From an uncultured archaeon (lineage in GTDB: Archaea > Asgardarchaeota > Thorarchaeia > Thorarchaeales > CAZPUN01), in assembly GCA_964589775.1 (NCBI GenBank), contig CAZPUN010000021.1, positions 120,001 through 152,000 of the forward strand: a stretch of 32,000 nucleotides of DNA, read 5' to 3'. Below the pieces are notes generated by a model. That model had not been told where the DNA came from. It made no database searches and was given only the letters and a program-made list of their open reading frames with translations. The translations under genes and the position numbers were made by a program. This document shows, one piece after another, positions 1-32,000 of the stretch (position 1 is the first letter of the stretch; each line of letters begins with the position of its first letter).

Positions 1-1
1 T

Positions 2-922
2 CAGGGAGTTCTAAGACTTCGTGAATTCACTCAAGTTGAAGGTCAAATGGTTATTTTGGAAGAGCAAGAGGATCCCTTTGAAGAGTTTGAAAAAATTAAA
101 GATGAGATTCTTCCTATGCTTCCGTATCAACTACAACTGGAAGGCAAATTTGAGCCCATTAATATTTCATTAGGTGAAGCTTTGGAAAAAGGCTATCTTC
201 AGAAAGAGGCATACGCATGGTCTATTTATGTTGCGTATTCTGCGTTTAAAGAAATGGGATTCAAGGAAGGCAATATTAGATTACGTCAGCATCTTCCAAC
301 TGAGCGTGCTCATTATGCAAAAGATGCATGGGATATCGAAATTATTAGTAATAGATATGGTTGGATTGAATGCTGTGGGATTCATGATCGTGGAAATTAT
401 GATCTATCACGTCATCAGAAGTATTCAAAAGAATCTCTAAGTGTAAAAGTTAATAAGAAACCAGTTGTTCCTAATATACTTGAAATTGCATTTGGTGTTG
501 AGCGTCCACTATATTGCGCCTTAGAGCAATCATATCGTGAGGATATAATTAAACAAGAAAATAAAGAAGAAAAGCGAGTTTGGCTTGATCTTCCTGTTTC
601 AATAGCGCCAATTGAAGTCGGTGTCTTTCCGCTTATGAATAAACCACCACTTACTGAGCTAGCATCTAAGGTGTACAATATTCTCATTGAAGAAGGTATA
701 TACGCTTATTTTGACGTGTCTGGAAGTATTGGTAAACGTTATCGACGAATGGATGAGATTGGGACTCCGTTCTCGATCACAATAGATTATGATTCCTTGG
801 AGGATAATACGGTTACAATACGCGATCGAAATACCATGGAACAAAAACGCGTCAAAATATCAGATTTATCAGAAATCATGAAAAATTTGATAAAAGGTAA
901 AAAATCATTTTCTAATTTGTAA
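2..922 (+). CDS. glyS: Glycyl-tRNA synthetase, alpha2 (archaeal/eukaryotic) type; 5'-truncated by the window edge
   Basis: Frame is open from position 2 (QGVLRLREFTQVE, class II motif 2). Also ERAHYAKDAWDIE, GWIECCGIHDRGNYDLSRH, motif 3 EIAFGVER and anticodon domain SGSIGKRYRRMDEIGTPFSITID. Confidence 0.96.
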   Translation, partial: QGVLRLREFTQVEGQMVILEEQEDPFEEFEKIKDEILPMLPYQLQLEGKFEPINISLGEALEKGYLQKEAYAWSIYVAYSAFKEMGFKEGNIRLRQHLPTERAHYAKDAWDIEIISNRYGWIECCGIHDRGNYDLSRHQKYSKESLSVKVNKKPVVPNILEIAFGVERPLYCALEQSYREDIIKQENKEEKRVWLDLPVSIAPIEVGVFPLMNKPPLTELASKVYNILIEEGIYAYFDVSGSIGKRYRRMDEIGTPFSITIDYDSLEDNTVTIRDRNTMEQKRVKISDLSEIMKNLIKGKKSFSNL

Positions 923-924
923 AT

Positions 925-947
925 CTCTTCTCTTTTTCATTTTTATT
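925..947 (+). terminator. Probable archaeal oligo-T terminator after glyS
   Basis: Pyrimidine/T tract tctcttctctttttcatttttatt right after the stop. Similar tracts follow most + strand genes here. Confidence 0.45.
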
Positions 948-1070
948 ATGAAAAATGGCTTTTATTTTTTAATTTTATCGAATTTTGTGGCACATGAAGT
1001 TAAATTTAAAAGTGCGATAAAGAATCTACTACGAAGAGTTAAAAAAAATATTATTGTGGTGATTCAAAAA

Positions 1071-3311
1071 ATGTTCATAGATCCACAGCACTTGATGCCT
1101 GTCTATGGAGTCCTAGCCACAGCAATAGCAGGCCTTCTCTATGCATTATATTTAGTTGTAACAATTGGAAAAGAGGAAGAAGGCTCTGAAAAAATGCTTG
1201 AGGTGGCTAACTCAATCAAAGAGGGCGCAAACGCATACCTCAAGCGACAGCTCAAGTCTATCGCGTTCTTCATTGTATTATTGGCAATCTTTCTATATTT
1301 CACATGGATTCAACCGACTCCCGCAGGCTATCCTGATATTGGAATTGGTAGATCTATTGCATTCTTGATGGGTTCTACCTTCTCAGCCACTGTTGGATAT
1401 GTCGGTATGAATATGGGAGTTCGTGGCAATCTAAAGGTTGCTGCTAAAGCCGAAAAACATGACTTTATTGGTGCTCTTCGTGTCGCTTATCGTTCAGGTA
1501 CCATTACTGGTATGTTAACTGATGGTCTTGGTTTATTAGGTGGTACCCTATTATTCTTAATCTGGCAGGAATATGCCTATGATGTACTTCTTGGATTTGG
1601 TTTTGGTGGCACCTTAATTGCATTATTCATGCGAGTTGGTGGTGGTATTTATACAAAGGCTGCCGATGTTGGTGCAGACCTTGTAGGTAAAGTTGAGAAA
1701 GGTATACCTGAAGATGACCCCCGAAATGCTGCTGTTATTGCTGACCAAGTTGGAGACCAAGTTGGAGACAATGCAGGTATGGCTGCTGACATTTTCGAAT
1801 CTTATGAGGTTACGATTGTCAGCGCTATGATTCTCGGTTGGTCTGCACTAGGCGCAGCAGGTGTTGTATTTCCACTCCTAGTTCGTGCAATAGGTGTCAT
1901 TTCATCAATTATTGGAACTTATGCCGTTAAAGCGAAAGGCAGACTTGAAAATGCAATGCGTGCAATTGAGCGAGGATTCTTACTATCAGCTGCAATATCC
2001 ATTATTGGATTCATGATTATCAGCTGGTGGTATATGGGAGATCTTCGATACGGCTATGCAACCTTATCTGGTGTCATTTTAGCTGTCGTAATTAATCGAA
2101 TTACGGAGCACTTTACTGGTACCGATCGTGAGCCTGTAAAAGGAATTGCCCGTTCCACTCAAACTGGTTCTGCAACCACAATTCTTCGTGGTATTGCAGT
2201 CGGTTATGAAGCGACCGTCTGGGCAATTATGGCTATTGTTGGTTCAATTATCGCATCAATATTCATATTCTTAAACGAATTCACAACAAATCCGATCTTT
2301 GTATTCTATGGTGTAGCTCTAACCGGTATCGGTATGCTTACGTTAACTGGAAACAATATTTCTATGGATGCATTTGGTCCAATCTCAGATAACGCTCAAG
2401 GAATTGCTGAAATGTCTGGTCTTGATGAAGACGCTAGAAGCATTGTTGAAGACCTTGATGCAGTTGGAAATACAACCAAAGCAATTACAAAGGGCATTGC
2501 TATTGGTTCCGCAGTAATTGCAGCTGTGTCATTGTTCTGGTCATTCTTAGAAGATGTTGGCAAAGTACTTGTTGCAAATGGTCAGCCAGCTGATTCATTA
2601 AACCTATCCCTTGTGAATCCGTTTGTCTTCATTGGTCTATTGATTGGTGGTGCAATTCCATGGCTATTCAGCTCATTAGCAATACGTGCTGTTGAGCGTG
2701 CCGCATCCACTATCATCTATGAAGTCCGAAAGCAATTCAAGGAAAATCCTGGCATTATGGAGGGTACCGCAAAGCCCGATTATGCCCGTGTAGTTGATAT
2801 TTGTACTGCATCTGCACAGAAGGAATTAGTCAGCCTAGCATTGCTTGCAATTCTGACTCCAATCGCTGTTGGATTCCTTCTTGATGAAACTGCACTTGCA
2901 GGCTTCCTTGCTGGTGCTATTCTCTCTGGTCAATTGTTAGCTGTATTCATGGCATCCGCAGGTGGTGCATGGGATAACGCCAAGAAAATTGTTGAGAAGG
3001 GTGAGTACGGCGGTAAGGGTTCATATGCACACAAAGCATCCATTGTTGGTGATACTGTTGGAGACCCACTAAAAGACACTGCAGGACCCGCGCTCAATCC
3101 TATGATCAAAGTAATCAACTTGATTTCACTAATTGTCGCACCAATGGTCGTGGTCTACAGACTTAATCCACCCATGCTTGGCTCAATTCCATTGATTCCA
3201 ATCGTAATGGTTATCGTACTTGCACTCATATTTGCTGCTATTTGGTACAGCAAGAAAGACCTGCCATACGAAATTGAAGCCGTTGAGGCAGATGCAAGCG
3301 AAGCAGTTTAA
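1071..3311 (+). CDS. hppA: Membrane-bound H+(/Na+)-translocating pyrophosphatase, K+-independent type
   Basis: Motifs GGGIYTKAADVGADLVGKVE, EDDPRN, GNTTKA (Lys = K+-independent signature), GGAWDNAKK, GDTVGDPLKDTAGP; many TM helices. Start placed at ATG 1071 (GGTGA SD upstream) rather than 948. Confidence 0.96.
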   Translation: MFIDPQHLMPVYGVLATAIAGLLYALYLVVTIGKEEEGSEKMLEVANSIKEGANAYLKRQLKSIAFFIVLLAIFLYFTWIQPTPAGYPDIGIGRSIAFLMGSTFSATVGYVGMNMGVRGNLKVAAKAEKHDFIGALRVAYRSGTITGMLTDGLGLLGGTLLFLIWQEYAYDVLLGFGFGGTLIALFMRVGGGIYTKAADVGADLVGKVEKGIPEDDPRNAAVIADQVGDQVGDNAGMAADIFESYEVTIVSAMILGWSALGAAGVVFPLLVRAIGVISSIIGTYAVKAKGRLENAMRAIERGFLLSAAISIIGFMIISWWYMGDLRYGYATLSGVILAVVINRITEHFTGTDREPVKGIARSTQTGSATTILRGIAVGYEATVWAIMAIVGSIIASIFIFLNEFTTNPIFVFYGVALTGIGMLTLTGNNISMDAFGPISDNAQGIAEMSGLDEDARSIVEDLDAVGNTTKAITKGIAIGSAVIAAVSLFWSFLEDVGKVLVANGQPADSLNLSLVNPFVFIGLLIGGAIPWLFSSLAIRAVERAASTIIYEVRKQFKENPGIMEGTAKPDYARVVDICTASAQKELVSLALLAILTPIAVGFLLDETALAGFLAGAILSGQLLAVFMASAGGAWDNAKKIVEKGEYGGKGSYAHKASIVGDTVGDPLKDTAGPALNPMIKVINLISLIVAPMVVVYRLNPPMLGSIPLIPIVMVIVLALIFAAIWYSKKDLPYEIEAVEADASEAV

Positions 3312-3318
3312 ACGGGAC

Positions 3319-3338
3319 TTTTCCCTTTTTTATTTTTT
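3319..3338 (+). terminator. Probable oligo-T terminator after hppA
   Basis: ttttcccttttttatttttt directly after the stop. Confidence 0.45.
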
Positions 3339-3420
3339 AATTATTAATATAATCGGATATATGTGCGACTCCGATAAAGTTAAACGTGTTTTGTGATTTT
3401 ACTTCTTTTCGTGATGTAAA

Positions 3421-4680
3421 TTGCCGAGTTCAAGGATTTCAGGATTTTACAAGATGAGTGTAGAAGACCGCCTTAAGAAAGTACAAGAATTTACTGGTCT
3501 TCCGGAAGAGGAGTTTAAGGTTCTAGAAAATAAAGGTCCAGTGCCTATGGAAACATTGGACCGCATGATTGAGAATGTTATTGGGGTCATGCCATTTCCA
3601 TTTGGTATTGCTACTAATTTCATTGTAAATGGTAAGGAATATTTAGTGCCTATGGTGATTGAGGAAGCTTCAGTTGTTGCTGCAGCCAGTAATGCTGCAC
3701 GAATGGCTCGCCCTCATGGTGGATTTAAAGCAATTGATACGGGCTCCATCATGATTAGTCAAATCCAAGCTGTAAATGTGCCAAATCCATTTGCTGCAAA
3801 GATGCGTATACTTGAACATAAAGAAGAAATTCTCCGTATTGCAAATGAGCAAGATCCTATTCTGATCAAAGTTGGTGGTGGAGCACGTGATGTTCGTGTT
3901 CGTGTAATTGATGCAGATACTGGGCCTATGGTTATTACCGAATTGATTGTTGATGTTCGTGATGTTATGGGTGCAAATGCAGTAAATACAATGGCTGAAG
4001 CCGTTGCGCCACTCATTCAAGAGTTATCCGGTGGTAAAGTTCTGCTTAGAATTCTTTCAAATCTCGCAGATTTACGCATTGTTCGCGCTTGGGCAACATT
4101 TGATAAAGATTTGCTCGGTGGGGAAGAGGTAGTTGATGGAATAATTAAAGCATATGATTTTGCGGTACACGATATTTACCGCTGTGCCACTCATAATAAA
4201 GGAATCATGAATGGCATTGATGCTGTTATTCTTGCTACTGGAAACGATTTTCGCGGTATTGAAGCCGGAGCCCACAGTTACGCTGCAAGAAATGGATACA
4301 CGTCATTGACTACATATGAAAAATCTCCAGAAGGGCATTTAATCGGAACTATTGAGGTTCCTCTTGCCGTTGGTATAATTGGCGGTGTGACTGCAGTACA
4401 TCCAGTTGCAAAGCTTGCTGTTAAAATATTAGGCGTAAAAACTGCAAGAGAGCTTGCTCATATTGTTGCATCTGTTGGGCTTGCACAGAACCTGGCAGCT
4501 TTAAGAGCTCTAGCTGCTGAAGGAATACAAAAAGGTCACATGGCATTACATGCACGGAATATTGCAGCAATGGCTGGTGCCAAAGGAGACCTAATCGATA
4601 AGATCGCAAAACAAATGGTTGATGAAGGTAAGGTTCGTATGGACCGAGCAAAAGAACTTCTTGAGCAATATAGTCATTAA
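3421..4680 (+). CDS. mvaA: Hydroxymethylglutaryl-CoA reductase, class II (MvaA-like)
   Basis: MIENVIG, EEASVVAAAS, DVMGAN, THNKGIMNGIDAV, GLAQNLAALRAL, GIQKGHMALH; TTG start. Confidence 0.95.
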   Translation: MPSSRISGFYKMSVEDRLKKVQEFTGLPEEEFKVLENKGPVPMETLDRMIENVIGVMPFPFGIATNFIVNGKEYLVPMVIEEASVVAAASNAARMARPHGGFKAIDTGSIMISQIQAVNVPNPFAAKMRILEHKEEILRIANEQDPILIKVGGGARDVRVRVIDADTGPMVITELIVDVRDVMGANAVNTMAEAVAPLIQELSGGKVLLRILSNLADLRIVRAWATFDKDLLGGEEVVDGIIKAYDFAVHDIYRCATHNKGIMNGIDAVILATGNDFRGIEAGAHSYAARNGYTSLTTYEKSPEGHLIGTIEVPLAVGIIGGVTAVHPVAKLAVKILGVKTARELAHIVASVGLAQNLAALRALAAEGIQKGHMALHARNIAAMAGAKGDLIDKIAKQMVDEGKVRMDRAKELLEQYSH

Positions 4681-4742
4681 TCATTTTCTTTTTCTATTTT
4701 TATAATGATGTTTATATATTTTTAAACCTAAATTTGTATTAG

Positions 4743-5066
4743 GTGGAATTATTGTCCGAATCGAAATTAGATGAGCTTTATAAGAAATTTGAAAAATATG
4801 AACACCGTTTATCAATGCTTGAGGAAAAAATTTACAAAGAAGATTCAATGCCTGTATGGACTAAAGACCTGGCAACAAAAGATGATTTGAAATCTTTCTT
4901 GGAGATTATATTACGTGAAATTAAATTTCTCAGAGAGGATACGAACAAGCGATTTGAGGAATTAAACTCGCATATGCGTATATATTTCGGATTATTGACA
5001 TTTGTGGTTACATTAGTTAATACAATGATTACGGTTATTGCCATACTAATTGTAAACAAGCCATAA
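4743..5066 (+). CDS. Small coiled-coil protein with a C-terminal transmembrane anchor (DUF1640/CCDC90-like)
   Basis: Heptad-rich helices, LATKDDLK motif, C-terminal hydrophobic segment IYFGLLTFVVTLVNTMITVIAILIV with a 3-residue tail. True start may be TTG 4752 (AGGTGG SD). Confidence 0.7.
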   Translation: MELLSESKLDELYKKFEKYEHRLSMLEEKIYKEDSMPVWTKDLATKDDLKSFLEIILREIKFLREDTNKRFEELNSHMRIYFGLLTFVVTLVNTMITVIAILIVNKP

Positions 5067-5269
5067 ATTATTTCTAAATAAAAATTATATTTTTTAAACA
5101 TGTGTTTGTTTTGTGATTAAAACAATAAAATAATTTATGTTGTAAATAGTTTTGTAAAAATTTTTGTAATTCATCATGGATATATATATATAGATGAAAT
5201 AATAATATCAAATATGTAGACCATCAAAATAATAGTGGGTCCTTTATAGTATTAGGTGGAGTGGTTTAA

Positions 5270-5989
5270 TTGAGCGAAAATTGTAGAGATTTCGAGCAAA
5301 TAGCTAAAGAATTTGCGGAGCGAGGAAATTTACTTCAGGCTGCATATCAGTTTAGAAATGCTGCGGATTGTTATGAAGAAAAAGTAAATGAAATGGTTGC
5401 TAAATCTGCAGAACATTTTCATATGCATGCTGAATCGTTAAAGAGTGATAAACCTAATCTTAAAGCGCAGGCATATTTTGAAGCAGCTATTATGTATAAA
5501 AAAATTAGCGATTATGCTAATGCAATAACATTATTTGAACTTGCACGAGATAATGCTCTCGAAGCAAAAATGACTGAACTTGCCGCACAAAGTTGTTTAT
5601 GGGTAACATATTCGAGTTATCGTTCAGGACGGTATGACTATATAAAGAAAGCCGCAAAAAGCATGGGTGAACTTTATGAAGCAAGTGGCAACGAGTTCCT
5701 AAGTAATAGTGTTATTCAGAAAGCTGTTATGGCATATATTCTTTCAGCGGTAGGCTATTCTGCAGTTCTTGAAGATGATAAAGCAAAAGAATTGATTGAG
5801 AAAACAAAGAAGTTAATGACTGCCAGTAAATCTTGGGATTGGCTTGCAGATCTATTTACATTTGCAGATTCTTTAGTGCAGGATAATTATAAGGAATGTG
5901 AACGAATATTGTCCAAATTTGCTACGCGTCCGGAATTCTATGATATTCTCGGTGCAGCATTAAAGATCCGCGAGGAATCTAAGGACTAA
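5270..5989 (+). CDS. Alpha-SNAP-like (TPR-like alpha-solenoid) protein
   Basis: All-helical repeats AAYQFRNAADCYE, AQAYFEAAIMYKK, AAKSMGELYE resemble SNAP/Sec17 helical hairpins; AGGTGGAG SD, TTG start. Confidence 0.65.
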   Translation: MSENCRDFEQIAKEFAERGNLLQAAYQFRNAADCYEEKVNEMVAKSAEHFHMHAESLKSDKPNLKAQAYFEAAIMYKKISDYANAITLFELARDNALEAKMTELAAQSCLWVTYSSYRSGRYDYIKKAAKSMGELYEASGNEFLSNSVIQKAVMAYILSAVGYSAVLEDDKAKELIEKTKKLMTASKSWDWLADLFTFADSLVQDNYKECERILSKFATRPEFYDILGAALKIREESKD

Positions 5990-6051
5990 TCTTTTTTTAT
6001 TTTATGTACATCTACTTAATCTTTATATCTTAGATAAGCTCCATTAATTAC

Positions 6052-6492
6052 ATGGAGGTTATTATTTTGCCAGTTCAAGACAGAATTAAAAAATATCTTG
6101 ACCTTCTTGGGATAAAGTATAATTATGATACTGAAAAAAATGAATTTGGAATTGTATATGAAATTGAAGGTCACAGAGTATATGTAACGATATCCTCGAA
6201 TGAAAAATGGATTGAAATTATGGCACCACTGCTATCAAAGGATCTGGTTCCAAAAGATAAAGAAAGCGAATTCTACAAGGAACTGTTATATGCGAATCAT
6301 AAGTTTGCAGAAGTTTGCTTTGATGTTGATTCTGAAGGAAATATTGGAACTTCTCAGGAATTACTCGTATCTGCACTAACGTTTGATTACTTTGAAGAAG
6401 AATTTCGTGCTGTACCTTTTGCAGCATTGCACTTCTGGAAAAATATCGCACCAAAATATAACATATCTGATTCTGGATTTAGCTTTGATTGA
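6052..6492 (+). CDS. YbjN-like (type III secretion chaperone fold) protein
   Basis: About 140 aa with pattern IKKYLDLLGIKY...FYKELLYANHKFAEVCFDVDSEGNI typical of the YbjN/CesT-like fold. Probable TTG start at 6067 after GGAGG. Confidence 0.6.
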   Translation: MEVIILPVQDRIKKYLDLLGIKYNYDTEKNEFGIVYEIEGHRVYVTISSNEKWIEIMAPLLSKDLVPKDKESEFYKELLYANHKFAEVCFDVDSEGNIGTSQELLVSALTFDYFEEEFRAVPFAALHFWKNIAPKYNISDSGFSFD

Positions 6493-6511
6493 ACTCTCAT
6501 ATCTTTCTTTT

Positions 6512-7224
6512 TTATTGGATGTTTAATGATTCTAAATATTCCTTAATGCCTTCCTCTGCAATATTAATTTCATCCTGATCTATTTCTAATACATACTCTA
6601 TTTTTTCCAAGTTGTTTTTTTCTGGATTAAATATTAATTCTGCTTCTGCATATACTTCAAGGCTCCAATTTTTCAAAGAAGTTTCAAAATGATTCAATCT
6701 GCACATCCTATTCATTTGTGCTATTTTTTTGACACTTATTATCAAATTCGTTAGAATCACGAAATTTAAAGAAAATGCTAATAATATAAAGTATTTATCC
6801 TCACATTTTTGATCATTATTAAAAAGTTCTACTAAATCATTAGTCTCAAAAATTAATTGTTTATATTTTGCAAGGTACGTTTTATTTTCATTGGATGAAA
6901 TATCCATTTTATTAATTTCAGCGTTCCTAATTATATTAACAATATCCTCATATGTTTTTACTGCGAATTCATAGTTTTCTGCAATTGTTGGTCCATATTT
7001 ATCTCGTAGTTTGTCTAAAGTTTTTTGATTGTTTTAAGTATGAATGCAAAAATACTTTTTAAAAAAGCATTAAATTGTCCTTTTTTATCAAGGTTATCAA
7101 AATTATTCGTTAAACCCATTATTTCTGACTTTATTTCATTTATATTTGTTTTTGGAGAATTTTCTATACTGTTATGTACATATTCTAAAATAGGTGTTGC
7201 ATAATCATTAATAGGATTTGTCAT
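6512..7224 (-). pseudogene. Very AT-rich hypothetical gene split by a 1-nt frameshift in an A6 run
   Basis: The frame of ORF 6512..6907 is open upstream to about 7033 and overlaps the end of ORF 7015..7224. One extra A in the run at 7021-7026 joins them into a 237-aa ORF. Confidence 0.6.
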
Positions 7225-7331
7225 GCTTGTTATTTTTTTTGTTTATGCTTTTTAGATTTTCGTGTTATATCGTAATGAATATATAATGGAAATAATTACT
7301 GGGAATCAGAAATATAAAAAGGGAACTCAAA

Positions 7332-8630
7332 ATGTCGGAGACGAAAGAACCTGAATCTAGTATTCAGGAATCTGAGAACCTGCAGAAGTATGGCCGGCGG
7401 AATATGTGGGCCATATCATTTGCAGCATTCTTCAATGACATGGGCTCTGATTTACTATTTGCGTTCTACCCCTTGTTCGTTCTTATGATCCTAGGACAAG
7501 GCGTAGACATTCTGGGTGCTATTGAGACTGTAGCTCTACTTGTAGGGCAAATACTCAGTATAGCCAGCGGGCGTCTGGCCGACATGCGTGGTCGAAAGAA
7601 TTTAATTGCCGCAGGCTATGGTCTCCTTGCAGTATCTCGTGTCACTCAGGGATTATCCCAAGATGCCCTTCAACTTACGGGTGCGAAATCCATTTATGAA
7701 ATTGGTCGTGGTATTCGTAACCCGCCACGTGAAGCATTGCTAGCTGAGTCTGTTCCACAGAACATGCGTGCAAAAGCATTTGCATTATTGGGCGGAATGG
7801 ATTCCTCCGGTGCTGTAATTGGTCCGATTCTAGGATTACTATTCTATTTCTATTTCCTATCAATTGGAATGCCTGCAGTTGATGTATTTCGAACATTATT
7901 TATAATCGCCGCAACTCCTACAATCTTAAGTATCTTAATTATACTATTTGGGACTCGCGAAATCAAGGTATTCAATAATGAGAAATCTGAGAATAAGCCA
8001 AAGAAGCGAAAGATCCCAATCAAGGATACAATTTTAGTCAATAAGAACTTAGCATTATTCACCTTTGCAACAAGTCTATTAGCCTTCTGGGCTTTATCTG
8101 AAAACTTTATGTTAGCTCTTGGTGCAAATATCCTTAATTTGCAGCTAACTGACGTTTGGCCCATCATTTTGCTCTACTGGTCCATCAATATTACATTCGC
8201 ACCAGTTGCATTTTTATCTAGTAAGGTATCCGATAAGCTCGGTCGTTCAAAACCAATAGCCTTAGGAATGTTAGCCTTAGCGATTCTCACATTTGGATTT
8301 ATATTTGCTAACGAATTGCTCTGGTTTATTCCATTATTCATTCTACACGGTGTATATCAAGGTCTATTCAATCCAAGTCAGAAGGCATATGTTGCTGATG
8401 TTGCACTTCCTGACCGTCGTTCTGAAACACTTGGAACATACAGTGCAATCGTCAAAACTGTCAGTATTCCAGGACCTATTGTATTTGGTCTAATTTGGAC
8501 ATATTGGGGCTATCAAATGGCGTTCTTCCTAAGCGGCTTATTTGTACTTCTTGCTTTGATAATCTTCTTAGCCGCAGTTAAAATGCCAAAAATTGAGGAG
8601 CCCGAAGAAACCGCAGCAACTACAGAGTAA
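7332..8630 (+). CDS. Major facilitator superfamily transporter, substrate unknown
   Basis: About 12 TM helices; motif A GRLADMRGRK and its repeat SKVSDKLGRSK; GRGIRNPPREALLAES. Confidence 0.92.
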   Translation: MSETKEPESSIQESENLQKYGRRNMWAISFAAFFNDMGSDLLFAFYPLFVLMILGQGVDILGAIETVALLVGQILSIASGRLADMRGRKNLIAAGYGLLAVSRVTQGLSQDALQLTGAKSIYEIGRGIRNPPREALLAESVPQNMRAKAFALLGGMDSSGAVIGPILGLLFYFYFLSIGMPAVDVFRTLFIIAATPTILSILIILFGTREIKVFNNEKSENKPKKRKIPIKDTILVNKNLALFTFATSLLAFWALSENFMLALGANILNLQLTDVWPIILLYWSINITFAPVAFLSSKVSDKLGRSKPIALGMLALAILTFGFIFANELLWFIPLFILHGVYQGLFNPSQKAYVADVALPDRRSETLGTYSAIVKTVSIPGPIVFGLIWTYWGYQMAFFLSGLFVLLALIIFLAAVKMPKIEEPEETAATTE

Positions 8631-8640
8631 ATCTTATTTA

Positions 8641-8659
8641 CTTTCCTCTTTTTTTATTT
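8641..8659 (+). terminator. Probable oligo-T terminator after the MFS gene
   Basis: ctttcctctttttttattt shortly after the stop. Confidence 0.4.
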
Positions 8660-8713
8660 GTAATCAATTAATTTTATATGGTCTCATTGGTATAACTGAT
8701 TTGAGTGGTTTGA

Positions 8714-11371
8714 ATGAGTGACACAAAAGCCCTGAAAAAGAAATTCAAACTAGAATTTGCCAAAAATTATGAGAAATATTATCCTGTAAGTGCTCTCAAT
8801 GAACTTGGATTCATGCGAAAGCAGTGTCCTAAATGTGGGAGCTTCTTCTGGACTAAGAATCCGGACCAGAAATATTGTGGAGACCCACAATGTGTAGGTG
8901 GTTATCATTTCATAAAGGATCCACCGGGTTCAAAGAGGCTTTCATATAAAGGTGCATGGGATGAATTTGTGAAGATTTTCAAAGAGTTTGGACATACGCC
9001 AATTCAGCGTTATCCAGTTGTTGCACGTTGGCGTGATGATGCATATTTTGTTCAAGCCTCAATTTACGATTTTCAACCCTATGTTGTAAGCGGTGAAGTA
9101 GACCCTCCTGCAAATCCTTTAATTGTTCCTCAATTCAGTCTTAGATTTAATGATATTGACAATGTTGGAATTACAGGGGCACATATGACAGGCTTCATCA
9201 TGGTTGGGCAACATGTTTTTAATAAGCCAAATAAATTCATTTATTTCAAGGAGGAAAGTACTTTCTATAATTATGAATGGCTTACACGTGGTATGGGCAT
9301 TCCCGGTGACGAAATTACATTTATTGAAGATGCTTGGGTTGGTGGCGGAAATGCCGGTCCGAACTTGGAATATTTTGTTCGTGGTCTGGAACTTGGAAAT
9401 GAAGTTTTCATGCAATTTAGAGTTACCGCCGATGGTGGGCTGGAACCACTAAAGACTCAAGTAATAGATATGGGAACTGGTGCGGAACGTTATCCGTGGA
9501 TTGCAAACGGAACTCCTACAGCTTATGATGTCGTATTCCCAAAAGTATTGGAAAAGATGTATTCTGCTACTGGATTTCATCCAAATACAGATTTAATGAT
9601 TCCGTTTTCAAGATATTCAGGGCTTTTAAATGTCGATGAGGTACTTGATGAACATAAAGCGTGGGAAAATGTTGCAAAATCGTTGGGTATATCCGTAGAA
9701 GATCTACGCGCGGAAATATTTCCATTGCGTGCTTTGTACTCTATTGCAGATCACACTCGAAGTCTTCTTGTTGCGATTCACGATGGGGCACTTCCCAGTA
9801 ATGTTGGTGGTGGTTATAACTTAAGATATCTATTGAGACGTAGCTTAACCTTCATAAAGCAATTCGGATTCGATTTTACGCTTTCAGATGTATTACAATG
9901 GCATATCGATGAGTTTAGTGAATGGTATCCAGAACTAAAAGAAGTAGGCTCTTTGTTTGATATTATTGAAACTGAAGAGAAGCGATTTGAGCAAACACTA
10001 AGTTCAGGAACAAAATTGGTCAGAAAACTAATCAAGAAGGGAAATATTACCGCAGATACACTTGTCGAGTTGTATGATTCTCAAGGCATAACTCCTGAAT
10101 TCGTATCTGAAATCGCCCAAAAGGATGGCGTATCTATTGAGGTTCCATCGAATTTCAGTGCTCTGGTCCAACAACGGCATGAACAAAGGCAATCTAAGAT
10201 AGTTAAACCTCACTTTGATGTTGAGGACTTGCCTGAAACAAGAAAATTATACTATGAGAATCAGGATTTGGAAGAATCTGATGCAAAAGTAGTAAAGCAA
10301 CTTGATAATACCCATGTTGTACTAGATCAGACGATTTTCTATCCAACCAGTGGAGGGCAACACCATGATATTGGTTGGATCGATAATGTACGTGTTATTG
10401 ATGTATTAAGCCAAGCCGGACGGATAATTCATGTAATGGAAAAAGGGGTCAAATTCAGAAAAGGTCAAAAGGTTCATTTGAAGATTGATGTGGAACGACG
10501 TCATATACTTTGTAGGCATCATACGGCAACCCACATAATTAATGCTGCTGCTCGTGAAATTTTAGGTCCTCATATCTGGCAGGCAGGAGCTGAAAAAACT
10601 GTTGAAAAAGCGCGATTGGACATTACCCATTATAAAGGATTAACTTATGACGAAGAACGTGCAATCGAGCGACGAGCTAATGAAATCGTATATCTGAATT
10701 ATCCAGTTGAGGTTCGCTGGGAAGACCGAAACGAGGCTGAGAAAAAATATGGCTTCAGAATTTATCAGGGCGGTGCGGTTCCCGGTAAGAAGCTCAGAAT
10801 TGTGGATATAAAAGGAATCGATGTTGAAGCATGTGGTGGTACTCATTGCACAAGCACTGGTGTTGTAGGCCCAATTAAAATCCTTAACACTGAACGGATT
10901 CAAGATGGTGTTGTGCGAATTAATTTTGTTGCTGGGAGCCGTGCTGTTGATCTAATTCAGGAACGCGATAAAATCATTCATGACTTGTGTAATCTCTGGG
11001 GAATTAAACCGGATGACCTCGTAAAGACTGCAGAACGCTTCTTTAGTGAGTGGAAGAAACAGCAAAAGGAAATTAAAAAGATCCAGGCTGAACTTATAGA
11101 ATCTCGAATTGTAAGTGCAATCGCATCAACTGATGAATCATTAATTATCATTAAAGTTCCTGTTAATGATGCCGGTAAAGTAATGAGCGTACTAAAATCA
11201 CAAAAATCAAAATTGGCTGATAAGGCAGTAATCGTTATCGGACCCAATATGGCAATTGGGATATCTAATAGTGGACTTGATATAAAGAAAGAACTTGGAA
11301 AATACTGTGAAGTCGTTAAGGGAAATGAAAAGGAAGCGAAAGGGTTCAAAATTAAGCCTGGAGCTTTTTAA
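8714..11371 (+). CDS. alaS: Alanyl-tRNA synthetase, archaeal type
   Basis: N-terminal CPKC..CGDPQC Zn ribbon, RYPVVARWRDD, ASIYDFQP, IADHTR, NVGGGYNLR, LYDSQG; editing motifs HHTATH and CGGTH. Confidence 0.97.
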   Translation: MSDTKALKKKFKLEFAKNYEKYYPVSALNELGFMRKQCPKCGSFFWTKNPDQKYCGDPQCVGGYHFIKDPPGSKRLSYKGAWDEFVKIFKEFGHTPIQRYPVVARWRDDAYFVQASIYDFQPYVVSGEVDPPANPLIVPQFSLRFNDIDNVGITGAHMTGFIMVGQHVFNKPNKFIYFKEESTFYNYEWLTRGMGIPGDEITFIEDAWVGGGNAGPNLEYFVRGLELGNEVFMQFRVTADGGLEPLKTQVIDMGTGAERYPWIANGTPTAYDVVFPKVLEKMYSATGFHPNTDLMIPFSRYSGLLNVDEVLDEHKAWENVAKSLGISVEDLRAEIFPLRALYSIADHTRSLLVAIHDGALPSNVGGGYNLRYLLRRSLTFIKQFGFDFTLSDVLQWHIDEFSEWYPELKEVGSLFDIIETEEKRFEQTLSSGTKLVRKLIKKGNITADTLVELYDSQGITPEFVSEIAQKDGVSIEVPSNFSALVQQRHEQRQSKIVKPHFDVEDLPETRKLYYENQDLEESDAKVVKQLDNTHVVLDQTIFYPTSGGQHHDIGWIDNVRVIDVLSQAGRIIHVMEKGVKFRKGQKVHLKIDVERRHILCRHHTATHIINAAAREILGPHIWQAGAEKTVEKARLDITHYKGLTYDEERAIERRANEIVYLNYPVEVRWEDRNEAEKKYGFRIYQGGAVPGKKLRIVDIKGIDVEACGGTHCTSTGVVGPIKILNTERIQDGVVRINFVAGSRAVDLIQERDKIIHDLCNLWGIKPDDLVKTAERFFSEWKKQQKEIKKIQAELIESRIVSAIASTDESLIIIKVPVNDAGKVMSVLKSQKSKLADKAVIVIGPNMAIGISNSGLDIKKELGKYCEVVKGNEKEAKGFKIKPGAF

Positions 11372-12569
11372 TTTCTAATTCCAATGCTTCCTTTATTTTT
11401 TCATAATCTTCAGATGGGTTTTCAGATACTTTGCGTCCTCCTGTAGCGCGTTTTTTGTTTCCACCGATTGAACTGATAAATTGTCTCAAAAATGCCTTGC
11501 AATCAATATCTACACCCTCGGACGTTAATAGATATTGTTCACTTTTTTGATTATATGTGTGCAGTAATATGATATATGGTGCAGTGATCCCTATTTTTTT
11601 CAAAATATACCCTTGATCAGAAGCCTCTAACCCCGCAATACTTAATTTAAAAACATTAATGCCATTGATTGTTTGTATGTTTGAACTTAGAAAGTGCTCG
11701 TTAATAATTGCACCTTTTAGCATATTGTAATTCGTTCTAAGTGTGTCGTATTTTTTAATGATCTTTCCGACCTGCTGTAATTCGAAAGGTATTTGTTCTC
11801 TTGTACGCAATATTTCATTATAGATAGTGTTCACCGTATTTACTGCAGTGTCGCCTCCAACTATTTCTATTTCGGTTGTGGATTCATGCTTTTGGTATCT
11901 TTTTATTTTGATCAATCGAAGCTCGGATGTTTGTCTAACGTGCGTCCCGGAACATGCTGTAATATCATAGTCTCCAACAAAAATAATTCTCAATATGTTC
12001 TTCTTTTCAATAATAGTCTCTCGTACTCGTGTGCTATTCGGTAACTCCTCTTTAGATAGAAATTCAATTCTTACTGGTAGATCTAAATCTACAATTTTGT
12101 TTGCCTCTTTTTCAGCCTCAAGTATGTGTTCTAATTTTAGGTCTTCGGACTTTATATGTAAAATTGCACGTTCTTCATCAATCCATGTTTTTTCAATTGA
12201 AATGTTTGAAACTATTTTTGATAATGCTCTGTACAAGATATGTTCCGCAGTATGATTTCGCATAACTTTGTATCGCTTATTCCAATTTAGAACAAGTATT
12301 ATTTTACTATTTTTTGGAATTTCCTCATCAACTTCTAAAAGTATGTTTTCGTTTTCTTCAATTACATTTTTAATCTTCAGGGTCTTCTCACGGTTGTCTT
12401 TTGTATATATTAGCTCGCCCTCATCTGAGATTTGACCGCCACCTTCAGGACGTAAGATGCATTCTTTTGGAACCACATAGTGCTTTCCATCTTTAGAAAA
12501 AGTATCTAAGACTTCCGTTTCAATGCTCTTAAGGTATGAATCCATCAAATATATCTTTTCAGTAGTCAT
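11352..12569 (-). CDS. alaX: Free-standing alanyl-tRNA editing protein, long form (AlaX-L-like)
   Basis: TEKIYLMDSY, PEGGGQISDEG, RNHTAEH, CSGTHV, then a coiled coil and a degenerate C-Ala/DHHA1-like tail (GGNKKRATGG). Start taken at ATG 12569 (track: 12593). Confidence 0.88.
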   Translation of the reverse strand: MTTEKIYLMDSYLKSIETEVLDTFSKDGKHYVVPKECILRPEGGGQISDEGELIYTKDNREKTLKIKNVIEENENILLEVDEEIPKNSKIILVLNWNKRYKVMRNHTAEHILYRALSKIVSNISIEKTWIDEERAILHIKSEDLKLEHILEAEKEANKIVDLDLPVRIEFLSKEELPNSTRVRETIIEKKNILRIIFVGDYDITACSGTHVRQTSELRLIKIKRYQKHESTTEIEIVGGDTAVNTVNTIYNEILRTREQIPFELQQVGKIIKKYDTLRTNYNMLKGAIINEHFLSSNIQTINGINVFKLSIAGLEASDQGYILKKIGITAPYIILLHTYNQKSEQYLLTSEGVDIDCKAFLRQFISSIGGNKKRATGGRKVSENPSEDYEKIKEALELEIKKLQA

Positions 12570-12713
12570 TGTTGTGAGCCTTCCTATGCTCATTTATAAT
12601 GTGAGAGTATTCTGTGAATCACGCTATTGCTAAAGTATAAATAGTTTTCATAATATGAATTTTAATAACTTGATGGGACGCAAGCCCTAGAAATTAATGT
12701 CTGGTGGACAACC

Positions 12714-13967
12714 ATGAAATTCTCACTATTTAAAAAAGATCCAGTAAAAAAGGCAAAAAAGCTCGTTGATAAGGGCGATTATTATTGGGAAATCGATGAT
12801 TTAGATGCTGCTGCAAGTCATTATGAGAAAGCTGCGCAAATATATGATGAACTTGGAGATTTTGAATCTGCCGAAAAGTATTATTTTGAAGCTGCTCGAT
12901 GCGGGTTAGAACTAGATGATGAAGAAATGGCTGCAAAGTACAAAACATATGCCGCATCTATTTTAATGAAAGAAAATAAAGCCCGTGAAGCTTCAGATAT
13001 TATGAATGAAGTTTCAGACCATTTCTTAAGAGCCGGGAAAACGAAAGAATCTGCCCGAGCATTAGGTGTTGCAATTATTTCTGCAATTGCTGCTTCTGAC
13101 TTCAATCATGCTATAAATCTTACAAAGAAAATAAAGCGAAAGGGCAAATCTAAAAAATTAGATCATCCCGTATTAAAACTCGCTGAATATTTAACAAAAA
13201 TCATATGTAATGGTGAAGTAATTTCCGAATCCACATTTGAAAAAGCAGTATCTAAAGCGTCATTTAATGATATTGAATTTAATTTTATCTCTCCCGTTAT
13301 TGAGGGTGCTCGATTATCCCATGATACTACAATTTCTATTGAGCCAATTTCCAGTCTTAAAAAAGTAACAACTGGTAAGGTATTAAAATTCAAAATTAAA
13401 ATTACTTCCCCTGTACCTTCTCAAGTAATATCTACAAGTTTGCCTTTATCTCGTAATTTAATCATTACAAAGGAGCCTGAATTTTCTAAAAAGCCAGTTT
13501 TAAATGAGGAAGTTAAATTTGAAGTCAAATCAAGCATAAGTGGTAGTGCAATTGTTGGCCCATTTAAAATTACTTTGAAAAGTGATAAAGCAATTCTCCA
13601 CAAGATAACAAATTCAATTGAATTTGAAGTGGAGCCACCAAAAGCCAAAGTAGAACTATTCGTTGATTCCGAGGAATATTCTGTATCTACCAATAATGAA
13701 TTTCAAATTAACGTGAGAATAAAGAATATGCGGAGTGATTCCATAGATAATATCCTATTAAAAGCAGAATATCAAGAAGGCATTGATTTGAGTCTGGGCA
13801 CATCTGAAAAAACAATTGGAATTCTTCCCGGTAATTCTGAAATGGATTTTCCATTCTACTTTATTTCATCAGAGCCTGGTGAAAAAATCATTATGTTCAA
13901 AGTATTCGAAAAAGACCGCAGTAAAAAACCACTAGACCAGATAGCAATAAAAATAAGAACTGGCTAA
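12714..13967 (+). CDS. SNAP/TPR-like alpha-solenoid fused to two Ig-like beta-sandwich domains
   Basis: aa 1-200 helical repeats (AAASHYEKAAQIY, AEKYYFEAARC). aa ~205-305 and ~310-417 have alternating beta patterns (GKVLKFKIKITS, NEFQINVRIKN, ILPGNSEMDFPFYF). No signal peptide or TM. Confidence 0.65.
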   Translation: MKFSLFKKDPVKKAKKLVDKGDYYWEIDDLDAAASHYEKAAQIYDELGDFESAEKYYFEAARCGLELDDEEMAAKYKTYAASILMKENKAREASDIMNEVSDHFLRAGKTKESARALGVAIISAIAASDFNHAINLTKKIKRKGKSKKLDHPVLKLAEYLTKIICNGEVISESTFEKAVSKASFNDIEFNFISPVIEGARLSHDTTISIEPISSLKKVTTGKVLKFKIKITSPVPSQVISTSLPLSRNLIITKEPEFSKKPVLNEEVKFEVKSSISGSAIVGPFKITLKSDKAILHKITNSIEFEVEPPKAKVELFVDSEEYSVSTNNEFQINVRIKNMRSDSIDNILLKAEYQEGIDLSLGTSEKTIGILPGNSEMDFPFYFISSEPGEKIIMFKVFEKDRSKKPLDQIAIKIRTG

Positions 13968-13982
13968 ATTGCCAGTATTTCT

Positions 13983-15983
13983 CTATTTTTGCAGGTATTG
14001 TATCAATGCCGAGTGTAGGTCTTTGTGTAACTCACTAGGTATAATTCCACGTTCTTCTAATGCTGCTAAGCCTTCATAGATCATAACTTGGCTCTTTGGT
14101 CTGTCGATAATTGACAACGATTCAATTTTATGGCGAATTTCTATATTGTCTTTGTTCAGTATATAGCGTCTTAATGCTTTCGCAAGATCTGTAAATCTTT
14201 TTCCAATAGATGTAAATGGAAATGCAGCATTAGAATTGGATAATGTTTGCCTTAATGGAGGCGCAACGAAAAGATGTTCCTTATTTTTCAAAGTGACTGT
14301 AATTACGTAGAATGGAATGTAGATCGTATCAAAAATAGAAATTTCGGATGAGAATCTCAGATAGTTTTTCAGAAAAGTAGCAGTATTTAGAACCTCATTG
14401 CGAATATCATCCACTCTATGTTTGAAATATGCCAGTTCAACAACGATTGATTTTCTAAATTCATCGAATTTCTTAATGCGTTCAAGTTTTTCTTTTTCAA
14501 AAGCATCGCGTTTCTTGATAAGTTTCTCCTTTGCCTTCTCAGCTTCCTTCCGAACTGTTTTTTCGTCTTTACTCTTGCGGATCTTCGCTGTCTCTGTTTT
14601 TAATTTGGTAATCTGCTCAATTATATCGTCCGTTTGCTTTCTCCAATCTGCTAGATTCTGTCTATATTTCTTGATTAATTCTTCAAGTTTCTCTAGTTTA
14701 TTCTTTTCGCCCTTTAGATATTGGTTCAAGCTCGATAATCTTAGTGCCTTTGTTTCCTTTTCGATTTCATCTCCCAATTGAGAGACAAGTTCAATCATTT
14801 TAATTTCTTGTTCGCTAAATAGTTCACCCGACAAAATCAAAAGTTCTTGTTCAAGATTCGCATCAATTTTGTCAATTTCTCTACTGATCTCTTCCTCTAG
14901 TTTAATCTGTTCTTCTTCAAGGCTGGAAACGAGTTTTTCTCTTTCTTCATTTAGATATTCATTCCATCTATCAATGAATTTTTGAATAATTCGACCGATC
15001 TCTCGCTCTCTTCGCTTACTTTCTGCGGTTTCTGAAATCACTTTAATCATTTTCTTTACATATTCACTATGCTTGTCGGCATTATTAATCGGAAGTTTAT
15101 ATGCCGAATCCGATTTTTGTGTTCTAATTGTCTTTTTGAACAAATTGTTTCTTAAAATCATTTCATCAAGTGCATCTTCAATGACTTCGATTTCTTCCTT
15201 TACTTCATTGAACGGATCATGACATTCTGAGAAGCCTTGAAATTTCTCTAGATCTGTATTCAGACATTTTTCTAATACTTCTGCAGCTTTCTTTGGTTCG
15301 GGCAGCTTCAAATATTTAAATTCCTGCTTAAAATAGCCTTTCTGACCTGAAAGCATTATTCGATATTCGCTAAGTGGTAATGATACAAATGGAAAGAGAA
15401 CTTTGCTAAATGATTTTATCTTTATACCTTTTCGGTTTGATTTTAATTCAGATTTGATTTTGTTATCTACCCACATGTAAATCGCTGCAAGTTCTTCAGA
15501 TGGATCTGCAGGATCAAGTTCTGTTCCATCCATAAATATGGTTGCGGCTGAAACCGGTAACCGATTTTTCTCCAGCGTGTTTATTGCATTTTTTGCAAGT
15601 TCTTCGATAATTGGCTTAAATGACTCGAAAATTTGAGCATTTCCATCCCAATCTTCAAGAACATTTCTGTATTGTGAAATAAACTTTTCTTTCGCTTCGT
15701 TCATGAAATCACTTATGATATCATCCGGAAATTCTGAGGCAGTTCCAATTGCAAAAATCGTTCCACTTTTCTCATCGACATTGTATGAAATTTTCATATC
15801 CTCTAAATCCATTTTTCGAATTGGTTTTGAACCGGCTTCCTGACCCAAATTAAAAATAGCTCCAATAAGGCTTGAAAATAATAACTCATCGAAATCTTCT
15901 GGAATCCATGAATATTTGAATAGAAGTCTACCATCAATTTTTAGTGCATAGAAGAGTTTTATGGGGGTTTGCATATAGATCAA
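13983..15983 (-). CDS. Longin-domain protein with a long central coiled coil
   Basis: N-terminal ~130 aa match the longin pattern (LFYALKIDGRLLF, DELLFSSLIGAIFNLGQE, KFISQYRNVLEDWDGNAQIFESF). aa ~305-530 are an E/K/L-rich coiled coil. Start TTG 15983 or ATG 15974. Confidence 0.75.
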   Translation of the reverse strand: MIYMQTPIKLFYALKIDGRLLFKYSWIPEDFDELLFSSLIGAIFNLGQEAGSKPIRKMDLEDMKISYNVDEKSGTIFAIGTASEFPDDIISDFMNEAKEKFISQYRNVLEDWDGNAQIFESFKPIIEELAKNAINTLEKNRLPVSAATIFMDGTELDPADPSEELAAIYMWVDNKIKSELKSNRKGIKIKSFSKVLFPFVSLPLSEYRIMLSGQKGYFKQEFKYLKLPEPKKAAEVLEKCLNTDLEKFQGFSECHDPFNEVKEEIEVIEDALDEMILRNNLFKKTIRTQKSDSAYKLPINNADKHSEYVKKMIKVISETAESKRREREIGRIIQKFIDRWNEYLNEEREKLVSSLEEEQIKLEEEISREIDKIDANLEQELLILSGELFSEQEIKMIELVSQLGDEIEKETKALRLSSLNQYLKGEKNKLEKLEELIKKYRQNLADWRKQTDDIIEQITKLKTETAKIRKSKDEKTVRKEAEKAKEKLIKKRDAFEKEKLERIKKFDEFRKSIVVELAYFKHRVDDIRNEVLNTATFLKNYLRFSSEISIFDTIYIPFYVITVTLKNKEHLFVAPPLRQTLSNSNAAFPFTSIGKRFTDLAKALRRYILNKDNIEIRHKIESLSIIDRPKSQVMIYEGLAALEERGIIPSELHKDLHSALIQYLQK

Positions 15984-16499
15984 CTCTCTGATTCTATTCC
16001 TTGGGGCACTGTTTACTATTTATCTAATTTACTTTTAATATTTGCTGATTGTATTTTATTAAATAAAATATCTATTTAATATATTGTTTTATGGAAATTA
16101 TTAATTTGTTTTTTTATCAAATTATTGAAAAATTGACAATAAGCGTCTTTATATACATTATAATGTTTGATAAATTTGTATTTTTGACTGTAATCTAATC
16201 ATGCCCTAACTAAAAACGAATTGCCACATTCAGGGAAACATATCATGTTAAACTTGTCATTATAACTATGTATTATTAAAAACTCTAATGGGAACACAAA
16301 TTTCAGTTTTCTTCGCAAGAAGATTAATGATTATGAACCGTATATTGTATCTACAGTTTGACCATTTACCTCGAATTTTATATTAATACTTTCGGGCGTC
16401 TCACTCGTATATCCTTGTACGTTTAAATATACAAAAAATATTCAAAACCCTTGAGACTATTTTTTTCCCTTTTTAATATGAGCATTGTGAGGTGATAAA

Positions 16500-17588
16500 A
16501 TGACCTATCTGTCCCCTGAACTCGATTATTTCGATAGAGTATCAGAGGATATTCCAAGGGGCAGAGTGGTCTCTATTTTTTCTCCTCCTGAAATTTATGT
16601 GGGTGAATTTGGTTATCCTCGAGTTCAGATAGGGTTTGTTGGGGCTTTGAATCTTCGTGTGAAACCTAATATTTTAAGTTCTCCCGAAATTTGGATAACT
16701 ATGGGGCGTCAGGACTTTTTCAGAATGCGATCTGAGATGTTCAGATTCATCCAGCAAGTTGATATTACATCAAAGAATCCATGGATTGAGTTTCTTCAAA
16801 ACATAGTACTTTCGAATAACTTCATCAAAGTAAATGTATCTGCGTTTAGGATTCCGAAACGTAAAGCATATTTTCTCCCTATTGGTATTCCCTATGGTCC
16901 CGTTGTTAAAATTAATAATGCTTATCTTGAGAGTGAGTACTCTGTTGATCCTTATGTAGAACGAATAGTTTCTAAAGATATTATCTCTAAGAAATCTGTT
17001 TGGAGCCTGTATCAATACGGTTTGAAATTTAATGAAATAGTGCAATTAATGAGTTTGGGACTTATCGGCCGTTTGGAACATCGCAAATTACTTCCAACGA
17101 GACACGCGATGGGTGCCGTTGAATCTATTCTTGTGTCTCGATTGCGTGATGAAGTACATAGATTTCCATCAATTGATTTATTTGAGGTTCATAAATTCAA
17201 TGCGTTTGGAGATAAATTTATTGTCGTTCTTGCCCCAGGTGATCCTCATATCTTATACGATATTATTTCTGACAAGACCGAGAATCCCAATGTAACGTCT
17301 GAAGTTATTTCAGCATTTATCAATGATCGTCTGGAATCTATACAATTTCAAGATGCACCTGATTGCGTTCAGTTTCCAATTCTTGAATATTTGTATTCCA
17401 TTCAGCGAAAGGCATCTGCTATTGTTTTTAGATATTCTAAGGATCGTATCAACCGAAATATGGGTAGTTGGTTCGTTCGAAATGCTATCAAAAATGCATT
17501 ACAAAAACGACCGAAAATCTTTGAGTTAAGTGATATAATTTATCAATTGCATCAGTTTGCTTCAGTTAATATCGCAAAAATATTATAA
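16500..17588 (+). CDS. Divergent Nre-family (archaeal DNA repair) protein
   Basis: SPPEIYVGEFGYPRV, SLGLIGRLEHRKLLPTRHAMGAVE, ILEYLYSIQRKA, GSWFVRNAIKNA align with Nre conserved blocks; GAGGTGA SD. Confidence 0.75.
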   Translation: MTYLSPELDYFDRVSEDIPRGRVVSIFSPPEIYVGEFGYPRVQIGFVGALNLRVKPNILSSPEIWITMGRQDFFRMRSEMFRFIQQVDITSKNPWIEFLQNIVLSNNFIKVNVSAFRIPKRKAYFLPIGIPYGPVVKINNAYLESEYSVDPYVERIVSKDIISKKSVWSLYQYGLKFNEIVQLMSLGLIGRLEHRKLLPTRHAMGAVESILVSRLRDEVHRFPSIDLFEVHKFNAFGDKFIVVLAPGDPHILYDIISDKTENPNVTSEVISAFINDRLESIQFQDAPDCVQFPILEYLYSIQRKASAIVFRYSKDRINRNMGSWFVRNAIKNALQKRPKIFELSDIIYQLHQFASVNIAKIL

Positions 17589-17606
17589 AAAAAGAAGAAA
17601 AAAATT

Positions 17607-18563
17607 TTATATCTTCTCTCGGGCTTTTCCACGTGATAATGCCTTGTAAAGTATTCCAAGTCCGACTCCGCCGGTTTCCAATCCTGTAACTAGTGCTCCA
17701 GCAGGAAATACTTTCATTACGACACCGAACATGAATGCTGATACGCCTAAGAACAATAACCCACCGAGTGTACCACCAGCTCGGAACATCATTGATTTTG
17801 GATATTTCGCTTCGATGATATATCCGTTTGAGGCACTGACAAATGCTTTGTATTTTTTCTTTCCGTATCTATATGTTAATTCCCACACTGGCACATGAAT
17901 TAGAAATAGCTCCTTTAATTCGATGTTGTCATCTCGCCATTCTATTTTGTCTATCTCCTCGAGAATATGTGCAGTCTGCAAGTTATATGCTCTTTCTTTT
18001 GCTTTTTCAGCAGCTTGATCTTGATCTATTTGGCTGTCTATGATCTTTCCATGATATTTCTTAACAAGTGCGATATCAAAATATTCTTTTGCACGTACTG
18101 GTATTGGCATTTCAGCAATTGCCTTGTTTATTTTGGTCTGTCCCAAGATAGCTATTTCGTGGCGTCTATCCACAACACCTTCCTCGTCTTTCCAGTGCCA
18201 GTGAATGTGCTTATATGCGTTAGGCATTTGTGGCCAACGATCACTAAATGTTGCATACCTGTCTTTTCCTTTATATTCTGTTTTTGCATCAACGTGTGCA
18301 ATCCAGAATGGATAGAACTTTAAGTCATATTCAATGAATGTTGCTGCCCAACTAATGTCATCTGGGACACCTAACTGTTTTGAGACCCAATATAACAATG
18401 TTTCTTGGGCTTCCCGTAATGAATAGTGAACTCGAATCATATAATGGTCTTTAAATTTCTCTCCCTTTACTGTAAATGTTGTACCACAGTAGGGGCATGT
18501 AAATAGGACATCTCCCGAATGTGGCTTAAAATCCGCATCACAATATGGACATCTCATAATCAT
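17607..18563 (-). CDS. YdjG-like Zn-ribbon protein with C-terminal membrane anchor (paralog 2)
   Basis: CPYC..CPYC, LKFYPFW, IHVPVWELTYRYGKKKYKAFVSASNG, two C-terminal hydrophobic helices. GGAGG SD directly follows the upstream gene's stop. Confidence 0.75.
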   Translation of the reverse strand: MIMRCPYCDADFKPHSGDVLFTCPYCGTTFTVKGEKFKDHYMIRVHYSLREAQETLLYWVSKQLGVPDDISWAATFIEYDLKFYPFWIAHVDAKTEYKGKDRYATFSDRWPQMPNAYKHIHWHWKDEEGVVDRRHEIAILGQTKINKAIAEMPIPVRAKEYFDIALVKKYHGKIIDSQIDQDQAAEKAKERAYNLQTAHILEEIDKIEWRDDNIELKELFLIHVPVWELTYRYGKKKYKAFVSASNGYIIEAKYPKSMMFRAGGTLGGLLFLGVSAFMFGVVMKVFPAGALVTGLETGGVGLGILYKALSRGKAREKI

Positions 18564-18571
18564 AATCCTCC

Positions 18572-19606
18572 TTATCGTTTCTCCCTCTGTGTTTGTAGTA
18601 CGGTCTTAAAACCGAAGAATGTCATTAGGAATCCAATTATAGTAATAATTGCTGAAACAATGCCCGGGGTTGTTTCGTCTAATATGAAAAACAATTGTGC
18701 TAATTGCGCAAAAATGGCTGATAAAACGATTCCAATAAGTCCTATGGTGCCCCAAAGAATACGTTGCTTCATAGTAATGGGTATTTCGCCAATTACAACT
18801 TTTCCATTATTTGTATCTATTGCAACTTTGTATATATCCTTTCCAAATTTGTACCTAATTAATGTAAACGGCGTTTGCAAATATTTTGTATCTCTGACTT
18901 GTACTTGAGTGTTACAATCAAATAGATCTTCTAAGCCACTTTTTGCCATAGCTCTATGGCGGTCCTTGACTCTATCTGTAACTGCTCGTACAAACTCATT
19001 CTCATCTATTTCGGAGTTTAATATTATGGGTTTGTGTGGCTTGATCTTTTCAAAATCATATGGTTCAGCTTTTGATACATCCAAGCTGTTCAAATATTCT
19101 TCCAGTCCATAGAAACGTGCATATTTTCTAGCGAGCATTTTCTCGTCTGTATCTGAATGTATTTCATCATCCACTGGCACATATCCCGTTTCATAATGCG
19201 TTTCGGTGTATGTTTCTGTCTGCCCATCTGCGTTTGTTCTAGTTTTTGTTTCGGTAACTGGAACTTGTACCGTCTTATAACCCGTGTAATGCGTATCTGC
19301 TTTGACTTTTGCATACCATGTAGGTACGTATAGTAAAGTATGCTCTACAATTTGTGAATTCAAAAGTTCTTTGTTAATACCTTTATTTTTATCTAGAAAC
19401 TTTCTGAAGGTTTCTTCGATCTTTTTCTTATCTTTTGCAGGTAAGAACAAGTGTGCTTTTATTTCATTTCCTTCAACTGATGCCGTAAAGCCGCAATATT
19501 CACATGTGTAAATTACATCATCGGGACCAACACGGATATTCGCACCACAATTGTGGCACTTGAACATCTTATCGACTTCCGGCATCTCTTCAGAACTAAC
19601 TGCCAT
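18572..19606 (-). CDS. YdjG-like Zn-ribbon protein with C-terminal membrane anchor (paralog 1)
   Basis: CHNC..CEYC, LLYVPTW, TPFTLIRYKFGKDIYKVAIDTNNGKVVIGEIP, two C-terminal TM helices; AGGAGG SD at 19614-19619. Confidence 0.75.
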   Translation of the reverse strand: MAVSSEEMPEVDKMFKCHNCGANIRVGPDDVIYTCEYCGFTASVEGNEIKAHLFLPAKDKKKIEETFRKFLDKNKGINKELLNSQIVEHTLLYVPTWYAKVKADTHYTGYKTVQVPVTETKTRTNADGQTETYTETHYETGYVPVDDEIHSDTDEKMLARKYARFYGLEEYLNSLDVSKAEPYDFEKIKPHKPIILNSEIDENEFVRAVTDRVKDRHRAMAKSGLEDLFDCNTQVQVRDTKYLQTPFTLIRYKFGKDIYKVAIDTNNGKVVIGEIPITMKQRILWGTIGLIGIVLSAIFAQLAQLFFILDETTPGIVSAIITIIGFLMTFFGFKTVLQTQREKR

Positions 19607-19640
19607 AGTAGGTCCTCCTTAATTAATTATCAATTGATTA

Positions 19641-19750
19641 GCTGGCACCCTCTCCGCGATGGACTGCGGAGGTTTTGCGTATAGGCTATCTAATGATAAC
19701 CATTTTGCGCATAATACTCGCGGTGCCTCCGCGAGGGAGCAAATCGCTCC
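19641..19750 (-). promoter_or_regulatory. Candidate structured RNA (cis-regulatory leader or small ncRNA/miniature element), family unassigned
   Basis: GC-rich island in an AT-rich intergenic region, with four hairpins and long-range complementarities; ends about 20 nt upstream of the SD of 18572..19606. Confidence 0.5.
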
Positions 19751-19995
19751 ATTTTTATTCTGAGGATGTTTTTTGTTTAGATACATTGTAGTTTCGAAGG
19801 TTCTAAATCCTCAATTACTTAATTTATGTTATATGCTTACACTTTTATTAACTTTTAGGCAATTCATTAATGCCTTCGGAAGCAATATTTTTCCATTTTT
19901 CCTAAAAGAATTTTGGCTACTAAAAATAAAAAATTGAAGAAGTATATGATACTATTAGTGCTATTGTTGATGGTATTTTGATATTTTTTGATTAT

Positions 19996-20631
19996 TTAAT
20001 CTTCTATTTGTTCTATCATTAATCTATAATTCGGTAAGCTTCCCAATTTCTCGTTGATTTCCTCGATCACATAATCCCGAAATTGATCATCTGGCTGTAA
20101 AAACTTGAGTTTTACAAATATTTCATTATTCTTAATACCAAACTCCTTCACGATATTGAGTGTAAGTATGTCTTTTCCGTACCATGGATGCATAACTTTG
20201 CGTAATCGGCGTCTGATCAATGATTCATCCACAATTATTTCTTTTGCTAAGCCGTGTGTTTCTTCATAGTTTTGAATTGCTGATTTCAGGCTGTCAATCG
20301 CAAGTACTGCACAATGCATTTTCACCGGTGGCAATCCACCTAATGCTTTGTCTATATCTCTAATTGTTAGTCTTTTTGCCTCTTCGATTGTTTTTCCTTT
20401 CGCAATTATTGTAACCATAGATGCTGTAGCAATATTTGATGCACATCCATACGACTTGAATTTAATATCTTCGATTACATGCGTTTTATCGTTTACTTTT
20501 AATGTTAATGAGATCATATCTCCACAAGCTATGCTCCCTTCGATTGCTTTCGCATTTGCATCTTCTACTTCTCCAACATTTATTGGATTTGTAAACAGCT
20601 CAATCACTTTGTCACTATATCTATTTGACAT
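19996..20631 (-). CDS. iscU: Fe-S cluster scaffold IscU/NifU_N with a C-terminal DUF59 (FeS_assembly_P)-like domain
   Basis: YSDKVIELFTNPINVG, ACGD, YGCAS, LPPVKMHC; tail IRRRLRKVMHPWYGKDILTLNIV resembles DUF59. Confidence 0.88.
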   Translation of the reverse strand: MSNRYSDKVIELFTNPINVGEVEDANAKAIEGSIACGDMISLTLKVNDKTHVIEDIKFKSYGCASNIATASMVTIIAKGKTIEEAKRLTIRDIDKALGGLPPVKMHCAVLAIDSLKSAIQNYEETHGLAKEIIVDESLIRRRLRKVMHPWYGKDILTLNIVKEFGIKNNEIFVKLKFLQPDDQFRDYVIEEINEKLGSLPNYRLMIEQIED

Positions 20632-20651
20632 TTCTAATCACCGCGTTCCTC

Positions 20652-21794
20652 TCAAATTGGGCTTAGCTCTAATAGCTTTTTAATAATTTCATGTACTGCC
20701 TCAATGGTGTAATCAATCTCTTCAATTGTATTATATTTTCCAATTGTAAATCGGACAGATCCGTTGGCATCTTCATGGGTTTTGCCCATTGCAAGTATAA
20801 TACTACTTGGTTCCAATACTGGACTAAAACATGCAGATCCTGTATTTACTATTATGCCTTTTTTGTCGAGCCATAGTGTAATAGCTTCACCTTCTACACG
20901 TCGAAATGAAATGTTTACATTATTATAGTTTCTTTTATCGCCTGTTGGTCCATTTAGTGAGGCATTTTTTAGTTCAAGAAGCCCTTTTATCAGTCTGTCT
21001 CTCATTTTTTTGATGCGAGTCACATCGTTATTGTCCCATATCTCTATTGCTTTCTTGAATCCCATAATTGCAGGCATATTGGGGTCTCCTGGTCGTCTAC
21101 CGAATTCATTTGGTGCTCCACTTATTGGTGATTCAATTGGTACATTACGAGAAATATATAATGCGGCAGCTCCCTTTGGTCCATATATTGGACTTGCATC
21201 AATTGTTAGAAGGTCTATCCCAAGATCCTTTACATTAATTTTATTTGCCAAAAATGAATATGTTGCATCAACATGAAGAAATGCATCGTAATCGTGGACA
21301 ATACTCGAAATTTGCTTTAAGTCATTTAGGCTTCCTATTTCGTGATTCGCATGCATTATTGATACCAAAAATGTGTCTTCATTGATTTTCTCACTCAAGT
21401 CATCAATGTCTATAAAACCATCTGGAGTTGGTCTAATAATACCTACTTCGAAACCGTGATGTCTTTTCATATAATAAGCTGAATTCTTCTGGCATTTACG
21501 TCCAATTTCAGAAACTAATAATGTCTTTTTTTTCTTTGATCTTAGACTTGGTCCTTTAATTGCAATATTGTCTGATTCAGTTGAACCTGAAGTAAATATC
21601 ACTTCATTTTCTTCTGCGCCTATGGCATCTGCTACGGTCTTTCTTGCTTCTTCAAGAGATTGTAATAAATGTACACCCATACTATGTCCAACTTCAGAAG
21701 TTGGTAATCCATAATATTCGACTAAATATTTCTCAATTTCTCTCACAACTCTATCATCAGCTCTTGTTGCGAGAGCATTATCTAAATATATCAC
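20652..21794 (-). CDS. iscS: IscS/NifS-like cysteine desulfurase homologue lacking the PLP Schiff-base lysine
   Basis: IYLDN, FTSGSTESDN, ANHEIG, HVDAT, YGPKG, EGEA, TGSAC. Canonical SxHKxYGPKG reads DASPIYGPKG. GTG start. Confidence 0.88.
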   Translation of the reverse strand: MIYLDNALATRADDRVVREIEKYLVEYYGLPTSEVGHSMGVHLLQSLEEARKTVADAIGAEENEVIFTSGSTESDNIAIKGPSLRSKKKKTLLVSEIGRKCQKNSAYYMKRHHGFEVGIIRPTPDGFIDIDDLSEKINEDTFLVSIMHANHEIGSLNDLKQISSIVHDYDAFLHVDATYSFLANKINVKDLGIDLLTIDASPIYGPKGAAALYISRNVPIESPISGAPNEFGRRPGDPNMPAIMGFKKAIEIWDNNDVTRIKKMRDRLIKGLLELKNASLNGPTGDKRNYNNVNISFRRVEGEAITLWLDKKGIIVNTGSACFSPVLEPSSIILAMGKTHEDANGSVRFTIGKYNTIEEIDYTIEAVHEIIKKLLELSPI

Positions 21795-21984
21795 GCCTAA
21801 TCACCCACTTAACTATAGTTAAGTGCCTAATTCTATTAAATTTATAGTTATAATATCTGATAGAAAAAATATACATATTATTCTTTGGATTTCATACAAG
21901 ATTTCTTTATAAATTTAAAAATAATTATGAATATTATCTATTGCGTGTAGGAGTAGAGTGTATTAGCACTACTGAATAAATAAA

Positions 21985-24900
21985 ATGGAGCGGGTATTAT
22001 TGAAGAAAAAGGGATTATTAATATTAATGGTCTTCATCCTCATGATTCAATTTTCAGGTCCAGATGTTGTCAATATGAATAAAAATGACAGATCTGTTGA
22101 TTCTGATGTAAACCATCTTATTTCAAATTATGATGGTTCATATACTGGTATTGGTGATTCGCGAGAAGTCACTGAGTTTGCTTATGGTGAAAATAAATCT
22201 ATTTCGCGAACTGACCTGGATTCCGGAGAGACATTTAATAACTATATTCAAGTTCCACCAAAATGGAATACATATGCTGTTGATTCTGTGATTTATGATA
22301 CTTATGAAACAGCCCAATGGGTTTCAAATTCTGCTTTTTCTGGAACTGCATCTCCGTGGTATTACGTTGAAAATGACACATATTCTATTTGTTACGGCAC
22401 ATATTCTACCACTGGTGGATATGTTATGACGAGTTTTAACATCAGTAACGATATGGTAACTCCAGAGATGTTTGCTGCTTACCGCCAGGATGTATATATT
22501 GCACGATGGCATCCGACAAATGTGTGGGTGAATTTTACATATTATGCTAACCATACAGCGTCTGATTATCTTCCAGGATTTTATATATATGTAAAAGTGG
22601 GTAATGTTTACGAGCGTGATTATTTCGTATTTTCCACGAATGATAATCTAAATCAGTGGATTTCTGGTTCGTTTATGCTTCCGTCTGATTCAATATCAAA
22701 TCTCTTGCTTCCTGGTGTTGTTCCTATTGAAGTGGGTATCGGAACGACCTATAATACATACATTCTCGATACGTATGATGTAGCTGTAAGATGGGATAAT
22801 GTTCAATTGAGTATGCGCGCCGAGGCTATTCCTAATGATCTTGGAATTAAGATGAATGCTACTTCTGTGCCCGCTCCATCTACTAATAGTAATACTACAT
22901 ATATTGTATCTGATAGTCGCGATGCGTATTCTCTTGGTAGTACAATTGACGTTGATGGTTCAAGTTCTGCGCTCTATTTTGGTTATGATAGTAGTTCAAA
23001 TAAGGAAGAAGCAGGCTTACAGTTTGCATTACCCATTCCACAAGGGGCTTTAATTACTAATGCATATCTAACATTAAAGGCTGCAGCAACCGCTGGGGCG
23101 TCATTTACTGCCAAAATATATGTGGGTGCTACAACGAATCCTGCGGCTTTTTCCGCCTCGTCTAGTTCGAGTATTTCAGATATGTATACATTTTGGTATT
23201 ATTCTGTTGATTGGACTGTTTCAAGTTGGAGTGTTGGTTCTACTTACCAATCACCTGATATTTCCAAATTAATTCAGCGTGTTGTTTCAAATCGTACTTG
23301 GACAAGTGGAAGTTATGTCTTGATAAAGATTGATCCCGGTAATGCTGGTAGTAATAATTACAGAGCATTTTATGATTCCTCATCTGGAACGTCTAATGCT
23401 GCGAACTTGACAGTTCAGTGGAAGACTTTGGAAAGTTCAACTGTAACCTTTACTGGCAATATACCTAATGATTCAAATAATTGGAAGAATGTTTGCGTTA
23501 ATTTTACATCGACTAACTCGAATATTGATTTTATGAACGATTTGAAAGCTTATGTAAATCGTACTTCATCCACTACCACGCAATCTGGTGCTAGTGGCGT
23601 TGAATTTTCAGTATCAAATGATTCTTCAGTTGAATGGACTGCTTACTTTTATGCAGCTACGCCATCTGGCTATAGCTTGTATAACTTCAGTGTATCTAAG
23701 CCTACAGATTGGGTTGCTACGCATGTTTATAATCCACTAAATGTTGATAAATTAAGTTCATGTACTGGTGGTACATCCTCTGATGATTATGTAGGTGTTC
23801 CTAATTCCATTGCGCAAACTTATGGTACTTGGAAACTTGTATTTACACAAACAAATCGTGTCACAAACGTGTCTCTTTATGATTATACAAATTCCAGATA
23901 TGTGTCTTGGATTAATTTCACAGCTGGTGACTCAACGAAAGTTCGAGCTCAATTCACTTCAGCTGCAGATGGTACCATAGCGCACCTGAATATTTATGCT
24001 CCTGATGGAAGTATATGGTATTGTGAAGAAAAAGCTATATCGTCCAATCTGGTTGAGTTCAGTAAGGTAACCTTTGCAGGTAGTAATTCATCTGCTGGAA
24101 AATGGACTGTTGAAGTTTATTGGAATAATTCAAATGCTGGTACTTTATACCAGGCAGGAGAATTCACGAGGCATTTCGGTGTTCTTCATACAATGGATAT
24201 GGCTATGATTCTGCCGTCTGATGCTTCTTCAGATTGGGCCACAGAAGCTATTTCCGGTGATTTAATTCTTGTAAAAGTTCGTCTTGATGATCAACAAAGT
24301 GGCGAGCACATTGCAGGTGCAACAGTTACATGTAATTGGACTGATGGCGGTTCACCAACAACTATTACCTTTAATGATCTTGGAACTGGAGAATATACCG
24401 CATCTCTAAATACTACTCAGCTTGGAGGAATTGGAACTTATAAAGTAAATATAACTGGAGTAAAAGATTACCTTGGAAAGATTCAGAAATGGCTTACAAT
24501 AAATGTATCCGCTGCAACAACGCTTACTTCTGATAATTATCCTTCTGTTTCAGTAGAATGGAATTTCAATACTACACTTGAAATAGTTTATCAAACCACA
24601 GGCGGAACAGGAATTACAGGTGCTAGTATCAGCTGTGATTGGCCTGCAAATAGTTACCACATTACTGAAGGTGGTACTGCAGGACATTATCTAATTGAAC
24701 TCAATACAAGTGTATATACGTTAGGGAACCATCCAATCCATATCTCTGCAGAAAAGACTTTCTATCAAAAGCAAAACATTTCAATTACCGTAATTATTAC
24801 TGAACGTGCTACAACTTTGACCTATTCACCTCCTGATACTGTTCCAGTGGGCGATAATTTGGTTGTAGTTTTGACATATCAAGGAGTTACAGACGGCAAA

Positions 24901-27900
24901 TACATTGACACTGCTACAATTTCTGCAAATAACGGTACTCTTGTATCCTCGACACCACTTGGTTCTGGTCAGTATCGTGTTGTGATCGATGGTTCTTCAT
25001 TTAATGTAGGATATGTATGGATTAATCTTTCCGCGTCATATTCTGGCGAGCCATACTATCAGAATCGAAGTATCGTGATTCGTTTCACAATTAGAAATAT
25101 CAGTACTACAATTGATTCAGACCAATATCCACAAGTAACTACACCATATGATGTGGATGTTAATATTACATTAACATATGTAGATGTCGATCATTCGACT
25201 AATATCGCGGGTGGTACAGTAAAATCAAATGGTACAATCACATGGCATGATCAAGGAAACGGCGATTATTCAGTTAGAATCGATGTTAGTGGATACGGAA
25301 TTGGGACGCATTATGTGCAATTTACAATTACTAAGAATAATTATGATGTGGCTACCATAATCATACGTGTTGTAATACGTCGCTATAATACACTGCTTTC
25401 GTATGATCCTGTACCTAGCACGCCAATAGATGAAAATGTTATAATTTACGTGCATTATATTGTGTCCGATGTAGAAAGTGGTCATAACGGCGAAGGAATT
25501 AATAATGCAACAATTACATGTAATGTATCCTCATATACTGTAGTTGGGCTTGGCAATGGTGATTACAAGATTATAATTGATTCTTCTGTATTCACGACAA
25601 CTGGTGATTATGGGATTCAGGTGACCGCAACGCCGACTTCAATTTCTCCTGACATTTATCAATCGGCATCGTTTGATAGTTTGTCGGTCACAATTAGAAA
25701 GCTTACAATGACCGTGGAATATCAGCCTCTATCCGCAATACCTCATGGCGAGAATGTATCTTTGTGGGTTCAATACGTAGTATCCGATGCTGCAAGTTCT
25801 CAAGATGGTACTGCAATAGGTGGGGCGCAATCCGGTATATCTGTGAATTACACATATTATACAGTATATGTTGAATCCAATAATTGGTATCGTATTGAGA
25901 TAAACGCATCTCACTTTGATGAACTCAAGGTTTATTATATCACAGTTACAATTGATGGTTCTGCCGCAGGACTCACGAAATATTCTTCGGCGACTCGTAA
26001 TTCAATTCCCGTTCAGATCCGTAGAATTCAGACAAGTCTGACTTATGATGCAATTCCGAGTGTTCCTATAGGTGAAAATGTAACAATTCATGTTTATTAC
26101 AAAGTATCTGATACTGCTAGCAGTCAAAACGGAGATGGTTTATCATTTGATAAGAGTCAAATTGTCTGTAATTACTCAGTATATCAAGTAATTGTTGTTG
26201 GAAATGGTGAATTTATAATTAAAATAAATGCGTCCGAATTCACTTATGGGTATTTTGCGGTTCAGATAGATGCATCTACAACTGGACTAAGTAATGATTA
26301 TTATGAAAGCCAAACTGTTATCACAGGTAAATTTGAAGTTCGAAAGCTATATACTGTAGTCGTAAATCAGCCTGTATCTGATGTTCCATATGGCGATGAT
26401 GCGATCATTTACGTAACTTGGGAGGTTCGTGATTCTGCAAGTTCTGAAGACGGATCATTAATCTCGGGAGGTTCTGTAGAAACTAATGCAACGTCTTCCT
26501 ATACTGAGACATCTTCCGGACATTACAAGATAACCATAGATTCCAGTGTATTTACTTCTGTAGGTACATGGTATATTGATATTACATTATACAAGTCCGG
26601 TTCTCATTATGAAAATGGAACATTAAATGGCTTGAGAATTATTGTCCGCGTTATATACACTTCTGTAGATTCTCCTGATTATCCTCAAGTTGTAACTCCA
26701 TACGGTGTAAATGTTCAAATAAGTTTGACATACCATGATGAAGACCATAGCACAGTCATTTCAGGTGGTTCTGTGGTTTCTAATGCTTCATTAGATAGTC
26801 AAACTGATAATGGTGATGGTACTTATACTGTCGTTATTGATGTAAGTAGTTATGGAATTGGCACTCATGTATTCTACTTCAATGTGTCGAAATCCAATTA
26901 TGATACTGCTACGATTGTAATCCGTATTGTGATACGTCGCTATTTAACAACCCTTACTTATGACCAGATCAATGCAGTACCGTCTGGTGATGATCTTGTC
27001 ATTACTCTTCATTACACAGTGTCTGACTCTGAAAGTGGACATGATGGTGAATATATCATAGGAGCTACAATTATTACAAACTATTCACAATCTGATTATA
27101 CCTTCTCATGGGATTCTACGAATCATGTATACATTCTTACAATCTATGGGTCTGCGATTTCATCCGTGGGTGTTCACTGGATAATTATTAATGCGACCAC
27201 TGCTGGCTCTGCAAGTGATATTTATGCAAATGCTACTACTAATGCAATTTCATTTACAGTTCGTGCAATCTCTACTACAACAACTTCGCCTGACTATCCT
27301 AGAGTTGTAGTTCCCTATGGCAATAATGTTAATGTATCAGTAACTTACAAAGATCTAGACCATAATACAGTTATCTCCTCCGCATCTGTAAGTGCAAATG
27401 TTTCTATACAATGGACCGATAATGGTGACGGAACATATTCGATTAGAATTTTGTCGAACAGTTATAATCTTGGAACATATCATGTTAATATAACACTTAC
27501 AAAAGCAAACCACGATTCATCATCTATTGTGATCGATGTGCAGGTCCGAAGATATTACACGTCTCTAACTTATGATGCTATTTCCGAAACGCCGTATGAT
27601 GAGAATGTTACCATTATTATTCATTATGTTGTTGATGATGCTGAAAGTGGACATGATGGTGAAGGTATTACGGGACTTGCATCGAATGTCTGGTGTAATT
27701 ATACGTTCACAGCTTATGAATTGGGGAACGGAGACTACAAGATCGTTATTTCAAAATCCGATCTAACCAGTCTTGGGCGTTATTATGTTACAATTGAAAT
27801 AAACTCAACTGGTACTAGTCCGGACATCTATACGGCTCAAACATTAACTAGTGTGCCGTTTACAATTCGTAGAATTTACACATCTCTTACATACGAAGGT

Positions 27901-30900
27901 GTCGGCACAATACCGACTGGTGAAGATGTAGTTATTACAATTCATTATACCGTATTAGATTCAGCTAGTAGTCACAATGGTGAAGGCCTTACAGGTCTAT
28001 CATCACACATATGGTGTAATTATAGTTCATATACCGTAACTGAAGTTGGAAGTGGTACATATAGAATAACAATTTCAGCATCAGAAGTTTCAACAATTGG
28101 TACTTATGGTGTATTAATTGAAGCAAATACCACTGGAACTACAAATGATGTCTACCAAGCACAGCAATTAGATAGTGTAAGTTTCGAGATTAGAAGATTA
28201 CATACGGTTCTTACATATGATCCCATTCAGAATACTCCATGGGGCGAAAATGTCACAATTCGTGTTAGATATAAAGTTGTAGATTCTTCTTCCTCACATG
28301 ATGGCGAATATATTAACATTCCAACTTCCGGTATCACTACAAATGCTTCTGTTTATACGGTTATTCAAGTGAGTACTGGCATATTTGATATTGAAATAAA
28401 CGCATCTGTATTTGATAGTATTGGCACTTATCATATATTTGTGCAAGCGACAAGTTCAGGTAGTGGAAATGATATTTATGACACTGCAACAATTGAATAT
28501 GCTCTTGTAAATATTCGCCGTATTGAAACAAGATTGATATATAGTAGTATTCCATCGATTCCATGGGATCAAGACGTATCGATTACAGTCCTATTCAAAG
28601 TTGATGATTCTGCAAGCGCTCATGATGGCGAAGGACTTGCCGGCTATGCAAGCTATTTTGCTTCTAACTTCACAATAAAATCCGTAACCGATAAAGTAAA
28701 TGGTTATTACGAAGTTGTACTATCAAAGAGTGGATTTGCCAGTATTGGTTCGTACGTTGTTCTGATTCAAGTTGATGCAGAAAGTGCAAGTCCGAGTGTC
28801 TATGCAAATTCTGAAATCACTGTAAGTGTCTCAATCCGTGAGCGATATAGTCGTCTTGATTATGATCCTCCTGCAAGTACACCATACCTCGACAATGTTA
28901 CATTTACAGTCTACTTTATTGATGATGATAACGGAACTTATGTTGATGCTACTACGTGGAAATTAAATGATTCACTCGTTGAAGGTGTGGATTACTGGAT
29001 AATTCGGCAGTCTCGTGGTGTATTTGTCGTCAAAATAAATACAACAAATCTTTCTTATGGTAGTTGTTATGTTGAATTAAACTTCACTCGAGCAAATTAT
29101 GCGTGGGCATCACGTAATGTGTCTTTCACAATTCGTCTAATTTATACAGATGCGATACCCTCCGTGTCCAGTCTATCAATTCCAATGGGCGAATCGATGT
29201 CATTCACAGTTGATTTCACGGATCGAGACCATGACACGCCAATTTCCGGAGCTACCGTTATTGCTAATTGGACATATTTCCATTCTTCCGGTGAGGCAAA
29301 CTATACCTACTCATATAATTCTGTTACCGGTAAATACACTATTACAATCTACACTGAAAGTGACGATCCACTCGGTACGTGGGAAGTTGTCTTTAACTTT
29401 ACAAAGAGTAATTATGTAAATGGAACCTTCTCAATTAAAGTAACTATACGCACGCATTCCACATCATTTTCATTAGATACCGCTGCAATACCTACAAGCT
29501 ATTCTTCAAGCTTCAAAGTTAATGTATCATATTACGATGAAGATTTATCCGCAGGAATTGGAAATAGCTCCGGCTATGTAATGATGTATGCAAAGAACGC
29601 TTCTGGTAATATTTTATTCACCGTGGGAGCGAATTCAGATCTTGGTACCGGTCATTACACATTTGTAATTCCTGCAGATCAATGGCATGTAATTGGAAAG
29701 TTCTCAGTTGTATTGTATGTGAATTGGACAGGCCCCACGCCTAAATATTATAATTTGACATTGAACATCACACTTACGGTTCGTGGCTCTGCAACATCTC
29801 TATCTATTTCAGAAGGTGCTCAACCTGCTCAATACTACGAAAACATATCCTTTGTGATTTACTATGAGGATAGTGATAATAATACTGGAATAACCAATTC
29901 ATCAGCATATGGTGCAAATGTACATATCTATATTCAGTGCTTAACAGAATCAGTAGATGTATCATTAATCGATATAATAGAAATAAACCCGACGACAGAC
30001 CCCGGTTTATACCGTATTCAATTTAATACATCCATTCTGTCCAAGTTTGGCTACTTCGAATTTCGTGTCTGGGCGAATTGGACTCGTGGAGCAATGCCAT
30101 TATATGAAAACCAGACTTTAGTTATTGGAATCCGTGTCACATCGCGGCAGACATCAGTATCTTACGTGCCGCCATATACAACTGCGTATGCCGAAATTGC
30201 TGCTTTCAATTTCTCATATCATGATGTCTTGAAGGACAATGCGTATATCGGTAATAGTTCTAGTATGCATATTCAGTTGAACGGAATAGATCCACAGTAC
30301 TACAATATTACGTATTTCAGCTCTGACAAAGTCTTCAGAATTACAATTAATACAACTGTGTTCGGTGTGGGCGACTTTACAATGTATCTAAATATAACTT
30401 GGACTGGTGTTCCATATTATTACAACCAGACCTCGGTATCCGTACCTATTACTGTTCGATATCGTAATTCCTATCTTGACTCGCAAGCTACAGAACCGGT
30501 TCGATATTCTGATAATATTACGCTAGTATTTACTTATACTGACCTCGATGATATGGTTGATATAAGTGGAAGCAATCTATCAATTTCATGTACCGGTCAG
30601 AACCTTGAAGGATATTATACAATTTACGATAATGGTGATGGTACGTATAATGTCGTATTGGATACTGACGCATTTACTGAGCCCGGTACATATACAATTC
30701 ATGCAGTCATGATTTATAATGGAAATAGATATTTGTCTAATGCAACACGGGATGTACAAATTCGGGTGCTGTACCGATTCTCAGTTGCAACTGCAGATCC
30801 AAGTGGTCAACTTCCATATGGTTTAACATTTACGATTTATCTGCATTTCTATGATGGTGATACAACTAATGCCATTACAAATAGTTCAGGACATGTTGGA

Positions 30901-32000
30901 TTCTATATTACATCACCCGCAAATCTCAATTATAGTATAGCTTGGTGGTATAGCGACATTTACAATTTAACAATCTATGACTCCGATTTGCCTCTTGGTA
31001 GTACTACTATGAATATCACATTCACATATGATCATATTAGTCCGTTTTATAGTAGTGCAAATGCGGTCTTTACAATAACAATTCGTGCTAGAACATCCGA
31101 CTTTGGCGTTTCCGACAGTCCATTACCAACATCCTATCTTGAACTGCTTAACTTCTCAGTAACATATATAGATCTTGATACCTCAGAAGGAATTTCCGGA
31201 GCTACAATATCTCTTATCGGTATTGGGACTTCCGAAACTTTGACTGAAAATGTAAACTATTGGATACATTATGCAGGTAATGGCGTTTATGAAATTTCAA
31301 TCAATACTACTGCACTTGGTGCTCCCGGAGACTATAACGTAAATGTGACTGCAAGTTGGAGTGGAGCTCCTTATTACGCATCACGGCACGTGATTGTAGT
31401 CACAACGGTATCTCAAAGGGATAGCTCACTTCTATTTGGAATAAGTCCTGTAGATACTCAATATCTTGATAATGTAACCTTTACAGTTCGATTCCTTGAT
31501 GGTATTACTCATGAGCCCATCGATATTGCAACATCAAACTTTGAAATCCGAGTAGGACCAAGCCAGCGATTGCTAGCATCAAACGAATTTACTATTGTAA
31601 AATCTGATGGTTATTACACAATCCAAATAAATACAACAGTTTTAAGCTCAAACCTTGTGTCCGACTATATGATAAATGTTACTGCAGTATGGCCTTCTGG
31701 AGATGCACCATATTACTTCTCTGATTGGATCGCTACAACAATTTCAACAAAGGGCCGTAATTCCGAATTGAAATTTGAAAATGTTGCAGGAACGCCTATC
31801 GGAGATAATATTACAATTGTATTCCGTGTGACAGATGCCGAGCGTGGAACTGGTATCTCTAATGCAAACATAACTTTAATTTGTCTCAATAGAACTGTAC
31901 AATATTGGCTTAGCGTTAATAATGGTACGTATACAATTCTCGTAAATACTAGCGACTTTAATGAACTTGGAATATATCATTTCAAGATTAATATCACGTG
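21985..32000 (+). CDS. Giant secreted/cell-surface glycoprotein with Ig-like repeats; 3'-truncated (>=3338 codons)
   Basis: Starts MERVLLKKKGLLILMVFILMIQF (signal-peptide-like; alternative TTG 22000). I found no in-frame stop in the stretches I translated, and the track lists no terminated ORF in this frame. S/T/N/Y/V-rich, many N-x-S/T sequons, recurrent GxGxYxIxI strands. Confidence 0.9.
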   Translation, partial: MERVLLKKKGLLILMVFILMIQFSGPDVVNMNKNDRSVDSDVNHLISNYDGSYTGIGDSREVTEFAYGENKSISRTDLDSGETFNNYIQVPPKWNTYAVDSVIYDTYETAQWVSNSAFSGTASPWYYVENDTYSICYGTYSTTGGYVMTSFNISNDMVTPEMFAAYRQDVYIARWHPTNVWVNFTYYANHTASDYLPGFYIYVKVGNVYERDYFVFSTNDNLNQWISGSFMLPSDSISNLLLPGVVPIEVGIGTTYNTYILDTYDVAVRWDNVQLSMRAEAIPNDLGIKMNATSVPAPSTNSNTTYIVSDSRDAYSLGSTIDVDGSSSALYFGYDSSSNKEEAGLQFALPIPQGALITNAYLTLKAAATAGASFTAKIYVGATTNPAAFSASSSSSISDMYTFWYYSVDWTVSSWSVGSTYQSPDISKLIQRVVSNRTWTSGSYVLIKIDPGNAGSNNYRAFYDSSSGTSNAANLTVQWKTLESSTVTFTGNIPNDSNNWKNVCVNFTSTNSNIDFMNDLKAYVNRTSSTTTQSGASGVEFSVSNDSSVEWTAYFYAATPSGYSLYNFSVSKPTDWVATHVYNPLNVDKLSSCTGGTSSDDYVGVPNSIAQTYGTWKLVFTQTNRVTNVSLYDYTNSRYVSWINFTAGDSTKVRAQFTSAADGTIAHLNIYAPDGSIWYCEEKAISSNLVEFSKVTFAGSNSSAGKWTVEVYWNNSNAGTLYQAGEFTRHFGVLHTMDMAMILPSDASSDWATEAISGDLILVKVRLDDQQSGEHIAGATVTCNWTDGGSPTTITFNDLGTGEYTASLNTTQLGGIGTYKVNITGVKDYLGKIQKWLTINVSAATTLTSDNYPSVSVEWNFNTTLEIVYQTTGGTGITGASISCDWPANSYHITEGGTAGHYLIELNTSVYTLGNHPIHISAEKTFYQKQNISITVIITERATTLTYSPPDTVPVGDNLVVVLTYQGVTDGKYIDTATISANNGTLVSSTPLGSGQYRVVIDGSSFNVGYVWINLSASYSGEPYYQNRSIVIRFTIRNISTTIDSDQYPQVTTPYDVDVNITLTYVDVDHSTNIAGGTVKSNGTITWHDQGNGDYSVRIDVSGYGIGTHYVQFTITKNNYDVATIIIRVVIRRYNTLLSYDPVPSTPIDENVIIYVHYIVSDVESGHNGEGINNATITCNVSSYTVVGLGNGDYKIIIDSSVFTTTGDYGIQVTATPTSISPDIYQSASFDSLSVTIRKLTMTVEYQPLSAIPHGENVSLWVQYVVSDAASSQDGTAIGGAQSGISVNYTYYTVYVESNNWYRIEINASHFDELKVYYITVTIDGSAAGLTKYSSATRNSIPVQIRRIQTSLTYDAIPSVPIGENVTIHVYYKVSDTASSQNGDGLSFDKSQIVCNYSVYQVIVVGNGEFIIKINASEFTYGYFAVQIDASTTGLSNDYYESQTVITGKFEVRKLYTVVVNQPVSDVPYGDDAIIYVTWEVRDSASSEDGSLISGGSVETNATSSYTETSSGHYKITIDSSVFTSVGTWYIDITLYKSGSHYENGTLNGLRIIVRVIYTSVDSPDYPQVVTPYGVNVQISLTYHDEDHSTVISGGSVVSNASLDSQTDNGDGTYTVVIDVSSYGIGTHVFYFNVSKSNYDTATIVIRIVIRRYLTTLTYDQINAVPSGDDLVITLHYTVSDSESGHDGEYIIGATIITNYSQSDYTFSWDSTNHVYILTIYGSAISSVGVHWIIINATTAGSASDIYANATTNAISFTVRAISTTTTSPDYPRVVVPYGNNVNVSVTYKDLDHNTVISSASVSANVSIQWTDNGDGTYSIRILSNSYNLGTYHVNITLTKANHDSSSIVIDVQVRRYYTSLTYDAISETPYDENVTIIIHYVVDDAESGHDGEGITGLASNVWCNYTFTAYELGNGDYKIVISKSDLTSLGRYYVTIEINSTGTSPDIYTAQTLTSVPFTIRRIYTSLTYEGVGTIPTGEDVVITIHYTVLDSASSHNGEGLTGLSSHIWCNYSSYTVTEVGSGTYRITISASEVSTIGTYGVLIEANTTGTTNDVYQAQQLDSVSFEIRRLHTVLTYDPIQNTPWGENVTIRVRYKVVDSSSSHDGEYINIPTSGITTNASVYTVIQVSTGIFDIEINASVFDSIGTYHIFVQATSSGSGNDIYDTATIEYALVNIRRIETRLIYSSIPSIPWDQDVSITVLFKVDDSASAHDGEGLAGYASYFASNFTIKSVTDKVNGYYEVVLSKSGFASIGSYVVLIQVDAESASPSVYANSEITVSVSIRERYSRLDYDPPASTPYLDNVTFTVYFIDDDNGTYVDATTWKLNDSLVEGVDYWIIRQSRGVFVVKINTTNLSYGSCYVELNFTRANYAWASRNVSFTIRLIYTDAIPSVSSLSIPMGESMSFTVDFTDRDHDTPISGATVIANWTYFHSSGEANYTYSYNSVTGKYTITIYTESDDPLGTWEVVFNFTKSNYVNGTFSIKVTIRTHSTSFSLDTAAIPTSYSSSFKVNVSYYDEDLSAGIGNSSGYVMMYAKNASGNILFTVGANSDLGTGHYTFVIPADQWHVIGKFSVVLYVNWTGPTPKYYNLTLNITLTVRGSATSLSISEGAQPAQYYENISFVIYYEDSDNNTGITNSSAYGANVHIYIQCLTESVDVSLIDIIEINPTTDPGLYRIQFNTSILSKFGYFEFRVWANWTRGAMPLYENQTLVIGIRVTSRQTSVSYVPPYTTAYAEIAAFNFSYHDVLKDNAYIGNSSSMHIQLNGIDPQYYNITYFSSDKVFRITINTTVFGVGDFTMYLNITWTGVPYYYNQTSVSVPITVRYRNSYLDSQATEPVRYSDNITLVFTYTDLDDMVDISGSNLSISCTGQNLEGYYTIYDNGDGTYNVVLDTDAFTEPGTYTIHAVMIYNGNRYLSNATRDVQIRVLYRFSVATADPSGQLPYGLTFTIYLHFYDGDTTNAITNSSGHVGFYITSPANLNYSIAWWYSDIYNLTIYDSDLPLGSTTMNITFTYDHISPFYSSANAVFTITIRARTSDFGVSDSPLPTSYLELLNFSVTYIDLDTSEGISGATISLIGIGTSETLTENVNYWIHYAGNGVYEISINTTALGAPGDYNVNVTASWSGAPYYASRHVIVVTTVSQRDSSLLFGISPVDTQYLDNVTFTVRFLDGITHEPIDIATSNFEIRVGPSQRLLASNEFTIVKSDGYYTIQINTTVLSSNLVSDYMINVTAVWPSGDAPYYFSDWIATTISTKGRNSELKFENVAGTPIGDNITIVFRVTDAERGTGISNANITLICLNRTVQYWLSVNNGTYTILVNTSDFNELGIYHFKINIT
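25093..28836 (+). repeat. Array of 12 Ig-like coding repeats of two types (A ~95 aa, B ~102-109 aa)
   Basis: A units (S-x-x-YP-x-V-x-x-PY..Y-x-D-x-DH) start at about 25093, 26647, 27262. B units (V-x-D-x-x-S-x-[HQE]-[DN]-G) start at about 25378, 25696, 26020, 26341, 26935, 27547, 27868, 28192, 28516. Confidence 0.8.

Follow-up and report, generated by a model that had tools for sequence, protein, structure and literature searches.

In Bacillus subtilis, YdjG (SamG), a product of the pspA-ydjGHI (pspA-samGHI) operon, is needed for PspA, an ESCRT-III homolog, and the SPFH protein YdjI to form foci at the membrane (PMC8581546; PMC13713150). According to the searchable parts of PMC10933270, dimers of longin or roadblock proteins serve as platforms for GTPases, and Asgard GTPase genes are seldom found in operons with longin or roadblock genes. 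Operons seldom unite the genes of Asgard small GTPases, longins and ESCRT parts (PMC10933270), and so say little about how these are wired to membranes. The longin partners listed in the parts of the Asgard literature available to us are GTPase, Vps28-C/adaptin, DENN, NPRL2, TRAPPC3 and signalling domains, next to a Vps22 plus steadiness box protein; these multidomain longin and ESCRT-related proteins place longin and EAP30 in lineage-specific fusions, as do the proteins described below (PMC10936438; 10.1101/2020.10.19.343400; PMC10933270). Asgard longin fusions and YdjG were thus known beforehand; the longin protein described here has a widespread unnamed rod family behind it.

The gene described here encodes a longin-bearing paralog of this family, an ancient TACK-Asgard family of soluble rod proteins. 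It lies in a 32,000-nucleotide stretch of DNA from a Thorarchaeales genome, the whole of which we call the window. The features of the locus are:

13983..15974, minus strand: longin-rod gene, 663 aa, an open frame with the ATG at 15974 as likely start
15564..15974, minus strand: longin domain, aa 1-137, from a fold match
15081..15563, minus strand: N-half of the split YdjG-related core, aa 138-298, from the model and profile alignment
14361..15080, minus strand: helical insert, aa 299-538, from DSSP of the AlphaFold model and the insert length table
13986..14327, minus strand: C-half of the core, with the motif 2 strand and hairpin (aa 550-576) followed by four helices
12714-13967, converging on the rod gene: SNAP-like gene, with SNAP-like repeats at 25.2 bits, at the cut-off
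16500..17588, plus strand: Nre gene, divergent neighbour of the longin-rod gene
17607..18563, minus strand: YdjG/SamG homolog 1 (Zn ribbon, core, C-terminal hydrophobic helices), homolog of the core
18572..19606, minus strand: YdjG/SamG homolog 2, homolog of the core

An 86%-identical relative begins at the same Met; the alternative TTG start at 15983 would lengthen the protein by 3 residues. The AlphaFold model (mean pLDDT 85, pTM 0.63, from a 56-row alignment) is helical over aa 299-538 and places two motifs in long strands (E184-200 and E550-562). Motif 1 (SFSKVLFPFVSLPL, aa 188-201, 15372-15413, containing P195) and motif 2 (TIYIPFY...VAPP, aa 550-573, 14256-14327) lie where the original prediction had placed them, at ~15370-15410 and ~14255-14330, and the >200 aa that it gave as coiled coil between them are helical in the model. 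P195, P554 and P573 are conserved in 96%, 73% and 92% of 134 diverse family members, respectively, so the two motifs exceed chance. By DSSP the insert is one 113-aa helix, a break at aa 412-425 and then helices of 41 and 70 aa, which may be read as an out-and-back coiled coil. The N-half of the core contains a basic loop (aa 170-192, net +6), and the C-half ends in a conserved NLL...GL..L...G hairpin that is absent from YdjG; hhalign of this hairpin against a shallow CdvA-like profile gives 2%. SHOCT matches occur in 3 of 59 rod members (best E 2e-4). The peak 19-residue hydropathy of 1.38, against 2.26 for the YdjG-like neighbour, indicates no C-terminal membrane anchor, and the family as a whole is soluble, with only 2 of 230 rods reaching 1.8.

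The N-terminal longin domain that had been claimed is recovered by fold: aa 1-137 form a sheet of five strands, a helix following strand 2 and two more helices at the C-terminus, as in the fold definition of ~120-140 aa. The region falls below the curated Pfam cut-off (Longin E 0.05, 13.9 bits vs 26.2), and a homolog matches Fuz_longin_1 at E 6e-7. Its proposed place at the far end of the rod did not hold. All extra modules sit at the termini, and the split topology brings these to the core end, so the longin joins the core at the rod base, not the tip. The rod differs from eukaryotic longin proteins (Sec22b, Vamp7, TRAPPC1/2/4, Mon1-Ccz1, Fuzzy/Inturned, AP sigma/mu): it has a single longin without SNARE motif or membrane anchor, preceding a body that has no eukaryotic match in PDB or Pfam.

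The soluble core is a YdjG/SamG-related core interrupted at the helix preceding the last long strand. The two neighbours had been called YdjG-like, and rightly: an HMM of 43 archaeal members matches the YdjG of a pspA-ydjGHI operon over its full length (E 2.6e-34), and both genes carry the quoted paired motifs. When 134 rods were compared with 43 YdjG-like sequences, the insert being excised at a splice that we placed ourselves, hhalign gave 94.7% (E 6e-8) locally and up to 92% globally. Three blocks are colinear between rod core and YdjG, namely motif 1, the start of an L..i...eA helix and motif 2; since they align in order once the insert is removed, the insert would extend the YdjG helix that runs into the motif 2 strand. 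We infer from these profiles that the rod core and YdjG very probably share a remote ancestry. The rival view, that short proline-aromatic strand motifs converged and the rod is an unrelated new fold, could draw on that analyst-made splice, on the 1.2% obtained with shallow alignments, on the 9% between the rod core and a single Bacillus sequence, and on the unspliced values against YdjG-like sequences (whole body 51%, N-half 55-60%, C-half 29-32%). Convergence fits poorly with three separate colinear blocks, with 18 of 20 splice junctions giving an 87-95% match, with a drop to 68% when the halves are swapped (0.4% for the reversed core), or with 41 unrelated families that do not exceed 4% with the core or ~5% with YdjG (<=5.2% overall); the order of secondary-structure elements also agrees between the rod and YdjG-like models. 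We regard convergence as improbable, an estimate independent of those for the functional readings below.

Of the claim that three nearby genes share one fold, remote homology of the cores is supported, but their proximity as a conserved gene unit is not: of 102 wide loci, one has a YdjG-like gene no more than 5 kb from the rod, and that locus belongs to the 86%-identical relative. In the sister family 40 of 40 genomes keep the YdjG pair, but away from the rod gene, so its adjacency here is a product of local history; it was a lucky clue, not the sign of a conserved operon. Nor does the rod need such genes, being near universal in family f22, in 37 genomes of which no YdjG-like genes were found. 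Compared with B. subtilis YdjG/SamG, the longin rod lacks the N-terminal Zn ribbons, the transmembrane helices and the long beta-hairpin, and adds a 240-aa helical insert, a C-terminal helical subdomain and the longin; what the two appear to share is soluble-core profile homology and the three colinear motifs. The rod neighbourhoods examined are without a pspA, TPM or SPFH operon. On the source contig (C21), a YdjI/SamI homolog (E 1.6e-15 to Bacillus YdjI; SPFH domain and C-terminal zinc ribbons) lies at 155428-156417 (-), ~3.4 kb past the window's right end, on the same strand as the ydjG pair and ~16 kb off, with iscU, iscS and a giant surface protein gene in between; single queries found no PspA or YdjH match in the source genome. 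Several Asgard families and Bathyarchaeia have a soluble YdjG-like subfamily of ~250 aa, made up of a Zn ribbon, the core and a short C-terminus (L190, L191, L192, L193).

Most rods have housekeeping genes as neighbours and no ESCRT, SPFH or GTPase operon. The SNAP-like gene, which also has a TRAPPC13_C-like domain (E 1.5e-5), shares a bidirectional terminator-like hairpin at 13959-13976 with the rod gene; it did not turn up next to other rods in the neighbourhoods examined. In the window, the 516 bases between Nre and the rod gene are AT-rich and contain no ORF of 90 aa; the close relative has a called 176-aa gene there (L023:9280-9810).

The typical family member has 520-560 aa and no longin; most members lack it, so the longin is optional. 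Of 400 Asgard genomes, 255 match a body-only profile, and a coil-free core N-half profile matches 180 of 221; no rod was found in the searched genomes of families f4, f5, f6, f11, f26, f29 and f33. A full-library search returned full-length longin-plus-body homologs at 21-24% identity, and seven Asgard families (f1, f14, f15, f16, f28, f30, f32) have a longin-fused form, Ca. Freyarchaeum deiterrae (WXG41215.1) among them. The body is also found in Bathyarchaeia, in other Thermoproteota, and in Thermosphaera, Staphylothermus, Metallosphaera and Sulfolobus, whose records are all annotated 'hypothetical' or 'coiled-coil'. Profile and fold searches returned no Pfam, NCBIfam or PDB entry describing the body, and neither it nor its fusions are described in the searchable text and tables of the Asgard literature; it may already be present as an unnamed asCOG or arCOG. 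Insert length, measured from the long-helix start to motif 2 and hence alignment-dependent, is fixed by lineage: most Asgard rods have 263-268 aa and most EAP30 forms 159-171, Bathyarchaeia have ~251 and Sulfolobales 213-215, one Thermoproteota group has ~308, and the source-genome longin rod has 255. A 725-aa protein of family f8 (L306:2893-5067), which matches only the core N-half profile and weakly (E 7.5e-5), is a possible further rod architecture.

Genomes hold up to five paralogs, and in Asgard these carry interchangeable modules at the core end, namely longin, Rab-like GTPase, Ig plus EAP30/Vps22 winged helices or zinc ribbons; some have N- or C-terminal Zn motifs. The source genome has three: the longin form, a bare 527-aa form (contig C47) and, on the same contig as the longin rod, an 805-aa form whose C-terminus is an EAP30/Vps36-family domain (70 bits vs a cut-off of 26.8). 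The EAP30 form, in which a carboxypeptidase-regulatory-like Ig domain precedes EAP30, occurs in Thorarchaeales and is frequent in the sister family; the bare form there ends in a zinc ribbon. In family f30 a Rab-like GTPase (Pfam Ras, 190 bits) is fused to the body N-terminus in two genomes (L297:5863-7932, L298:5407-7458) and a small Cys/His domain is present on the rod in four, the same f30 genomes also holding the longin form. Two genes near an EAP30-rod gene (L105:3391-5107) recur close to the EAP30 form in the sister family: one encodes a longin fused to a GTPase, the other a coiled-coil protein whose C-terminus is a CdvA-like hairpin (PF18822 E 6e-5). In three Asgard families (L105:7462-13990; L305:449-6875; L308:1651-6885) a rod paralog sits just upstream of a 1140-1230-aa gene, which from its GIE.E motif start we take to be glutamate-cysteine-ligase-like, followed by probable Ig-like domains. 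Directly upstream of the bare rod and co-directional with it, most Lokiarchaeia-type loci have a ~285-aa unannotated gene with no Pfam or NCBIfam match (L070:8746-9606; equivalents in 15 loci), a candidate partner.

What might such a rod do? Our leading reading, to which we give a little less than an even chance, is a membrane spacer or scaffold, positioned by contact of its longin with a GTPase and linked to ESCRT-II by way of the EAP30 paralog. The insert would fold out and back into a rigid arm of ~17 nm (113 residues x 1.5 A), and the core would dock on a membrane-associated partner or membrane surface, like SamG in the PspA(ESCRT-III)-SamGHI complex. The longin would pair with another longin or a roadblock protein and bind a small GTPase, whose state would control the positioning of the rod; there the rod would serve membrane remodelling or repair as a spacer or scaffold. 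The longin fold, the relation of the core to a protein that PspA and YdjI foci need, the Rab-like and EAP30 fusions, the fixed insert lengths and the solubility of the rods all point this way, as does a source genome with a YdjI/SamI homolog, a separate EAP30 protein, 24 ORFs matched by a longin HMM and 16 small-GTPase matches. Weighing against it, the functional links are all drawn from fusions or remote homology, bare rods amid housekeeping genes make up most of the family, the Rab fusion is limited to one family, the f22 rods do without YdjG-like genes, and just 56% of members have a basic loop of +2 or more. In Atlas shape searches the rod query listed no YdjG-like clusters and the YdjG-like query no rods, and Asgard genomes, in the accessible part of 10.1101/2020.10.19.343400, freely shuffle longin and other ESP domains.

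An unlikely alternative is a DNA- or chromosome-associated coiled-coil protein, a repair or segregation accessory, with the Asgard caps added for its regulation. In 20 of 102 rod loci, from three lineages (Bathyarchaeia, Asgard f15 and the source genus), Nre, which acts in repair and binds PCNA (PMC4929162), is no more than 5 kb away, NucS is close by in some Bathyarchaeia, and zinc ribbons and winged helices could bind DNA; but kinship inflates the count, the 20 loci being mostly kin with one duplicate included, orientation and intervening genes vary (divergent in the source window), and no Nre is near the Loki, Thor f2, Heimdall or crenarchaeal copies examined. With SMC/Rad50-type proteins the rod shares a head built from N- and C-terminal halves around a long helical insert, but it has no Walker motifs, hinge or Zn hook, its arm is much shorter and its head is YdjG-related. 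The conserved rod columns hold no split ABC ATPase head motif (Walker A/B, signature), no NCBIfam match comes near cut-off, and SMC/Rad50 matches are coiled-coil noise far under it. Slightly less probable still is the tether of the original prediction, a long-range link between vesicles or membranes that would reach from a longin or GTPase at one end to another membrane contact at its tip. The long helical arm, the longin and the Rab fusion would suit it, but every accessory module is at the core end, the insert has a single position conserved in at least 60% of members (aa 356) and none near the apex, ~17 nm is short for a golgin-type tether, and the family is older than its caps and occurs in Sulfolobales. 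No tether subunit rose above noise (COG6_N E 0.02), the fold-search lists for the longin-rod protein being filled by longin matches. We hold it equally improbable that the rods self-assemble into a structural or cytoskeletal filament or lattice, arm length setting the repeat and caps recruiting regulators: length is strongly kept at 15-25% identity and the paralogs within a genome could co-assemble, yet an intramolecular hairpin explains fixed length without polymerisation, and fold and profile searches found no homologous filament protein.

Beyond the membrane scaffold that we tentatively prefer, a broader scenario is rather doubtful: the rod would derive from the bacterial and archaeal PspA-associated YdjG fold and date from the TACK-Asgard ancestor, becoming in Asgard a hetero-oligomeric hub that physically joins small GTPases (longin and Rab paralogs) and ESCRT-II (EAP30 paralog), a prokaryotic GTPase-regulated scaffold of membranes or proto-tether, lost or unrecognisable in eukaryotes.

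A single conserved body, joined in different proteins to a longin, to a Rab-like GTPase or to an ESCRT-II domain, is a concrete candidate connector, and it ties a bacterial PspA-associated fold to archaeal cell biology. That one rod is joined to different eukaryote-type trafficking parts in Asgard suggests an old scaffold for membrane handling. Because the rod is single-copy in 33 of the 47 searched Sulfolobaceae, its basic function is open to genetics in a culturable archaeon.
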